This document shows, one piece after another, positions 1-64,000 of a stretch of DNA of 64,000 bases; position 1 is the first letter of the stretch, and each line of letters opens with the position of its first letter. The stretch lies in the NCBI GenBank assembly GCA_964425075.1, contig CAYRKM010000001.1, positions 395,060 to 459,059 on the forward strand, given 5' to 3'. This stretch comes from an uncultured Gammaproteobacteria bacterium. GTDB lineage: Bacteria; Patescibacteriota; Microgenomatia; Levybacterales; GWA1-39-11. Both the position numbers and the translations under genes were made by a program. A model generated the notes under the pieces. That model did no database searches. It was not told where the DNA came from and saw only the letters and a list, made by a program, of their open reading frames with translations.

Positions 1-1
1 T

Positions 2-115
2 GGGACTGGAGATCATTTTGTTAGAGTGAAAGTAGAGATACCTAAAAGGCTTTCAGGTAAACAAAAAGAGCTTCTTAAAGAGTTTGAGGAATCATCCGGA
101 CGTGGCTGGTTTTAG
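2..115 (+). CDS. dnaJ: Chaperone DnaJ, C-terminal fragment (5' end outside window)
   Basis: Frame-2 translation ...VRVKVEIPKRLSGKQKELLKEFEESSGRGWF* resembles the DnaJ C-terminal tail. TAG stop at 113-115. Confidence 0.45.
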   Translation, partial: GTGDHFVRVKVEIPKRLSGKQKELLKEFEESSGRGWF

Positions 116-170
116 ACTGATATCTTGATTTAATACCTTCATTTCACCTACACTGTTAATAAGGAGTGCT

Positions 171-503
171 ATGGTTTTTTTATTGTATCCACTGTATCTA
201 ATAACATTTTGGTATGTCGACGTTGTAAGAGGTTTTATTAATTTTTTTATTAATTTTAATAGATATCTTGTTTCCTTATTATCCTTTTCAATTCTTTTAA
301 GAACTTTTTTTAAACCTCTTAAAAATGAATACCGAGATGGGTTAGTGTTATTTTCAATTATTGCAGGAATAATAATTAAGTTTATTATTTTATGTGCTTC
401 GGGTTTATTTATAGGTGTAGTTCTTATATTTGAAGTTTTTGTTATTATTTTTGTTCTGGTTTTACCTTTACTCGTATTTTTTTTAGGAAAGAAATTCTTT
501 TAA
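171..503 (+). CDS. Small very hydrophobic membrane protein, hypothetical
   Basis: 110-aa ORF with 3-4 predicted TM helices. It ends 1 nt before the clp-like gene, so it is likely co-transcribed. Confidence 0.4.
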   Translation: MVFLLYPLYLITFWYVDVVRGFINFFINFNRYLVSLLSFSILLRTFFKPLKNEYRDGLVLFSIIAGIIIKFIILCASGLFIGVVLIFEVFVIIFVLVLPLLVFFLGKKFF

Positions 504-504
504 T

Positions 505-2880
505 ATGAATAAATATCTTTATAACTATTATGATTTATTTAATAATACCCCTATCCAGTGGATAAGAGTAGGAGTCTTTTTAGCATTAGGAATTATTGTA
601 TATGTAAATATACACAATCCATCGGCTATCTTTTTCCTCATACCTCTTTACTTCATTTTAATTATCCAAGAACTTTTTATATTTACAAAACTTAATAACT
701 CGCTTCCACTAAATACTGTTAAAAATGAAAAAAATAATATTTTAGAAACTGTTGATTTTTCAACGCGTGCTTTATTGCAGCACAACAGTGTTTTGAATGG
801 ACTCAGAAAAATACAGGAAAAAAGTGAGGTAAAAGAATTAATTATTTTACTTGGAATGGACATACCAATTCAAGATATTTCTATTTCACAAGAGGAATTA
901 CTCAATAAAGCGTGGGAATTAGTGAATGAGTTAGATGGTAAATACATACATGCTATTGATATATATACTTCTTATTTACTTCTTGCAGATGAAAAAAACA
1001 AATTGTTGTTTGAGAAAGAAATAGAGAGAAAGGATATTATTTCAATCGTTTCATGGCTAAGGAAACAACATGGATATGATTCTCTCAAGTCTCACGAAAT
1101 GAATTTTGGAGGGAATGGAGTTTTTGACTCATTGGTGTACGGGTGGAGTGCAGAGCTTTCAAAATATGCTTTAAATTTTACAAATGAGTCAATTCGACGG
1201 GAAAATGTAAAGCCTATTGGAAGAGATAAGGAATACGACTTGCTGGTTACAGCTCTTAGTAAAAATTCATCAAGCAATGCGTTGCTCATAGGTGCTCCAG
1301 GAGTAGGGAAAACCTCACTTGTTGCACAACTTGCATTAGATTCGAATGCGGGTAAGCTTCCGTCTTTTGTATCACACAAAATTATTTTTCAACTTTTTGC
1401 TGAGCGACTTCTTGCAGGCGTAGAAAATCAAGGGGACATGGAAGCACGTTTTGTTTCTCTTTTTGAAGAACTATCTCATTCTGGGAATATTATTGTCTAT
1501 ATTCCAAATATTGAAAATATCCTCGGTGGAGGAGGAATGAATTTGGATTTATCAGGAATGCTTTCAGAATATTTAAAAAGCAACAGACTTACTATTATTG
1601 GAACTACAACAGAGGCTTTATATCAGACATATATTTATCCAAAACAAGAATTAAGGGAACTTTTTGAGAATGTGCAAGTTCAAGAGCCCGATAATGAAGT
1701 ATTACTATTTATGCTATTTGAGAAAAGAAAAGAGTTCATGAGTTTCAACGACGTTCAAATTTCGTACGATGCTCTAAAAGAAGCGCTTTCGCTTTCCTCT
1801 TCATATATTTCTGACGGTATTGCCCTTCCTGGAAGAGCAGTAAAGCTTCTTGAGGACGTTATCACTCATGCAAAAACCCATGGAGTAAAGACGATAAATA
1901 AAAGCGAAGTAAGGAATTTTGTAGAGCAAAAGGTGCACATTGTATTGAGCAAACCAACCACTGAAGAAAGCACTCAGCTTTTACATCTTGAAGAGGAAAT
2001 ACATAAAAAAATTGTTTCGCAGGAGGAGGCAGTAAAAGCAATTTCTGATGCCATGAGAAGAGTTAGAAGTGGCATGAAAGATGGAAATAGACCAATTGCA
2101 TCATTTCTTTTCTTGGGACCAACTGGTGTTGGAAAAACAGAAACCGCAAAAGCTCTTTCTTCGCTATATTTTGGCAGTGAGGACTCTATGCTTCGACTTG
2201 ATATGTCAGAATATCAAACACAGGATTCTATCGAGAGATTTTTGGGGTCAAGTAACCCTAATGAATTTGTTGATAATGTTGGTAATAAAATATTAAATAA
2301 TCCCTTCACGCTTATTCTTTTAGATGAATTTGAAAAAGCACACCCGAAAATTCTTGATTTGTTCCTTCAGATATTAGATGAAGGAAGGTTAACTGACAAC
2401 ACTGGTCGAACAATTTCTTTCACAAATGCAATAATTATCGCGACAAGTAATGCCGGAAGTGAATTAATAAGGGAAAAAATGGCGCATGCTCAAATTACAG
2501 AGGAAGAAAGAAAAAATCTAATCGATACAATTTTAAAGACCAATATTTTTAAGCCGGAACTAGTAAATAGGTTTGATGATGTAATTGTCTTTAAGCCACT
2601 TGTTCATGGAGACATCGTCTCAATTGCAGATCATTTCATGAAAGAAGTGGGGAATAAATTGTCTGAGCAGCATATTACATTAAGATACGACAAAGATGTT
2701 TTGGAATTTATTGCAAACGCTTCGTATAGCACAGAATTTGGTGCGCGTAACGTTAGGCGTTTTATAGAGCAGACGGTAGAAAATCAAATATCAACCAAGA
2801 TACTAGACCAAACACTGCCTCCGGGTGGTGTTGCAATTATTACCATTAATAGTGGTTCAATTGTTGTAACTACAAGTTGA
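505..2880 (+). CDS. Clp-type (ClpC/ClpB-like) double-AAA+ ATPase with N-terminal transmembrane anchor
   Basis: N-terminal segment has two hydrophobic helices, followed by a Clp_N-like repeat region. NBD1 Walker A is LIGAPGVGKTSL and NBD2 Walker A is FLGPTGVGKTETAKAL. NBD2 Walker B is ILLDEFEKAHP. NBD1 Walker B appears degenerate (IVYIPNIEN). Confidence 0.8.
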   Translation: MNKYLYNYYDLFNNTPIQWIRVGVFLALGIIVYVNIHNPSAIFFLIPLYFILIIQELFIFTKLNNSLPLNTVKNEKNNILETVDFSTRALLQHNSVLNGLRKIQEKSEVKELIILLGMDIPIQDISISQEELLNKAWELVNELDGKYIHAIDIYTSYLLLADEKNKLLFEKEIERKDIISIVSWLRKQHGYDSLKSHEMNFGGNGVFDSLVYGWSAELSKYALNFTNESIRRENVKPIGRDKEYDLLVTALSKNSSSNALLIGAPGVGKTSLVAQLALDSNAGKLPSFVSHKIIFQLFAERLLAGVENQGDMEARFVSLFEELSHSGNIIVYIPNIENILGGGGMNLDLSGMLSEYLKSNRLTIIGTTTEALYQTYIYPKQELRELFENVQVQEPDNEVLLFMLFEKRKEFMSFNDVQISYDALKEALSLSSSYISDGIALPGRAVKLLEDVITHAKTHGVKTINKSEVRNFVEQKVHIVLSKPTTEESTQLLHLEEEIHKKIVSQEEAVKAISDAMRRVRSGMKDGNRPIASFLFLGPTGVGKTETAKALSSLYFGSEDSMLRLDMSEYQTQDSIERFLGSSNPNEFVDNVGNKILNNPFTLILLDEFEKAHPKILDLFLQILDEGRLTDNTGRTISFTNAIIIATSNAGSELIREKMAHAQITEEERKNLIDTILKTNIFKPELVNRFDDVIVFKPLVHGDIVSIADHFMKEVGNKLSEQHITLRYDKDVLEFIANASYSTEFGARNVRRFIEQTVENQISTKILDQTLPPGGVAIITINSGSIVVTTS

Positions 2881-2913
2881 GAAAGGTGCTGGGATTTTAT
2901 ATCCTTATTAGAT

Positions 2914-3912
2914 ATGCAAATTGCTTTTTTTGGATTAGAACAATGGGAAAAGGAATATTTCGATAAAGAATTAAAAGGAAATCAACTTTTTTTCTTTGAA
3001 ACCTCACTTAATGACACAAATGATAATCTTGAAAATATTGAGGGATTAATTGTTTCCATACACTCTGAGATTAAAAGTGAAATTCTTGCCAAATTTCCTC
3101 GTCTTAAATTTATTGCCACAATGTCAACTGGATATGATCATGTTGATTTACTCGAGTGTGGAAAAAGAAATATTGTGGTATCAAATGTCCCATCATATGG
3201 GGAAGCAACTGTTGCCGAACACACCTTCTCGTTGATTCTCACAATTTCAAGACGAATTATTGAATCAGTTGAACGAGTAAAAAAAGGAGAATTTTCACCC
3301 GAAGGCTTAACGGGGTTTGAGTTGCGGGGAAAGACTTTGGGAGTAATTGGTGTTGGAAGCATTGGAAGTCATGTAATAAAAATTGCAAAAGGATTTGGAA
3401 TGAATGTTCTCGCATACAAGAGAACACCAGATTTGATGCTTGAGAGACAATTGGGATTTAAATTTGTGGAGCTAGATATTTTATATAAACAATCAGATAT
3501 AATTTCTCTTCACATTCCTTATACAAAGGAAACTCATCATTTTGTAAATTCTCATTCATTTGAAATTATGAAGGATGGGGTTGTTGTGATTAATACAGCA
3601 AGGGGCTCTCTTATTGACAGCGTTGCGCTTTTGCAGTCACTAAATAGCGGGAAAGTAAAAGCAGCAGGACTTGATGTATTGGAGGAGGAGCCATTATTAT
3701 TGGAGGAAAAGGATTTGTTGTCAAAGCAATTTGATAAAGAAAAAATTATGTCTCTTCTTCAGGACCATATGCTTATATCTCATCCTCATGTTTTAATTAC
3801 ACCACATAATGCATTCAATAGTACTGAAGCACTTAACAAAATTATAGAAACAACTCTAGAAAATATTACGGCATTTTCTTCCGGAGCCCCCATAAATGTA
3901 GTAAGTAATTAG
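2914..3912 (+). CDS. D-isomer-specific 2-hydroxyacid dehydrogenase (D-lactate/phosphoglycerate dehydrogenase family)
   Basis: NAD-binding motif GKTLGVIGVGSIGSHV. Catalytic R (NTARGSLID), E (LDVLEEEP) and H (ITPHNAF) are present. Confidence 0.8.
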   Translation: MQIAFFGLEQWEKEYFDKELKGNQLFFFETSLNDTNDNLENIEGLIVSIHSEIKSEILAKFPRLKFIATMSTGYDHVDLLECGKRNIVVSNVPSYGEATVAEHTFSLILTISRRIIESVERVKKGEFSPEGLTGFELRGKTLGVIGVGSIGSHVIKIAKGFGMNVLAYKRTPDLMLERQLGFKFVELDILYKQSDIISLHIPYTKETHHFVNSHSFEIMKDGVVVINTARGSLIDSVALLQSLNSGKVKAAGLDVLEEEPLLLEEKDLLSKQFDKEKIMSLLQDHMLISHPHVLITPHNAFNSTEALNKIIETTLENITAFSSGAPINVVSN

Positions 3913-3956
3913 AGTATTTCAAGAAATACTCTCTACTATATTGTAAAATTCACTAT

Positions 3957-5018
3957 ATGGTTAATTTTGAAGAATTCTCAAAAGCGTCTAGGGACCAAAT
4001 TATAAAAAATCTGGACGATTTTTTTGGGAAAAAGGCCAGCGAAGAACTTCCTAAGTATTTCTATGAACTTGAAATATTTTCTTCTCTTTCTCAAATGGTA
4101 TCCAAAGGAAAATTAGTGAGGGGAATACTGTTTTTATTTGCCTGCAAGATGTATGGAGTTAAGGAAGAAAAAGAATTGCTAGATATAGCTTGCGCTATAG
4201 AGCTACTTCATACTGGACTTTTAATTCATGATGATATTATTGATAACGACGATCTTCGTAGGGGGCTATCAACAATACATACATATTTTAAAGAAAAAGG
4301 TAAAAAAATTGGTGCTACGGATGCGTCGCATTATGGAGTATCAATGGGAATATTGGTAGGGGATGCGGCTTTTTATTGCGCAATTGAACTTTTGAGTAGG
4401 TATAGAGGAGCAAGAGCTATTAATCTTTTAGGCTACTATTCGCGTGAAGTAAATAGAGTAATTCTCGCAGAGGGTGCAGACAGTGAATTTGGTCAAACCA
4501 ATATTGAACCAACAAGCGAGGAAATAGAGGGAATATACCACTATAAAACAGCCAGATATACTTTCTCCATGCCATTTACAATGGCAGGAATTGTTGCAGG
4601 AATAACTGACGCACGACTTGAAATAATGGATAAGATTGGAGAATTAGCGGGGTTTATATTCCAATTAAAGGATGATGAGTTGGGTCTTCTTGGAACAGAG
4701 GAGAAAATTGGAAAACCAGTGGGTTCAGATGTTCGTGAGAATAAAAAAACTGCTATTAGAAAGCTTTTATATGAGATGGTAAATGATTCAGAGAAGGAAT
4801 TATTGAATACTTTATTTGGCAAACAGAACATAACCAGGGATGAAGTAAATAAAGTTAAAGAGCTAATTGAGAAGTATGAAATTCAGAAAAAGATAAACAT
4901 TCAGGTAGAGGAAATAATGGAAGAAATACATAAACTGTTTAATAATTTGGAAGTTGATGATGAATATAAAAAAGTTCTTCAGGAAATGTTAATATTTAAT
5001 ATAAAGAGAAAATATTAA
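3957..5018 (+). CDS. Polyprenyl diphosphate synthase (trans-isoprenyl diphosphate synthase family)
   Basis: First Asp-rich motif LLIHDDIIDNDDLRRG is present. A second Asp-rich region FQLKDDELG is also present. Confidence 0.75.
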   Translation: MVNFEEFSKASRDQIIKNLDDFFGKKASEELPKYFYELEIFSSLSQMVSKGKLVRGILFLFACKMYGVKEEKELLDIACAIELLHTGLLIHDDIIDNDDLRRGLSTIHTYFKEKGKKIGATDASHYGVSMGILVGDAAFYCAIELLSRYRGARAINLLGYYSREVNRVILAEGADSEFGQTNIEPTSEEIEGIYHYKTARYTFSMPFTMAGIVAGITDARLEIMDKIGELAGFIFQLKDDELGLLGTEEKIGKPVGSDVRENKKTAIRKLLYEMVNDSEKELLNTLFGKQNITRDEVNKVKELIEKYEIQKKINIQVEEIMEEIHKLFNNLEVDDEYKKVLQEMLIFNIKRKY

Positions 5019-5019
5019 T

Positions 5020-5364
5020 ATGCACGCACTAATTCGTTTTTTTATATTAATTATTGCAATTTTTGTTTCTTCCTATATCATTCCGGGCGTAAGGGTAGAT
5101 ACATTTACAGCGCTTATAATAACTGCAATTATAATTGGAGTCATAAATACATTCATAAAACCAGTTCTCGTGCTTTTAACTCTACCTCTTACTGTTGTTA
5201 CTTTTGGAATTTTCCTTTTAATCTTAAATGGAGCCCTGATATTACTAGTTGGACGGATAGTTCCAGGATTTTATGTTTCAGGTCTATTTTCGGCAATACT
5301 TTTTAGTATAGGGGTGTCTCTTGTTGCTTCTTTTCTTGAAATAGTATTGGGGAGTAAAAACTAA
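5020..5364 (+). CDS. YvlD/DUF360-family 4-TM membrane protein (phage-holin-4-like superfamily)
   Basis: IPGVRVDTFTALIITAIIIGVINTFIKPVLVLLTLPLTVVTFGIFLLILNGALILL matches the conserved core of YvlD-like proteins. Confidence 0.6.
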   Translation: MHALIRFFILIIAIFVSSYIIPGVRVDTFTALIITAIIIGVINTFIKPVLVLLTLPLTVVTFGIFLLILNGALILLVGRIVPGFYVSGLFSAILFSIGVSLVASFLEIVLGSKN

Positions 5365-5747
5365 AGACTTTTAAGGTCTTGTTCTACTTGTTTTAAGTCA
5401 GTCTCTGGATCTTCTACTTGAATTTGTTCTGTTTCAGTTTCAATATCAGTTACAGTTGGAATAGGAGTAGCTGTTGGTTGTGTTGCCTGTTCAACTGGAG
5501 CAGGTGCAGCTTCATACGACTGTCTAAGGATGATGTAGTAAAGTGCTCCAAGAAGAACTATAAGCAAGGTTAAAATTCCAGCTACTATCAAAAGACCCTT
5601 GTTTTTTTCTTCATGTGGTGCTGGAGGAGGTGTGGAAGAGGGAGCTGGTGTTGGTGGGGTTACAGGTTGTGTTGGAACAGTAGGTGCTGGAGGCGTTACG
5701 GGTATTACTGGTGGTGTGTTATTGTTTTGGTTTTCCATATTATTCAT
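5361..5747 (-). CDS. Pro/Thr-rich single-TM protein, hypothetical
   Basis: PT-rich N-terminus and one TM helix (LLIVAGILTLLIVLLGALYYIIL). Overlaps the upstream gene by 8 nt (operon). Confidence 0.4.
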   Translation of the reverse strand: MNNMENQNNNTPPVIPVTPPAPTVPTQPVTPPTPAPSSTPPPAPHEEKNKGLLIVAGILTLLIVLLGALYYIILRQSYEAAPAPVEQATQPTATPIPTVTDIETETEQIQVEDPETDLKQVEQDLKSL

Positions 5748-6411
5748 TTGCCCCCTTTGTTATTTTTTTAAGCTCTTTTGCGCTTGTTGTGACTGCTAGT
5801 TTTGCATCCATTACTGATTTGTATACTGCCTTAATATCTTTTCTAAATTGCGTGACGACTGGACTTATTGTTTCTCCAAGAGAAGCCTCGTCAGTTATTG
5901 TGATGACATATTCCTTCCCAGCCTGTGTAGTTACTGCAGTTTGAGCTGAAATGATTTTTTCTTCAGCATCCGTAATTGCGCTGTCCAAAGCTGCTGTGTC
6001 TTCCCCTTCACTTTTAAGGGATGCGGCTTTTGATGAAATTCTATCAAGAATTGAGGATAATTTCTCTAAATTTTCAGCCATTCTTTCGGTATGTTTCACA
6101 TTGGCAGCATTAAGTCGTGTATCAACTCTTTCAACTATTAGTTTTTTCTTTGCGTCAGTAATTGTTTCAAGTCTTGTCTTGAATTCCTCCCGCGCTGCTT
6201 TCATTTCCTCAATTGCTTCCTCTCTCTCTGTTTTAATTTCTTCCCTTAGATTTTTTCGTGCGCTTTTTTGCGATTCGAGAAGGTCAATTTTTTTAGGTGT
6301 AGTTGTAACTTCTGCAGTTTCTTCAGAATTTTCGTCAGATTGAGCAAAAGAAGAAGTTGGTGCGAGAATAACAATTGCCAAAAGAGTGAATACGACAATT
6401 CGTTTTAACAT
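5740..6411 (-). CDS. Secreted coiled-coil protein, hypothetical
   Basis: Signal peptide MLKRIVVFTLLAIVILAPTSSFAQS. K/E-rich heptad-like body. Confidence 0.5.
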   Translation of the reverse strand: MLKRIVVFTLLAIVILAPTSSFAQSDENSEETAEVTTTPKKIDLLESQKSARKNLREEIKTEREEAIEEMKAAREEFKTRLETITDAKKKLIVERVDTRLNAANVKHTERMAENLEKLSSILDRISSKAASLKSEGEDTAALDSAITDAEEKIISAQTAVTTQAGKEYVITITDEASLGETISPVVTQFRKDIKAVYKSVMDAKLAVTTSAKELKKITKGANE

Positions 6412-6456
6412 AGTTTAATTTTAGTGTAATTTGGAAAAAAAAGTCAAGTTTTGAAG

Positions 6457-6804
6457 TTATAGTTTTGTATACTTTATATGCTTGCCTCGGGCTTTTTTTA
6501 CAGGATATTTTTTAGAATTTTCTTTCATTTTTGCGTTAAAACTTCTTTTAATATCGATGCCCAAATCATAAGACATTAATAAAACCCAAGACAGCACGTC
6601 AGAAAGCTCATCAGCAATCTCTTTCTTACTGTCTTTAATATAGGCGCTTATTTCTTTTTCACTAAGCCACTTAAATTGATCAAGCACTTCAGCAGCTTCA
6701 GAAAGTAGTGCGATTGCGGAATCTTTGGGACTATGAAATTGTTTCCAGTCGCGTTCGTCTCTGAATTTAATTATTTTTTCTGTGAGTTCTTCAAGGTCTG
6801 ACAT
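6457..6804 (-). CDS. MazG-like nucleotide pyrophosphohydrolase (small all-alpha NTP-PPase)
   Basis: EExxE...E..D pattern in LSEAAEVLDQFKW ... EIADELSDVLSWVL. Confidence 0.6.
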   Translation of the reverse strand: MSDLEELTEKIIKFRDERDWKQFHSPKDSAIALLSEAAEVLDQFKWLSEKEISAYIKDSKKEIADELSDVLSWVLLMSYDLGIDIKRSFNAKMKENSKKYPVKKARGKHIKYTKL

Positions 6805-6839
6805 AACGGTATATTAACAAAAATGAAAGCACAAAAAAA

Positions 6840-7613
6840 TTACCGCTTTTCAAAGTATAAAGTGACAGTTGAGGATATGGTTTGTGAACCAGGTTGGAGA
6901 TCGGGGGTTGTTCCTCCTCCAGCGCCAATGCTTAACTCCTGCGACTTAAATGCATAGGGAATAGGTCCTGTTGTATTTGCAGATTCTACAATGTTTACAA
7001 TTTTACCAAGTCTAATTCCAAGATTGCCCGCGATTTTTTCTGCCTGATCTTTTGCGTTTTGAATTGCTTTTTCGCGTGCTTCTTCGCGATATTTTTCAGG
7101 TTTATCAACGCTATAATTAGTTCCAATTATTTGATTTGCTCCTGCTTTAGTTGCTGTAGCAATGACTTCAGGGAGTTTTTCAGTATCTCTAACCTTAACG
7201 CTAATAGTTACATTTCCATTGTATCCAGTAATACTTCCTGCGGGATTTCTCTGAAAGTCATAATTTGGGTTAATGGAATAATTTGATGTTTTTATATCTT
7301 CCTTTTTAATTCCAAGATTTGTGAGTCCCTCAACAATTTTATTATTAACTTCATTAATCTGGTTTTGAGTGTCCTCAACTGTCTTTGCGTTGTTGATGGT
7401 TATTCCCAAATCAGTTGTTGCAAGATCGGGGACTATATCGATTTTTCCTTCTCCAACAACTGCAAGTTCGCCTGAGACAGATCTTGTAGTAATACTTAAT
7501 GGATAGGCAATGTTTAGGGCATTGATAAACCACAATGCAATAACTGTTAGCAAAAGAATAGATCCGTAGACTGAAACAATTTTGTTCTCGCGAAATAATT
7601 TTTGAGGAGTCAT
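6840..7613 (-). CDS. SIMPL-domain (DUF541/YggE-like) periplasmic/secreted protein
   Basis: N-terminal TM/signal segment. The SIMPL-like core (KAIQNAKDQAEKIAGNLGIRLGKIVNI ... TISSTVTLYFE) is present. Confidence 0.65.
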   Translation of the reverse strand: MTPQKLFRENKIVSVYGSILLLTVIALWFINALNIAYPLSITTRSVSGELAVVGEGKIDIVPDLATTDLGITINNAKTVEDTQNQINEVNNKIVEGLTNLGIKKEDIKTSNYSINPNYDFQRNPAGSITGYNGNVTISVKVRDTEKLPEVIATATKAGANQIIGTNYSVDKPEKYREEAREKAIQNAKDQAEKIAGNLGIRLGKIVNIVESANTTGPIPYAFKSQELSIGAGGGTTPDLQPGSQTISSTVTLYFEKR

Positions 7614-7746
7614 AAGCCTAGTTTACAATTTTGTTCTAAGAAAGTAAAATCATTTTTTACTCGTATCGCAATGCGTCAATTATTGTTTCAAAACGAAAAC
7701 CTCTATCAGTTTTTTAATATTTTTGTGTTTATCATAACGGATGATT

Positions 7747-10700
7747 TTAATTCTTGTAGTCTTTATGGTAGACAATATAAAACACAACGGGGATGAAAAA
7801 CAACATGATAATTCCTGAAAATGAAAGTCCTGCAATAATTGCTCCACCCAGGCCACGCCATAGGGGGTTTGAAAGGGAAATTGGAATAAGTCCCACAATT
7901 GTCGTAAATGAGCCTAAGAAAACCGGTTCAAGTCTGCTTGCAGCTCCATCTGCAATTGCTTCCTTGAAGGGCATATGAGCGCTCAGATTTCTATTAAATT
8001 TGTCGACTAAAAACATTGCGTGAGTGACCACAATTCCAAAAAGTGAAAGAATCCCGATTAATGCCGGAAATGAAAGCGGAGTGCCGGTAAGAGCAAAGAC
8101 AACAAGAACCCCTGCAACGGCAACCGGAATAATAAGCATCACGATAACGGCTTTTCTGTAGCTTCTAAATTGGACTACCATGGTCGCCAAAATAAGTATT
8201 CCGGCAAGCATCATTGCCTGCAGAATTGACGCGACGGATTTTTGATTTTCCTCATTTGCTCCCCCCGTTTGATACGAATATCCTTCGGGAAGATTGAGAC
8301 CGTCAACGTACTTCAAAAGCTTACTATTTGCTTCACTTACCGAATAACCGACCGATACTCCCGAGCTTACTGAAATAGTTCTTTTTGTATCCAAATGTGT
8401 AATTGATGTCGGGTTAGTTTCAAGAACCAAGTCTCCCAAAGACAGCAGTGGAACATAAGTATTGTTGGTTGTCGGAATAGCCAACCGACCCAGATCTTCA
8501 GGGCTTTGTGTATCTGTGTTCATGCGGAAAGTTATGTCTTGTGATTCTTTTTGATCAAATTTTACGCTTTTGACCGTAAACCCGGTTGTAAAAGTTCTCA
8601 TCCAAAGTCCTAATGTTTCATAAGAGACATTTTCTTTGGTAATTTTTGAATGATCCGGTACAAAAGTCAGCTTTGACGTTCCGGGATTGATGGACTTGGT
8701 GACATTTATTATTCCCGCCTGCTTACTCAAAAAGCCTACAATTTTATCTGCGTACTGATCAAGTTTTGTCAGATCGTCACCGAGAAGTTGGACCTGTACC
8801 TCGGCCCCCGCAGGTGGCCCGCCCGATTGCTCAATAATTGTTATTTTTCCATCAACTTTTATGGTTTTGATTTTTTCCCGGAGGTTTTCTGCAATTTTCA
8901 GTGAGTCAATTTTTCTCTTATTTTTTTCAGGGAGTGCCATGGTGTAGAGAACCAGATTCGATCCGGATTTAAAATCTTGAGAGCCGGCATCAATTCCACG
9001 TCCAATCTCCGATGTTACGTATTCGATACCCGGAGTTTTTCTCAAAAATTCCTGAAGTCTCAAGCCATTTGTGGTTGCTGTATCAGTATTTGTACCGCTT
9101 GGAAGTTCTAAATTTACATACAATTGATCCCCTTCACTTTTGGGGAAAAATTCATTGGTAACAAATCCGAATGGCACTAATAAATAGGCAAAAACTGAAA
9201 AAATTATAACGATTCCGATAACTTTTTTTCTGGCACTTTTCGAGTTTAAAATCCGTAGAATGAGCCTTTTGTAATATACCGCAATATGCTCAATATCAAT
9301 AAGTCTTTCATTAAATCTACCTGCATATGATTTTCCGGTAGCTATTAAATTCTTACCAACAAGATTGTTGATCTTTTCTGACAGTGTTGATCTTATTCGG
9401 ATGGCAATAAATCCTAAGATTAAAAATAGAATAAGAATTAAAGGAAAGAACGGGTTTTCTCTAAAAAGCGTCAGCAACAAATAGACACAAAGAAGTGCTC
9501 CAATAAGCTTGAGTAAGATAACGACCCTTCTTGGAACTTGCAATTTCAAAATAACAATCATAAGCGGAATTGTGATGAGGACTGCAATTGCTGTTGAAGC
9601 ATAAAGGGTTGTTGCAACAACGATTGGAATAGTTTTGATAAACTCACCGATAATACCAGTTGCTATCAAAAGAGGCAGAAATGCCCATGCTGTAGTAATT
9701 GTTGTACTCCAAATAGGCACAATAAGATCTCGCCATACAAGAAGACCGGTTTGTTCCGGGGTGAATTTCCGGGTTCTAAAGTACGAAGTCATTCCCGTTA
9801 CAACAACAATTGTGTCATCAACCAGAAGACCCAATGCTAAAAGAAGCGAGAAGAGTGTCAAAAAATTAAGAGACAGGCCGGCTGCATTGATAACGGTAAA
9901 AGTCACAAGAAATGTGAGTGGAATTGTCAAAACCGCAATAAGGGCTTGACGGATTCCAAGAAAAATTAGAAATGTTATAAAAACCAAAATAAGCGTATCG
10001 CGGAAGCTTTCAGTCAGATTTCCGAATTCTTCATCTATCAGTTTTGAGGAATCGGTAATGGTCAAAATTTCGAAGTGTTCATGATAAGGCTTGACTGCAT
10101 TTTCAGCAATAAGCCGCATTTTTTTGACCGCATTATCAATTGTTGCGGTACTATTTTTATAAACATAAAATGTTGCTACTTTTGAAGGTTTTGTATTCTC
10201 ATTTGCGATGAACGACTCTTGGATACCCGGTTTGACTGTTTCAAAAACGTTAGCAATATCTGAAAGCTTTACTTGATTGTCGTTAACAACAAGCGTTGTA
10301 TTTCTTAAATTTTCAATTGATGAAATTGAGGAGTTGACTCCCAGTGGAAATGATAAGTCGGAAGTTGTGATATTTCCTGCCGGATAGGAATTGAGTAAGC
10401 TATTTATTTTTTGAGAAAGAACAATCGGGTTAATATTGTTATTTGCTACTTTTTCAGGATCTGCAAGAATTTGAATTTCCTGCTCTTCAAGCCCTGAAAT
10501 GGTAACCCGGTCAACAATAGAATCATCCTCAAGTTTTTCCTTTAATATTCTGGAAAACCTCAGTAAAGAAGCAGGGTCTTCACCGCGTATTGAGAAAACC
10601 CATACGGGTTGGTCTTCAAAATCAAAGCGCTTTACAAAAGGATCTTTTGCCTCATTTGGCAAAGTATTGACAGAGTCCACCGCAGATTTCATATCCGCCT

Positions 10701-11067
10701 CTGCTTTTTCGGGAGTTGTGGACGCACTGAATTGGGCAATTATTGTCGATACCGATTCATTGGAAATAGAATTAAGTGTTGAGAGTCCCTTCGTTCCTTT
10801 AATTGCATCTTCAAGTGGATTTGTTATCAGATCTTCAACATCTTTCGGGCTTGCTCCGGGAAGAACAGTTGTAACAGAAACAATTGGTAATTTTACTTCA
10901 GGATTGAGTCTTCTTGGCAAAGTAATAAAACTTGTGATACCTGCAACAACAATGATAAGTATGAGCAAAATAACAATTCTTATATTTGTTAAGAATTTTG
11001 CTTTAAATGTACTAAGAAGTTGAGGATCAAACTTTAGACGTGATAAATAGGAATTTTCGGATTTCAT
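7747..11067 (-). CDS. RND-family efflux transporter permease (AcrB/HAE1-like)
   Basis: 1106 aa with 12 TM helices. Conserved LALGLLVDDTIVVV motif and two large periplasmic loops. Confidence 0.8.
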   Translation of the reverse strand: MKSENSYLSRLKFDPQLLSTFKAKFLTNIRIVILLILIIVVAGITSFITLPRRLNPEVKLPIVSVTTVLPGASPKDVEDLITNPLEDAIKGTKGLSTLNSISNESVSTIIAQFSASTTPEKAEADMKSAVDSVNTLPNEAKDPFVKRFDFEDQPVWVFSIRGEDPASLLRFSRILKEKLEDDSIVDRVTISGLEEQEIQILADPEKVANNNINPIVLSQKINSLLNSYPAGNITTSDLSFPLGVNSSISSIENLRNTTLVVNDNQVKLSDIANVFETVKPGIQESFIANENTKPSKVATFYVYKNSTATIDNAVKKMRLIAENAVKPYHEHFEILTITDSSKLIDEEFGNLTESFRDTLILVFITFLIFLGIRQALIAVLTIPLTFLVTFTVINAAGLSLNFLTLFSLLLALGLLVDDTIVVVTGMTSYFRTRKFTPEQTGLLVWRDLIVPIWSTTITTAWAFLPLLIATGIIGEFIKTIPIVVATTLYASTAIAVLITIPLMIVILKLQVPRRVVILLKLIGALLCVYLLLTLFRENPFFPLILILFLILGFIAIRIRSTLSEKINNLVGKNLIATGKSYAGRFNERLIDIEHIAVYYKRLILRILNSKSARKKVIGIVIIFSVFAYLLVPFGFVTNEFFPKSEGDQLYVNLELPSGTNTDTATTNGLRLQEFLRKTPGIEYVTSEIGRGIDAGSQDFKSGSNLVLYTMALPEKNKRKIDSLKIAENLREKIKTIKVDGKITIIEQSGGPPAGAEVQVQLLGDDLTKLDQYADKIVGFLSKQAGIINVTKSINPGTSKLTFVPDHSKITKENVSYETLGLWMRTFTTGFTVKSVKFDQKESQDITFRMNTDTQSPEDLGRLAIPTTNNTYVPLLSLGDLVLETNPTSITHLDTKRTISVSSGVSVGYSVSEANSKLLKYVDGLNLPEGYSYQTGGANEENQKSVASILQAMMLAGILILATMVVQFRSYRKAVIVMLIIPVAVAGVLVVFALTGTPLSFPALIGILSLFGIVVTHAMFLVDKFNRNLSAHMPFKEAIADGAASRLEPVFLGSFTTIVGLIPISLSNPLWRGLGGAIIAGLSFSGIIMLFFIPVVFYIVYHKDYKN

Positions 11068-11082
11068 CTGATTGTGTAAGGA

Positions 11083-12576
11083 TTAGTTAACTTTGCGCAC
11101 TGTGTCTCCGCTGATAACTGTTCTTGAAAGAATGATCTGGTTTCCATTTGCAAGTCCCCGTTCAATCTGCGCATATTGTCCGACTATTTGACCAAGAATG
11201 ACTTTTTTGGCAGATGCTTTTCCATTTTCAATTACAAAAACATACGACCCGGTGTTACTTTGGTAAATTGCATCAAGCGGTATGAAGGGAACAGCGGTTG
11301 AGGTCGAGGCATATCCAACTGGAAGCTCAACTGTCACATATTCGTTGTCCGAAACGTCATTTTGGTAAGTATCCGGAATATCAAATATTACAGAATAGAG
11401 TGATCCGTCTGTTGCCTCAGTTGAAATATACAGGGGAGCGGCAGAATATGATTTTCCATTGATATCAATTTCGGACGCATCAATGCTTGATAATTTTTGA
11501 GCAATTTCACGGGGGACTTTAACAACCGCTTTTAATTTTTGTGCTCCATGAATAACTGCAATTGGGGTTCCGGGGTTGACCGACTCGCCGGGATTTACAA
11601 ATATCCGCTCAACTACTCCCGCAAAGGGTGCAGCAGGATACATCGTTGCTTCTTGAATTTGTGCAAGTTTTAATTGCAAGGAGCTTACTTCAAGAGACAA
11701 GGAAAGCGCCTTTTCCTGAATATCTAATTGTTTTTGTGCAACTTCACGTCCAAGATCTGAAAGCTGTGCCGGCGGTTTGTCTCCTGCTGCTTGATATTCT
11801 GATGCCCTTTGTGCTGTCTGAAGCTGGTTGACAGCCGATTGGTATTGGGAAATGATCTGCTTGGTTTGTAAAATTTGCGTGTCATTTTGACCGTTTTGAT
11901 TGTTTGCTTCTAATGCATTTAGCGTTGAATTGAGGCTTCCAACGATTTCTTGGTTGAGGCTTAAAAGGGATTTGGTATCTTCAGTAGACTTAGAAGTAAT
12001 ATCCCTCAATTGATCTGCATTTGCATCAGATCTATCTGCCAAATCTCTTTGTTTTTTAATAAGGTCTTTTTGCAGGTCATATGTTGTTTTTGCGTTTTGA
12101 TAGGTGGAAGAAGCAATTTCCCGTTGAACGCCGGGAGCATTACCACCCTGATAATTTGTCGCGAGAGAAACAATTACGTATCCTTTGCCAACTTCTTGCC
12201 CTTCAACCGCATTTACACTTGCAACAATTCCCGGTGTTTGGGCAACTATTTTTATAATTCCACTTTTTTCAATTTGTGCTTGAACCTTTAGGGTGGGGGC
12301 CGAACCAATTGAATAAACCTTTACGTCTTTTACCAGTGGGGGAAGAGCTTTTTCGGCTTTTGGCTTTCTTATAATTGAACCGGCGATGATAAGTATTAGC
12401 AAAGCTCCAAGAATTGCAAGAAAGGCAGTCATTGGTTTTTTATCAACAAGGCGAATGCTCTTTCGAATATTTTTGCGGAATTTCAATTCTATATTTTTAA
12501 ATATATATTTGCCTAAAATTCTTCCTTTTTTTAATGTTTTTTGTAGTTTTGATGTTTTTTTGTATCGCTTCGTCAT
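11083..12576 (-). CDS. Efflux periplasmic adaptor (membrane fusion protein, HlyD-like)
   Basis: N-terminal TM anchor, long coiled-coil segment and C-terminal beta-barrel-like region. Lies immediately upstream of the RND gene on the same strand. Confidence 0.7.
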   Translation of the reverse strand: MTKRYKKTSKLQKTLKKGRILGKYIFKNIELKFRKNIRKSIRLVDKKPMTAFLAILGALLILIIAGSIIRKPKAEKALPPLVKDVKVYSIGSAPTLKVQAQIEKSGIIKIVAQTPGIVASVNAVEGQEVGKGYVIVSLATNYQGGNAPGVQREIASSTYQNAKTTYDLQKDLIKKQRDLADRSDANADQLRDITSKSTEDTKSLLSLNQEIVGSLNSTLNALEANNQNGQNDTQILQTKQIISQYQSAVNQLQTAQRASEYQAAGDKPPAQLSDLGREVAQKQLDIQEKALSLSLEVSSLQLKLAQIQEATMYPAAPFAGVVERIFVNPGESVNPGTPIAVIHGAQKLKAVVKVPREIAQKLSSIDASEIDINGKSYSAAPLYISTEATDGSLYSVIFDIPDTYQNDVSDNEYVTVELPVGYASTSTAVPFIPLDAIYQSNTGSYVFVIENGKASAKKVILGQIVGQYAQIERGLANGNQIILSRTVISGDTVRKVN

Positions 12577-12722
12577 AGAATGATGTAGATTGTACTATTT
12601 TTGTCGCATACAATCAACTAATTTTCAGGCGAAAAGCACTATTAAATACTGGAGAAATATTTTTTGCAATAGGATGAGTGAAACCTTGTGTTAGGTGACA
12701 GGATCTTGAGTTTCACAGATTC

Positions 12723-13934
12723 TCATTCATATCTTAATGCGTCAATTGGAGAAAGTTGCGCAGCTCTTCTTGCAGGATATAGACCAAAAACAATACCCAC
12801 GAGCGTTGATACTCCCACAGCAATTATTATTGCAGGAATGCTTACTACAAAGGGAATTCCAGCGACTAGAGATACAGCGTATGCTCCAGAAATACCCAAA
12901 ATTATTCCAATAAGTCCTCCAATAAGCGTCATCACTACGGCTTCTACTAAGAATTGAGTTAAGATATCTTTTTGTTTGGCGCCAATTGCTTTTAGTAAAC
13001 CAATTTCCTTAGTCCTTTCAGTAACAGATACAAGCATTATATTCATAACACCAACACCGCCTACAACTAAAGAAATTCCTGAGATGCCGGCTATCATGGC
13101 AGTCAGCAGTCCAGTTATGGTTTGTACAGTTGTTAGAATGTCTTGTGCGCTTGAGATTCGAAAATCATTTTCGTCTCCTTCCCCTAATTCATGTCTGTCT
13201 CGAAGGAGTGCTTCTACATCATTAATTGTTTGATTTATGGCATTTTCATCATAAACACTAATATCAATTTCCTGAAGTTTTTCTTCTCCAAGAATTTGTT
13301 TTGTAACAATATTTATTGGTATAAAAATGGAATTGTTAATAAATCCTCCAGCAAGAGCACTTGATGAATCGATAACTCCAGTCACTCTAAAAGTTCTATT
13401 ATTTATGCGAATCGTTTCCCCAACCGCCTGAGAATTTTCACCAAAAAAAGTTTTAACAACATCAGATCCTATTACTGCAATTCTTTCTCCCGCCACTTCT
13501 TGCTCAGCAGTAATAAATTCTCCTTCAATTACATCAGGGCGTAGGATTTCAAGCGCTTCAGGTGTTGAGCCATATATCAACAGATCATCAGTTTCACCAT
13601 TTGCAGTAACTTTTGATGAAGCCATGGCAAATGGGGCTACGCTTTTTATATTGGTTAAAGAGGAGTCATTTTCTATAGCCTTAAGATCATCAAATGTTAA
13701 TGCTGTTGACCCTGCGAAAGTACTAATTTGACTACTCCCTGGGTTGATTTGAAAATAATCTGTTCCAAACGAAGAAAGCTCATTTGTTATAAACGCGACA
13801 GCTCCTTGTCCAATTGAGTAAATAAGAATTACTGACGTAATACCGATGATAATTCCTATCATCGTAAGAGAAGTTCTTAGAACATTGTTTCTTAAAGCCT
13901 GTATTGCGCTTTTGAAAATTTCTTTATATTGCAT
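12723..13934 (-). CDS. ABC transporter permease, FtsX/MacB-type
   Basis: N-terminal TM, large periplasmic domain and C-terminal 3-TM FtsX-like bundle. Confidence 0.8.
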   Translation of the reverse strand: MQYKEIFKSAIQALRNNVLRTSLTMIGIIIGITSVILIYSIGQGAVAFITNELSSFGTDYFQINPGSSQISTFAGSTALTFDDLKAIENDSSLTNIKSVAPFAMASSKVTANGETDDLLIYGSTPEALEILRPDVIEGEFITAEQEVAGERIAVIGSDVVKTFFGENSQAVGETIRINNRTFRVTGVIDSSSALAGGFINNSIFIPINIVTKQILGEEKLQEIDISVYDENAINQTINDVEALLRDRHELGEGDENDFRISSAQDILTTVQTITGLLTAMIAGISGISLVVGGVGVMNIMLVSVTERTKEIGLLKAIGAKQKDILTQFLVEAVVMTLIGGLIGIILGISGAYAVSLVAGIPFVVSIPAIIIAVGVSTLVGIVFGLYPARRAAQLSPIDALRYE

Positions 13935-13974
13935 ACGATCAGTTATTAGTTGTTAGGAATAGTTATTAGTTTGA

Positions 13975-14667
13975 TCATTTCTTTTTATCAAGGACAACTT
14001 TTCCATCCACAAGCCTTATTACCCTTTTGGCATATGAGGCAATATCTTCTTCGTGTGTAATAAGTATGATAGTTCTTCCATCTTTATTAATCCCTTTAAG
14101 GAATTTCATGATTTCATGAGAAGTTTTGCTGTCTAAATTTCCAGTTGGTTCGTCTGCAAGTATTATTGAAGGATTCATGACAAGAGCCCTGGCAATTGCT
14201 ACTCTTTGGATTTGTCCTCCAGAAATGTGATTTGATAAGTTGTTTGCCTTCTCCTCAATCCCTACTAGTTTTAAAGCATCCATTGCTCGCATGTGTCGCT
14301 CTTCCGATTCAACTCCTGCATACATCATGGGTCTTTCTACATTTTTTAGAACCGTGGTTCTTGGAAGTAAATTAAAGGCTTGAAATACGAACCCAATTTC
14401 TCGATTGCGTATTTCTGCAAGTTGGTCCTCAGTGTAGCTTGAGATGTTCTTGCCTCTTAGTAAATACTTTCCTCCTGATGGTGTATCAAGCGCACCCAAT
14501 ATATGCATAAGTGTTGATTTTCCACTTCCTGAGGGGCCCATGATAGCAACGAAATCACCCTCATCTATAGTTAGAGTAATACCATTTAATGCATTGTAGT
14601 ATTCACCTTCTGCTAGGGGGTATTTTTTTGTTATGTCGGTAAGTTTGATGAGGGCATTTTTAGACAT
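13975..14667 (-). CDS. ABC transporter ATP-binding protein (MacB/LolD-type)
   Basis: Walker A GPSGSGKST, signature LSGGQIQRVAIARAL, Walker B ILADEPTGNLD. Confidence 0.9.
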   Translation of the reverse strand: MSKNALIKLTDITKKYPLAEGEYYNALNGITLTIDEGDFVAIMGPSGSGKSTLMHILGALDTPSGGKYLLRGKNISSYTEDQLAEIRNREIGFVFQAFNLLPRTTVLKNVERPMMYAGVESEERHMRAMDALKLVGIEEKANNLSNHISGGQIQRVAIARALVMNPSIILADEPTGNLDSKTSHEIMKFLKGINKDGRTIILITHEEDIASYAKRVIRLVDGKVVLDKKK

Positions 14668-14669
14668 TA

Positions 14670-15935
14670 TTAATTTCCAAATAATCCAGGACGCTTTAAC
14701 TGCTCATTAGATAAAGTTGTAATAATTTCTTGTCCCTCTGTCAGTCCTTTCAATATTTCAGTTCTATCTTCTCCTCGGACTCCTGTAATCACGGGTACAT
14801 ATTTTATTCCATCTTTAGATTTTTTATCAGGCACTCTTACCGCCTTTCCTCCCTGGTATGGTTTGATTGCTGAATTTGGAACACTTAGTACATTTTTTAC
14901 TTCTTTTGTAATTATCCTTGCGTCTGCATTCATGCCTGAACGTAGTGCCCCATCGGTATTTTGAATATTTAAATATACGTTGTAACTAATAACTCCTCCA
15001 TTGTCTGTTCCAATTTCATCAACTCGACTAACTTCTGCCCTATATTTTTTATTTAGGACCGCACTTACATCAACTTCTGCTTTTTGTCCGGGTTTTATTT
15101 TTGCAATATCAGTTTCACTAAGTGCAATTACTATTTCACTAGCAAGTTCGCCATTAGAAATTAGAAGTACTGGAGATAGGGTTGTAGTGATTGATGCAGC
15201 AGTGGCTTTTACTGGACTACCTTCCCTAATTGATAGATTTGATATTTTTCCTGCAACAGGGGATTTTACAATTGCGTTTTGTGTTGCTTGATACAAAAGC
15301 CAAGTGGAAGAGACTTGGGCTTGTCCTTGTGCAATTGCGGTTACTTGATCTTTATATTTCTTTTCAGCTGCTAACCATTGGTCTTTGGCAATCTGAAATT
15401 CTGCTGCCGTTCTGTTTTGTTCATTTGGGGTGTCATCTCCATTTTCATATGTGCCATTTGTTGCAAGATTTCTAAAAGTATCCCATTCATCATACATTGT
15501 AGCTCTTAACGTATTAGCGCTTGACTGGGCTGCATTAAGTGTTGCTTGGGCTGCAAGATAATTTGCATATGCCGCATTGGCTTGTTGTTCAGTTGCTGAG
15601 CTTTGTACGACAAAAAGTTCCTGACCCTCAACAACGGAGTCTCCATTTGATATATATGATTCTGTAACAACACCATTGGTTGGAGAATATACTTCTGTGG
15701 TGCCGCTTGCCACAATATTTCCAGTTTCAGTAACTTCTTCTGTGATATCCGTAATTTCTGTTTTTGCGGTTGTGTAAGGTGGCTTTTTAGTAAGATTCCC
15801 AATTATATTTGAAACAATAACCGCTCCAATAATAAGTAGGACAATAATAATTATTTTTCTCTTCAAAGATGCTTTGAGAAAATAACTCCAAGCTCTTGTT
15901 GGAATTGAAAGTAGTTTTTTAATTTTAGGTTTCAT
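14670..15935 (-). CDS. Efflux periplasmic adaptor (MacA/HlyD-like) of the ABC pump
   Basis: TM anchor followed by coiled-coil and barrel domains. Start likely at MKPKIKK (15935). First gene of a three-gene operon. Confidence 0.7.
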   Translation of the reverse strand: MKPKIKKLLSIPTRAWSYFLKASLKRKIIIIVLLIIGAVIVSNIIGNLTKKPPYTTAKTEITDITEEVTETGNIVASGTTEVYSPTNGVVTESYISNGDSVVEGQELFVVQSSATEQQANAAYANYLAAQATLNAAQSSANTLRATMYDEWDTFRNLATNGTYENGDDTPNEQNRTAAEFQIAKDQWLAAEKKYKDQVTAIAQGQAQVSSTWLLYQATQNAIVKSPVAGKISNLSIREGSPVKATAASITTTLSPVLLISNGELASEIVIALSETDIAKIKPGQKAEVDVSAVLNKKYRAEVSRVDEIGTDNGGVISYNVYLNIQNTDGALRSGMNADARIITKEVKNVLSVPNSAIKPYQGGKAVRVPDKKSKDGIKYVPVITGVRGEDRTEILKGLTEGQEIITTLSNEQLKRPGLFGN

Positions 15936-16040
15936 ATACATATGTATGATTATATTTCGTTTGGATTTATATAGCTAGTAATTATAACTCATGGTTTTCA
16001 ATAAAAAAGAGATAATAGTGCTTTTCTATTGCCTTATGCC

Positions 16041-16069
16041 TTGACAGGCGAAAATTCATTTGGTAATAT
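16041..16069 (+). promoter_or_regulatory. Sigma70-like promoter
   Basis: TTGACA(17)TAATAT. Confidence 0.45.
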
Positions 16070-16090
16070 CCACATACTTTCGAATTGCTG

Positions 16091-16120
16091 CCCCGAATAC
16101 GTTCGGGGTTTTTTATTTTT
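16091..16120 (+). terminator. Intrinsic terminator-like hairpin + U-run directly upstream of the ORF start at 16125
   Basis: ccccgaa-tacg-ttcgggg followed by ttttttattttt. Oriented for the + strand. Confidence 0.5.
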
Positions 16121-16124
16121 AAAT

Positions 16125-16931
16125 ATGGAACAGAATCAAGCATTAGCACCAAAAAAAGTAGAAGTTACTTTTACACTCCCTAGCCTTCAAGGAATAGCCA
16201 TCGACATAAAACAAAAACTTTATTTACTTCTATCCAAAGCTATAACGCTTGCATATTCTGTATACAATCCATTAAGAAAGTCCGCTCCTAGTGAATTAAA
16301 CATAAAGCATTCTTTCGGTTTTCCAAAATTCTCTTTTAGTAAATTTAATTTTAGAAATTTCAACAGAAAGAAAGCAATGAAGATTGGCTTTCCACTTTTA
16401 ATAGGAGTACTTGCGCTTGTAGGGCTTGTAAGTATTGCAAGGGGATTACCAAATGCACAAAATAACCTTAATTCTTCTAGTGATAACATTAAAGTACCAG
16501 ATGCAACTTCGACAATAGAATTAAATCGTAAATTCGCTTTTCCATTAAGAGATGATAAGGGAAAAGAGGTTGGAAAATTTGATTTTATTGTAGAGCGTGC
16601 AGAACTTCGAAAACAAATTATTGTACAGGGAAAAAGAGCAACCGCTGTTGATGGAAGAATATTCCTAGTTTTTGATCTAAAAGTAGTAAATGATTTGAAA
16701 TTTCCTATGGAGCTTCCAACAAGAAATTTCATGAGAATTATTCTTAACAACAATAATAAAGAACTTTTGGCTCCCGATATCCACAATGATCCTGTTGAGG
16801 TTCAGGCAATATCAACAAAATACACTCGACTTGGGCTTGCAATTGACGAGAGTACTTCAAAAGAAACAATAAGAGTACAGGTTGGAGAAGTTGATGGGGA
16901 CAAACAAACCATCGAACTTAATTTCAAATAA
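16125..16931 (+). CDS. Hypothetical protein with internal signal/TM segment (alternative start 16377)
   Basis: Open frame from 16125. Strongly signal-peptide-like segment MKIGFPLLIGVLALVGLVSIARG at 16377. Beta-rich extracytoplasmic domain. Confidence 0.5.
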   Translation: MEQNQALAPKKVEVTFTLPSLQGIAIDIKQKLYLLLSKAITLAYSVYNPLRKSAPSELNIKHSFGFPKFSFSKFNFRNFNRKKAMKIGFPLLIGVLALVGLVSIARGLPNAQNNLNSSSDNIKVPDATSTIELNRKFAFPLRDDKGKEVGKFDFIVERAELRKQIIVQGKRATAVDGRIFLVFDLKVVNDLKFPMELPTRNFMRIILNNNNKELLAPDIHNDPVEVQAISTKYTRLGLAIDESTSKETIRVQVGEVDGDKQTIELNFK

Positions 16932-16960
16932 AAATCATTCGTTAAAGTTTGTAAAAGCAT

Positions 16961-17230
16961 ATGACCAAACTTTCAAATACTAGTTCCTCTACTAATAAAA
17001 ACAAACGTCAAAACTTGGTTTCTGAAATAAAGGAGGCATTGAAAAGTGTTTCTTATGGAAGTATTGAAATTTTTGTACAGAACAAAGTAGTAACCCAGAT
17101 AACAGTAAGGAATATCAAAAAAACCAGTGTTGAAATAGAAGATAGTGACGAATTATCTTCACAAGAAATTCATATGTTCCAAGATGAGGCAAAAAGAATA
17201 CGAAGAACAATTGTAAAAAGGGTTTCTTAA
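16961..17230 (+). CDS. YezD/DUF2292-like small protein
   Basis: YGSIEIFVQNKVVTQITVRNIKKT resembles the YezD motif. Confidence 0.4.
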   Translation: MTKLSNTSSSTNKNKRQNLVSEIKEALKSVSYGSIEIFVQNKVVTQITVRNIKKTSVEIEDSDELSSQEIHMFQDEAKRIRRTIVKRVS

Positions 17231-17330
17231 ATTGTATTTCTGTAAGGAAATCGTAAGTTTTTCATTTAGCCCTTGACACCAATATTTCTTTAGTATATAA
17301 GTTTAGTAAATCAAGAAAGCTGGCCGCAAA

Positions 17331-17381
17331 CGGAGGCTTCTTCACACAACTATTTTTGTGTGCGGAAGTCTCCGTTTTTTT
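17331..17381 (+). terminator. Long imperfect hairpin + T7 intrinsic terminator
   Basis: cggaggcttcttcacaca ... tgtgtgcggaagtctccg forms an ~18-bp stem (1 mismatch, 2 GU), followed by ttttttt. Confidence 0.6.
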
Positions 17382-17478
17382 GTTCTTTAGGGCTACCGAG
17401 AACAAAAATAGGCGGGAGAGTATGAAGTGCTCTCTATAAACGGGAAAGCTTTTTTAACGAGAGGAGGTGAAATAATAT

Positions 17479-18729
17479 ATGACAAATTTAAATAAACAAA
17501 TTTTCTCAGTAATTGCAGCTGGAACTATGGTTCTTAACATAGCTACTCCTGCATTTGCTGGAACCACTATTGAACTTTCAGGAAATGGTACTGAATCTGA
17601 TAACAAGGCTATTGTTAACCAGAACAGTAACACAACTGTTACACAATCCAATGTAGCTGATATCAAAAATAATGTTGATATTAAATCTAACACTGGAGGT
17701 AATGATGCTAATAGCAACACCGGAGGAAACGTAAAAGTAGAAACTGGAGATGCTACTTCAAATGTTACCGTTAAAAACACCGTTAACAGCAATGCTGCTA
17801 ATGTTGATTGTTGTGATACAGGAGATACTAACGTTCTAATTAGTGGAAATGGTGAAGATTCAGATAACTTTGTTAAATTGAATCAGAACCACGACACTAC
17901 ATTAACTCAAAGAAATGAGGCTAATGTAGAAAATGATGTTGACGTAGATTCTAACACCGGAGATAACGACGCAGAAGATAATACAGGTGGAGATGTTTCT
18001 ATCGAAACTGGAGATGCTAATGCAACCGTTAAAGTTGGCACAACTGCTAACGCTAACTGGGCACGTATTGGTGGATCTTCAAACGGCGGATCTCTTACAG
18101 CTAGAATCACTGGAAACGGAGAAGACAGTGACAACAAAATCAAATTAAACAATGGTGGAGATGTCACTCTAACTCAATGGAACCTTGCTGATATCGAGAA
18201 TGACGTAGATGTTGATTCCGACACCGGATACAACGACGCAAATGACAACACCGGAGGAGATGTAATGATCGAAACTGGAGATGCTGACACTGATGTAACC
18301 GTAGATAATATGGTTAACTTCAATGCAGCAGATGTTAACTGCGGATGTCTTCTTGACGATGTACTCGCAAAGATCTCTGGAAACGGAGAAGACTCAGACA
18401 ACAAGATCATTGCTAACCTTGGTGGAGACACCACGGCTACACAAGCTAATGAACTTGATTGTGCAGGACATCACGACAGCTGTGCTGACGTTGACGTAGA
18501 CGGCGACACTGGACACAATGATGCAAACGATAATACAGGGGAAGTTGATGCTGACTCTGATCCAAGCATTGAAACCGGAGACGCTGACGCAACCGTAAAA
18601 GTAAACAACTCAGGAAACAGCAATGCTTTCGGAGTTGATATGGATGATTTGGACCTTCCAGATTTTGGAGGACTTCACTTCAGCTTTAGCTTTGACTTAG
18701 GAGATCTTCTTGATCTTTTAAACGGTTAA
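17479..18729 (+). CDS. Secreted tandem-repeat protein (4 x ~90-aa repeats), paralog family member A
   Basis: Strong SD gaggaggtg. Signal peptide ...ATPAFAG. Four repeats with SGNGEDSDN...TQ.N.A.I.NDVDVDS.TG.NDA.DNTGGDV.IETGDA and terminal CC/CxC motifs. Acidic C-terminus. Confidence 0.8.
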   Translation: MTNLNKQIFSVIAAGTMVLNIATPAFAGTTIELSGNGTESDNKAIVNQNSNTTVTQSNVADIKNNVDIKSNTGGNDANSNTGGNVKVETGDATSNVTVKNTVNSNAANVDCCDTGDTNVLISGNGEDSDNFVKLNQNHDTTLTQRNEANVENDVDVDSNTGDNDAEDNTGGDVSIETGDANATVKVGTTANANWARIGGSSNGGSLTARITGNGEDSDNKIKLNNGGDVTLTQWNLADIENDVDVDSDTGYNDANDNTGGDVMIETGDADTDVTVDNMVNFNAADVNCGCLLDDVLAKISGNGEDSDNKIIANLGGDTTATQANELDCAGHHDSCADVDVDGDTGHNDANDNTGEVDADSDPSIETGDADATVKVNNSGNSNAFGVDMDDLDLPDFGGLHFSFSFDLGDLLDLLNG

Positions 18730-18824
18730 TTGGGAATTAAGTAGGGTGCTCTAGCTAGCACTTCGGCAGGAACACCCTACGAAACCCAAAATAGAATTAA
18801 GAATTAAAAATACACAAAACATAT

Positions 18825-21047
18825 ATGAATAACAAAAAAACAAGAAAATTACTGTCCACAGTATTAATACTAGTTATATTTTCAGCAAAACTTGCTTTTC
18901 CAATTGGTGCTTTAGCTCTTGATGCTCCAACTGCGCCGAGTGCACCTACTGCTCCAAGCGCTCCATCTGCTCCAACTGCGCCGAGTGCACCTACTGCTCC
19001 AAGCGCTCCATCTGCTCCAACTGCGCCAACTTCTCCCCCAGCACCTACTGCGCCAGTTGCTCCAACTGCGCCGAGTGCACCTACATTAGTAACTCCAACA
19101 CCAACACCCACAGAGACTACACAGGCGCAGCAACAATCAGCACCAAAAGAAAGCAGCAATGATATTCAAAACCAAGAAAATGAATCAAATACACAAGGTG
19201 GAAATGTGGGGGATACAACAATTGACACGGGAGATGCTACAAGTAACGGTACAATTTCAAATGTAGGAAATACAAATACAGCCTCAACTCCTGGAGGAAG
19301 TGGTGGAGGAGCCACAGTTGTAAATAGCGGAAATGGGGAGGACTCAACAAACACTGGAGCAGTAATAAGTTCAGATACTTCAACCACTAACCAGACTAAT
19401 TCAGCAACTATTAATAACACAATGAATCAAGGAGCAACAAGCGGAAATAACATTTCTGATAGTAATGTTGGAAATACAACCATTAATACTGGGGATTCAA
19501 ACACTAGCGGAACTATTATTAATGCAGTGAATACAAATGTTGATGGAATTGCAGTTGCCGAGTTCAATGTAGTAGATGATCATATTGGGGACATAATTCT
19601 CGACTTCGGAAATTCAAATTGTATCGCAGGATGCGGAGGAGAAACAGCAGTTATTAATACTGGAAATGGGGAGGACTCAACCAATACTGGAACTGTTGAC
19701 TCTACAACTACAGATAACACTTTCCAAACTAACACAGCAGGAATTGTAAATGACATGATTCTTGATTCTAACGCTGGAGACAATTCAGCATCTCACAATA
19801 CGGGTGGAGACAGCATTATAACAACGGGCGATGCTAATACGGCAGCAAATGTAATGAATTTGGTTAACAATAATATTGCAGGGAATGTGATATTGGGAGT
19901 CGTTAATATATTCGGAGACCTTATTGGAGATATCATTTTGCCAGAAAATCCATTTGCAAATTGTTCAACTTGTGTTGCAAATAACACAACAGTCGCAAAT
20001 ACAGGAAATGGCGAAGGTTCTACAAATGAAGCTACATTTACTAGCACCACAAATGATGGAACATTTCAATACAATGACGCAAGCATTCAGAATAACATAA
20101 TAAGCGATGCTAATTCAGGAGATAATTCAGCAAGCAAGAATACTGGAGGCAGTAGCAATATCGAAACTGGAGATACTAATACTGAGGTAGGAATATTGAA
20201 TATCGCAAACATGAATCTTGCGGGTGGGGATTGGTGGTTAGTAATCGTAAACGAAGCAGGACAATGGATCGGAAAGATATTGGGTGGAGACGGAAGCAAC
20301 GTAGCAGGTTCTAATGGACTTGAATTTATAGTAGATCCACTTACTGGGGCAGTAACAGCAAAGAATTCAGGAAATGGTGAAGGCTCAACCAACACAGCAG
20401 CAGTTAACCAGACAAACAATTCAACAACCAACCAAAGCAACACTGCAGCAATTACAAATAATCTTGACCTATCTGCTAATACCGGTGGAAACAGTACTAG
20501 TCACAACACTGGTGGTAACAACTCAATAGTAACTGGGGATGCTCACATAATCGCAAACATAGTTAACTTTGTTAACAATAATATAACTGGCAATGGTAGG
20601 CTCTTTGTAACAGTAGTGAATGTATTTGGAAGTTGGATGGGAGATTTGGTAACTCCTGGACAACATAAGGAAACAGCATCTGCACAAAATGGAGTAGGTG
20701 GATCAAACGGCTCAAATAATTCAACATCAACAGTTCAAGGTTCATTCGGAAGTTCGTCTAGCCTTGTTCAAGCAGAGAATGTGCTTTCACAAATCACAGG
20801 AAACGGCAACAATAACACTCTTGCATACGGAAGCGTTCAGGGTACAAACGACTCAAAACCACAAAATGATGCTACTGTTGCAAGCGTAGGGCAAGACGAC
20901 TCTGCGGCAGTAGCAGATAAGAATATCAATATTAATTTAGCATGGTTCCTTCTCTTAATTCCAGGGATGGGATTTGTGCTACTCGCAAAAAAATCGTTTG
21001 CTCCAGTTTCAAGCCTGGCGCTAAGAGGTATACATTTGTTTCTTTAA
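18825..21047 (+). CDS. Secreted tandem-repeat protein with PT/PS-rich linker, paralog B
   Basis: Signal peptide. (APTAPSAPS)n linker. Repeats contain NTGNGEDSTN, NTGGxSxIxTGDxNT and IFGDLIGDIILPE segments. C-terminal hydrophobic segment + KK. Confidence 0.8.
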   Translation: MNNKKTRKLLSTVLILVIFSAKLAFPIGALALDAPTAPSAPTAPSAPSAPTAPSAPTAPSAPSAPTAPTSPPAPTAPVAPTAPSAPTLVTPTPTPTETTQAQQQSAPKESSNDIQNQENESNTQGGNVGDTTIDTGDATSNGTISNVGNTNTASTPGGSGGGATVVNSGNGEDSTNTGAVISSDTSTTNQTNSATINNTMNQGATSGNNISDSNVGNTTINTGDSNTSGTIINAVNTNVDGIAVAEFNVVDDHIGDIILDFGNSNCIAGCGGETAVINTGNGEDSTNTGTVDSTTTDNTFQTNTAGIVNDMILDSNAGDNSASHNTGGDSIITTGDANTAANVMNLVNNNIAGNVILGVVNIFGDLIGDIILPENPFANCSTCVANNTTVANTGNGEGSTNEATFTSTTNDGTFQYNDASIQNNIISDANSGDNSASKNTGGSSNIETGDTNTEVGILNIANMNLAGGDWWLVIVNEAGQWIGKILGGDGSNVAGSNGLEFIVDPLTGAVTAKNSGNGEGSTNTAAVNQTNNSTTNQSNTAAITNNLDLSANTGGNSTSHNTGGNNSIVTGDAHIIANIVNFVNNNITGNGRLFVTVVNVFGSWMGDLVTPGQHKETASAQNGVGGSNGSNNSTSTVQGSFGSSSSLVQAENVLSQITGNGNNNTLAYGSVQGTNDSKPQNDATVASVGQDDSAAVADKNININLAWFLLLIPGMGFVLLAKKSFAPVSSLALRGIHLFL
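18925..19085 (+). repeat. 45-bp tandem repeat (2 perfect + 1-2 degenerate copies) encoding the PT-linker
   Basis: gctccaactgcgccgagtgcacctactgctccaagcgctccatct is repeated head-to-tail. Confidence 0.85.
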
Positions 21048-21051
21048 AATC

Positions 21052-22173
21052 ATGTTTAAGAAGGCAGTAATGTTCATAATCTGCCTGCCCATAGTTCACT
21101 TCGCACTTGCATTTCAAGTTAGAGCAGAAGAGATTAACCTTTCCGTTACTGGTAATGGTGAGGGTTCGTCAAATGCTACACAAGTTCAGAATAATACTAC
21201 TACGACAGTTACCCAAACCAACACAGCGGATATAAATAATAATGTAAATACGAATACTAACACTGGAGGAAATAATGCAACTGATAATAACGGAAATGCT
21301 TCAATTCAAACAGGCGATTCGACAACTTCTACTACTATTAATAATGAAAATATCAATTCAAATTCAGCAAATATTAATCCATGCTGCAATGGTAATTCTG
21401 TAAATATTGAGATTTCAGGAAATGGTAGTGATTCCAACAATTTAGTTAATGCTTCAAATAATAATACAAACAACATCTACCAAACTAACTACGCAAATAT
21501 CTACAACAACGCAATGACAAATTCTAACACCGGATACAACAGCGCAGACAGCAATATTGGAAATGTATACATAAAGACTGGAAATATTTCAGCAACTACA
21601 AAAATCAATAACAAAAATATTAATAATAGCTATGCTGCAGGAGGTAGCGTTGATTCCTCTTTTTATGCTGTTATAAAAAATAATGGAGAAGATTCTGAGA
21701 ACAAAATTATTTTCAACAAGGATAATGAAAATAATCTAATTGTTACAAATATTGCAAACATATCAAATAATGTAGAGCACAATTTGAATACTGGATACAA
21801 TAGTGCAAATGGAAATTTGGGTGACGTTGCAATAATTACAGGAGATATTACAAGCGATGTTGAAATCAATAATGAAAATATAAATAGTAGTACTGCAATT
21901 CTTCCATGCTTAACATGCGAAAAACCAGAAGATCCTGAAACTCCACCTACTAACCCACCAAGCACACCACCTACATCAGTTGGTGGTGGAGGTGGTGGTG
22001 ATGGAAGATCAGACGGTAGGTCTGATGGAAAAGGTGGTTCGGTATTGGGTGCTATGTTGCCTGCAACAGGACTTCCTTTTATGTTCTACGCTACGCTTCT
22101 TCTCTTCTTCCTTTTCCTCTCAGGTATCTTTCTGCGTTATCACTCCGGAGTTTCTCCTCCAGTTGTAGCTTAG
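21052..22173 (+). CDS. Secreted repeat protein with C-terminal LPATG sortase sorting signal, paralog C
   Basis: Signal peptide. SGNGEGSSN/NTGGNNA...IQTGDST repeats and CC/CxxC motifs. C-terminus LPATG + hydrophobic stretch + RYHSG basic tail. Confidence 0.8.
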   Translation: MFKKAVMFIICLPIVHFALAFQVRAEEINLSVTGNGEGSSNATQVQNNTTTTVTQTNTADINNNVNTNTNTGGNNATDNNGNASIQTGDSTTSTTINNENINSNSANINPCCNGNSVNIEISGNGSDSNNLVNASNNNTNNIYQTNYANIYNNAMTNSNTGYNSADSNIGNVYIKTGNISATTKINNKNINNSYAAGGSVDSSFYAVIKNNGEDSENKIIFNKDNENNLIVTNIANISNNVEHNLNTGYNSANGNLGDVAIITGDITSDVEINNENINSSTAILPCLTCEKPEDPETPPTNPPSTPPTSVGGGGGGDGRSDGRSDGKGGSVLGAMLPATGLPFMFYATLLLFFLFLSGIFLRYHSGVSPPVVA

Positions 22174-22183
22174 TATTTTAAAC

Positions 22184-22212
22184 CAAAGCCCCGCTAAGCG
22201 GGGTTTTTTCTT
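22184..22212 (+). terminator. Rho-independent terminator
   Basis: aaagccccgcTAAgcggggtttttt directly after the stop of 21052..22173. Confidence 0.8.
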
Positions 22213-22226
22213 GGTTTAAGCATAGT

Positions 22227-22255
22227 TGCATTATGTTTGTTTCGTGTTTAATATA
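22227..22255 (+). promoter_or_regulatory. Sigma70-like promoter for the sortase gene
   Basis: TTGCAT(17)TAATAT. Confidence 0.4.
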
Positions 22256-22294
22256 CCTTTATGAAGAAGCAAGGCTTGTTCACAATCAGAGATT

Positions 22295-22852
22295 ATGAGT
22301 AGAAAACTTCAGAGAAATATCGGCAACGCTCTAATGGCGTTTTCTTTTTTAGGTTTGGTATTAATTTATTACCCAATAGCAAAAGAATATTTATTTCCTC
22401 CTACTTATACCCAAGAGGAGAAGAAAAGTCTTGGATTTTCTGTCGAAATTCCATCAATTAATGTTTTTTCAAAAGTAATCGAAAATGTAGACCCTTTCAA
22501 TCAGGCAGAATACATAGAGTCCCTTAAGGACGGAGTAGCACATGCGAAAGGCACTTCTTTGCCTGGTGAAAAAGGAACTATATATCTTTTTGCTCACTCC
22601 TCGGACGTACCATGGAGAATTACAAGATATAACACTGCATTTTTTAAATTAGGACAGGTGAAAAATGGGGAGGAAATACTAATTCAACACAAAGGCAGGG
22701 AGTATAAATATAAAGTGTTTACTCAAAAAACAGTTTGGCCAAGCGAAGTTAAATACCTAACTGAGTCTCAAGGTGACGTATTAATTCTTCAAACCTGTAC
22801 ACCAGTAGGAACTTCCTTTAAAAGACTTCTTGTATTTGCAAAACCCCTCTAG
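22295..22852 (+). CDS. Sortase-family transpeptidase
   Basis: N-terminal TM anchor. Candidate catalytic His in IYLFAHS. Active-site motif LILQTCTP (TLxTC). Conserved Arg in FKRLLVFA. Confidence 0.8.
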   Translation: MSRKLQRNIGNALMAFSFLGLVLIYYPIAKEYLFPPTYTQEEKKSLGFSVEIPSINVFSKVIENVDPFNQAEYIESLKDGVAHAKGTSLPGEKGTIYLFAHSSDVPWRITRYNTAFFKLGQVKNGEEILIQHKGREYKYKVFTQKTVWPSEVKYLTESQGDVLILQTCTPVGTSFKRLLVFAKPL

Positions 22853-22896
22853 GTGTGGCGGGGGCGGACGAGCCGCCCCCATGCGCCCTTACGGGT

Positions 22897-23136
22897 TCAT
22901 TCTTGTTGTGGGTAAAATAACCTCCTTACTATGTTGAAGAGCCCGTTGAAAATCGAGATAACGATCATGATGGGCGTGCCAACATAGATAAGTATCCCAA
23001 TCCCGACGTGCTCTTTCGTAGTGGCTACAGGATGGCGGCGAAACCGCTCCCTCGTGTACTCGCTGAATGCATCTGGGATCATCAAGCAGAGTGTGATGAT
23101 TCCCCACACTGCCAAGATGATAATCAAGATTTCCAC
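22897..23136 (-). CDS. Small two-TM membrane protein, hypothetical (GTG start)
   Basis: SD GGGAGGAGGG lies 6 nt upstream of the GTG. Two hydrophobic helices. Confidence 0.5.
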   Translation of the reverse strand: MEILIIILAVWGIITLCLMIPDAFSEYTRERFRRHPVATTKEHVGIGILIYVGTPIMIVISIFNGLFNIVRRLFYPQQE

Positions 23137-23157
23137 CGGTGTCCCTCCTCCCAGAGG

Positions 23158-23175
23158 TGAATGGGTCCCGCCTCG
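23158..23175. repeat. 18-bp direct repeat copy 1 (gaatgggtcccgcctcgc) in the 5'UTR of the 2-TM gene
   Basis: Identical 18-mer also at 23445-23462. It lies 20-30 nt upstream of the SD of the minus-strand gene. Confidence 0.8.
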
Positions 23176-23206
23176 CGGCGAGACCTGCTGCGTGATGGGG
23201 TGCTGA

Positions 23207-23425
23207 CTACCGTCGGGATCTACGAGACTTTTTCTTTTTGGCGACTCGTCGTCGGAAGATCAGACAGTACGTCTCCAGACCTTTTGACGGTTTCTGTTTG
23301 GTCGGCGCAAACCCAACGAATTCCCAGCCTCCGTAGTGGGCCATTCCATCCAAATGGTCTTTGAGAAGGGCAGTCGCCCTCCATGAATCTGCACTGACTT
23401 CCTGAAGCTTGTGCTCGTATTTCAT
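23207..23425 (-). CDS. DUF4177-like small protein
   Basis: MKYEHK...GGWEFVGFAPT...YCLIFRRR resembles the DUF4177 consensus (KWEY...GWELV...YLKRP). SD GAAGGAG lies 7 nt upstream. Confidence 0.45.
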   Translation of the reverse strand: MKYEHKLQEVSADSWRATALLKDHLDGMAHYGGWEFVGFAPTKQKPSKGLETYCLIFRRRVAKKKKSRRSRR

Positions 23426-23444
23426 CGAATGCTCCTTCGAGGCG

Positions 23445-23462
23445 AATGGGTCCCGCCTCGCA
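23445..23462. repeat. 18-bp direct repeat copy 2 in the 5'UTR of the DUF4177 gene
   Basis: Identical to 23158-23175. Confidence 0.8.
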
Positions 23463-23488
23463 GCAGGACTGGCCGAGTTGTATTCTGA

Positions 23489-23656
23489 CTAGTCGTTCGG
23501 GTTGTCAAACCTTTTTCTTCTGGTGGAAGATTTTGGGTTTGACTCTCCGCGTATCTTCCTTGCTTCCTGAACAATCCCCTGAGCATGCTCAACAATGTTG
23601 GCAATGCTCTCGAGGATTCCGCCTATTCGACGGCACATTCTCACAAACCTATCCAT
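23489..23656 (-). CDS. 55-aa hypothetical small protein (helical, basic C-terminus)
   Basis: Manual translation gives MDRFVRMCRRIGGILESIANIVEHAQGIVQEARKIRGESNPKSSTRRKRFDNPND. SD AAAGGAG lies 6 nt upstream. Not in the ORF track (<60 aa). Confidence 0.35.
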   Translation of the reverse strand: MDRFVRMCRRIGGILESIANIVEHAQGIVQEARKIRGESNPKSSTRRKRFDNPND

Positions 23657-23945
23657 CGTTTCTCCTTTTTTTGAGTTTTGTCCCGCGCAATCCCGATCTT
23701 ATCGGAACTCTGCGGGGCAAAACTCTTCCACCTTCGCTAAAGCTATGGCGGATAAACAAGAATGAATTGTAAAGGTGCGTACTTTTTTGTTTAATCTGGT
23801 GAATTTAAGCACGTTAAAAACTATCAATCAAACTGAAAAGTGGATGGATTATATAGGAAAATGGATCCAAAATCAAAACTATAAGTTTAAAAACACAAAA
23901 AACCCCTCCAAATTGGAAGGGCTTTTTGTATCAACTAGAAAGAAA

Positions 23946-24539
23946 CTAGTTTGAGTTTGTTGAACCTGTAACATTTACAGTTGTAGTGGTTGTATTGTCA
24001 TCAGTATTGATGTCATTAGCGCCACCAACGTTACCGTTAGCATTATTGCCCCCAGTGTTTTGAACTGTTGTTACGTTTGTGCTAACAATTGTGGTATTTT
24101 TTTGCTTCACAATGTTTTTGCAAAGATCGATTACCAAAGCTCCATTAACTGAGCCAGCACCATTGTGATGTATGTCAACCGTTGTTTCGCCTTGTCCATC
24201 ACAACAACAGCTTTCTGCTGTGTTGGTATTGGTTCCACCTGCAACAGTCACATTTGTTGTTGTCGTATTTTTACCTGTAGTAATGGTATTTCCGCCACCA
24301 ACGTTACCGTTAGCATTATTGCCCCCAGTGTTTTGAACTGTTGTTACGTTTGTGCTAACAATTGTGGTATTTTTTTGCTTCACTTTCGATTTAGAAAGCT
24401 TTACAATAAGCGCTCCGTTGACTGAGCCAGCACCATTATTATTGATTTCAATTGGTGCAGCGAATGCTGTCGGGACTACCAAAGCCGCCATCATTGTTCC
24501 AGTTGCGATAGCTGTTGTAATTTTGTATTTAATATTCAT
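23946..24539 (-). CDS. Secreted repeat protein (2 internal repeats), paralog D
   Basis: SD aaggaggtga. Signal peptide ...VVPTAFAAP. Duplicated NNGAGSVNGAL..KQKNTTIVSTNVTTVQNTGGNNANGNVGG unit. CCCDGQ motif. Confidence 0.75.
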   Translation of the reverse strand: MNIKYKITTAIATGTMMAALVVPTAFAAPIEINNNGAGSVNGALIVKLSKSKVKQKNTTIVSTNVTTVQNTGGNNANGNVGGGNTITTGKNTTTTNVTVAGGTNTNTAESCCCDGQGETTVDIHHNGAGSVNGALVIDLCKNIVKQKNTTIVSTNVTTVQNTGGNNANGNVGGANDINTDDNTTTTTVNVTGSTNSN

Positions 24540-24604
24540 TTTTTTTATTCACCTCCTTTCAAGCTAAGATATCTCCGATTTACGTTTCGGCAAACGTACT
24601 AAAA

Positions 24605-25456
24605 CTATGCTTCACAGAAAGATTCTGCTTCAGCGTTACAATAATCATTGTCTGCGCCTCCGTTGGCATCATCTGTTCCTCCATCACCTTTTAGTGAATC
24701 AGAACCTACTCCTCCAAAAAGATGGTCGCTTCCAGAAGCTCCTTTAATAGAGTCGCTTCCATTCTCGCCATACAACCAATCGTTTCCTTCATTTCCCTGA
24801 ATAGCATCACTACCATTTCCACCGAGAACTACATCATTACCGCCTTGTCCGTGTATGGCATCACTTCCATTTCCTCCTACAATACAATCATTGCCTCCCT
24901 TACCGTTAATGACGTCACTTCCTCCTTTTCCAAGGATTAAGTCAGGACCGCTAGTACCATTTAGTACTTCACTTGCTTCTGTTCCTTCAATGACGTTGTA
25001 TTCAACTTCATCATCACATTGCTCAGGAATGTTTGAAGGAGGCGTTGCCTCAATCTCATCCGCTGATCCGGCAGGCATTGTAAAGGTTGAACAATTACCA
25101 TCAGTTGTTCCGCTGATAGATCCATCGTTTGCTATTGTTCCATTACCATTTAATGTATAGCCGAAGTTTGCACCGGTATAAACAAGAGCAAAGGTAATAC
25201 TGCTTCCATCTATTGTGCCGTCAATATCCCATGTGTATGAAGCATCTGCGTCAAAATCACCTGTTCCGGCAAACACTCCGTTTACGTCCTGAGAAACCGT
25301 ATTGAGAGTGTGAGCATAGTCAGACCCTCCGCAATTAAAAACTATAGCTTTCGGTGCTGTTAATTCCCAGTTTGGGGCTGCGAATGCTGGCATTGCAACA
25401 TTTCCAAAAAGAAGAGCTGCTGCAGCTCCTGTCGTTAAAATTTTTTTTATATTCAT
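24605..25456 (-). CDS. Secreted protein with RTX-type calcium-binding beta-roll repeats
   Basis: SD gagggggtga. Signal peptide MNIKKILTTGAAAALLFGNVAMPAFAAP. Multiple GGxGxD nonapeptides (GGNGSDAIHGQGGNDVVLGGNGSDAIQG...). Confidence 0.75.
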   Translation of the reverse strand: MNIKKILTTGAAAALLFGNVAMPAFAAPNWELTAPKAIVFNCGGSDYAHTLNTVSQDVNGVFAGTGDFDADASYTWDIDGTIDGSSITFALVYTGANFGYTLNGNGTIANDGSISGTTDGNCSTFTMPAGSADEIEATPPSNIPEQCDDEVEYNVIEGTEASEVLNGTSGPDLILGKGGSDVINGKGGNDCIVGGNGSDAIHGQGGNDVVLGGNGSDAIQGNEGNDWLYGENGSDSIKGASGSDHLFGGVGSDSLKGDGGTDDANGGADNDYCNAEAESFCEA

Positions 25457-25865
25457 TTTTTTCACCCCCTCTCGTGTAAAATCGCCCTGCCATTCCATAT
25501 GAACTTTCTAAGCATTTACTGCATCAATGCAGGCACAAAAAAACAACCATATCGGTTGTTTAGCAATTTGTGTTGTATAAAAATTTCATAGGCAGGTTCA
25601 TGTTTTTTCTCCTGCCTCTTCTCGCGAAAGCTCAAATTAGGCAGGTTAAATTAGCTACTGCCCTTTATCTAAAAGAAGATTTAGGCAGATTCAAATAAAA
25701 AAATAAGGAATAACGCTTAAGTGGGCAAGAATGAATACTTAGCAATTAACAGAGTATTGTATTAGTAGTTTTATTAAAAAAACGTTGATGTGTCAAGGTA
25801 AGCAAAATGGATACATTTGGATTAAAAAGTGTCAATATTCTTTTCACGGTTTTAGAGTGGTTAGC

Positions 25866-25895
25866 TTGACTTCAAGCGCTATTTTCTGCTAAAAT
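25866..25895 (+). promoter_or_regulatory. Sigma70-like promoter
   Basis: TTGACT(18)TAAAAT. Confidence 0.5.
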
Positions 25896-25951
25896 GAACA
25901 CAATAAAGTGTTATATTAGGTTCTTGCTAAATATAACTAAAGTAATGTGCG

Positions 25952-25976
25952 CGGTGGGACAACCCACCGTTTTTTA
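25952..25976 (+). terminator. Intrinsic terminator-like hairpin + T6 immediately upstream of the nusA ATG
   Basis: cggtggg-acaa-cccaccg followed by tttttt. The ATG is 4 nt later. Confidence 0.6.
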
Positions 25977-25979
25977 AAT

Positions 25980-26978
25980 ATGCCAGCAATACAAAGAAGC
26001 GAGTTTGCGCTCGCACTTAACCAAATAGCAACCGAAAGGGGAGTGGATCCTCAAGATATTCTTGAGAGCATAAAAACTGCAATTTTAGCGGCTTACAAAA
26101 AAGATCACGTCCCAGCAACTCTTACAGAAGATGAAGTTGATGAAACTGTTTACTCTGCTGAAATTAACCCTCAAACTGGAGAAACCAAGATAATTCATGA
26201 AGGAATTGACGTAACGCCTCCAGGTTTTGGACGAATTGCAACACAAACAGCAAAGCAAGTTTTGCTTCAAAAAATAAGAGAAAGAGAGAAAGACGCAGTC
26301 ATGTCAGAATATTCTAAAAGAATTGGGACCGTAGTAAATGGAATGATTTTGCGATTTGCAGGACCCACTATAATCGTTGATATTGGAAAAGCTGAGGCTA
26401 TTATGCCTCAAGCACAAAGAATACAAAACGAGCAGTATTTTTTAAATAAAAAAATCGCTGTATATATAGTAGAAATTGCAGAGGATGAGAAAAGAGGACG
26501 GGAAATTATTGTGTCCCGTACTCACAATGGTCTTTTGGAAGGACTTTTGCGCCGTGAGGTTCCAGAAGTTGCTGCAGGAAATGTAATAATTAAGGCAATT
26601 ATAAGAGAACCAGGTTCAAGAGCTAAAATCGCAGTACATTCAGACCAATCTGGGATTGATCCAGTTGGAAGCTGTGTTGGACAAAAAGGAGTCCGAATTC
26701 AGGCTGTAATTGATGCAGTTGACGGACTTGAGAAGATTGATGTCATCCAGTGGAATCAAGATCCTGTTAGGTTTATTACTAACGCGTTGTCTCCCGCAAA
26801 GAATTTAACCGTTGAGGTAAATGAAAAGGAGAAAATAGCAAAAGTTACAGCTCCTCAGGAGGAATTGCCTCTTATTATTGGTCGTGAAGGACAAAACGTA
26901 AGACTTGCTTCAAAACTCACTGGTTATAATATTGAAGTAGAAGGAAGTAATGAGCCAATTGCTGAAGTTGAAGCTTAG
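25980..26978 (+). CDS. nusA: Transcription termination/antitermination factor NusA
   Basis: N-terminal domain, S1 domain and two KH domains. Conserved order nusA-infB. Confidence 0.9.
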   Translation: MPAIQRSEFALALNQIATERGVDPQDILESIKTAILAAYKKDHVPATLTEDEVDETVYSAEINPQTGETKIIHEGIDVTPPGFGRIATQTAKQVLLQKIREREKDAVMSEYSKRIGTVVNGMILRFAGPTIIVDIGKAEAIMPQAQRIQNEQYFLNKKIAVYIVEIAEDEKRGREIIVSRTHNGLLEGLLRREVPEVAAGNVIIKAIIREPGSRAKIAVHSDQSGIDPVGSCVGQKGVRIQAVIDAVDGLEKIDVIQWNQDPVRFITNALSPAKNLTVEVNEKEKIAKVTAPQEELPLIIGREGQNVRLASKLTGYNIEVEGSNEPIAEVEA

Positions 26979-27005
26979 TATGAGAGTTCTAACGCACATA
27001 ACAAT

Positions 27006-28487
27006 ATGGAAGATAAGAAACAATTTACACAATACCCTCCAGTCGTATCTGTTTTAGGTCATGTAGACCACGGAAAAACCACACTTCTTGACGCTATCCG
27101 AAAAAGTAATATCGCATCAGGCGAGGCTGGTGGAATTACTCAATCTATTGGTGCTTCAAGCATTGAAATTGATTCCTTCGATTCTTCTCAGGGCAAGCAT
27201 GAAGGCAAAAAAAGGTGGATTACCTTTATCGATACACCCGGTCATGAGGCTTTTTCTAATATGCGCTCCCACGGAGTGTCAGCATCAGATGTGGTTCTTC
27301 TAATAGTTGCAGCAGATGATGGGATAAAGCCTCAAACCATAGAGTCAATTGAAAAAATTAAAGCATCCAATCTTCCTTATATCGTTGTAATTACAAAAAT
27401 GGATGCTCCTGGAGCTGAAATTGAGAAAGTAAAACAGCAATTATTAAAAGAACAAGTTTTGCTTGAAGGACTTGGTGGAGACGTGCCATATATAGGAGTG
27501 AGTGCAAAAACCGGAGAAAAAGTTTCTGATCTTCTAGATCTTATCGCAATTGTTTATGACATAAGAGAAATTAAAAAAAGCGAGACTGAGGACTTTTTGG
27601 GTGTTGTAATTGAGGCAAAGCTTGATAAAAGACGGGGGATTTTAGCATCAGTTATTGTTAAAGCAGGCAAACTTGCAGTTGGAGAAAAAATATATTTTGA
27701 GGCAAAAGAAGTTGGAAAAGTGCGGGCACTGGTTGATACATTTGGAAAACAGGTTAAAGAGGCTCTGCCAGGGGATGCGGTTGAGATTTTGGGGTCTACT
27801 GAGGTGCTCTCTGCAGGTTCACTTCTTGCCACAAAACCCGGAGCTCTTGTTGTTGCACAGGCAAAAGAAGTAGCTAAATATACCTCAGCTGATTTAATGA
27901 AGCATTTAGCTGAAATAAAAGAGGAAAAAGTAAATATTGTTCTTAAAACCCACACAAGTGGTGAATTGGAGGCTATATCAGAGTCACTCCCTGAGGATGT
28001 TCAGGTAATTTTTGAGGGAAGAGGAGATATTGGAGTATCAGACGTTATGATGGCCAAAGACTTTAATGCAATTGTTGTCGGCTTTAATGTAGATATTGAG
28101 AAACAGGCGAAAATTCTTGCAGACACACAGGGAACTTTCTACAGAAATTACACGATTATCTATAACCTACTTGATGAATTAGCAGATGCAGTTACTCTTA
28201 TCAAAGAGCGAGCTCAGCGTAAAATATTTGGAAAAGGACAAATTTTGGCGGTATTTGAAGGTAATGAAGGTAAAATTCTTGGAGTAAGGGTTGATGAAGG
28301 AAAGCTTAAAGTTGGAGATACAATTGTAATTACTAGGGGAGTAAATGAAACTTCATCTTCAAAAATAATGTCACTAAAGCAAGGTAAAAACGATATTAAA
28401 GAAATAGGAAAAGGGAATGAATGCGGAATTATGATTGACCCTATGGTTGACTTTACTATAGGGGATATGGTAATATCCTGGGGCTAA
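27006..28487 (+). CDS. infB: Translation initiation factor IF-2 (short form without long N-terminal extension)
   Basis: G1 motif GHVDHGKTTLLD, G3 motif DTPGHEAF, G4 motif TKMD. Confidence 0.9.
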   Translation: MEDKKQFTQYPPVVSVLGHVDHGKTTLLDAIRKSNIASGEAGGITQSIGASSIEIDSFDSSQGKHEGKKRWITFIDTPGHEAFSNMRSHGVSASDVVLLIVAADDGIKPQTIESIEKIKASNLPYIVVITKMDAPGAEIEKVKQQLLKEQVLLEGLGGDVPYIGVSAKTGEKVSDLLDLIAIVYDIREIKKSETEDFLGVVIEAKLDKRRGILASVIVKAGKLAVGEKIYFEAKEVGKVRALVDTFGKQVKEALPGDAVEILGSTEVLSAGSLLATKPGALVVAQAKEVAKYTSADLMKHLAEIKEEKVNIVLKTHTSGELEAISESLPEDVQVIFEGRGDIGVSDVMMAKDFNAIVVGFNVDIEKQAKILADTQGTFYRNYTIIYNLLDELADAVTLIKERAQRKIFGKGQILAVFEGNEGKILGVRVDEGKLKVGDTIVITRGVNETSSSKIMSLKQGKNDIKEIGKGNECGIMIDPMVDFTIGDMVISWG

Positions 28488-28531
28488 TATTGAGGATTAG
28501 ATTTTGCCTTTTTTAATTAGCTATAAGACAT

Positions 28532-29773
28532 ATGAATCCACAGATTTCACAGGAAATTAATTTTTTGCGCGACATGCTACAAAACCATAATGATGTTGGA
28601 ATCATTGTGGGAAATCATCAAACAATTGATACGATGGCCTCATCTCTTGCCCTCTATCTTTCCTTATCTCAAAGCGGAAAACAAGTTCAAATCGTTTCTT
28701 TAAAAGATCCAATCGTTGAATTATCAAATCTTGTAGGAATAGATAAAGTAAAAAAAACTTTTGCAGGGAACACAACTAAATTAGTTGTTTCTTTGCCTTA
28801 CAAAAAAGGTGAAGTTGAGAAGGTGCTTTTTACTGAAGCGCCATCAACTATTAATTTCCATCTTACTGCGGCTGAAGGAAAAAGTATTACACCATTTGAC
28901 ATAAAAGATGTTCATCTTAATTGGGAAGGTGGGGCTCCAGGTTTTATTATTGCCGTGGGAGTTGGAACAATAGATGAATTCTCTCAAATAATTGATATTA
29001 ACAATACAAAAATTGTAAATATAGATAACTACCCTCAAAATACTAGATTTGGGGATGTTGTTTTGGTTGATGAGTCTTTCTCTTCACTCTCTGAGGTAGT
29101 AGGTAAGATCATTAAAGACCTTTCTCTTCCATTAAACATTGATAGTGCGCAGAATCTTTTAGACGGTGTTTTATTTGCAACTCGAAATTTCACGAAGCCA
29201 AACACTTCTCCTTTTGCATTTGAAACAGCATCAAGTGCTATGTACCAAGGGGCACAGAGACGAGAAAATAGGGATAATAACAGAGGAGGACAGCGTGAGC
29301 AAGGGCAGACCCCTAGAGAGCCAATGCAGCCACAGCGTTCGAACCCACAACAGCAAAGACAAAGAGTAAATGAAAATGATTTTCCAGCTATGCATATGCA
29401 AAATAGGCCACAACAGCCTCAAATGCCAAGACGACCTCAGTCAGCATTGGGTCAGCGACCTCAACCACAAATGCCACGTCCACAAAACACTCAGCCCCAA
29501 ATGAGTCCGCAGGATATTATTAATAAAATTAGACAAGAGACACCTGTAAGACAACCCCAACCACAAGTAGAGCCTGTCTATGAGGAAGGTCAATTTGATG
29601 CCATTTCTTCTCAAGCTCCAGAGCCAATGGATAACAATTCTATGCCTTTTGATAACGAGCCACCATTTCCACCTCAACCACAGGAAAATGCTGTTTCAAG
29701 TCAAAATACTGAGGAAATTCCAGATGATTGGTTAATGCCAAAAGTCTTCAAAAGCTCCAAGAATCAGAATTAG
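28532..29773 (+). CDS. DHH-family phosphoesterase-like protein (NrnA-like) with Q/P-rich C-terminal low-complexity tail
   Basis: N-terminal region is NrnA-like, but the DHH motif reads GNHQTIDTMAS (degenerate). ~150-aa Q/P/R-rich tail. Confidence 0.5.
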   Translation: MNPQISQEINFLRDMLQNHNDVGIIVGNHQTIDTMASSLALYLSLSQSGKQVQIVSLKDPIVELSNLVGIDKVKKTFAGNTTKLVVSLPYKKGEVEKVLFTEAPSTINFHLTAAEGKSITPFDIKDVHLNWEGGAPGFIIAVGVGTIDEFSQIIDINNTKIVNIDNYPQNTRFGDVVLVDESFSSLSEVVGKIIKDLSLPLNIDSAQNLLDGVLFATRNFTKPNTSPFAFETASSAMYQGAQRRENRDNNRGGQREQGQTPREPMQPQRSNPQQQRQRVNENDFPAMHMQNRPQQPQMPRRPQSALGQRPQPQMPRPQNTQPQMSPQDIINKIRQETPVRQPQPQVEPVYEEGQFDAISSQAPEPMDNNSMPFDNEPPFPPQPQENAVSSQNTEEIPDDWLMPKVFKSSKNQN

Positions 29774-29803
29774 TTGTAAATCACGCTCATATTTGTTAAA
29801 ATA
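29774..29803 (+). promoter_or_regulatory. Promoter-like element giving a leaderless or near-leaderless rpsO mRNA
   Basis: TTGTAA(16)TTAAAAT ends 7 nt before the ATG. No SD. Confidence 0.35.
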
Positions 29804-29809
29804 TCAACC

Positions 29810-30079
29810 ATGCCGTTAACAACAGACGAAAAAACAGTAATTATTAAGGAAAATGCAGTTATCGACGGGGACACCGGAAGCCCTGAGGTGCAGATAGCGC
29901 TTCTTACTCACAAGATTCAGAAATTAACTGATCATTTGAAAATCCACCAAAAGGATTTTCATAGTAGACGTGGACTTTTAAATATGTTATCAAAGAGAAG
30001 AAGGCTTTTTAACTTCTTAGTAAAAGTGGACAAAGTCCGCTCCGAAAGTATCGGAAAAAAAGTTGGTCTCGCAAAGTAA
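29810..30079 (+). CDS. rpsO: 30S ribosomal protein S15
   Basis: Typical S15 sequence. Position upstream of pnp. Confidence 0.9.
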   Translation: MPLTTDEKTVIIKENAVIDGDTGSPEVQIALLTHKIQKLTDHLKIHQKDFHSRRGLLNMLSKRRRLFNFLVKVDKVRSESIGKKVGLAK

Positions 30080-30147
30080 AATATAAATAGATAAACTAAT
30101 CTTCAATTCTTTTTTGGTTGTTGGGAAGTAAATATAGAAAAAAATAG

Positions 30148-32574
30148 ATGAAAAAAATTTCAAAGTCGTTTCAGATAAACGGTAAAACATTAACTTTTGA
30201 AACTGGTTCTTTGGCACAGCTTGCTACTTCTAGCGTGCTTGCAAAGATGGGGGACACTACAGTTCTTGCAACTGTTACCATGGGTCGAAACGACACTACT
30301 TTAGATTATTTTCCATTATCAGTTGACTACGTTGAGCGACTTTATGCTGGAGGAAAAATCAAAGGTTCACGTTGGGTAAAACGTGAAGGACGTCCTAGCG
30401 ACGACGCAGTTTTGACTGGAAGGTTAATTGACCGCTCCATTCGACCAATGTTTCCAAAGGCTCTTAAAAAGGATGTTCAGGTAATAGTAACTGTTCTATC
30501 AATTGATGGAATTAATGATCCTGCAATTCTATCCTTAAATGCAGTGTCGGCTGCACTTGCGATTTCAAAGATTCCATGGAATGGACCTGTTGCAGCTGTA
30601 AGAGTGGGAGACTTAAAGGCTGTTTCCACTGATGATTTGGTAATTTTCCCTGATGTAAATGAAGAATTAGATTTGGACTTTATATTAACTTCAAGTAGCA
30701 ACGGTAGCACCATTATGGTTGAGGCTGGTGCAAATCAGGTAAGCGAAGAGATTGCACTTAAGGCTGTAACTTTGGCGCGGGAAAATAATATAAAAATTAT
30801 TGAATTTATAAACGAGTTAGTAAAAGAAGTAGGAGAGAAGAAAATTGAACTTGCAGTAGATGAGGCAAAAGAAGAAATAATTGCGCTTGTAGAAAAGTCT
30901 TATAAGGATAAAATTACAGCAGTTCTTGAAGGTGAGTTGGGAGAAAATGTATCGGGCGACCTTCAGAAAATCGCAGACAGCATTATTGAACTTGAAGGCG
31001 AAAATGCTGACAGAAAGAAAATCTTTGATGCAGTTGACTATGTATTTAAGAAAATAATTCGTGAAAGAATTGTAAATGAAGAGAAAAGATTCGATGGGCG
31101 AAAGATTGATGAATTAAGAGAAATTACTGCACAGGCAGGATATATTCCACGCGTTCATGGTTCTGGTCTTTTCTCTCGTGGTCAAACCCAAGTACTTTCC
31201 ATTGCAACACTTGCTTCAACTGCATTAGGACAACTTATTGAAACATTGGATGGTGAGGAAACAAGTCTTTATATGCATCATTATTCTTTCCCACCATACT
31301 CGGTTGGAGAAACAGGAAGAATAGGCTCTCCTTCTAGAAGAGAGATTGGACATGGAGCGCTTGCTGAGCGTGCAATTGAGGCAGTTTTACCATCAGTTGA
31401 AGAATTCCCATATGCAATTAGGGTAGTGTCAGAGGTTTTGTCTTCAAATGGTTCAACATCAATGGCTTCAACTTGTGGCTCCACTCTTGCTCTTATGGAT
31501 GCGGGTGTTCCCATAAAGTCACCAGTTGCAGGAATTGCAATTGGACTAATGACTCTAAATGGTAAATACAAAATTTTAACTGACATAATTGGGCTTGAAG
31601 ATTTTGCAGGGGATATGGATTTTAAAGTTGCAGGAACTAAAGACGGAATTACTGCAATTCAACTAGACGTTAAATTAGATGCACTAACTGACGACATGAT
31701 AAAGGAAGTTTTTGACCGTGCAAAGAAAGCAAGACTAGATATTCTAAAGGTTATGAATAAAGCAATTGCTGAATCAAGAAAAGAGGTAAGCGTTTATGCT
31801 CCAAAGATTAAAATGATAAAAATCGATCCTGAAAAAATTGGTGGACTTATAGGTCCTGGAGGAAAGATGATAAAGAGTATTATTGCCCAAACCGGAGCAG
31901 AGGTTAATGTAGAAGATGATGGTTCGGTAAGTATCTCAGCGGTGGACGAGGAAGCAGTACAGAAAGCTACAGAATGGATTGAGGGACTTACTCATGACGT
32001 TACACCAGGTGAAACATATGACGGAACGGTGAAGAGACTTTTGGCATTTGGGGCATTTGTCGAATTCCTTCCCGGAAAAGAAGGAATGGTGCATGTAAGT
32101 GAAATGGCGACAGATTATGTAAAAGATCCCGCTGATGTTGTGCAGATTGGACAAACTGTAAAAGTAAGAGTAAAAGAAATTGATGATCAAGGAAGAGTAA
32201 ATCTTTCAATGCTTTTTGGAGAAGACGCAGAAAAGGGTGGAAATAAAGGTTCAGCTGGCGGAGGAGACCGCGGCCCACGAAGAGAAAGTGGACCTCGTTC
32301 ATATGGGGGCTCTCAAGATAGGGGACCAAGACGTGAAGGACCAGGCGGGGGAAGAAGTTTTGGTGGAGGCGGATTTAGCGGTGGAAGAAGTAGCAGTGGA
32401 CCCAGAAGAGATTTTGGAGGAGGTAGTAATCGTACTTCAGGAAGTTTTAGCGGTGGCGGACGTTCTTCAGGTGGGTTTGGTGGACCAAGAAGAAGTAGTG
32501 GTGGTCCAAGAAGATCTTCAACTGCTAATGCTCCAACATACCAAGGCGGCAAACGTGATGAGTGGAGAGGCTAA
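30148..32574 (+). CDS. pnp: Polyribonucleotide nucleotidyltransferase (PNPase) with ~110-aa RGG/SGG-rich C-terminal tail
   Basis: Two RNase PH domains, KH domain and S1 domain, followed by GGDRGPRRE.../RSFGGGGFSGGRSS low-complexity extension. Confidence 0.9.
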   Translation: MKKISKSFQINGKTLTFETGSLAQLATSSVLAKMGDTTVLATVTMGRNDTTLDYFPLSVDYVERLYAGGKIKGSRWVKREGRPSDDAVLTGRLIDRSIRPMFPKALKKDVQVIVTVLSIDGINDPAILSLNAVSAALAISKIPWNGPVAAVRVGDLKAVSTDDLVIFPDVNEELDLDFILTSSSNGSTIMVEAGANQVSEEIALKAVTLARENNIKIIEFINELVKEVGEKKIELAVDEAKEEIIALVEKSYKDKITAVLEGELGENVSGDLQKIADSIIELEGENADRKKIFDAVDYVFKKIIRERIVNEEKRFDGRKIDELREITAQAGYIPRVHGSGLFSRGQTQVLSIATLASTALGQLIETLDGEETSLYMHHYSFPPYSVGETGRIGSPSRREIGHGALAERAIEAVLPSVEEFPYAIRVVSEVLSSNGSTSMASTCGSTLALMDAGVPIKSPVAGIAIGLMTLNGKYKILTDIIGLEDFAGDMDFKVAGTKDGITAIQLDVKLDALTDDMIKEVFDRAKKARLDILKVMNKAIAESRKEVSVYAPKIKMIKIDPEKIGGLIGPGGKMIKSIIAQTGAEVNVEDDGSVSISAVDEEAVQKATEWIEGLTHDVTPGETYDGTVKRLLAFGAFVEFLPGKEGMVHVSEMATDYVKDPADVVQIGQTVKVRVKEIDDQGRVNLSMLFGEDAEKGGNKGSAGGGDRGPRRESGPRSYGGSQDRGPRREGPGGGRSFGGGGFSGGRSSSGPRRDFGGGSNRTSGSFSGGGRSSGGFGGPRRSSGGPRRSSTANAPTYQGGKRDEWRG

Positions 32575-32576
32575 AT

Positions 32577-33401
32577 CTAGAGTAATTCTACGGCTTTCTC
32601 CATAACTCGATTGAATTTTTTATTAAAATCCCGAATTGCATCCCAATATGGTTCTCTTGTTTCCTGATTCATAATAAAACCCCTATTGTATTCTACTTGA
32701 ATTGCATAAACTGTATTTCCATGGTTAAGGTTAGGATTTCCAAAATATTGAGTGATATGACCGCCTTTATATGAGGTATTGATCTCAATTTCGGAAGTTT
32801 TTAATCCAAACTCGGAGGCTATAAAGTTTCTCACACTCTGAATAAATTCAGCCGGAGAGGCATTGAATCCAATTGTAGGATCTATGTCTCCCGTGTGAGG
32901 TAGTCCAAAGTTTGACAATATAAATTTTGGCATAGTTCTTGTTTCATTAGGTAAAAAACGGTCACGTTTTCCGGTATTTTTATCATAATCTCCCGTGTCG
33001 TGATGGTCCCAAAGGATCACTTTTTCAAATCCAAATTCCTTCGAAGCAGCAATCAGGTTTTTGATTTCCTCATAATATGGATCGTGATGGGTTGAGAGCC
33101 AGAACTCTTTCTCCTCATCAGTTAAGTTTTGTCCGTCTTTCCAAATTTGATTTCCATGAAAGTCCTGAAGCTTAAAAAGGTTCTTATCACGGGGTTGATT
33201 TAGACTCCCCAGTCCACGGATTACTTTTGACTTCAAATTTCCCAATGCATGGGGATGAAAAGCAGTATCTGCAGTGAATTTATCACTAAATTCACCTATG
33301 AACCATTCATCCAATGCCACTCTATCAATAAGATGGGCAAAGTCATCAGAGTCATGCGGCGCGGAAGTTATAAGAGGTAGCTTCATATCCAGATTATACA
33401 A
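32577..33401 (-). CDS. Putative metal-dependent hydrolase, N-formylglutamate-amidohydrolase-like (tentative)
   Basis: His/Asp-rich motifs (SAPHDSDD, WDHHDTGDYD, LPHTGDID). Family assignment is by eye only. Confidence 0.3.
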   Translation of the reverse strand: MYNLDMKLPLITSAPHDSDDFAHLIDRVALDEWFIGEFSDKFTADTAFHPHALGNLKSKVIRGLGSLNQPRDKNLFKLQDFHGNQIWKDGQNLTDEEKEFWLSTHHDPYYEEIKNLIAASKEFGFEKVILWDHHDTGDYDKNTGKRDRFLPNETRTMPKFILSNFGLPHTGDIDPTIGFNASPAEFIQSVRNFIASEFGLKTSEIEINTSYKGGHITQYFGNPNLNHGNTVYAIQVEYNRGFIMNQETREPYWDAIRDFNKKFNRVMEKAVELL

Positions 33402-33464
33402 TGAATTTCGTAATTATCATTGCAATGGCTATGTTATTTGCTGAAGATGTTATACTAAAAAAGT

Positions 33465-34553
33465 ATGGATCCTGCTCAACAAAATCCGGACTCCGCGTCC
33501 CAAATTCAGAAACTTGAAGAATCAGTAAATACAGCTAATTTACCTCCTGAGCTTTTGCAGAATGCAAAAGCAATGATAGCAAGATTAAAGATAGTTTCGG
33601 GTCAAACAAGTTTTTACACAGAGTATGACACAATTTCTCGTTATATTAATTGGATTGCTTCTCTGCCGTGGGGAAAATACTCACCCGACGTATTGGATCT
33701 TAATCACGCTCGACAAGTTTTGGAAAAAAATCACTATGGCTTAAATGACGTTAAAGAAAAAATTCTTGAATACTTGGCCATTATGATAAACACAAAACAA
33801 CAGGCTGGGGATAAAGCCCAGGATATAATTGCTCGTGCTCCAATCATTTCTCTTGTTGGTCTTGCAGGTGTGGGTAAAACGACCATAGCCTATTCAATTG
33901 CCGAAGCTTTGGGTCGAAAAATTGAGAGAATTCCATTTGGAGGTATGGGAAGCGCTTCACAGCTTCGTGGCAAGTCTAGACTTTATTCAGATTCAGAACC
34001 AGGGTTAGTAGTAAAAGCTCTGAGGCGTGCTGCAACCTCCAACCCAGTCATTTTATTGGACGAGATAGATAGAGTATCATCTGAAGCACGCTCTGACATA
34101 ATGGGTGTTTTGGTGGAACTTTTGGATCCGACGCAAAACAAAGCATTTCTTGATCACTTTATTGACTATCCTGTTGACCTCTCGCAAGTTCTTTTTATTG
34201 CAACAAGTAATAACACTAAGGATATCTCAACAGCTGTAGTTGATAGGCTTGAGATTATTCAAATGCCATCTTATTCTGATGAAGAAAAAATTGTAATAGG
34301 CAAAAATTTTATCATGCCCCAGGTTCTTGCCGAGAGTGGACTAACAACAAATGATTTTGGAATTAGTGATGATGTTTGGCCAGAAACAATTGTAAGGCCA
34401 CTTGGATACGACCCTGGAATTAGAAGTCTTCAGCGAATAATTCAAGGAATGGTAAGAAAAACTGTATATTTTATGCTCATGGGTAAAATTCCACGAGGTC
34501 AGAAATTTATGATAAATGCGGAAAACGTAAAAACCTTTGTTTCAGCGTGGTAA
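33465..34553 (+). CDS. Lon-like AAA+ ATPase module lacking LAN and protease domains
   Basis: LPWGKYS...HYGL.DVKE.ILEYLA, Walker A GLAGVGKTT and Walker B VILLDEIDRVSS are collinear with the Lon ATPase domain. The protein ends after the alpha-subdomain (362 aa). Confidence 0.65.
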   Translation: MDPAQQNPDSASQIQKLEESVNTANLPPELLQNAKAMIARLKIVSGQTSFYTEYDTISRYINWIASLPWGKYSPDVLDLNHARQVLEKNHYGLNDVKEKILEYLAIMINTKQQAGDKAQDIIARAPIISLVGLAGVGKTTIAYSIAEALGRKIERIPFGGMGSASQLRGKSRLYSDSEPGLVVKALRRAATSNPVILLDEIDRVSSEARSDIMGVLVELLDPTQNKAFLDHFIDYPVDLSQVLFIATSNNTKDISTAVVDRLEIIQMPSYSDEEKIVIGKNFIMPQVLAESGLTTNDFGISDDVWPETIVRPLGYDPGIRSLQRIIQGMVRKTVYFMLMGKIPRGQKFMINAENVKTFVSAW

Positions 34554-34591
34554 TGGTTTAGCAGTTTTATTTAAGCTCAATTTGGAATATA

Positions 34592-36274
34592 ATGATGGAA
34601 CAAATGGAAAATTCTTCTAATTCGGTTTCGATAGTTCCCATCGGCGGCATAGGTACAGTTACAAAGAATATGTACCTTTATATTTATGGCAATGAGATTC
34701 TTATTGTGGATTGTGGAATGGGTTTTCCAGATCCCTCAACTCCGGGTGTCGACTTTCTGGTTCCCGATATTTCTTATCTAAAAAAACTAACCGCTGAAGG
34801 TAAGAAGAAAATTGTTGGACTTCTTTTAACTCACGGACATGAGGATCATATTGGCGGAGTGCCTTTTGTTCTTGATCAATTGCCTCAATTTCCAATTTAT
34901 GCAACACCGCTCACTGCAGCATTCGTAAATGAAAAACTTAAAGATTTTGGGCTTAATCAGAGGGCAAAGGATGTTGAATTTAAGAAGGATATGAAGATTG
35001 GCAGCTTTACTGTTCGCTTCCTTCACATTACTCATTCGGTTCTTGATACCTCTAATATTTTTATAAAAACCCCGGCGGGTAACTTTTATCACGGGAGTGA
35101 TTATAAATTTGATCTCACACCAGTTGATGGACATTTATCAGATCTTCATGGTATTGCTGGCACAGCCCAAGAAGGAGTTTTGTGCATGCTATCAGATTGT
35201 CTTGGAGCAGAGCGTCAAGGGCATTCTGAATCAGAAAGCAAGATAACTGATAGTTTCGAAAAAGAATTTAGGAGAAGTAAAGGAAAAATATTTATTTCAA
35301 CTTATTCTTCAAATATTTCAAGAATGAATCAAGCAATTGAGGTGGCATTAAAGTTTAACCGCAAGATTTGTTTTATGGGGCGTTCATTCACAAAATCTCG
35401 GGATGTTGGAAAACAGCTTTCATACATGAAATATCCGCCCAACTCAGAGATAAAACCACCTCAAGTAAAAAGTATGGATCCTTCAAAAGTTATGATATTA
35501 ATTCCCGGCAATCAAGGCCAAGAAACTTCAGCTATGGTTCGTGTTGCTTCGGATAATGATCGTGATATTAAAATTGATAGAAATGACACGGTTATTTTTT
35601 CTTCTGATCCGATTCCAGGAAATGAATTAAATGTTTATAACCTCATTGATACTATAGCCAAAAAAGGAGCACGCATTGTGCATTCTGACACAAATCCTGA
35701 TTTTCATGTTTCGGGGCATGGTTCCCAAAACGACATAAAGCTGCTTGCTTCCCTAACGACTCCAAAATTTACACTTCCAATTGGTGGAACCTATCGTCAC
35801 ATGGTGGCGTTTAAAGAATTGATGCGGGAGATGGGTTATCAGGATAACAATATTATTTTGCCTGAAAATGGGCAGGAAATTGTGTTTACAGGAGGAAGTT
35901 ACAAGTTTGGAATCAAGGTTCCATTATCTACTGTGTATGTTGATCAGATAACTGGTGAGGAGATGGAGAAATTTGTACTTATGGATAGGCAAAAAATTGC
36001 AAAGGAGGGAATAATGATAATTATTGCCGAAGTTGAAACAGAAAGTGGAAGAATTGTAGGCACGCCCGATATTCTTTCTCGTGGATTTGTTTTTCCTGAA
36101 AAAGACCAATTTGCCAAAAAACTAGCAGAGCAATTAGTGAAAGATATGGGCGAGAAAAGTGCAAAAGCTACTCATTTTGGATACTATAGAAAAATCATAC
36201 AGCAAAATGCCGAAGGGCTTTTATATAGAATGAAGCGAGAGCCATTAGTAATACCTGTCATTGTTGAAGTTTAG
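34592..36274 (+). CDS. rnj: Ribonuclease J (metallo-beta-lactamase/beta-CASP)
   Basis: HGHEDHIGG motif, beta-CASP region and C-terminal domain. Confidence 0.85.
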   Translation: MMEQMENSSNSVSIVPIGGIGTVTKNMYLYIYGNEILIVDCGMGFPDPSTPGVDFLVPDISYLKKLTAEGKKKIVGLLLTHGHEDHIGGVPFVLDQLPQFPIYATPLTAAFVNEKLKDFGLNQRAKDVEFKKDMKIGSFTVRFLHITHSVLDTSNIFIKTPAGNFYHGSDYKFDLTPVDGHLSDLHGIAGTAQEGVLCMLSDCLGAERQGHSESESKITDSFEKEFRRSKGKIFISTYSSNISRMNQAIEVALKFNRKICFMGRSFTKSRDVGKQLSYMKYPPNSEIKPPQVKSMDPSKVMILIPGNQGQETSAMVRVASDNDRDIKIDRNDTVIFSSDPIPGNELNVYNLIDTIAKKGARIVHSDTNPDFHVSGHGSQNDIKLLASLTTPKFTLPIGGTYRHMVAFKELMREMGYQDNNIILPENGQEIVFTGGSYKFGIKVPLSTVYVDQITGEEMEKFVLMDRQKIAKEGIMIIIAEVETESGRIVGTPDILSRGFVFPEKDQFAKKLAEQLVKDMGEKSAKATHFGYYRKIIQQNAEGLLYRMKREPLVIPVIVEV

Positions 36275-37218
36275 TATTCTCTTCCCTCATAGATCTCTTT
36301 TTTTACGAATTCATATAGTTTGGCTGCTTTTTCCTGGCCAATAAATTCGACATACCCTTCCAAAAACTCTTCTCTACCCCTAGTAAACTGTTCACCAGCA
36401 ACAGCTAGTAATTCTGTCAATTTGATTCCACCGTACATGATTCTTATTTGAGTGGATGAAGGTCTAGGTTTGTTTCTTGTTTGTGTTAGTTCAAAACCCG
36501 AAGAACTTTCTTGTTGAGCAACATATTGATTTAGTTTCTCAGTTTTAAAAATAGACTGAAGTTGTCTTTCGTCTTCAATTTCTAAAACTTGCATTACTTC
36601 CCTTTCAAGACTATTTAATCGAGGGTCTATTGCGCGATGAACAAATTCATGGACAATATTTTGTTTTGCCTTGTCTTGTTCCAAAAAGGATTGTCCAAGT
36701 GATTTTTTATTAAAAAATATTAATCCACTAGAATTATCTGCGGACCTACAATAAAGTCCTCCTTTATTTTTCATTTGGGGAGTTCTTAGGTCCCAATCTG
36801 CCAAGGAAACAGCAAGCGGCAGAAGTCTTCCACTTGTTTCTCTTGGTTGATAAAAAAATGGAGGAAGCACATCAAGAGCTTTGGACAACGCTTTGATGCG
36901 AGGCGCATCCCAGTGGACCCTATGATTTTTTGTAAACTCTATGCTGTCATTTGTACTCGTAAAACTTAAATTTGTATCTGGAGATATTAATATTATTCCA
37001 TATTTGTTTTCAACTTCAGTTTTCATTTGATCAGCATCCATTCCAAAAGTGCCGGTTTCTAATCCTTCTACAAGACCTCTGCTAATAGAGGGTCTGTTGG
37101 TATGAGCATTTATAACATCTATTCCCGTAAGACCACCTACTATAATTCCTCCCACTGCGCTTAAAAAACGCCTTCTACTCATTGTTGATGTTGTGTATTT
37201 TGGGGCCTCTTCTGACAT
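36271..37218 (-). CDS. Tat-signal secreted HExxH zinc metallopeptidase-like protein
   Basis: Twin-arginine motif SRRRFLSAVGG followed by a hydrophobic region. HEFVH zinc-binding motif. Confidence 0.5.
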   Translation of the reverse strand: MSEEAPKYTTSTMSRRRFLSAVGGIIVGGLTGIDVINAHTNRPSISRGLVEGLETGTFGMDADQMKTEVENKYGIILISPDTNLSFTSTNDSIEFTKNHRVHWDAPRIKALSKALDVLPPFFYQPRETSGRLLPLAVSLADWDLRTPQMKNKGGLYCRSADNSSGLIFFNKKSLGQSFLEQDKAKQNIVHEFVHRAIDPRLNSLEREVMQVLEIEDERQLQSIFKTEKLNQYVAQQESSSGFELTQTRNKPRPSSTQIRIMYGGIKLTELLAVAGEQFTRGREEFLEGYVEFIGQEKAAKLYEFVKKEIYEGREY

Positions 37219-37296
37219 GGTGCGATTATACCATGAGTATAAATGTGGTTAGTAATGGCTGTATAGATTTTGATATAATGATTGTTACTCTAAGAT

Positions 37297-39462
37297 ATGC
37301 CCAGAAGAAAGATAAAAAAACGCGGCTCATACAAGCGACGCAGCAAGGGACTAAAACTTAAGAAAGGTACAGTTTATACTTTGTCAGCAGTTAGTCTTGT
37401 TTTCCTTGCACTTGCATCTCTTGCTTCATATACACAAAGTGGGGTTGCCCTTACAACCTTTAATGAATACCTGATTGATTTTTTTGGATTTTTCTCATTT
37501 CTTATTCCAATAAATCTAATCTTATTTGCCTTATTTATTTCAAAAATAAAAAGCGCAATTTCTCAACCAAATATTGCAATCGGTTTTTTTGTTTTTACAC
37601 TCTCAATCCTTGGATTGTTCCAAAGTGGGATGGTAGGGCATGATTTATTTTTCTATACAAGTTCTATAATGGGTTCTATCCTTACGATATTGGCATTTGC
37701 TTTGGGTGCATTTGTTGGATTTGTTGTTTGTCTCAATCTTTCTTTTGCAGAAATTGGAACATTTATATTTGAGCAAGGAAAAGGAGCAGCGTCAGGTATT
37801 GGAAAAGGTGTGGTTCCTCTTCTTAAAACAAAAGACAAGTTTGCAACAGGAATGCAGCAAGTTGCAATAAAAGGACTTGATGACGACGTAAAAATTTCTG
37901 ATGGGAAGGTTGAAAAAGTAGCGACATCAGCTGCTCAGTCAGCTGCAACATTAGCGCCGCTTAAAAAAGGTATGCTTCCTGAAGAAATGATTCTTAACAA
38001 GCCACTAGAGATGGGAATGTGGGAATATCCTCCGTACTCACTTTTAAATGAAGTTAAAGAAAAGAAAAGAGATACAGGGGATGTTAAAAGAATTGCTGCA
38101 ACAATTGAAAGCACTCTTCAAAGTTTTGGAGTTAAGGCACAGGTTTCAGAAATAAACGTAGGTCCATCTGTTACCCAATACGCTATTCGTATTCCATTAG
38201 GTACAAAACTTACCAAAATTACAACTCTTGCAAATGATTTAGCATTAGCAACCGAGGCCCCAACTGGTCAAATTAGAATAGAAGCTCCAATTCCTGGTAG
38301 AAATTTGGTAGGAATTGAAATACCAAATAGAGCTCTTGAAATGGTATCACTACGAACCATGCTTGAATCAAAGGCAATGCAAAACGTAAAATCCAAACTT
38401 GCAGTGCCATTAGGGCTTAATGTTTCTGGAGAGCCGGTTGTAGCAGATATCTCCAAAATGCCCCACGTTCTAATTGCAGGTACCACTGGGTCTGGAAAAT
38501 CAGTTATGGTAAATGCAATTATTGCCTCCATTTTATTTCGGGCGTCTCCTTCCGAAGTAAAATTTATCATGATTGATCCAAAACGCGTTGAATTAACGGG
38601 CTATAACGACATACCGCATCTTCTATCCCCAGTTGTCGTTGAAGCAGAGCAATCAGTATCCGCACTAAAATGGGCACTCAAAGAAATGGATAGGAGATAT
38701 TCAAAATTTGCGGAAGCGGGTGTAAAGAATATAGACTCATACAATGAATTAGCGGGTTTTCAGGCAATTCCTTACATCATAATTGTGATGGATGAGTTGG
38801 CAGATCTTATGGCTCTTGCGCCTGTTGAGGTTGAGGATAGCATTGCCCGTCTTGCTCAGATGGCCAGAGCCACAGGGATTCATTTACTGCTTGCGACCCA
38901 GCGTCCATCGGTAGATGTTATTACAGGACTTATTAAGGCAAATATTCCATGTAGGATTGCATTTAATGTTTCATCTGGAATTGACTCTAAGGTTATTATT
39001 GATGGACCAGGAGCAGAGAAATTGTTAGGACGAGGAGATATGTTATTTGTGCCCCCTGATCAGGCAAAACCAACTCGTATTCAGGGGACATTTGTTTCAG
39101 ACCCTGACGTAAAAAGGCTTACTAATTTCATAAAATCTAAAGGAATTCCCGTAGAATACACTTCAGAAGTAGTAGAGCAAGCAGTTAACATCAAGGGACG
39201 CTCTAGCAGTATGCCAATGACAGGCGAAGGTGGTAGAGATGAGTTATTTGATCAAGCTGTAAAAGTTGTATGTCAGCATGATAGAGCATCAGCATCGCTT
39301 ATTCAAAGGAGACTTCAGGTAGGTTTTAATAGAGCAGCAAGACTTTTAGAACAACTTGAGGAAGCAGGAGTTGTGGGCCCGGCAGATGGCTCGAAACCTA
39401 GGGACGTATTGGTGAGAGATGCTGACAGTTTCTTAAATGGACCACCACCTGCCCAAGAATAA
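37297..39462 (+). CDS. ftsK: DNA translocase FtsK/SpoIIIE
   Basis: Four N-terminal TM helices. Walker A GTTGSGKSV. LLLATQRPS. C-terminal gamma (winged-helix) domain. Confidence 0.9.
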   Translation: MPRRKIKKRGSYKRRSKGLKLKKGTVYTLSAVSLVFLALASLASYTQSGVALTTFNEYLIDFFGFFSFLIPINLILFALFISKIKSAISQPNIAIGFFVFTLSILGLFQSGMVGHDLFFYTSSIMGSILTILAFALGAFVGFVVCLNLSFAEIGTFIFEQGKGAASGIGKGVVPLLKTKDKFATGMQQVAIKGLDDDVKISDGKVEKVATSAAQSAATLAPLKKGMLPEEMILNKPLEMGMWEYPPYSLLNEVKEKKRDTGDVKRIAATIESTLQSFGVKAQVSEINVGPSVTQYAIRIPLGTKLTKITTLANDLALATEAPTGQIRIEAPIPGRNLVGIEIPNRALEMVSLRTMLESKAMQNVKSKLAVPLGLNVSGEPVVADISKMPHVLIAGTTGSGKSVMVNAIIASILFRASPSEVKFIMIDPKRVELTGYNDIPHLLSPVVVEAEQSVSALKWALKEMDRRYSKFAEAGVKNIDSYNELAGFQAIPYIIIVMDELADLMALAPVEVEDSIARLAQMARATGIHLLLATQRPSVDVITGLIKANIPCRIAFNVSSGIDSKVIIDGPGAEKLLGRGDMLFVPPDQAKPTRIQGTFVSDPDVKRLTNFIKSKGIPVEYTSEVVEQAVNIKGRSSSMPMTGEGGRDELFDQAVKVVCQHDRASASLIQRRLQVGFNRAARLLEQLEEAGVVGPADGSKPRDVLVRDADSFLNGPPPAQE

Positions 39463-39468
39463 CCTTCT

Positions 39469-40095
39469 ATGCGAAAGATATCTGAAATGCTTCAGGATGC
39501 CAGAATTGAAAAAAACCTATCTATTGCAGATGTTGTAAAGGCTATTAGAGTAAAAAAAGAATTCTTGATAGCAATTGAAAATGGCTATTATCACGAACTG
39601 CCTTCTGAAAGCTATGCGCTAGGATTTGTGAAAAACTATGCCTCCTTTGTAGGAATTGATAAAGTAAAAGCTGCTGCACTTTTCAGGCGTGAATATGAGG
39701 GGCAACAGACAAAGCTCATACCTACATTTAAAAGCCAGGATAAAAAAATCAGGCGGAAATTATTTTTTTCACCTCGAAGTTTACTTATTTTTATAGGAAT
39801 ATTGCTTGTAATAGGATATATTTTATATCAGTACAGCTCATTCCTGTTCGGTCCGAAACTTCAGGTTGCAAAACCTACAGACAACCAAGTAGTAAATGAG
39901 AATATTGTAGAAGTTGAAGGGACTACTGATCCTTATGCTTCAATTTTAGTTAATAATGATGAAGTTTATGTGAAGCTTGATGGAACTTTTAAGAAAACAC
40001 TTTATCTTTTTGAGGGAAATAGGCAAATTACAGTCGTTGCCAAAAGTCGAAATGGTAAAGAAACAAGAAAAGTTGTGAATGTAATTGTAAGATAA
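39469..40095 (+). CDS. rodZ: RodZ-like protein (XRE HTH + TM + C-terminal domain)
   Basis: N-terminal HTH, single TM helix (LLIFIGILLVIGYILY) and C-terminal beta-rich domain. Confidence 0.55.
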   Translation: MRKISEMLQDARIEKNLSIADVVKAIRVKKEFLIAIENGYYHELPSESYALGFVKNYASFVGIDKVKAAALFRREYEGQQTKLIPTFKSQDKKIRRKLFFSPRSLLIFIGILLVIGYILYQYSSFLFGPKLQVAKPTDNQVVNENIVEVEGTTDPYASILVNNDEVYVKLDGTFKKTLYLFEGNRQITVVAKSRNGKETRKVVNVIVR

Positions 40096-40397
40096 TTTTC
40101 TCGTACTTTTCTGCCGAGAAAAGTACCAAAAGCTCTCGTCAATTGTCCCTCACGTATTCTTCAGTTTCACTTACTCGTTGAAAGAACCCGGTTCACTTCG
40201 TTCACTTCAGTTCTTTCTCCTTTGGATCACTCGTTCGTTTACTGACTCATATGTTCGGTACAAAATGACGAATAACTTAATCTTGTTTCAAGTGTAAAAA
40301 ATCTTCCTTAATTCTTAATTCATCATTCTTTATTCTATTTGAAGTACTTTGTTATATTGACTCTGAAATTTTCACGTGATAGGCTGAGATACTCATT

Positions 40398-40661
40398 ATG
40401 ATTGATACTGTCCAGGCTGTTTTATTATTTGTAATAGTTCTTCTTTCAATCCTTTTTGTTGTATTGGGTATTCAAGTATATTTTCTTTTAAAAGACCTTC
40501 GTCAAACGCTTTCAAGAACAAATAAAATTCTTGATGATGTCGAGGCCATAACTGCAGGAATCGCAGAACCAGTATCTTCACTTTCAGGATTTTTGAGTAA
40601 CGGGTCTGCCCTCGGGGTAGCTGCAAAGATATTCTCATTATTTACTAAGAGGAAAAAATAG
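40398..40661 (+). CDS. Small membrane protein (DUF948/YtxG-like)
   Basis: N-terminal TM helix followed by a helical tail. Paired with the YtxH-like gene. Confidence 0.4.
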   Translation: MIDTVQAVLLFVIVLLSILFVVLGIQVYFLLKDLRQTLSRTNKILDDVEAITAGIAEPVSSLSGFLSNGSALGVAAKIFSLFTKRKK

Positions 40662-40662
40662 T

Positions 40663-40959
40663 ATGCAAGAAAAAAACCACTCAAACGGATTTATGTTTGG
40701 TCTTTTATTGGGTGCTGCTGTTGGTGCTTTGGTGAGTACTAAAAAAGGAAGAGAAATTCTAAAAGATGTAGCAGACTATGGACTAGAATATGTAGGTAAT
40801 GTTATAAATTTAGATGATTTGGAAGGAGTGATGGAAGAAGAGGAAGAAATAATGGGTGGAGAGACTGAAGAGGCTGTTCCAAAGGAAAAAATTACAGTTG
40901 AAGAAGAGCCAAAAAAACCCCTGAGAAGAAGATTGTTTCGCGGAATCCGAAAGAAGTAG
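40663..40959 (+). CDS. YtxH-like small membrane protein
   Basis: GFMFGLLLGAAVGALVSTKKGREILKDV matches the YtxH motif. Confidence 0.5.
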   Translation: MQEKNHSNGFMFGLLLGAAVGALVSTKKGREILKDVADYGLEYVGNVINLDDLEGVMEEEEEIMGGETEEAVPKEKITVEEEPKKPLRRRLFRGIRKK

Positions 40960-41023
40960 TTGAAAGTTTATTATTCATGGTCTATAGTTTTATAAACTGC
41001 CCTCGGCAGTTTTTTTGTAGAAA

Positions 41024-41893
41024 ATGAATATCCACGAAGGAGAGCAAGATATGCAACAAATCGGACAAGAATTTGAAGTACGTACTCCCCAAAATTTTAT
41101 GGAGATGATTGAGAGGAAGTGGGGTGAAGGAAAGTACGTATGTGTAGGGTTAGATAGTGAGCTTGGAAGAATTCCCGAGTCAATGCAAGGGAGTGTTTCT
41201 GCATTTAATCATGAGATTATTGATGCTACTCACGATCTTGTAGCTGCTTATAAACCTAACTTTGCATTTTATGAAGCATTAGGGGCCAAGGGAATTGAGA
41301 TTCTTGTTGATACAGTTCAGTATATAAAGGAAGCGCATCCTGATATTCCTGTGATTCTCGATGCGAAAAGAGCCGATATTGGAAATACCAATAATGGTTC
41401 TGTTGAATTTGCCTTCAAAGAATGTGGTGCGGATGCGATTACAGTAAATCCTTATTTGGGAAGAGTAGCGTTAGAACCATTTTTGCAGCAAGCAAATAAA
41501 GGTATTATTGTTTTAGCACGTACCTCAAACGATGGTGCAGGAGAATTTCAGGATCTTATGATTGATGGGAGACCATTATATCTGCATGTGGCTGAACATG
41601 CTGTTAATGAGTGGAATGAAAATGGCAATATTGGGCTAGTGATGGGGGCAACAAGTCCTGAAGAATTAGGGCGAGTCAGGGATCTTTTTCCTGACGTACC
41701 TCTTTTGATTCCAGGAATTGGAGCACAAGGTGGGGATCCTGAAAAAGTGATACACGCGGCAAGGCATAGAATGCTTATAAATAATTCACGAGGTATAATT
41801 TTTGCCTCTGGAGGAAAAGATTTTGCCCAAGCAGCTCGACAAGCTACTCTTAATACGCAGGTTCAGATAGCTGCAGGGATGAGTTCATCATGA
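41024..41893 (+). CDS. pyrF: Orotidine 5'-phosphate decarboxylase (type 2)
   Basis: LDAKRADIGNT motif. Overlaps the start of pyrE-like gene (ATGA). Confidence 0.8.
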   Translation: MNIHEGEQDMQQIGQEFEVRTPQNFMEMIERKWGEGKYVCVGLDSELGRIPESMQGSVSAFNHEIIDATHDLVAAYKPNFAFYEALGAKGIEILVDTVQYIKEAHPDIPVILDAKRADIGNTNNGSVEFAFKECGADAITVNPYLGRVALEPFLQQANKGIIVLARTSNDGAGEFQDLMIDGRPLYLHVAEHAVNEWNENGNIGLVMGATSPEELGRVRDLFPDVPLLIPGIGAQGGDPEKVIHAARHRMLINNSRGIIFASGGKDFAQAARQATLNTQVQIAAGMSSS

Positions 41894-42567
41894 AGTTAAT
41901 GAATGCGCGAAAAGAATTAGAAAAAGCTGGATGTATATATAGTGCCCACTTTGTGGGTGTAAGTGGTAAACATCTAGCAGGATATTGCAATATCGATCCT
42001 CTTTTGCCTCACGTTTCATTAGTAAGCAAAATGATAAAACTTCTCGTAAGCGAGTTTGGAAATATAAAAATTGATACGGTTGCCTCTCCTGCGGTTGGTG
42101 CAATTCCGTTTTCTCATTGGGGTGCATATCACCTTTCAAAATTACAAAAAAAAGATGTTCTAGGGGTTTGGGCAGATAAGGTGAGTGGGGTAGAGAAAAA
42201 AGCTTTTGCTTTCGAAAGACAAGGTTTTACAGAGGCTGTAAAAGGGAAGAGGGTATTAATTTTAGAAGATATAATTAATCAAATGTTCTCAATTAAAGCA
42301 ACTATTGAAGCAGTTGAAAAAGCCGGAGGGAAAATTGTTGGTGTAGGTTCAATTGCTGCTAATAAGGGAGTAAGCGCAAAGGCAATGAATGTCAAAAAAT
42401 TCGTAAATTTATGCGATATATATTACGACACCTGGACTCCAGAGGAATGTGTAGAGATTGGGTTGTGTAGTAAAAATGTACCAATAGTTGAGGATATTGG
42501 GCATGGAGATGAATTTAAAAAGAAAAACCCTAAATATAAGGGTGGCTACGTAAAGCTTCTGAGTTGA
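41890..42567 (+). CDS. pyrE: Orotate phosphoribosyltransferase-like (type I PRTase fold; PRPP motif degenerate)
   Basis: Position downstream of pyrF. PRTase-like region reads VLILEDIINQMFSIKATI instead of VxxVDDVITTGGT. Confidence 0.45.
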   Translation: MKLMNARKELEKAGCIYSAHFVGVSGKHLAGYCNIDPLLPHVSLVSKMIKLLVSEFGNIKIDTVASPAVGAIPFSHWGAYHLSKLQKKDVLGVWADKVSGVEKKAFAFERQGFTEAVKGKRVLILEDIINQMFSIKATIEAVEKAGGKIVGVGSIAANKGVSAKAMNVKKFVNLCDIYYDTWTPEECVEIGLCSKNVPIVEDIGHGDEFKKKNPKYKGGYVKLLS

Positions 42568-42604
42568 GTTTGATTCTTTAAGAGCTTATAATTCTCATAC
42601 AAAT

Positions 42605-43543
42605 ATGAAAAAAATTGTTGTTATTGGAGGAGGAACGGGGGTCTTTACTGTCCTGACAGGACTTAAAGAATACGATTATGAGTTGTCTGCAATTGTGTCG
42701 ATGGCAGATGATGGAGGCTCCACTGGCGTTTTAAGAGAGGAATTTGGAACACTTCCGGCTGGGGATATCAGACGTGCATTAATTGCATTATCCGACTCTA
42801 ATGAAAAAGTACTATCCGATCTTTTTAATTATCGTTTTGGAGAAGCAACATCTCTAAAGGGGCACAGTTTGGGTAATCTTTTATTAACTGCACTTGAGAA
42901 AATCACAGGAAATTTTGCTTCCGCAGTAGATGAAGCAGTACGAATTTTAAATGTTAAGGGGAACGTAATTCCTGTAACTCTTTCAAATACTAAGCTTTAT
43001 GCAGAGCTTGAAAATGGAACAGTGGTTGAGGGAGAGTCTAATATTGACATACCAAAACACGATGGAAATATAAAAATAAAAAACGTATTTCTAAAACCAC
43101 AAGTTGCAGCAAATCCTAAGGCCGTCAAGGCAATAGAAGAGGCTGATGCAGTGATTTTGGGACCTGGAGATGTGTACACCTCAGTATTGCCAAACATTAT
43201 TATTCCAGGAATTGCAGAAGCAATTAAAAAAACTAAAGCAAAAGTTATTTATAACGTAAATATTATGACCAAATTTGGAGAAACAAATGACTTTAAGGCA
43301 TCTGACTTTATAAAAAAGATGGAGGAGTATTTAGGAGAAGGAGTTATTGATTATGTGACTGTAAATACCCAAAAGCCTAAGGGTGAGATTGTTGAGAGAT
43401 ATAAAAGAGAGCATGTGGAATTTGTTGAGGATGATTTGGGGAAAGATAAGCGAGTAGTGGAAGGTGACTTTTTGCGACGAGGGATGTTTTTGCGTCATGA
43501 CCCAGAGAAATTGGCACAAGGCTTATCAAAGATAATCAAGTAG
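42605..43543 (+). CDS. YvcK/CofD-family (UPF0052) protein
   Basis: KIVVIGGGTG ... AIVSMADDGGSTGVLREEFGTLPAGDIRRALIALS. Confidence 0.8.
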   Translation: MKKIVVIGGGTGVFTVLTGLKEYDYELSAIVSMADDGGSTGVLREEFGTLPAGDIRRALIALSDSNEKVLSDLFNYRFGEATSLKGHSLGNLLLTALEKITGNFASAVDEAVRILNVKGNVIPVTLSNTKLYAELENGTVVEGESNIDIPKHDGNIKIKNVFLKPQVAANPKAVKAIEEADAVILGPGDVYTSVLPNIIIPGIAEAIKKTKAKVIYNVNIMTKFGETNDFKASDFIKKMEEYLGEGVIDYVTVNTQKPKGEIVERYKREHVEFVEDDLGKDKRVVEGDFLRRGMFLRHDPEKLAQGLSKIIK

Positions 43544-43555
43544 CAAGCAAGTAGA

Positions 43556-44173
43556 ATGGAAAAAAAGAAAAGAGCAGGGGAGATCACCAAAGTTTTAAAA
43601 AAATTATTTCCCAACCCCACTACCCCACTTAATCACAGTAACCCTTGGGAATTATATGTTGCAGTAGCTCTTTCAGCGCAGCAAACGGATGTAGGGGTAA
43701 ATAAGGTCACAGAAAGTTTGTTTCAAAAATATAAAAAACTTGATGACTATAAAAATGCAACATTTGAAGAGTTTGATAGTGATATTAAAAGCATTAATTT
43801 TCACAAAGGAAAGGCAAAGGCAATCTTGGAGGCGGCAAAAATAGTTGCAGAGAAGTATAAAGGACAAATGCCGCAGACGATGGAAGAATTAGTTGCCCTA
43901 CCCTTCATCGGGAGAAAAACAGCGAATGTCATTTTGCAGGAAGCTTTTGGAAAAAGCGAGGGCATAGTAGTGGATACTCATGTAAAACGTTTGACCCGTT
44001 TGTTTGGCTTAACTCAAAATTCTGATCCGGTAAAAATTGAACGTGATCTTATGGAACTGGTTCCACAAAAAGACTGGCAGGAATTTGGTTTGGGTCTAAT
44101 TTATTATGGGCGTACGTATTGCGCTGCGCACTGTAAACATCTTGAATGTCCTTTGAAAAAGTATATCCATTAA
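43556..44173 (+). CDS. nth: Endonuclease III (HhH-GPD, 4Fe-4S)
   Basis: HhH-GPD motif. FeS cysteine cluster C-x6-C-x2-C-x5-C at the C-terminus. Confidence 0.85.
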   Translation: MEKKKRAGEITKVLKKLFPNPTTPLNHSNPWELYVAVALSAQQTDVGVNKVTESLFQKYKKLDDYKNATFEEFDSDIKSINFHKGKAKAILEAAKIVAEKYKGQMPQTMEELVALPFIGRKTANVILQEAFGKSEGIVVDTHVKRLTRLFGLTQNSDPVKIERDLMELVPQKDWQEFGLGLIYYGRTYCAAHCKHLECPLKKYIH

Positions 44174-44241
44174 CTTCTTTTTCTCTCTGAATTAAAATAT
44201 TGCTGGGGATTTATTATTGAAATACTAAAAAAAACATATTC

Positions 44242-44270
44242 TTGCTCTCTATTTCAACTTATAGTATAAT
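44242..44270 (+). promoter_or_regulatory. Sigma70-like promoter producing a leaderless mRNA
   Basis: TTGCTC(17)TATAAT. The ATG of 44277 lies 6 nt after the -10. No SD. Confidence 0.5.
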
Positions 44271-44276
44271 GCACGC

Positions 44277-44981
44277 ATGACAAAAGGCAAAGAGATGGAA
44301 GAAATGGGAATAACCCCAAACGTAGAACATTCTGAAGGATCGCAGGTACCTCTTGCGACAATGGCTGACCTAGAAGCTGTTTTCAGATTTTTACTGTATG
44401 ATAAAATTATTGCATCCATGGTAAGGGATGGATTCAAAACACCCTGGGGGGAGTTTTCCGATAACAAGTCTATACTTGAGGCATGTGCGATTGCTTTAAA
44501 AAGCTCACATGGGAAATTAAATCCAGACGAATTTATTGAAGAACTTATTGCAAACAAACTTTTGCATACAAGCTTTGAATTAGATGCCTTATATAGAACC
44601 AGTAGTAACCGTTTTGCTGATGATAAAACACGAGTAAGAGGGCTTTATGTCTATGACTGGGCAAAATTAGAAGGTTTGGGCTTGATAGAAGAAGGTCCAA
44701 AAGAAAGTATAGGTAATAGTTATGGTATACCACAGGATATTTATGAGCATTTACGTACTAACGCTGCTCTTGAGGAACCTTATGAGGGAACAAGTAGAAT
44801 TGGTCGTAGATATGATGGAGAATATACACGCGTAGTGAGTCAAACTGCCTACTCGGGAATAAGCGTGGATTATATTCTGTATCGTGGGGGTCCTAAGAAC
44901 CATAATATTTTGGGCAGAAGCTATGTGACTACAACACCTGATGTTTGGAGTACAGTTTTTGCTTCCATGGTACAGTTCTAG
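44277..44981 (+). CDS. Hypothetical protein
   Basis: 234-aa ORF with no recognisable motifs. Confidence 0.5.
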   Translation: MTKGKEMEEMGITPNVEHSEGSQVPLATMADLEAVFRFLLYDKIIASMVRDGFKTPWGEFSDNKSILEACAIALKSSHGKLNPDEFIEELIANKLLHTSFELDALYRTSSNRFADDKTRVRGLYVYDWAKLEGLGLIEEGPKESIGNSYGIPQDIYEHLRTNAALEEPYEGTSRIGRRYDGEYTRVVSQTAYSGISVDYILYRGGPKNHNILGRSYVTTTPDVWSTVFASMVQF

Positions 44982-45032
44982 CCTTAATTAGTAGCTAATT
45001 TCAGCGTAGCTTGTTTTGATATAATAAGCTAC

Positions 45033-46880
45033 ATGAAAGCAGCGGATATTCTTCAAAAGTATATTTCATATTTTGAAAAGCAGAGACATACTCGTATAGA
45101 AAATAGCTCTCTTGTTCCTTTAAATGATCCGACAACTCTTTTTACCTCAAGCGGTATGCAGCCATTAGTCCCTTTTCTTTTAGGAGAAAAACATCCACAG
45201 GGCGTGCGTCTTGTGAATGCACAGAATTGTTTTCGAGCTCAAGACATAGATGAAATTGGGGACAACCGGCATACTACTTTTTTTAGAATGCTTGGGAATT
45301 GGTCACTGGGTGACTATTTTAAAAAAGAACAACTCCCCTACTTCTTTGAATTTTTGACAGATGAGTTAGGTTTGGATCCAAAAAAGCTTTACGTCACTGT
45401 TTTTTCAGGAAATAAAACCGTACCAAAAGACACGGAAAGCATCGAGATTTGGAAATCATTGTTTGCATCCAAAGGAATTGATGCAGAAGACGGGAGAATT
45501 TTTGAATATGGTGTTGAAAAAAACTGGTGGTCTAGAGCTGGAGTTCCTGAAAATATGCCGGTTGGCGAGCCCGGAGGACCTGACAGCGAAGTTTTTTTCG
45601 ACTTTGGTATTGATTTAAAGATACACGAAAGCAGTGTTTTTAAAGACGAAAAATGTCATGTAAATTGCGACTGCGGAAGGTATCTTGAGATAGGAAATTC
45701 TGTTTTTATGCAATATATAAAAAAGGAAACCGGCTTTGAGGAGCTCCCGCAGAAGAACGTAGATTTTGGAGGAGGTTTGGAACGGTTACTCGCTGCAGTG
45801 GAGAATAAGCAGGATGTTTTTGAGACCACTCTCTTCAGTCCCATAATTCATTCAATTGAGAATACAACTGGAAAAGAATACAGCAAAAATCCACAGGAAA
45901 TGAGAATAATCTTGGACCATTTTGTAGCCGCAATATTTATTTGCTCAAATGATGTAAAGCCATCCAACAAAGAACAGGGGTATATTTTGCGTCGTCTTAT
46001 TCGTCGCGGTTTGGATAATTTTTATGTCCTCAATGGAGATACGATAGTTCCAATCATAGAAAAAATCATAGAGCAATATAAAGATACTGATCCTGTTTTG
46101 GTCGAGCAGTTTGAGGAGATTAAAAATACTATTTTGGAGGAAGAGACTGTATACCAAAAGGCACTAGCAGGAGGTAAAAAACTTATTGAAAAAGAAATTT
46201 CCAAAAATCCTTTAGGTTTTAAAACATCAGATGAAGTAAAAATAGGCGGCGAGCTAACAGGAGTTACCCTTATTTCAGCAGATTTGGCATTTAAAGCAAT
46301 TTCTTCATATGGGTTGGGACCTACGCAGCTCAAAAGTTTGGGTTACACTTTCGATGATAAAGCATTGGCTGAGCTTATAAAGCAACACCAAGAAACGTCT
46401 CGTGCTGGTGCAGGACAAAAATTTGCTGGAGGGTTAGCCGACCACTCAGAGTTAACTGTAAAGGGACACACTGCAACACACCTAGTGCATCAAGCGTTGC
46501 GAGATGTTCTAGGAAATTCAGTACATCAAACAGGAAGCAATATCACGTCCGAACGTGTTAGGTTTGATTTTGCATATGAGAAAAAAGTAACAGAGGAAGA
46601 GCTTAAGAAGGTTGATGCGATAGTGCAGCAAAAAATAAAAGATGACCTTCCAGTGCATTTTGAAATAATGCCGCTTGAGAAGGCAAAAAAACTAGGAGCA
46701 ATTGGTCTTTTTGATGATAAGTACGCTAAAGACGTAAAGATTTACTTTATAGGGGAGTATTCCAAGGAGTTTTGTGGTGGTCCCCATGTCGAAAAGACTT
46801 CAGATATCAAAAGTTTTGCTATACTAAAAGAAGAAGGGGTTGCCCGCGGTGTTCGTCGTATTTACATTAAGGTGACCTAA
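45033..46880 (+). CDS. alaS: Alanine--tRNA ligase, short form lacking C-Ala domain
   Basis: Catalytic motifs TSSGMQPLVPFLLG and RHTTFFRMLGNWSLGDYFK. Editing-domain HxxxH and CGGPH motifs. 615 aa. Confidence 0.85.
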   Translation: MKAADILQKYISYFEKQRHTRIENSSLVPLNDPTTLFTSSGMQPLVPFLLGEKHPQGVRLVNAQNCFRAQDIDEIGDNRHTTFFRMLGNWSLGDYFKKEQLPYFFEFLTDELGLDPKKLYVTVFSGNKTVPKDTESIEIWKSLFASKGIDAEDGRIFEYGVEKNWWSRAGVPENMPVGEPGGPDSEVFFDFGIDLKIHESSVFKDEKCHVNCDCGRYLEIGNSVFMQYIKKETGFEELPQKNVDFGGGLERLLAAVENKQDVFETTLFSPIIHSIENTTGKEYSKNPQEMRIILDHFVAAIFICSNDVKPSNKEQGYILRRLIRRGLDNFYVLNGDTIVPIIEKIIEQYKDTDPVLVEQFEEIKNTILEEETVYQKALAGGKKLIEKEISKNPLGFKTSDEVKIGGELTGVTLISADLAFKAISSYGLGPTQLKSLGYTFDDKALAELIKQHQETSRAGAGQKFAGGLADHSELTVKGHTATHLVHQALRDVLGNSVHQTGSNITSERVRFDFAYEKKVTEEELKKVDAIVQQKIKDDLPVHFEIMPLEKAKKLGAIGLFDDKYAKDVKIYFIGEYSKEFCGGPHVEKTSDIKSFAILKEEGVARGVRRIYIKVT

Positions 46881-49103
46881 TTGTATCGAATTGTTAGCAA
46901 TATGTTAAAACTGCCTCCCATTCCATTTATAAATGGTGGAAAGAAAGAAGATTTTTTTCTTTCCCTACTTTTCCGTCAAGACAAAATTTCTGCAATTCTT
47001 TTTAGAGAAGAGCAAAAAACCTTGGTAATTTTAGGAAGCAGCGAGGAAAAGATTGACCTTGAAGAAGCTGCAATAGAGGATTTGGTTATTGCCTCAGACA
47101 CTGTTATTTCCAAAATCGAAATGAGTTTGCCAGAAGGGGCAAATCTTGAAAAAACAATTTTTTCAGTCCCCTACTCCTGGGTTGAGGAAGGAAAGATAAA
47201 AGAAGAAAGACTTGCCCAGCTTAAAAAAATAAGTGTCGAATTAGCTCTTGTTCCAATGGGTTTTATAGTTTCAATTGAGGCTATTATTGCTTTTCTTCAG
47301 AAAAAAGAAGGCGTGCCGATAAATGGAATTTTTGTGGAAATTTCAGAAACATTTTTATATGTTTACCTTGTAAGAAGTGGAAATATTTTAGAAGTAAAAC
47401 AAGGGAAGATTGATGATTCAGCCGAAAAAACTGTTGAAAATTTGCTTTCCTCCGTCATAAAATTTGAAGTTTTACCATCAAAAATTATTCTTTTAAATAA
47501 TAAGGAAGCAGAAACCATTCAGCAGAAATTTTTGTCTCATCACTGGACTAAGCAGCTTCCTTTTCAGCATCTTCCCCAGGTTGCAATGCTTGAAAAAGGA
47601 TTTGAGAATGAAGCAATCATTCATGGGGTTGCAAGCCAAATGGGAGCAGCAATAAAGGGTGAGCTGGCAGTTTCAAGATCGGAAGAAAAGGGAGGCGAAG
47701 AAAAAGAAGTAAGCGCTACGGAAGATTCGTTCGGTTTTTCCCAAGACGTTGATATAGCAAAGAAATCAACTCCACTCGTTGAAGATAAAGAAATTGACGA
47801 GCCTGATTTAATGGATGGAAACCAGGAAAAGGATATTGCAATGGACGAGGGGATAGAAGAAAGCTATGTTCCTCCGGAAAAGAAAAGTCCTTCTGGCGGG
47901 ATTTTTGCAGTTATTTTGTCGTTCATTCCAAAGAATTTATCATTACCCAAACTTTCATTTGCTAAAGGTGGGAGATCGTATCTTATTCCGCTTGCTGCGG
48001 CAGTTATTGTAATTGCAATAACAGCTTTTTATTACATGTTTCTTATAAAGGCTGATGTAATTGTTTTTACGGGTCAAAAAGAATTTAACGACACGCTCAA
48101 TATAACTCTTACAACAAATGGAACCTCATCATTTGACGAGAAGGTTTTGCGTATAGAAACAGTAACAGAGGAAGTGAGTGGAAGTGAAACGCAAGAAGTT
48201 ACCGGAAAGAAAGAAACAGGTGAAAAGGCAAAAGGAGAGGTAACAATATTCAACAAAACTGATAAAAAACAAACAATAGAAAAGGGAACAACGATAACCT
48301 CATCTAATAATTTAGAATTTACCTTAAGCGACACAGTTGAGATCGCATCCACTAGTTCTTTTGCAACAGAATTTTCTAATAAAAAAGCCAAGGTGGAGGC
48401 TTCAAAATTTGGAAAGGAATACAATTTACCATCAAACACCAATTTTACTGTTACAAGCTTCACAACTTCACAAGTTTTTGCGAAAAATGACACTGCTTTT
48501 GCAGGAGGTACTAAAGAAGAAATCCAGGTGGTGTCAGAGAAAGATATGGACTCATTGTCTGAGAGCCTATCTGACAAGCTTTTAAGTGATGCAAAAAAGA
48601 AAGCTTCAGCAAAAGTTGCAGATGGTCAGGAATTATTGCCAGTTGTGTTATCCACTAAATTTGAAGAGAAAAAATTTGATAAAAAAGAAGATCAGGAAGC
48701 AAAAAATCTTAAATTAACTGCAACAATAACCTTCACGCTTGGATCTTACAAAAAAGAAGAATTGGATGCATTTATTGCAAGTTCTGACTCATTTGATGTT
48801 CCTGACGATTTTAAATTATCTGATCAAGAGTCAGAGTTAAGGTTATCAAATGTTTCTCAGAAAGGAAAAGATATCACTGCAAAGTTGTCATTTAATGCAA
48901 TCTATAAGCCTCAGCTTGAGGTTTCAAATATTCCTCAGGAAATAAAAGGAAAAAGTATAAAAACAGCGGAGGGAAAACTTAGGGAAATTTCAGGAATTTC
49001 AGATGTGAAGATTTTGATTCACAATGGAATTCCACTTCTCCCAAGCCTTCTCCCATTTAGAAAGGAGAATATAACTCTTGAAATAAAAGCTGAAGAATTA
49101 TAA
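46881..49103 (+). CDS. Large bitopic membrane protein, hypothetical (start uncertain: TTG 46881 or ATG 46902)
   Basis: ~330-aa cytoplasmic N-domain, acidic linker, TM helices (~aa 340-395) and ~340-aa K/E/T-rich extracytoplasmic domain. Lies upstream of the second sortase. Confidence 0.6.
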   Translation: MYRIVSNMLKLPPIPFINGGKKEDFFLSLLFRQDKISAILFREEQKTLVILGSSEEKIDLEEAAIEDLVIASDTVISKIEMSLPEGANLEKTIFSVPYSWVEEGKIKEERLAQLKKISVELALVPMGFIVSIEAIIAFLQKKEGVPINGIFVEISETFLYVYLVRSGNILEVKQGKIDDSAEKTVENLLSSVIKFEVLPSKIILLNNKEAETIQQKFLSHHWTKQLPFQHLPQVAMLEKGFENEAIIHGVASQMGAAIKGELAVSRSEEKGGEEKEVSATEDSFGFSQDVDIAKKSTPLVEDKEIDEPDLMDGNQEKDIAMDEGIEESYVPPEKKSPSGGIFAVILSFIPKNLSLPKLSFAKGGRSYLIPLAAAVIVIAITAFYYMFLIKADVIVFTGQKEFNDTLNITLTTNGTSSFDEKVLRIETVTEEVSGSETQEVTGKKETGEKAKGEVTIFNKTDKKQTIEKGTTITSSNNLEFTLSDTVEIASTSSFATEFSNKKAKVEASKFGKEYNLPSNTNFTVTSFTTSQVFAKNDTAFAGGTKEEIQVVSEKDMDSLSESLSDKLLSDAKKKASAKVADGQELLPVVLSTKFEEKKFDKKEDQEAKNLKLTATITFTLGSYKKEELDAFIASSDSFDVPDDFKLSDQESELRLSNVSQKGKDITAKLSFNAIYKPQLEVSNIPQEIKGKSIKTAEGKLREISGISDVKILIHNGIPLLPSLLPFRKENITLEIKAEEL

Positions 49104-49122
49104 GTCTAAAGCTTAATTTTAA

Positions 49123-49881
49123 TTGAATACTATTATGTCCAAAACATATACATATGGAAAAGCTCGTAGTGTGCTTAAAAAGCGCTTAAAAAGGTTCGTG
49201 GGTATATCAACCCTGGTTCTTGGAGTCGTGGTTGTGCTTTATTTTTTCTTTCCCGTTATTTCTTACCATTTATTTCTCTCTTCGGAATTTTCTGCAGATG
49301 ATATAGAATCCCCCTTGCCAAAGAGATATGTATTACAGGGGAATAATAATATTACTTCAATAGTAGCTTCAAGTTTTAGTGATGTAGCTTATGATTTTAC
49401 GGACGCTAGAAATTGGTTCCCTCAAGTAGAAGCGAAAGGGGTTACAGTTAAAAAAGTAAGCGAGTACGAGCTATCAATTCCTTCTCAAAAGATAATGAAT
49501 GCAAAAGTTTCTGGGGATGATTTTGATCTTTCAAAGCATTTGGTCCAATATTTTTCAACGTCAAAAAACCCCATAGATAAGGGAACATCTGTAATTTTTG
49601 GTCATTCTACTCTACCTCAATGGTTTGATCCTACTAATTACAATACAATTTTTGCAAAGCTTCATACAATAAAAGTAGGGGATGAAATAATTCTTACGGT
49701 AAATAACTTGAATTTTTCTTATAAAATATTTTCAACCAATATTACTGATCCTTCTGACCCAAATATTTTCTCTCAAAGCTTTGATAATAGCTATATTACT
49801 CTTGTTACATGTACTCCACCCGGTACGGTGTGGAAAAGACTTATTGTGAGGGCAAGTCTTACTGGTCTTGCAAAAAATTGA
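49123..49881 (+). CDS. Sortase-family transpeptidase (second copy)
   Basis: TM anchor, catalytic His in VIFGHS, TLVTCTP active-site motif, Arg in WKRLIVRA. Confidence 0.8.
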   Translation: MNTIMSKTYTYGKARSVLKKRLKRFVGISTLVLGVVVVLYFFFPVISYHLFLSSEFSADDIESPLPKRYVLQGNNNITSIVASSFSDVAYDFTDARNWFPQVEAKGVTVKKVSEYELSIPSQKIMNAKVSGDDFDLSKHLVQYFSTSKNPIDKGTSVIFGHSTLPQWFDPTNYNTIFAKLHTIKVGDEIILTVNNLNFSYKIFSTNITDPSDPNIFSQSFDNSYITLVTCTPPGTVWKRLIVRASLTGLAKN

Positions 49882-49907
49882 GAGGTAATTCTGATACTAT
49901 GTAGAAT

Positions 49908-50108
49908 ATGGAGCAAATTGGAGTTGATTCTTCCTCCCAGGATGATAAGCTTTTAGCGCAGTATAAAAGGCAGAGGATAAAAGAATCAATTTATAGATTT
50001 TTTTACAACATTTGGCCAAGTATTCAGCGTACACTAACATTTATTTTTTATCACACTTTTCGAATTATTCGAGGGGGGATAAGAACAGCATTAGAGCAGT
50101 TAAAATAA
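49908..50108 (+). CDS. Small hypothetical ORF
   Basis: 66-aa ORF between the sortase and the phosphorylase gene. Weak support. Confidence 0.2.
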   Translation: MEQIGVDSSSQDDKLLAQYKRQRIKESIYRFFYNIWPSIQRTLTFIFYHTFRIIRGGIRTALEQLK

Positions 50109-50109
50109 T

Positions 50110-51381
50110 ATGGAAAAACAACAAGAAGCATTAAAAGCAATTCAAAAAAAGCTTGTAGGAAAGGAGCTTAACTATAAGGAAATCTATGCAATTATGGATG
50201 AAATTGCAAATGATAGACTTGGTGATATTTTGACAACATATTTTGCAGCCTCGGGGTATTCTAAAGGATTTTCATATGATGAATTGTACTTTCTAACCAA
50301 AGCAATGGTTGAAACTGGGGAAAAGCTTGAGTTTAAGGGAATTGTTGCTGACAAACATTCAATTGGGGGACTTCCCGGAACTCGTTGTACTATGATAATA
50401 GTACCCATAATTGCCTCAGCTGGTTTTACAATTCCAAAAAGTTCTTCTCGCGCTATTACAACCCCAGCAGGAACTGCCGATGTGATGGAAGTTTTATCAA
50501 GTGTAACATTTGATGAAAAAGAGATATACAAAATTGTTGAGAAGACGAAAGGATGTATCGTATGGGGTGGAAGTTTTAAAATTGCTCCCGCTGATGACGA
50601 GATAATTCAAGTCGAAGAACCCTTACTTCTTGAAAGTTATGACAAAATTTTGGTTTCTGTTATGGCAAAAAAGATCGCGTTTGGTTCAAACCATATAGTT
50701 ATTGATATTCCATACGGCAAAACGATGAAAGTGCATCGAGAAGAAGATGCTGAAAGTTTAGCTCGAAAATTTAAATTTATTGCAAATAAATTTGATATGA
50801 AATTGGAAGTAATTCTAAGTCACACAGCTGAACCTGCAGGAAACGGCATAGGTCCACTTCTTGAGGCAGTAGATGTTCTGAAAGTGCTTGAACAAACTCC
50901 AGACAGGCCACTTGCTCTTGAAAAGCGTTCAATTGAACTTGCTGGGGCATTATTAAAATTATGTCTTGAAGATGCACCCGACGAGTTAAAAGAGGTTTCC
51001 AAGCAATTTGAAAATACGCAAGAGTGGGCACGTTCCATATTAATATCAGGACAAGCACATAAGAAAATGATGGAAATAATTGATGCCCAAGGAGGAAAGG
51101 CGAATATTACCTCAGACAAACTCCATCCAGCTTCCAATCATAAGTCAGTAAAGTCGGAAAAGTCTGGAGAAATAACAGCAATTAATTGTAAAAATATTTC
51201 TTTAATAGCAAAAATATTAGGAGCTCCACAGGATGCAAAATCAGGAATACTCCTTAAAAAAAGACTTAAAGATAAGATTTCAAAAGGTGAGGAATTATTT
51301 GAGGTTTTCAGTGAAAGCGAGCATAGAATTTCTGAAGCAATTGATTCATTGGAAATGTTTCCACTTTATACAATTGAATAG
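50110..51381 (+). CDS. AMP/thymidine phosphorylase-family protein (glycosyl transferase family 3)
   Basis: DKHSIGG (DKHSTGG-like) phosphate-binding motif and overall DeoA-like collinearity. Confidence 0.75.
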   Translation: MEKQQEALKAIQKKLVGKELNYKEIYAIMDEIANDRLGDILTTYFAASGYSKGFSYDELYFLTKAMVETGEKLEFKGIVADKHSIGGLPGTRCTMIIVPIIASAGFTIPKSSSRAITTPAGTADVMEVLSSVTFDEKEIYKIVEKTKGCIVWGGSFKIAPADDEIIQVEEPLLLESYDKILVSVMAKKIAFGSNHIVIDIPYGKTMKVHREEDAESLARKFKFIANKFDMKLEVILSHTAEPAGNGIGPLLEAVDVLKVLEQTPDRPLALEKRSIELAGALLKLCLEDAPDELKEVSKQFENTQEWARSILISGQAHKKMMEIIDAQGGKANITSDKLHPASNHKSVKSEKSGEITAINCKNISLIAKILGAPQDAKSGILLKKRLKDKISKGEELFEVFSESEHRISEAIDSLEMFPLYTIE

Positions 51382-51403
51382 GTTTGGTTTGTTATAATAA
51401 AAT

Positions 51404-52036
51404 ATGGAGTATTTCTCACTAATACTAACCGTTTCAATTATCCACCTCCTAGCAGTAATTAGTCCTGGCCCTGATTTTCTAATGATTACAAGAAATAGTC
51501 TTGTGTATTCTCGAAAAACTGGTATTTATTCATCGATTGGATTGGGGATCGGGATATTATTACATGTAACGTATTCATTGGTTGGTATTGGTTTTATAAT
51601 TGCTCAGTCTATCGTATTATTTAATGTTATTAAATACTTAGGGGCTGCATATCTAATCTATATTGGAATAAAATCATTAACATCAAAAACTTCTCATATA
51701 ACAAAAGCAGAAGAGAATGAAGCTCTTCCCGACATATCAAAATGGAAGGCAATCAAGATAGGATTTTTAACAAACGCACTAAACCCCAAAGTGACACTGT
51801 TCTTTTTAAGTGTTTTTACGTTGGTAATTAGTCCAACAACCCCTTTAGTTATAAAATTATTTATGGGAGCTGAAATGGCGCTGGTTACTTCCTTGTGGTT
51901 CTCGTTTGTCGCGTTGATTTTCTCGCTCAATATTATTAAGGATAGAATATCTCGAGTTCAGAATTATGCAGTCAAATTCATTGGAGTAGTTTTAATTCTT
52001 CTGGGGGTAAAAGTTGCACTTTCGAGTGCAAAATAA
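51404..52036 (+). CDS. LysE/RhtB-family amino-acid exporter
   Basis: 6-TM protein. N-terminal AVISPGPDF motif. Confidence 0.75.
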   Translation: MEYFSLILTVSIIHLLAVISPGPDFLMITRNSLVYSRKTGIYSSIGLGIGILLHVTYSLVGIGFIIAQSIVLFNVIKYLGAAYLIYIGIKSLTSKTSHITKAEENEALPDISKWKAIKIGFLTNALNPKVTLFFLSVFTLVISPTTPLVIKLFMGAEMALVTSLWFSFVALIFSLNIIKDRISRVQNYAVKFIGVVLILLGVKVALSSAK

Positions 52037-52089
52037 ATACAATTCATATAAGCTTACTAGCTTCAATATGTTACAATAATGCCAAGGAT

Positions 52090-53040
52090 ATGAAGAAGTT
52101 ATGGGTAGTAATACTTTTGGCCGTAGTTGTTGGGATTGGAACGATTGTCTGGTGGAGAAATGGAGTTGCCCCCGTTAACCCTAAAAATACCTCGCAGAAA
52201 GTTTTTGTTATTCCAAAAGGAGCCGCAATTAGAATAATTGGAAATGATCTTAAAGAGCAAGGTCTTATAAAAGATCCTGTTGTTTTCTTTTTATACATAA
52301 AGAAGAACAGACTTGATAAAAAAATTCAGGCTGGTTCTTATAAATTATCACCATCTATGAGCTTGTCACAGCTAGTTGATGAAATGAGAAAAGGGACTAT
52401 TGATGTATGGGTTACAATTCCCGAAGGATATAGAGCAGCAGAAATAGCTGAGGTTTTAAAGGAAAATATAGGAACTTACAGTGATACTTGGATAAAGTCC
52501 CTTGAAGAGGAGGAGGGATATTTATTCCCTGATACTTACTTAATTCCAAAAGATGCAGATGTTACAACAGTCATTTCGATAATGAATAACAATTTTTACG
52601 CGAAGATTGAAAGCATTGAATTAAGTAAAGACACAAAAAATCTTAACAGTATCGTAACAATGGCGTCTCTTATTGAGAGAGAGGCTATTACTGATTCAGA
52701 AAAACCCCTTATAGCCTCAGTTATTAATAATAGATTGAAGAATGATATGGCGCTTGATATAGATGCAACTCTTCAATATATTAAGGGTAAAGATGCAAGA
52801 GGGAAGTGGTGGAGCGTGCCAACAGGAAATGACAAAAACTTAAATTCTTTGTATAATACTTATAAGAATATAGGACTACCTCCAGGACCTATTGCAAATC
52901 CGGGGCTTGAAGCCATTCGAGCTGCAGCAAATCCAGGAGAAAGTAATTATTATTTTTACATACATGACACAACGGGAAAGGTTCATTTTGCAAGGACTTT
53001 GGAAGAACACAATAGAAATGTCGAAAAGTATTTGAGGTAA
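52090..53040 (+). CDS. mltG: Endolytic murein transglycosylase MltG/YceG
   Basis: N-terminal TM anchor and YceG-like domain. Confidence 0.75.
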   Translation: MKKLWVVILLAVVVGIGTIVWWRNGVAPVNPKNTSQKVFVIPKGAAIRIIGNDLKEQGLIKDPVVFFLYIKKNRLDKKIQAGSYKLSPSMSLSQLVDEMRKGTIDVWVTIPEGYRAAEIAEVLKENIGTYSDTWIKSLEEEEGYLFPDTYLIPKDADVTTVISIMNNNFYAKIESIELSKDTKNLNSIVTMASLIEREAITDSEKPLIASVINNRLKNDMALDIDATLQYIKGKDARGKWWSVPTGNDKNLNSLYNTYKNIGLPPGPIANPGLEAIRAAANPGESNYYFYIHDTTGKVHFARTLEEHNRNVEKYLR

Positions 53041-53066
53041 AGTACGTCTTTAAAAACTATAGGGCA

Positions 53067-53095
53067 TTGACAAACTTCGTCATATGCTGTATAGA
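53067..53095 (+). promoter_or_regulatory. Sigma70-like promoter upstream of rpoB
   Basis: TTGACA(17)TATAGA. Confidence 0.45.
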
Positions 53096-53121
53096 TTAAC
53101 ATCACGTATTAAAAAAGATGG

Positions 53122-53178
53122 AGGTCATTGACCTTTCATCCTTTTTTTTCGTGAGTTGGAGGCCAACTTCTCTTTTTT
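53122..53178 (+). promoter_or_regulatory. rpoB leader with two small hairpins each followed by T-runs (possible attenuator)
   Basis: aggtc-att-gacct followed (after 7 nt) by T8. gttgg-agg-ccaac followed by T6 3 nt before the ATG. Confidence 0.3.
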
Positions 53179-53181
53179 CCG

Positions 53182-56100
53182 ATGGCAAAACAATCAAACG
53201 CAAGACAATACTGGGGTAAGCAAGTAAAAAAGCTTCCCGAAATGGACCTTTTGGGGATTCAAAAGCAATCATATGATTGGTTTATTCGCGAAGGTATTCA
53301 AGAGATAATTAATGAAATCACCCCAATTTCAGACTTCACCGGTAAAAACTGGGAGCTCTCATTAGGAGAATACAAATTAGGAGAGCCAAAAATTACAGAA
53401 GAACTAGCCATGCAAAAAGGGCTTACCTACTTCACGCCTCTCATGGTTGAGGCAACACTACTCAATAAAAAGACCGAGAAAAAAGTTACTCAAGAAGTTT
53501 TCTTGGGAGAAATTCCAAAAATGACCGATAGGGCAACATTTATTGTTAATGGTATTGAGAGAGTTATTGTTAATCAAATTGTTCGTTCTCCTGGTGTATT
53601 CTTTACAGGCTCTGAAGATCCGATTACCGGAAAAACATTATATACAGCAGAACTTAGACCAGTTCACGGTTCATGGCTTGAGATTTCTACAACTAGAACT
53701 GACATGATAGTTGTAAGAATTGATAGAAGAAAGAAATTTTTGGGTTCAGTTTTCCTAAAGGCTTTAGGAATTGAAACAAATGAAGAGATTTACGCTCTTT
53801 TTGAAGGAATTGATGGAGCAGAAGAATTTGTCAAAAATACCCTTGAAAAGGATGAGGCAAAAGGATCAAATGATGCTTTAATTGAAATTTTCAAGAAACT
53901 TAATCCAGGAGAGCCAGTCGTAATTGATACAATTCGTCAGAACTTCAGAGATACATTCTTTGATAGAAGACGTTATGATCTTTCTAGAGTTGGAAGATAC
54001 AAAATTAATAAAAAACTAAATGGTCTTAACGGCAATGTTGATCCTGAAATTGCGACTTTAACAATTGAGGACGTTGTAGGAATTATTAAATATCTTATTG
54101 ACCTTTCAAAGGGTAAAGGAAAAGTGGACGATATTGACCATCTTGCTAACCGTCGTATTCGTTCTGTTGGAGAACTTGTTCAATCAACCGCTTTTAGAGT
54201 TGGAGCACTAAGACTTGAAAGAATTGTGAAGGAAAAGATGTCTTTAACTTCAACTGAGGAAGTTTATTCTCCTTCTCACTTTATTAATGCCCACCCAATA
54301 ATTGCAGCAATTAACGAATTCTTCAGAACCTCACAGCTTTCAGCAATCCTTGACCAAACAAATCCATTAGCAGAAATTGACAATCTTCGACGTCTTACAG
54401 TTATGGGAACTGGTGGTATCTCAAGAGAAAGAGCTTCTTTTTCAATTAGAGACATTAATGCTTCACAATACTCCAAGATTTGCCCTGTACGAAGCCCTGA
54501 GGGTCCAAATATCGGTCTTGTTACTTATCTAGCACTCTACTCCCATGTAAATGATTTTGGATTCTTGGAGGCACCTTATAGAAAGGTTGTAACTGAGAAA
54601 AAAGGAAATAAAACCTTAGTACGTGTAACTGATGACATTGTATATCTTGATGCTGATGTTGATTCAGATTATTACATTACTCATGCAGATATTGCACTTG
54701 ATGAAAAGGGATATATAGTGGACGAATTGGTACCAGCTCGTTATCGAGGAGAATATCTTGAAGTAGACAGAGATAAAATTCAATATATTGATGTTATTCC
54801 ACGCCAAGTTGTTGGAACTTCCGCTTCCCTTATTCCATTTATTGACCACGATGAAGCTAATCGTGCTCTGATGGGTACTCACATGCAGTGTCAGGCAGTG
54901 CCGTTAATTAAGACCGAAAGCCCAATTGTTGGAACCGGTATGGAAGCAACAGTTGCTGAGGCTATGGGAAGAGTTGTAAAGGCTCCATTTGACGGAGAAA
55001 TTACATATGTTGACGCAGGAAAAGTAGTTATTAAAGGAAAGAATGGGGTAATGGAATATGAAATTCAAAAGTTTAAGAGAACAGCTCAGAACACTTACTT
55101 TTCAGAAAAGCCAGTTGTTGTAACTGGACAAAAAGTAAAAGCAGGCGACGTACTAGTTGATGGACCAGCAACTGATTTTGGAGAATTGGCGCTTGGTAAG
55201 AATTTATTAATCGCTTATGCATCATTTGATGGACTTGGATATGAGGATGCTATTGTTATTTCAGACAGACTTGTTAAAGACGATGAACTTTCTTCAGTTC
55301 ATATCGAGAAATATGAGGCTACAGTAGTTGATACAAAACTTGGACCTGAAGAGACAACTCGAGATATTCCAAATGTAGCTGAAGAAGACTTGGCAAATCT
55401 TGACGAAGAAGGAATTGTTGTAATTGGATCTGAAGTTCTTCCTGGAGATATTCTAGTCGGTAAAATTGCACCAAAGGGTGAAACTGAACTTACTGCTGAA
55501 GAGCGTTTGCTTCGTGCTATCTTTGGAGAAAAAGCACGAGAAGTGAGGGACACATCACTAAGAATGCCTCATGGAGAGCATGGAATTGTAACTTCTATTC
55601 AAGTTCTTGATAGAGAGAAGGGTGACGAATTGGAACCTGGAGCAATTAGAAAGCTCATCATCGAAGTTGCGCAACTTCGTCATGTTGTAGTTGGAGATAA
55701 GCTTGCAGGACGACATGGAAATAAAGGTGTTATTTCAAAGATTGTTCCCCAATCAGATATGCCATATCTTGAAGACGGAACTCCAGTTGATATTATTATT
55801 TCTCCAATTTCAGTACTTGGTCGTATGAATTTGGGTCAGCTTCTTGAGGCTCATGCTGCATGGGCTGCTGACAAGATGAATACAAAAATCGCTGTGCCTG
55901 TATTTGAAAAAGTTCCTGAGCAAAAATTATTCGATCTTATGAAAGGCGCTGGTATTCCAGCCGATGCTAAGGTAAAATTATGGGACGCAAGAACCGGTGA
56001 GCCATACGAAAATAATATCGTAGTTGGAATTGGATACATCATGAAGCTTATCCACATGGTTGAGGATAAAACTCATGCTCGATCTACTGGACCATACTCT

Positions 56101-56589
56101 CTTGTTACCCAACAGCCTCTTGGAGGAAAAGCACAAATGGGTGGACAGCGTCTTGGAGAGATGGAGGTTTGGGCTCTAGAATCGCACAGAGCAGCCTACA
56201 CTTTGCAGGAGATGTTAACAATTAAGTCAGACGACGTTGCAGGAAGAGCAAAAGCATTTGAAGCTATTATCAAAGGCGTTGATATACCAACTCCAAAAGT
56301 ACCTGAATCATTTAAGGTTCTTATCCGTGAGCTTCAATCATTGGGTATGAATATCCAGCCAACCGCAGCAGTTGTTGCAGATGACGAAGATGCAACTGAC
56401 GAGGTAGAAGAAGTTAAGAAAGAGGCAGAAGAGCTTCAGGAAGCACTTGAAGTAGAAAATGTCGAGGAAGCAGGAGAGGGACAAGACAATACTCTTCCAG
56501 CAGAAACAGAGTTAATAGTAGACTCAGTTGAACAAACCGAGCCAACAATGGAAGATACGGCTAAAGCAATGGAAGGAGAAGAGAATTAG
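53182..56589 (+). CDS. rpoB: DNA-directed RNA polymerase subunit beta
   Basis: Full-length collinear beta subunit with conserved regions. Confidence 0.95.
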   Translation: MAKQSNARQYWGKQVKKLPEMDLLGIQKQSYDWFIREGIQEIINEITPISDFTGKNWELSLGEYKLGEPKITEELAMQKGLTYFTPLMVEATLLNKKTEKKVTQEVFLGEIPKMTDRATFIVNGIERVIVNQIVRSPGVFFTGSEDPITGKTLYTAELRPVHGSWLEISTTRTDMIVVRIDRRKKFLGSVFLKALGIETNEEIYALFEGIDGAEEFVKNTLEKDEAKGSNDALIEIFKKLNPGEPVVIDTIRQNFRDTFFDRRRYDLSRVGRYKINKKLNGLNGNVDPEIATLTIEDVVGIIKYLIDLSKGKGKVDDIDHLANRRIRSVGELVQSTAFRVGALRLERIVKEKMSLTSTEEVYSPSHFINAHPIIAAINEFFRTSQLSAILDQTNPLAEIDNLRRLTVMGTGGISRERASFSIRDINASQYSKICPVRSPEGPNIGLVTYLALYSHVNDFGFLEAPYRKVVTEKKGNKTLVRVTDDIVYLDADVDSDYYITHADIALDEKGYIVDELVPARYRGEYLEVDRDKIQYIDVIPRQVVGTSASLIPFIDHDEANRALMGTHMQCQAVPLIKTESPIVGTGMEATVAEAMGRVVKAPFDGEITYVDAGKVVIKGKNGVMEYEIQKFKRTAQNTYFSEKPVVVTGQKVKAGDVLVDGPATDFGELALGKNLLIAYASFDGLGYEDAIVISDRLVKDDELSSVHIEKYEATVVDTKLGPEETTRDIPNVAEEDLANLDEEGIVVIGSEVLPGDILVGKIAPKGETELTAEERLLRAIFGEKAREVRDTSLRMPHGEHGIVTSIQVLDREKGDELEPGAIRKLIIEVAQLRHVVVGDKLAGRHGNKGVISKIVPQSDMPYLEDGTPVDIIISPISVLGRMNLGQLLEAHAAWAADKMNTKIAVPVFEKVPEQKLFDLMKGAGIPADAKVKLWDARTGEPYENNIVVGIGYIMKLIHMVEDKTHARSTGPYSLVTQQPLGGKAQMGGQRLGEMEVWALESHRAAYTLQEMLTIKSDDVAGRAKAFEAIIKGVDIPTPKVPESFKVLIRELQSLGMNIQPTAAVVADDEDATDEVEEVKKEAEELQEALEVENVEEAGEGQDNTLPAETELIVDSVEQTEPTMEDTAKAMEGEEN

Positions 56590-56616
56590 TTAAGATTCTC
56601 AAATTAAATTTATATT

Positions 56617-59600
56617 ATGGAACCACAAGACAACAATAATCAATTAAGAGAGGCAGCATTTGCTCCAAAAGCAGTTCGAAGGAATGATGTAATTAATATC
56701 TCAGACTTTGAGGGTCTAAGAATTACTATAGCTTCTCCCGATGACATAAAAAATTGGTCATACGGAGAAGTAACTAAGCCAGAAACCATTAATTACAGAA
56801 CTTTTAGAGCTGAGAAGGATGGTTTGTTTGACGAAAGAATCTTTGGTCCAACACGAGACTTTGAATGTTACTGTGGAAAATATAAAAGAATTAGGTACAA
56901 AGGAATTGTTTGTGATAGATGTGGAGTTGAGGTTACTTATTCAAGAGTAAGACGTGAGAGAATGGGGCATATCACCCTGGCTGCTCCTGTAATTCATGTT
57001 TGGTATTCAAAAGGTTCACCTTCAAAACTTTCAACTCTTTTGGGAACAACTCAAAAAGAGCTTGAGTCTATCATTTACTATGCTTCATATCTTGTAACTT
57101 CAATTGATGAGGATAAAAGAAAAGAGGCAATGGAAAGACTAGAGACTATTAAGCAATCACGTCTTGATGAATTAAAGAAAACAATTGAAGAAGAGAAGAA
57201 AAAACTTGAATTAGAAGAAAAAGACAAGCTTAAAGAAATTGAATCAACCCTTAAGAAAGAAAGAAAAGAATTAGTTCTTGAGGAAACCAGAGTTAACTAT
57301 AAACAAAGAAACGCGGCATTTGACAAGAGACTTGAAGCTGAGGGTGGAAGAATTGAAGAAATCTTTACAAGAATTAATGATATCGTAAAGGGACTTAAGA
57401 CCTGGGATGTTCTTTCTGAGGAAGAATACGTAAGGCTTCTTGAGTATGATGTTTTAATCTTCTTTGAGGTAGAAACAGGAGCTTCAGCTATACTTCATGC
57501 CATTGAGTCAATGGACATTGGTAAGATTATTGGTGAATTAAGAGAAGATGTTCACAAATCATCTGGTCAGAAGCAATTGAAACTCCTTAAAAGACTTCAC
57601 TTAATCGAGGCTATAAATGAAGCTGGATTTGACCTCTCCTCAATGGTTCTACGCGTTCTTCCAGTTTTGCCTCCTGATCTACGCCCAATGGTACAACTTA
57701 ATGGTGGAAGATTTGCAACATCTGACTTGAACGATCTTTACAGAAGAGTAATTAACAGAAACAATCGTTTGAATCATCTTATTTCTCTTGGAGCACCTGA
57801 AATTATTTTAAGAAATGAAAAGAGAATGCTTCAAGAGTCTGTTGATTATCTAATTGATACTTCAATTCGAGCTTCTTCAACACAAAGACAATTTAAATCC
57901 CTTTCTGATGTTTTGAGAGGAAAACAAGGCCGATTTAGAAAGAATCTTCTTGGAAAAAGAGTAGATTACTCAGGTCGTTCTGTTATTATTGCAGGACCTG
58001 AATTATCCCTTAATCAATGTGGTATTCCAAAAGAAATGGCCCTTGAGCTCTTTAAACCTTTTGTTATAAGAGAAATTATTGCTAGAGGTTTAACCACACC
58101 TAATGCGAAAGCTGCAAAGAGATATATTGAGAAAAGACCAGCTGAGGTGTTTGATATCCTTGAGGAAATTACCAAGAATCACCCAGTGCTTCTAAACCGT
58201 GCCCCTACACTTCACAAATTGGGTATTCAGGCTTTTTATCCAGTGCTTGTTGAGGGTAGTGCTATTAAAATTCACCCTTGTGTCTGTGCTGGTTATAACG
58301 CTGACTTTGATGGAGACCAAATGGCAATTCATGTACCACTTTCATCTCGTGCGCAAAAAGAAGCAATTGAGTTAATGATGCCTGCATCAAACTTGCTTAA
58401 GCCTGCAGATGGTAACCCAATTACTCTTCCAAACAAAGAGATGGCATTGGGAACTTTCTACTTAACAAGTGTTGATGAGAGACTTCGAGGCGAACAATTA
58501 AAGATGTTTTCAAGCCCTGAAGAGGCTTATTTAGCTCGAACAACTAAAAAATTGAGCTTTAGAGAGCCAATTATGATTCGGGTTGATGGTAAAACTTTCG
58601 AAACAACTTTGGGTAGAGTTATGTTTAATGAGGCACTTCCAGAGGGTTTGGATTTTGTAAATGAAGAAGTTAAAGCCTCAACAATTAGAGATATTATTAC
58701 AAAAGCTATGGTTACTCTTTCAAAAGAAGACGTAGCACTTTTAATTGACAGAATTAAAGAAATTGGATTCTATGCTGCAACTATTTCTGGTATTTCAGTT
58801 TCAACATTTGACTTGAAGATGCTTGATACAAAGTCAACTCTTATTGATGAAGCGGAGAAACAAATTCAAGAAATTGAAGATGAATTCCAACAAGGTCTTA
58901 TTACTCACAGCGAGCAAAAAAGACTTATGAATCATGTATGGTTAGAGGCTACCGAAAAGATGGCAAATCTTACTTGGAACTTATTTGATAAAAATGACAT
59001 CGTAAGAATAATTGCTGATTCAGGTGGAGCTCGTGCAGGAAAAGATCAAATTAAACAGCTTGCTGCGATGCGTGGTCTAATATATGATCCTCTTGGACGT
59101 ATCGTTGAACTTCCAATTAAATCTAACTTTAGAGAAGGTCTTTCAATTTTTGAATACGTTAATTCAGCTCGTGGTTCAAGAAAGGGTCTTACCGACTCAG
59201 CTCTTAAGACTGCTGACGCTGGATACTTAACTCGAAGACTTGTTGACGTTGCTCATGACGTAATTATTCGTGAAGATGATTGTGGAACAACTGAGGGATT
59301 TGAGGTTAATCTTGAAAACAGAGAAAATCTAACACCTCATATCAATATGCTTTTGGGTCGTGTGGCTTTAAAAGACATAGCATCTAAGAAAACAAAGAAA
59401 GTGTACGTTAAGAAAGGTGAGGACATTGATCACGAACAGCTAAGAGAAATCTTGGAAGACGAAAGTATTTCCGAGGCATTTGTAAGAAGCCCCATTGATT
59501 GTAAATTAAAGCATGGAATTTGTGCAGCTTGTTATGGATGGGACCTTTCAACTTACAAGAGAGCAGATCTTGGTACTCCAGTAGGTGTTATTGCTGCGCA

Positions 59601-60477
59601 ATCTATTGGTGAGCCAGGAACTCAGCTTACTATGCGTGTTAAGCATTTTGGTGGAGTTGTTATGTCTGACGTGACTCAAGGTTTGCCAAGAGTTGAGGAG
59701 TTATTTGAGGTAAGAAGACCAAAGAATTTGGCACCAGTTGCTGAGATTACCGGTAAAGCAAGCGTTGAGAAGGTTGAAGATGGATATATTGTGAAGGTAA
59801 AGAACACTAAGGTAAAACCGGTTGAGGAAAGAGAATATTTTGTACCACTTGCTTCAAGTTTGTTAATTGCAGATGGAGATCAAGTAACTGCAGGAACTCA
59901 ACTTTGTGAAGGCCATCTTGATCCAAAAGATGTTCTTAAAGTTGGTGGTTTGGTTCGAGCACAACAATACCTTATCAAACAAATTCAGGATGTGTATGAG
60001 TCTCAAGGTATTTCAATTCACTACAAGCACTTTGAGACAATTGTAAGAAAGATGTCTGATAAAGTAATGCTTGAAACTGCTGGAGACACAAAGCTACTTC
60101 CTGGAGATCTTACTTCAAAACTTAGATTTGAAGATCAGAATGCAGCAGTAATTTCAGAAGGTGGAGAGCCTGCAACTGCTCGAGAAATAATGCTAGGTGT
60201 AACCAAAGCTGCTCTTGTTACTGATTCGTGGTTGTCTGCCGCTTCATTCCAAGAAACAACTCAGGTATTAACTGATGCTTCTCTTGAAGGAAAGGTTGAT
60301 GATCTTATCGGACTTAAAGAAAACGTTATCGTTGGAAGACTTATTCCAGTTAGAGAGCACTTCATGGATGATGAGGTGCAGACAATTGAGGATGTTCCTA
60401 TGTTCCCAGCTTTAATGTCAACTGAGTCTGCCCCATCTGCACCTGAGGCTGGAATTGAGCCTGTCGAAAGTGTATAA
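56617..60477 (+). CDS. rpoC: DNA-directed RNA polymerase subunit beta'
   Basis: Zn-finger C-x2-C...C-x2-C, NADFDGD catalytic motif, trigger loop. Confidence 0.95.
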   Translation: MEPQDNNNQLREAAFAPKAVRRNDVINISDFEGLRITIASPDDIKNWSYGEVTKPETINYRTFRAEKDGLFDERIFGPTRDFECYCGKYKRIRYKGIVCDRCGVEVTYSRVRRERMGHITLAAPVIHVWYSKGSPSKLSTLLGTTQKELESIIYYASYLVTSIDEDKRKEAMERLETIKQSRLDELKKTIEEEKKKLELEEKDKLKEIESTLKKERKELVLEETRVNYKQRNAAFDKRLEAEGGRIEEIFTRINDIVKGLKTWDVLSEEEYVRLLEYDVLIFFEVETGASAILHAIESMDIGKIIGELREDVHKSSGQKQLKLLKRLHLIEAINEAGFDLSSMVLRVLPVLPPDLRPMVQLNGGRFATSDLNDLYRRVINRNNRLNHLISLGAPEIILRNEKRMLQESVDYLIDTSIRASSTQRQFKSLSDVLRGKQGRFRKNLLGKRVDYSGRSVIIAGPELSLNQCGIPKEMALELFKPFVIREIIARGLTTPNAKAAKRYIEKRPAEVFDILEEITKNHPVLLNRAPTLHKLGIQAFYPVLVEGSAIKIHPCVCAGYNADFDGDQMAIHVPLSSRAQKEAIELMMPASNLLKPADGNPITLPNKEMALGTFYLTSVDERLRGEQLKMFSSPEEAYLARTTKKLSFREPIMIRVDGKTFETTLGRVMFNEALPEGLDFVNEEVKASTIRDIITKAMVTLSKEDVALLIDRIKEIGFYAATISGISVSTFDLKMLDTKSTLIDEAEKQIQEIEDEFQQGLITHSEQKRLMNHVWLEATEKMANLTWNLFDKNDIVRIIADSGGARAGKDQIKQLAAMRGLIYDPLGRIVELPIKSNFREGLSIFEYVNSARGSRKGLTDSALKTADAGYLTRRLVDVAHDVIIREDDCGTTEGFEVNLENRENLTPHINMLLGRVALKDIASKKTKKVYVKKGEDIDHEQLREILEDESISEAFVRSPIDCKLKHGICAACYGWDLSTYKRADLGTPVGVIAAQSIGEPGTQLTMRVKHFGGVVMSDVTQGLPRVEELFEVRRPKNLAPVAEITGKASVEKVEDGYIVKVKNTKVKPVEEREYFVPLASSLLIADGDQVTAGTQLCEGHLDPKDVLKVGGLVRAQQYLIKQIQDVYESQGISIHYKHFETIVRKMSDKVMLETAGDTKLLPGDLTSKLRFEDQNAAVISEGGEPATAREIMLGVTKAALVTDSWLSAASFQETTQVLTDASLEGKVDDLIGLKENVIVGRLIPVREHFMDDEVQTIEDVPMFPALMSTESAPSAPEAGIEPVESV

Positions 60478-60489
60478 TCAACCCTTACT

Positions 60490-60912
60490 ATGCCAACACT
60501 TAACCAATTAGTTAAAAAAGGAAGAGCAAAGAAAAGTAAAAAGATTAAAGCAACCGGTTTGCGAACTATTTTTAATGCAAAAAATAGAGAATACACCGAG
60601 AATCCTTCTCCTCAAAAAAGAGGAGTGGTAACGCTTGTAAGAACAATGACTCCAAAAAAGCCTAATTCAGCTTTGCGTAAGGTTGCAAGAGTTAAGCTTT
60701 CAAACAGAGAAGAAGTTACAGCCTACATTCAGGGAATTGGACACAATTTAGCCGAGCACGGAATCGTTTTGGTTCGTGGAGGAAGAGTAAAAGATTTACC
60801 AGGTGTGAAATACCATTTAGTAAGAGGAAAATTTGACCTTGCTGGAACTCAGAACAGAAAAACATCCAGATCAAAATACGGAGCTAAAAAAGGAGGAGCT
60901 GCACAAGCTTAA
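60490..60912 (+). CDS. rpsL: 30S ribosomal protein S12
   Basis: [12 protein letters not shown]... canonical S12. Confidence 0.95.
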
Positions 60913-60917
60913 GTAGT

Positions 60918-61397
60918 ATGGCTAGAGGTGGAAAAAGCATTGCAAAAAGAAAAATAGAAGCAGACCCAATTTATGGGAGCATTCTTCTTTCAAAATTCAT
61001 AAATAATGTAATGCAGGATGGTAAAAAAACCACTGCGCAAAGAATAGTGTATGATGCACTCGATATTCTTAAGGAAAAAGGGAAAGATCCGCTTGCTACT
61101 TTCGAAAAAGCATTGGACACTGTTGCACCAAGACAAGAAGTGAGGGCAAAAAGAGTAGGTGGAGCAGCTTATCAGGTTCCTATGGAGGTACGTGGACCAC
61201 GAAAAGTTTCTCTTTCTATTCGATGGGTTCTTGAAGCAGCCCGCAAACGCTCAAATTCTGAGTACAAGTCATTTGCTGCAAAACTAGCTCAAGAACTTCT
61301 TGATGCATTAGAAAATCAGGGAGAAGCAGTAAAAAAGAGAGACTCCGTACAACGTATGGCCGAGTCCAACAAGGCTTTTGCACATTTCCGTTTTTAA
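60918..61397 (+). CDS. rpsG: 30S ribosomal protein S7
   Basis: Canonical S7 sequence. Confidence 0.95.
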
Positions 61398-61464
61398 TTT
61401 CGATTGCCCTTCCGTAGCTTTACGCGAAGGAGGGCCCACTTCAGATTCTAGATTTTAATTATCT

Positions 61465-61950
61465 TCACAACAAAACAGCGGCTGTAGTAGTTATTCTCTC
61501 TGCATAAAAGTCTAATGGAAAATTTAATATCGCAACTGGGTCTTCATAGGAAAGCTCAAGACTGTGTTGCCTTACTGCTTGACTAAGTGCGCTTGTTATT
61601 CCCTCATCAACATTTTCTTTTCTTTCTTCATCGAGAATATTGTATGCTTCTCCTGAGTGTAGGGCAAAGTAAGGAGGTCTTTGAGTAAATAGAACCATGT
61701 CTCCTTCGATTCGAAAGTTGGGTGGCGCAAATCCTGAGAACACCAATTTTAGAAGTGGAGTATCCCAAACAAATCTAGTATTTCCGCCATTTTCGATAGT
61801 ATCTCTTATAATTAATAGTGCTGCATTTCTACTGTCTTTATCACCCTCGCTTACATGTTTTGCAAGGTCTCGTATTAGGTCATGCGATGCCGCCCAAATC
61901 CTTTGTTTGTCAAAGCGAACATCCTCAAATACTACTCTCTCTTTCGGCAT
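61465..61950 (-). CDS. Hypothetical protein
   Basis: 161-aa ORF convergent with rpsG. No recognisable motif. Confidence 0.45.
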   Translation of the reverse strand: MPKERVVFEDVRFDKQRIWAASHDLIRDLAKHVSEGDKDSRNAALLIIRDTIENGGNTRFVWDTPLLKLVFSGFAPPNFRIEGDMVLFTQRPPYFALHSGEAYNILDEERKENVDEGITSALSQAVRQHSLELSYEDPVAILNFPLDFYAERITTTAAVLL

Positions 61951-62027
61951 ATAGAAATTATATTTCCAAAAATGAAATTTGCAAGAGATAAGTTGTCAAT
62001 TCGCCCTTTAAATAGTTCTTTTTTTAA

Positions 62028-62264
62028 TTAACCTCGAACTCCTCCTAGAGGTGGACCGTTTAAATCAGGAGAGTGTTCAAAATCTGCCCCATCTGTTCTA
62101 CTTTTAATTAAAGTGCCCGATGGAACGGTAATTCCATCAACCCTGTTTTCAATAATAATACCCGTGCGAATTCCTGGATTTCCATCCCCACTTTTTAAAG
62201 GTTCTGAGTTCAAACCCGAGTGTTCAAAACTTGCATCAAGTGCTCTATCTAGTTCAGTTCCCAT
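62028..62264 (-). CDS. Small Gly/Pro-rich protein with internal duplication, hypothetical
   Basis: SD aaggaggtga. Repeats ASFEHSGLNSEPLKSGDGNPG / ADFEHSPDLNGPPLGG. Confidence 0.45.
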   Translation of the reverse strand: MGTELDRALDASFEHSGLNSEPLKSGDGNPGIRTGIIIENRVDGITVPSGTLIKSRTDGADFEHSPDLNGPPLGGVRG

Positions 62265-62473
62265 AATATATCACCTCCTTTTCACTGCTTGAAAGTTATC
62301 ATAAATATTTATGGTTTTGAAGTCAATTTTTTATAAATTCTTTACAAAATTTAACAATTTGTTAAAATATTAACACCTCGCAAGCTCGGCGCAAGCCCTT
62401 CACAAAGTTCAGGACAGGCACTTCTTGCAGGCTCACTGCAGGCAGATTAGAGGTTTAGCTATTTATAAAAATT

Positions 62474-63124
62474 ATGATTACGGTTCCAGATGGTACAAAA
62501 ATTATTATAGAGCGCTCTCGATATCTATCAGAAGCGTTATCTAAAAAACTTATAAATATTTCCTCACTTGCAGAGTATTTAAAGCCAGAACTTGAAGAAA
62601 TGCTTTTAAAGCCTGTTTCAAAAGGCTCTATTATCATGGCAATTATGCGTCTTCAGCCAACTCTCAAACCAAAATATAAGGAGAACAAACTTTTTCAAAA
62701 ACAACCAGAAATGGCAGTACGCTCAGGGCTTTCTTTGATAAATATTCAAAGAACCAAAGAAACAGAAGAGGCAATACGAGAATTATTTATAAGAAGAGTA
62801 AAGGGGACTTTCTTCTCAATTACAATTGGTGCAAGTGAGATAAACATTGCTATTTCTTCAAGTTTCTTGCCTCAAATTGAGGCAGAATTTTCAAAAAATC
62901 ACATCATCTCGGTTATCCCAAATGTTTCATTGATTACAATATTTCTTCCAGAGAAAGCCATCACTACTCCCGGCGTGTATTATTTTTTCCTTAAGTCAAT
63001 TGCATGGGAAGGGATAAATATTTTAGGAAACGCTGCAACAACCTCTGAGCTCACGCTCTTTTTTGCAGATAAAGATGTCCATCGAGCATTTGAGATTTTG
63101 TCATCAATCTATAAAGAGAAGTAG
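62474..63124 (+). CDS. Tandem ACT-domain protein (aspartokinase regulatory-domain-like)
   Basis: GSIIMAIMRL..., FFSITIGASEINIAI and EGINILGNAATTSELTLFFADKDVHRAFEIL resemble ACT folds. Confidence 0.45.
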   Translation: MITVPDGTKIIIERSRYLSEALSKKLINISSLAEYLKPELEEMLLKPVSKGSIIMAIMRLQPTLKPKYKENKLFQKQPEMAVRSGLSLINIQRTKETEEAIRELFIRRVKGTFFSITIGASEINIAISSSFLPQIEAEFSKNHIISVIPNVSLITIFLPEKAITTPGVYYFFLKSIAWEGINILGNAATTSELTLFFADKDVHRAFEILSSIYKEK

Positions 63125-63589
63125 TTGTATAATAGGTGCCCTATGTCTAATTTTCAAACAGCCAGTATTCTTATATGGGGTGTGTATGGATTGATTGCGG
63201 TGATATTTGGTTTTGTAAGAACATATAAGAAGAATAATCCCTACGGCCTTTCGTATTGGTTCAATCCACTGGGAGCATTTGTTTGGGCAGACACAGTTGT
63301 TTTTGGTGCTTTCTTTTTTCTAGTTTCAGTTTTTACTTTACTGATTTCAGATTTTATTTTATTTTGTTTAACATTTTTTGTATTTTGGACAGTCCGCTCA
63401 ATTGGCGAGCAGATATATTGGTTTCTTGAACAATTTGCGACAAATCACAGGAATCTTGAGCATACATTGTGGGCGAGCAGGTTTTTTCCGAGAAATTCTG
63501 TATGGATTGCCAATCAAATTTTCTGGCAATGTGTAAGTGTTGTAGCAATTATTGCTTCAATGTATTTTTTTGTAAAGTGGCTTAATTAA
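63125..63589 (+). CDS. Integral membrane protein, hypothetical
   Basis: Four predicted TM helices. Confidence 0.5.
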   Translation: MYNRCPMSNFQTASILIWGVYGLIAVIFGFVRTYKKNNPYGLSYWFNPLGAFVWADTVVFGAFFFLVSVFTLLISDFILFCLTFFVFWTVRSIGEQIYWFLEQFATNHRNLEHTLWASRFFPRNSVWIANQIFWQCVSVVAIIASMYFFVKWLN

Positions 63590-64000
63590 CGGTGATTGAC
63601 AGTATTTTGTCTCCGATTTCGATTTTATCAACAACATCCATTCCTTCTTTTACTATTCCAAAATTTGTGTACTGACCATTCAAATGAGGACTTGCAATTT
63701 TTGTAATAAAAAATTGTGAGTCATTTGAAATTCGAATATCAGCTGGTGTTCTGGCTATTCCAAGTGAACCCCTTGTAAATGTTCTGGTTGATATTTCAGT
63801 TGGCATATCTCCTCCTCCTGTCCCATTTCCTTTAGGGTCTCCACCCTGAATTACCCAATTCTCAACTCGGTGGAACGTGAGGTTTTTATAATATCCCGTT
63901 ATTGCTTTTGTAATAAAGTTTTTAACTGTATTTGGCGTTTCCTTTGTATAAAACTCAATTTTTATTGCTCCTTTTGTGGTGTTAATTGTTGCCTGCGTTG
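63582..64000 (-). CDS. Cyclophilin-type peptidyl-prolyl isomerase (5' end beyond window)
   Basis: Manual extension upstream of the listed ORF gives ...FHRVENWVIQGGDPKGNGTGGGDMPTEIS...SQFFITKIASPHLNGQYTNFGIVKEGMDVVDKIE. The frame stays open to the window edge. Confidence 0.8.
   Translation of the reverse strand, partial: TQATINTTKGAIKIEFYTKETPNTVKNFITKAITGYYKNLTFHRVENWVIQGGDPKGNGTGGGDMPTEISTRTFTRGSLGIARTPADIRISNDSQFFITKIASPHLNGQYTNFGIVKEGMDVVDKIEIGDKILSITVN

Follow-up and report, generated by a model that had tools for sequence, protein, structure and literature searches.

A conserved hairpin upstream of nusA in Levyibacteriota as a very probable compact member of the rimP-leader family

The nusA-infB operon and its leader

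The window, that is, the whole stretch of 64,000 nucleotides that was analysed, comes from a bacterium of the candidate phyla radiation and carries an operon whose first gene is nusA (25980-26978, + strand, 332 aa; Pfam NusA_N and KH_5). The second gene, infB (27006-28487, + strand), encodes a short IF2 of 493 aa (Pfam GTP_EFTU, IF-2 and EF-G_D2). The NusA of the window aligns along its length to the solved structures of M. tuberculosis and T. maritima NusA, and its architecture is of the short NTD-S1-KH1-KH2 type, without the C-terminal AR domains. Its N-terminus (MPAIQRSEF, read from the ATG at 25980) is kept in relatives and the sequence 5' of this ATG diverges, so that an alternative start at the GTG at 25947, which would fall inside the leader and hairpin described below, was rejected. 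A tblastn search for rimP gave no detectable match, either in the window or among the candidate-phyla-radiation loci (E > 0.2), and no tRNA or tmRNA gene, sought by analogy with the metY gene upstream of the E. coli operon, was found in the 64-kb window.

Upstream of nusA lies a sigma-70-type promoter (25866-25895, + strand), with a -35 box TTGACT at 25866-25871, an 18-nt spacer and a -10 box TAAAAT with a TG extension at 25890-25895. It agrees with the consensus at 10 of 12 positions and is the top promoter-like site within 24000-28000, so that the promoter proposed in an earlier note on this DNA was confirmed both in the sequence and by the scan. Judging from the position of the promoter, transcription would start at about 25902, giving a predicted leader of ~78 nt; leaders down to ~45 nt are predicted in relatives. 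In the nusA region as a whole we observed seven promoter-like sites where 9.6 were expected, which alone is not above chance, and nine terminator-like sites where 3.0 were expected, which is. Since promoter-like matches by themselves occur at chance level, the case for a unit of promoter and hairpin rests on conservation.

The candidate attenuator (terminator) hairpin occupies 25951-25970 (+ strand), with the arms GCGGTGGG and CCCACCGT on either side of the loop ACAA (as RNA, GCGGUGGG-ACAA-CCCACCGU). Its stem consists of seven Watson-Crick pairs and a closing G.U pair (-14.1 kcal/mol), and contains the conserved core, in which GUGGG (25954-25958) pairs with CCCAC (25963-25967). A T6 run at 25970-25975 (+ strand), AAAU and the nusA start codon come next, the hairpin ending 9 nt and the T-run 4 nt before the ATG at 25980. 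The earlier note had placed this terminator at 25952-25976. The GC-rich hairpin, the ACAA loop and the T6 it described are all there, but the hairpin has the boundaries given above and the T6 ends one base earlier. Likewise, the note was right that no SD precedes nusA, as there is no SD-like motif in the 20 nt 5' of the ATG, but this absence provides no clue, because such motifs are found 5' of just 7 of 49 gene starts in the window, compared with 15.8% of random ATGs, which is the background rate. Hexamers resembling a -10 box and ending 4-13 nt before the start codon were found for 15 of the 49 genes, as opposed to 7% of random ATGs. With SD-like motifs at background and -10-like hexamers close to the starts, many mRNAs of this genome look leaderless.

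The U-tract, UUUUUUAAAU, has a distal interruption, as described for NusA-dependent terminators, and stands beside a stem that is strong. For such a stem, followed by U6, a helper factor is not obviously needed, which is a counterpoint to models of NusA feedback. The signature GGTGG-N(3-30)-CCACC has a single occurrence in the window when both strands are scanned. The only other hairpin of the leader, predicted in the minimum-free-energy fold at 25910-25937 (+ strand), is AU-rich, lies outside the conserved element and is specific to the window genome, being missing from relatives with their spacing of just 7-25 nt from -10 box to conserved hairpin.

Conservation of the hairpin in Levyibacteriota and in distant lineages

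Reference genomes scanned with the NusA protein yielded 19 loci, belonging to Candidatus Levyibacteriota (Microgenomates group, Patescibacteria, candidate phyla radiation) or to assemblies labelled otherwise, with NusA proteins 72-86% identical to that of the window. Each of the 19 has exactly one GGTGG...CCACC hairpin, just 5' of nusA and on the nusA strand, at 9-47 nt from the ATG. The core GGUGG/CCACC is invariant throughout, and the loop (3-14 nt), the flanks and the length of the leader vary. The pair just outside the core switches among C-G, U-A, A-U and G.U, and in some Levyibacteriota the innermost G-C pair of GGG/CCC is replaced (e.g. by U-A in L016) or lost; hairpin free energies lie between -8.3 and -15.2 kcal/mol. 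In 18 of the 19 loci the stem is immediately followed by a T-run, the exception being L019, which keeps the hairpin without a U-tract. The -35 box is TTGACT in 15 relatives and TTGACG in one, and in three others (L012, L014 and L015) the promoter, read by eye, is TTGTCA-16-TATAAT. The RNA between promoter and hairpin has no common sequence across relatives and, where the distance was measured, the conserved stem lies 7-67 nt from the -10 box. This distance is 51-67 nt in the window and in L007, L011 and L013, and in five relatives (L005, L006, L010, L018 and L019) the stem begins 7-11 nt past the -10 box.

The relatives also bear on several simpler readings of the hairpin. It is not the terminator of the upstream gene, because that gene is not the same from one relative to another and, in most of them as in the window, is divergent. 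Regulation by alternative RNA folding can be excluded as well. Folding of 25902-25995 keeps the terminator, with no competing pairing seen, and in the five relatives with a near-5'-terminal stem there is no room for an upstream transcribed partner. The only long complement of the 3' arm (78%), at 25772-25794, lies upstream of the -35 box and is therefore untranscribed from this promoter. A leader peptide or translational coupling was considered for a 27-aa ORF (25894-25977) that stops 2 nt before the nusA ATG, but relatives lack this ORF, and its own ATG and the -10 box overlap. Nor can the GGUGG of the 5' arm be a sequestered SD, as it is at least 20 nt from the start codon, at a variable distance, in a genome that hardly uses SD sequences. 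Finally, resemblances to a CsrA-type GGA site or to a mimic of the tRNA-His acceptor do not persist across the relatives.

Beyond Levyibacteriota, alignment of NusA proteins and scanning of metagenome contigs yielded 80 further loci, with 37-66% identity between their NusA and that of the window and a GC content of 26 to 73%, so that many phyla must be represented. A hairpin of the form G[U/C]GGG-loop-CCC[A/G]C with a U-rich tail was found at no more than 160 nt from nusA in 35 of these loci, and in a further 18 at 508-677 nt upstream of nusA, i.e. 5' of rimP; the ORF between the distal hairpin and nusA was RimP by Pfam in all three loci tested. In these 53 loci NusA is 37-55% identical to the window protein and GC content is 26-72%. 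Where the hairpin is directly 5' of nusA, its distance to the start codon, over all loci, is 8-124 nt. Elsewhere in the distant loci (259 kb) the signature hardly occurs, the few matches being the same site, opposite strand, or two strays, and across 73 sequences the hairpin unit is always 5' of nusA or rimP and on the same strand. The element is altogether absent from L020-L022 and L028, even though NusA in these loci is 63-66% identical to the window protein, closer than in any locus with the distant form, and it must thus be dispensable; in the lineages that these loci represent, nusA looks leaderless.

We aligned 49 of the distant leaders (alignment A2), in which the spacing between the arms reaches 20 nt. 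Five of nine stem pairs change on both sides, values that none of 500 shuffles reached, and in six of the leaders C-G or U.G takes the place of the U-A pair of the core. Since the members of this alignment were picked by pattern, the invariance of the four core pairs is partly by construction; this does not apply to the covariation of the four outer pairs.

Relation to the rimP-leader family

An element of this kind was named "rimP-leader" by Naville & Gautheret in 2010 (Genome Biol 11:R97, PMC2965389), who described it as the most widespread of transcription attenuators. The general form (Figure 2b in PMC2965389) is a short terminator with an unusually conserved GGGc...gCCC stem motif followed by a U-stretch, located 4-130 nt before the gene, without an antiterminator and with a signature found in no other terminator. 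A protein sensor was proposed, RimP being considered and NusA favoured (PMC2965389), since NusA represses its own operon in E. coli.

The window element has every defining feature of the general rimP-leader except a downstream rimP. The two share a G-rich 5' arm, a C-rich 3' arm, GGG...CCC and a directly following U-stretch, the core of the window hairpin being identical to that of the 49 distant leaders, and the window also agrees in the distance to the gene (9 nt, within the 4-130 nt range), in the nusA-infB operon, in the lack of an antiterminator and in having a signature specific to the operon. There are nevertheless differences. The published c...g pair of GGGc...gCCC is not present in the window, where the loop ACAA starts at that position; the host is a candidate-phyla-radiation bacterium, and the block that is invariant in Levyibacteriota is GGUGG/CCACC, unlike that of the general form. 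The first gene in the window is nusA rather than rimP, but since the hairpin is also directly before nusA in 35 of the 53 distant loci, a missing rimP does not exclude membership in the family.

Searches with Rfam models gave no match in the whole window at the gathering threshold, nor in 25300-26200 at E up to 10, and none, RF01770 included, in ten distant metagenome loci at E up to 1. As a positive control, RF01770 found the E. coli leader with 102 bits, its gathering threshold being 47 bits. Because RF01770 covers only the form of Gammaproteobacteria, we trained a covariance model (R1) on the 49 distant leaders, none of which is from Levyibacteriota. With filters off and both strands searched, its top match in the window is 25946-25981 (+ strand; 19.4 bits, E = 0.04), a modest score because the motif is short, and the next match is an unrelated terminator (E = 0.39). 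R1 recovers the same site in eight Levyibacteriota loci, and in E. coli it matches best at the second RF01770 hairpin, CUGGGC-UUUA-GCCC with U7 after it. This 3' hairpin of RF01770 is the counterpart of the hairpin in the window. The E. coli element is nonetheless larger: RF01770 is 102 nt long and has an extra upstream CCCCG...CGGGG hairpin bearing the inverse motif CCCg...cGGG, whereas the sole upstream hairpin in the window is AU-rich and unconserved. Taken together, the comparison makes it very probable, as judged from sequence, that the window element is the Levyibacteriota member of the general rimP-leader family.

Two systems in which nusA autoregulation has been reported are of particular relevance here. 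In the metY-rimP-nusA-infB operon of E. coli, NusA represses its own operon (Plumbridge 1985, Nakamura 1985, cited in PMC2965389), and, as in the window, the first protein-coding gene is separated from the promoter by terminators; E. coli, however, has tandem hairpins and the tRNA gene metY upstream, and there is no tRNA in the window. In B. subtilis, NusA-stimulated termination in the leader of the nusA operon is reported to autoregulate nusA (Mondal 2016, Nat Microbiol, as summarised in PMC12288461). In both B. subtilis and the window, the 5' leader of the NusA-encoding operon contains an intrinsic terminator, and B. subtilis is the mechanistic precedent for negative feedback through termination stimulated by NusA. 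The B. subtilis leader is ~180 nt long and precedes rimP (ylxS) (PMC2965389), as opposed to the ~78-nt leader before nusA in the window.

A proposed mechanism and its alternatives

The element must act either as a terminator or as a hairpin that is read by a factor, and the conserved U-tract argues for termination, which would take place in vivo at 25951-25975. We consider it likely, from the sequence of the locus and by analogy with the systems above, that this termination depends on NusA and provides feedback. Transcription of nusA-infB would start from the promoter at 25866-25895 and, about 50 nt into the RNA, the hairpin at 25951-25970 would fold, with U6 coming next. A fraction of the polymerases would then terminate, 4-9 nt before the nusA start codon. 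Since there is no alternative antiterminator fold, this fraction would be set by a protein acting on the hairpin or on the elongation complex, most likely NusA, as suggested by the content of the operon and by published precedent. More free NusA would result in more termination and hence in less nusA-infB mRNA, i.e. in negative feedback.

One may also consider explanations other than feedback by NusA. The hairpin could be a constitutive, unregulated element, either a leaky terminator that lowers output or a 5' hairpin serving to stabilise the mRNA or to insulate a start site without SD. The 5' end of the transcript is where known stabiliser hairpins are located, and in several relatives the hairpin would indeed be at the very 5' end (7-11 nt past the -10 box); L019 lacks the U-tract, SD sequences play little part in this genome and the ATG comes after a U/A-rich tract. 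In the window, L007, L011 and L013, however, the hairpin is too far from the -10 box (51-67 nt) to be 5'-terminal, the U-tract is directly 3' of the stem in 18 of 19 relatives as well as in distant loci, and an invariant GUGG/CCAC core that is unique to one operon is not something that a stabiliser or a generic terminator requires, all of which renders a constitutive role unlikely. Alternatively, the stem may bind a protein other than NusA (IF2, a RimP whose gene lies elsewhere, or a ribosomal or assembly factor) that would set termination or the translation of read-through mRNA. That the stem is kept in sequence as well as in pairing suggests specific recognition, infB is co-transcribed with nusA, and RimP was weighed by Naville & Gautheret (PMC2965389). 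Yet neither the window nor the Levyibacteriota loci nor the 35 other hairpin loci have rimP beside nusA, the published experimental precedent (PMC12288461) is for NusA, and a fixed relation to a ribosome-binding site is disfavoured by a hairpin-to-start distance of 8-124 nt where the hairpin is directly 5' of nusA and by the occurrence of the element before rimP as well as before nusA; we therefore regard another binder as quite unlikely.

The two remaining alternatives have far less in their favour. The earlier note had raised the possibility of an independent sRNA, here one of ~75 nt that would extend from promoter to terminator and function in trans. There is indeed a unit from promoter to terminator, and attenuation is expected to yield a short terminated RNA as a by-product, but the part before the hairpin (7-67 nt) is neither constant in length nor conserved in sequence and so offers no candidate seed, there is no match to an Rfam family, and in 73 sequences the unit always immediately precedes nusA or rimP, in the same orientation, making such an sRNA very improbable. 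The perfect palindromic half-sites GGTGGG and CCCACC could also be viewed as a DNA operator for a dimeric repressor downstream of the promoter. This is extremely improbable, since an arm spacing of 3-14 nt in relatives and of up to 20 nt in alignment A2 could not fit a fixed dimer, the flanking pairs show the covariation of RNA pairs, G.U included, and the T-run is always 3' and on the coding strand only. The note's other proposal, a compact attenuator in the nusA leader, is supported: the check it had suggested, conservation and covariation of the hairpin in related genomes, found the hairpin in 19 of 19 relatives (with a U-run in 18) and in 53 distant loci, with covariation of five of nine pairs in 49 distant leaders, and the features of the rimP-leader and the precedent in B. 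subtilis point in the same direction; sensing by NusA is suggested by analogy.

Assuming that feedback by NusA does operate here, it is tempting to speculate about what is being read. The invariant GUGG(G)/(C)CCAC might be a sequence-specific site for the S1-KH1-KH2 part of NusA, making the terminator uniquely sensitive to free NusA, in a circuit that would be ancient and that would be found in its minimal form in Levyibacteriota. We consider this possible but rather doubtful. As a counterpoint to NusA as the reader of the stem, NusA is not known to recognise hairpins by their sequence. If such recognition is true, the circuit would be an ancient one that spans the candidate phyla radiation, Firmicutes, Actinobacteria-like high-GC lineages and Proteobacteria. 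Its minimal natural version would then be the one in Levyibacteriota, where the hairpin lies at the start of the transcript or close to it, with no adjoining rimP and a 332-aa NusA without AR domains, from which it would follow that neither a cis-encoded RimP nor the C-terminal domains of NusA are required.

The kind of element described here has been known since 2010 and has experimental support in B. subtilis. What is new is modest, namely an instance from the candidate phyla radiation, in a very compact form, with no adjoining rimP and a minimal NusA. The Levyibacteriota instance mainly widens the known range of the rimP-leader and, being missed by Rfam, shows how little of the family RF01770 spans. 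It is valuable as a minimal test case in which to ask what reads the sequence-conserved stem, a question that stems from the 2010 description and for which we found no answer in the literature. In Levyibacteriota the whole regulatory RNA can shrink to a hairpin and a U-tract, a few nucleotides past the start of transcription.

Loci departing from the leader hairpin with its U-tract

The conserved terminator hairpin that lies directly 5' of nusA is absent from the nusA leader in four of the more distant metagenome loci, L020, L021, L022 and L028, whose NusA proteins are 63-66% identical to that of the window. In the upstream regions concerned (L020:1100-1290, L021:330-505, L022:800-975 and L028:930-1110) one finds an extended -10 box, TGGTATACT or TGATATACT, ending 7-13 nt 5' of the nusA ATG. 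Since the box lies so close to the start codon, nusA itself looks leaderless in these four loci, where the attenuator has been lost. A different departure is seen in L019, one of the close Levyibacteriota-type loci, where the hairpin is kept (L019:2960-3003, GUGGUGGG-AUUA-CCCACCAC) and the stem is followed by ACAUUAAGUAUU, without a U-tract. This may reflect either a role of the hairpin beyond termination or an attenuator that is decaying in that locus.

A few of the distant leaders carry a hairpin that resembles a tRNA T-arm, e.g. GUGGG-UUCGAUU-CCCAC (L048:386-402, L063:1442-1458 and L095:1436-1451). The likeness is curious in that the initiator tRNA gene metY stands in front of the same operon in E. 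coli, and it may be a coincidence.

The title "uncultured Gammaproteobacteria bacterium" is borne by many of the reference assemblies in which a Levyibacteriota-type nusA locus is found (L001-L008, L010, L013, L015, L016, L018 and L019). The NusA proteins of the loci so titled share 74-85% identity with the window protein, and so do those from assemblies labelled Levyibacteriota; the Gammaproteobacteria titles of these loci look like mislabels.

Surroundings of nusA

The intergenic region between nusA and its divergent neighbour contains three direct copies of TAGGCAG(G/A)TT (25589-25693, at spacings of 49 and 44 nt), together with an inverted partial copy at 25606-25617. A 9-mer of this array occurs five times in the window, as against 1.3 expected, and the array is not conserved at the corresponding position in relatives; it may be a regulator-binding array. 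A 27-aa ORF (25894-25977, plus strand), with its stop 2 nt before the nusA ATG, was also considered and is most likely a chance ORF, because it begins with an ATG that overlaps the -10 box and has no counterpart in relatives.

The divergent gene (24605-25456, minus strand) encodes a product with four RTX calcium-binding nonapeptide repeats, and its ATG at 25456 is preceded by a strong SD, GGGGGTG, of a kind found in few genes of the window. About 85 nt upstream of this start lies a terminator-like hairpin (25541-25561, minus strand), with a 9-bp stem, AAACAACCG/TGGTTGTTT, followed by T7, which either is a second leader of the "terminator before gene" type or closes a minus-strand transcript, so far unannotated, that comes from 25562-25860.

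On the other side of nusA, the IF2 encoded by infB (from 27006, plus strand) is very short (493 aa), its match beginning at the GTPase domain, without the N-terminal extension. The position after infB, often taken by rbfA or truB, is here occupied by a 413-aa ORF (28532-29773, plus strand) in which no Pfam domain was found.

Gene starts and possible leaderless mRNAs

When every long ORF is taken to begin at its first start codon, admittedly a crude calling, an SD-like motif precedes only 7 of the 49 genes across the whole window, which is the background rate. A TATAAT-like hexamer ends 4-13 nt 5' of the start codon in 15 of the 49, compared with 7% of random ATGs. Examples of this SD-poor, leaderless-looking pattern are the starts at 44277, 45033, 51404 and 60490 on the plus strand and at 15941, 37218 and 61950 on the minus strand. 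Because SD motifs do not exceed background and -10-like hexamers lie so close to the starts, these observations suggest that leaderless mRNAs are widespread in this Levyibacteriota genome.

Follow-up and report, generated by a model that had tools for sequence, protein, structure and literature searches.

A conserved family of Lon-derived AAA+ ATPases without protease and N-terminal domains in Microgenomates and related Patescibacteria

Results

Domain make-up of the protein

The 64-kb stretch of DNA analyzed here (the window) carries on its forward strand, at positions 33465-34553, an open reading frame with an ATG start and a TAA stop codon (34551-34553), the 362-residue product of which consists of a three-helix bundle, an alpha/beta AAA+ domain and a Lon lid and ends where the protease domain of Lon would start. 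It is very probable that this gene is a functional LonA derivative with an intact ATPase that has neither the protease domain nor the N-terminal domain. The features of the locus are as follows.

30148..32574, forward strand: PNPase gene (pnp), upstream in the conserved block (Pfam, synteny)
33465..34553, forward strand: gene for the stand-alone LonA-type AAA+ ATPase (ORF, HMMs, AF2, Foldseek, dN/dS)
33492..33662, forward strand: three-helix bundle, residues 10-66, equivalent to the NTD-3H segment from about residue 241 of the Lon of Meiothermus taiwanensis, MtaLon (DSSP on the AF2 model, phmmer alignment)
33663..33683, forward strand: LPWGKYS motif, residues 67-73, common to LonA (motif position, presence in LonA representatives)
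33858..33884, forward strand: Walker A motif GLAGVGKTT, residues 132-140 (sequence comparison)
33966..34004, forward strand: pore loop 1, RGKSRLYSDSEPG, residues 168-180 (comparison with LonA RGHRRTY[IV]GAMPG)
34047..34070, forward strand: Walker B motif VILLDEID, residues 195-202 (conservation of D199 and E200)
34077..34106, forward strand: pore-loop-2 region SSEARSDIMG, residues 205-214 (comparison with LonA)
34203..34211, forward strand: sensor-1 T-S-N with Asn249 (conservation of N249)
34242..34247, forward strand: trans-acting Arg finger, D260-R261 (conservation of R261)
34278..34484, forward strand: Lon-type lid (small alpha-helical) subdomain, residues 272-340 (Pfam Lon_lid, AF2 helices)
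34422..34424, forward strand: sensor-2 Arg320, inside the lid (conservation of R320)
34524..34550, forward strand: C-terminal tail NVKTFVSAW with the terminal Trp362 (family comparison; tail pLDDT about 52)
34592..36274, forward strand: RNase J gene, rnj (Pfam RNase_J_b_CASP, RNase_J_C)

The original prediction, made from the sequence alone, had described a 362-residue reading frame containing LPWGKYS and the two Walker motifs, and all of these are present exactly as it stated. Pfam identified the AAA domain (PF00004) at residues 130-266 (E 1.8e-18) and Lon_lid (PF22667) at residues 290-341 (E 3.6e-4) of the protein; Lon_C (PF05362) and LON_substr_bdg (PF02190) were absent from the same search, Lon_C even at E ≤ 1. 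The model TIGR00763 "lon" (the endopeptidase La equivalog of NCBIfam) matched with an E-value of 1e-94 over profile positions 249-564 of 795, and its score of 318.6 bits stayed below the cutoff of 608.05 because two thirds of the model are missing from the protein. Likewise, NF008053 scored 232, which is under its curated threshold of 891.

In a phmmer comparison with all PDB chains, residues 9-357 aligned with residues 241-576 of the 793-residue MtaLon (E 2.8e-70), in agreement with the earlier claim that the protein is collinear with the Lon AAA+ core and ends after the lid; the strong matches were LonA without exception. An AF2 monomer model built from 46 family members (pLDDT 82.9, pTM 0.79) has bundle helices, as assigned by DSSP, at residues 10-23, 28-43 and 50-66 with a pLDDT of about 90, and lid helices at residues 272-290, 304-313 and 317-338, followed by a tail of low confidence that is probably flexible. 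P68 and W69 of the LPWGKYS motif are invariant across the 46 members. The best 50 Foldseek matches of the model in the PDB were all LonA chains (probability 1.0), and the best non-Lon HMM matches, to ClpA (4e-08) and RuvB (2.6e-03), were much weaker. The HMMs and the fold comparison thus place the protein in LonA and not in a different AAA+ clade.

Loss of the flanking domains

The short length of the protein first raised the suspicion that the gene could be a pseudogene or a canonical lon that had suffered truncation, a frameshift or misassembly; nothing further speaks for such an origin. A minus-strand gene of the FGase family lies 63 nt upstream and the RNase J gene 38 nt downstream, and therefore there is no room for a frameshifted N- or C-terminal domain. 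HMMs for Lon_C and Lon-N were built from 55 canonical LonA representatives and run against every stop-to-stop fragment in the six frames of the window and of 92 related loci (1.25 Mb), where they gave no match at E ≤ 1 and the family HMM gave 93. As a positive control, the Lon_C HMM detected 112 of 150 Lon representatives; it found none among 13 distant stand-alone proteins and 121 close members, and the Lon-N HMM found none among the 121 family proteins. A tblastn search for Lon_C across the window returned no genuine remnant of a protease domain, its weak match at 42845-43018 (E 0.23) being a CofD-family protein and not a peptidase.

The absence of the Ser-Lys protease domain and of the N-terminal substrate-binding domain, as originally predicted, is therefore borne out both by Pfam and by the six-frame search, and no Lon_C could be restored by a frameshift. 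In addition, at least 536 species genomes encode proteins of this architecture, and hundreds of clusters of such proteins stem from independent assemblies; the start (MD..AQ) and the end (..W-stop) of the family are conserved, with the start codon kept. Among orthologs, dN/dS ranges from 0.04 to 0.20 (pairs with unsaturated dS), which shows that the gene is under strong purifying selection. With genes adjoining on both sides and without a remnant of Lon_C or Lon-N in any frame, a frameshift or truncation is ruled out, and an artefact or pseudogene is excluded.

Distribution and phylogeny of the family

A search of 5.8 billion proteins yielded 7,688 matches, and the best 120 of these (64-93% identity, 324-477 residues), which come from Levybacteria, Woesebacteria and other Patescibacteria, all have AAA and Lon_lid and no Lon_C. 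When one genome per GTDB species was scanned, at least 536 genomes, mainly of Microgenomates, were found to encode a relative; the best 80 of them belong to Levy-, Gottesman-, Curtiss-, Beckwith- and Cerribacteria and to other Microgenomates. Many MAG records among the relatives bear plainly wrong organism names. In current annotations the relatives carry the label "AAA family ATPase" or, in those of JGI, "ATP-dependent Lon protease". The alignment of 46 members, which share 65-93% identity, has about 100 columns without any variation.

When 1.84 billion cluster representatives were searched exhaustively with HMMER, three kinds of protein were returned: stand-alone forms that are 41-51% identical to the query and include proteins of Dojkabacteria, canonical LonA proteins of about 770-850 residues with 37-43% identity, and proteins of about 1,000-1,700 residues in which the query has two or three matches. 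The last are Lon proteases that combine two or three AAA+lid modules in tandem with one Lon_C. In a neighbor-joining tree of 181 individual Lon AAA modules (250 columns), the genuine stand-alone proteins all fall into one clade (79/100 bootstrap) and the tandem modules lie elsewhere. The 13 distant representatives of 50%-identity clusters in the stand-alone clade are all without Lon_C, and the canonical Lons closest to the clade come from diverse taxa, among them Mesoplasma and Deinococcus. The clade thus goes back to one ancient loss of the two flanking domains followed by vertical inheritance, and no surviving intermediate was found among the 181 modules.

Several candidates for a source or an intermediate were rejected. 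The tandem-AAA Lons, which would make the protein a split multi-ring Lon, ranked first in the search owing to their summed module scores; their identity per module is about 41%, like that of ordinary LonA, and their modules lie in other clades. P0191, which looked like the sister of the clade and a possible intermediate lacking the N-domain with an intact Lon_C, is a transcript fragment of the eukaryote Leptophrys vorax, and its grouping received 0/100 bootstrap support. Fused partner domains seemed to be present at the C terminus of P0153 and P0156 and at the N terminus of P0142, P0130, P0143 and P0138 and proved to be only low-complexity linkers rich in S, N, Q and P. None of the clade members checked is fused to a peptidase domain.

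ATPase residues and remodeled loops

The catalytic residues of the motor are those of LonA. Lys138 of Walker A, Asp199-Glu200 of Walker B, Asn249 of sensor 1, the trans Arg finger R261 and Arg320 of sensor 2 are each present in 13/13 stand-alone representatives and in 66/66 LonA representatives, and all of them, R261 included, are also invariant in the 46-member alignment. Since an invariant trans Arg finger makes sense only in an oligomer, we infer that the protein would assemble as a ring. It would also hydrolyze ATP.

In contrast to these residues, the surrounding loops differ from LonA. In Walker A, the G-P-P-G of LonA corresponds to G-[LVI]-[AVQ]-G in the family, so that both prolines of LonA (found in 61/66 and 66/66 representatives, respectively) are replaced. 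Pore loop 1 reads G-K-[ST]-R-[LMF]-x-[PS]-D-[AS]-E-P-G in the family, with [KQ]SR-hydrophobic-x-[PS]-D-[AS]-E as another form of the signature, as against G-H-R-R-T-Y-[IV]-G-A-M-P-G in LonA. Position 174 in this loop is Tyr in 65 of the 66 LonA representatives, whereas the 121 close members have Phe (52), Tyr (41), Ser (13), Met (5), Asn (4), Thr (4), His (1) or Gln (1); the residue is thus aromatic in 93/121 close members and in only three of the 13 wider representatives. The window protein has Tyr174 in the context RLYSD, as compared with RTY[IV]G in LonA. R172, E178, P179 and G180 are invariant in the 121 close members and D176 is found in 116 of them, and at the level of these alignments Asp176 and Glu178 are shown to be newly fixed relative to LonA. 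In pore loop 2, R-G-D-P of LonA is changed to R-[AS]-D-I, position 212 being Pro in 64/66 LonA representatives and Ile or Val in the family. A further family feature is the terminal Trp, which is present in 115 of the 121 close members, where the chain ends in ...F-V-[SP]-x-Trp-COOH; W362 is invariant in the 46-member alignment, and an aromatic last residue is frequent in the wider clade.

Genomic context

In Microgenomates, the gene is part of the block nusA-infB-orf-rpsO-pnp-AAA-rnj-(x)-ftsK-HTH_25. Among the best 80 of the at least 536 genomes, rnj follows downstream in 71 and pnp lies upstream in 65. The gap between the AAA gene and rnj has a median of 39 nt and is at most 100 nt in 48 of the 71 cases; it often measures 1-12 nt or is replaced by an overlap of 4-7 nt. 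The 38-nt gap in the window contains no terminator-like site on the forward strand. Because of the short or overlapping gaps and the lack of such a site, co-transcription with RNase J is likely. In four Microgenomates loci with the AAA gene (L047, L049, L065 and L071), rnj is not adjacent. The PNPase of the window has an S1 domain that ends at residue 688 of 808 and is followed by a 120-residue C-terminal tail rich in Gly and Arg, and in the neighboring PNPases the tails are long and rich in Arg and have conserved motifs at their ends.

The linkage to rnj is specific to the Microgenomates lineage, and rnj adjoins the gene in none of the six contexts from the wider clade (L005/6, L007/8, L089, L090, L091 and L092). 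One wider-clade locus has the order rpsO-pnp...AAA...ftsK without rnj, and other loci have unrelated neighbors, in one case M16 and M23 peptidases. In two lineages of the wider clade the gene lies beside groES-groEL, and this proximity in distant members is a hint at proteostasis. Heat-shock control by CIRCE/HrcA was considered and rejected, as no CIRCE operator was found at up to 3 mismatches either in the window or in locus L008. The promoter scan gave no result above the shuffled expectation. Membership in a defence system was likewise dismissed; PADLOC matched generic AAA only, with DolB as the best match (1.3e-10) and no BrxL.

The original prediction had noted that no obvious partner is adjacent and that rnj comes next, and indeed there is no Lon_C in the 64-kb window. 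Four observations go beyond it, namely the remodeling of the pore loop, the Trp at the C terminus, the wide occurrence of the family and the arrangement with rnj as a conserved, tightly coupled operon.

Discussion

The gene had been proposed to be either half of a split Lon, with the protease domain encoded separately, or a Lon-derived chaperone or ATPase. Our evidence leans towards the second option, because the surrounding ±7-10 kb are free of Lon_C in 93 loci and no clade member has a protease domain. As for function, we favor, with a probability of roughly 0.5, an autonomous, non-proteolytic ring ATPase of Lon descent that remodels proteins. According to this reading, a LonA ancestor would have lost its N-terminal substrate-recognition domain and its C-terminal Ser-Lys protease domain and kept the motor, which would form a ring driven by ATP hydrolysis. 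The altered, partly acidic pore loop (R172, the hydrophobic residue 173, D176 and E178) could then grip client proteins and remodel them without degradation, in a chaperone or disassembly activity that might be akin to the protease-independent chaperone function of Lon. Such a function has long been attributed to Lon and is debated. The remodeling ATPase is favored because the motor is intact, the 93 loci offer no peptidase partner, no partner domains are fused and distant members have a chaperonin neighborhood. The relaxed pore-loop Tyr suggests that classical hand-over-hand threading of polypeptides may be weakened or lost, and therefore a different mode of client engagement is favored over it; given the fixed acidic residues, clients would possibly be engaged through basic segments. 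It should be considered that the protease domain of Lon supplies much of the stability of the hexamer, so that a ring without it is not guaranteed. Two further observations speak against the remodeling reading, namely that no CIRCE lies upstream and that the coupling in Microgenomates is to an RNase and not to chaperone genes.

This coupling raises the question of a role in RNA decay, in which the protein would join RNase J, and perhaps also PNPase, in a minimal degradosome of Microgenomates as its ATP-consuming subunit, remodeling or regulating these enzymes or their ribonucleoprotein substrates. The position of the gene between pnp and rnj fits such a role, as do the gaps of a few nucleotides and the overlaps, which suggest translational coupling, and the window's intergenic region free of a terminator-like site; the Arg-rich tails of PNPase could moreover fit a pore loop that has become acidic through D176 and E178. 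On the other hand, rnj is never adjacent in the six wider-clade contexts, the four exceptional Microgenomates loci have no neighboring rnj, the conservation of the block may be mere vertical inheritance within one class, and the acidic pore residues speak against threading of RNA itself. We therefore regard an accessory role in RNA decay as conceivable but unlikely. Considerably more speculative is an elaborate form of it, in which the motor would be co-translated with RNase J, Asp176 and Glu178 in the pore of six subunits would engage the Arg-rich tail of PNPase, and the C-terminal Trp would serve for docking; we think this improbable, and if true it would mean a degradosome built on an AAA+ ring in place of RNase E or Y and a DEAD-box helicase.

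The terminal Trp also bears on the split-protease option, according to which the ATPase ring would dock through its Trp-bearing tail on a separately encoded peptidase, either an orphan Lon_C/S16 domain or another self-compartmentalized enzyme. Other AAA+ unfoldases carry C-terminal docking motifs, which the low-pLDDT tail with its Trp in 115/121 members may resemble. The protein ends exactly at the junction between the ATPase and the protease of Lon, and the natural tandem-AAA Lons show that a Lon ring can operate with further AAA modules of the Lon type placed in series. The stand-alone clade, however, has closer relatives than these tandem modules, neither the ±7-10 kb around the 93 loci nor the 64-kb window contain a Lon_C, the lack of a peptidase-fused clade member means that there is no Rosetta-stone evidence, and conservation is relaxed at the pore-loop Tyr, on which translocation into a protease chamber depends. 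The list given for a closed Microgenomates genome (PMC7143001) names secreted peptidases only and is silent on S16 either way. Taken together, we consider a split protease quite doubtful.

Comparison with known systems places the protein next to LonA (MEROPS S16; MtaLon 7ypj/4ypl, E. coli Lon, human LONP1), with which it shares 33-43% identity, the bundle, the AAA+ domain with a pre-sensor-1 hairpin and the lid; the Walker A and B, sensor-1, Arg finger, sensor-2 and LPW motifs of the two are identical. LonA has the N-terminal substrate-binding domain and the Ser-Lys protease domain, and the stand-alone protein has neither; LonA also differs in Walker A and in pore loops 1 and 2, and the terminal Trp belongs to the stand-alone family. 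With no protease domain, no N-domain and a score below the curated cutoff, the protein departs from LonA in three defining respects, and therefore the name "Lon protease" does not fit it.

The closest structural counterparts are constructs of Lon. The MtaLon "AAAP" constructs 4ypl/6wqh have the same N-terminal boundary, the alignment starting from about residue 241-246, and the fragment 235-584 of E. coli Lon (6n2i, 344 residues) matches at both boundaries, its residues 6-338 aligning with 9-358 of the query. Yet these constructs are laboratory truncations of a protease, whereas the stand-alone protein occurs in nature, is under selection and has pore loops that have diverged. Motors related to protease ATPases and acting without proteolysis are known from RuvB (of the same HCLR clade), from ClpX without ClpP and from protease-inactive FtsH homologues; the concept is the same, but none of these is known to derive from Lon.

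To our knowledge, LonB, LonC and the Lon-like proteases, including BrxL of BREX, all keep Lon_C, and like the stand-alone family they are Lon relatives with an altered domain composition. LonB has a membrane insertion in its ATPase and LonC a degenerate ATPase (PMC9569914). LonC, with its dead ATPase and live protease, is the converse of the stand-alone family, in which the ATPase is intact and the protease absent. The tandem-AAA Lons (e.g., P0121 of Dependentiae, with three AAA+lid modules and Lon_C) contain Lon-type modules without the Lon N-domain, as in the query, but these are fused in one chain with the protease and mostly retain an aromatic pore-loop residue. They show that Lon motors can occur in addition to the one next to the protease.

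A full-text literature search gave no description of a stand-alone Lon ATPase family or of Lon in Patescibacteria, and the family is apparently undescribed. As far as we know, Lon is viewed as a single-chain ATPase-protease that cannot be divided, and its recognized subfamilies A, B and C all keep the protease domain. The Microgenomates class and related ultra-small Patescibacteria appear to keep only the motor of Lon, with the ATPase site untouched and the substrate-gripping loop rewritten. The family thus represents a natural experiment on what a Lon motor does without proteolysis and on how pore loops are re-tuned, it is widespread and due for re-annotation since the label "ATP-dependent Lon protease" is wrong, and it bears on the control of protein and RNA quality in genome-reduced, host-dependent bacteria.

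The N-terminus of the stand-alone Lon ATPases and the tail of the upstream PNPase

The stand-alone Lon ATPases share a conserved extreme N-terminus, M-D-x-x-A-Q (window 33465-33490). In some lineages, low-complexity linkers rich in Gln and Pro, 50 to 330 aa long, separate it from the three-helix bundle (proteins P0130, P0138, P0142, P0143, and P0292). These sequences suggest that a disordered spacer tethers a short motif at the N-terminus.

The PNPase encoded upstream of the AAA gene ends in an extension of its own:

32212-32571, Gly/Arg-rich tail of 120 aa after the S1 domain (PNPase residues 689-808)

Within the best 80 of at least 536 genomes with a relative of the AAA gene (L009-L088), 65 Microgenomates loci yielded 43 PNPases with a tail of at least 50 aa, and in 28 of these 43 tails Gly and Arg make up at least 35% of the residues. 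At their C-terminal ends the tails carry short conserved motifs, namely KKPSY(Q/E)GG(R/K)RDDWR(G/S), APFDS(L/M)RP..RR, or EHPL(A/S)xQF(R/K)RER...RKPxY, which look like protein- or RNA-interaction motifs.

Genes within and around the conserved block

Two genes on the opposite strand lie within the nusA-infB-rpsO-pnp-AAA-rnj-ftsK block:

32577-33401, minus strand, N-formylglutamate amidohydrolase-family gene between pnp and the AAA gene (PF05013, 2.8e-12)
36271-37218, minus strand, ORF of 315 aa between rnj and ftsK

The amidohydrolase-family gene occupies the pnp/AAA position in only 5 of the 80 related genomes and was therefore inserted into this otherwise conserved gene order recently. The 315-aa ORF gave no Pfam match, and none of the 80 related loci contains an equivalent of it. 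Because it combines an N-terminal twin-arginine-like signal (SRRRFLSAVGG) with an HExxH motif (HEFVH), both read by eye only, it may encode a secreted zinc metallopeptidase.

Many Microgenomates/Patescibacteria contigs among L009-L088 bear wrong organism names in the public genome collection, including 'uncultured Gammaproteobacteria', 'Pseudomonadales', 'Rhodocyclaceae', and 'Bathyarchaeia archaeon'. These misnamed metagenome-assembled contigs still carry the Microgenomates-specific block.

Elsewhere in the window, the following genes were identified:

505-2880, plus strand, ClpB/ClpC-like double-AAA+ chaperone of 791 aa (AAA, AAA_lid_9, AAA_2, and ClpB_D2-small)
22295-22852, plus strand, second sortase
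46881-49103, plus strand, protein of 740 aa with a weak Baseplate_J-like match (3.3e-07)
49123-49881, plus strand, sortase, adjoining the 740-aa protein gene

The organism thus has at least one further AAA+ unfoldase; no ClpP, HslV, FtsH, or Lon_C gene was found within the 64-kb window. The Baseplate_J-like/sortase locus may be related to the cell surface or to a contractile system.

Lon proteases with tandem AAA+ modules

The protein searches also recovered Lons in which two or three tandem Lon-type AAA+ and lid modules precede a single Lon_C, without a Lon N-domain (P0121-P0140 and others). Among the best 150 cluster representatives at 50% identity, 31 belong to this group, and Lon_C was found in 27 of the 31. 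Modules of the same protein are 27-60% identical (median 46%), the sole exception being P0125 with 99%, and therefore reflect old duplications rather than assembly collapses. At locus L093, one such gene is followed after 183 nt by a second Lon gene:

L093:57-3398, three-module Lon P0121 (Dependentiae, MFC1854773.1), middle module without pore loop 1
L093:3581-6355, second Lon of 924 aa

No description of multi-ring Lons was found in the literature searched, and their novelty may exceed that of the stand-alone Lon ATPase itself.
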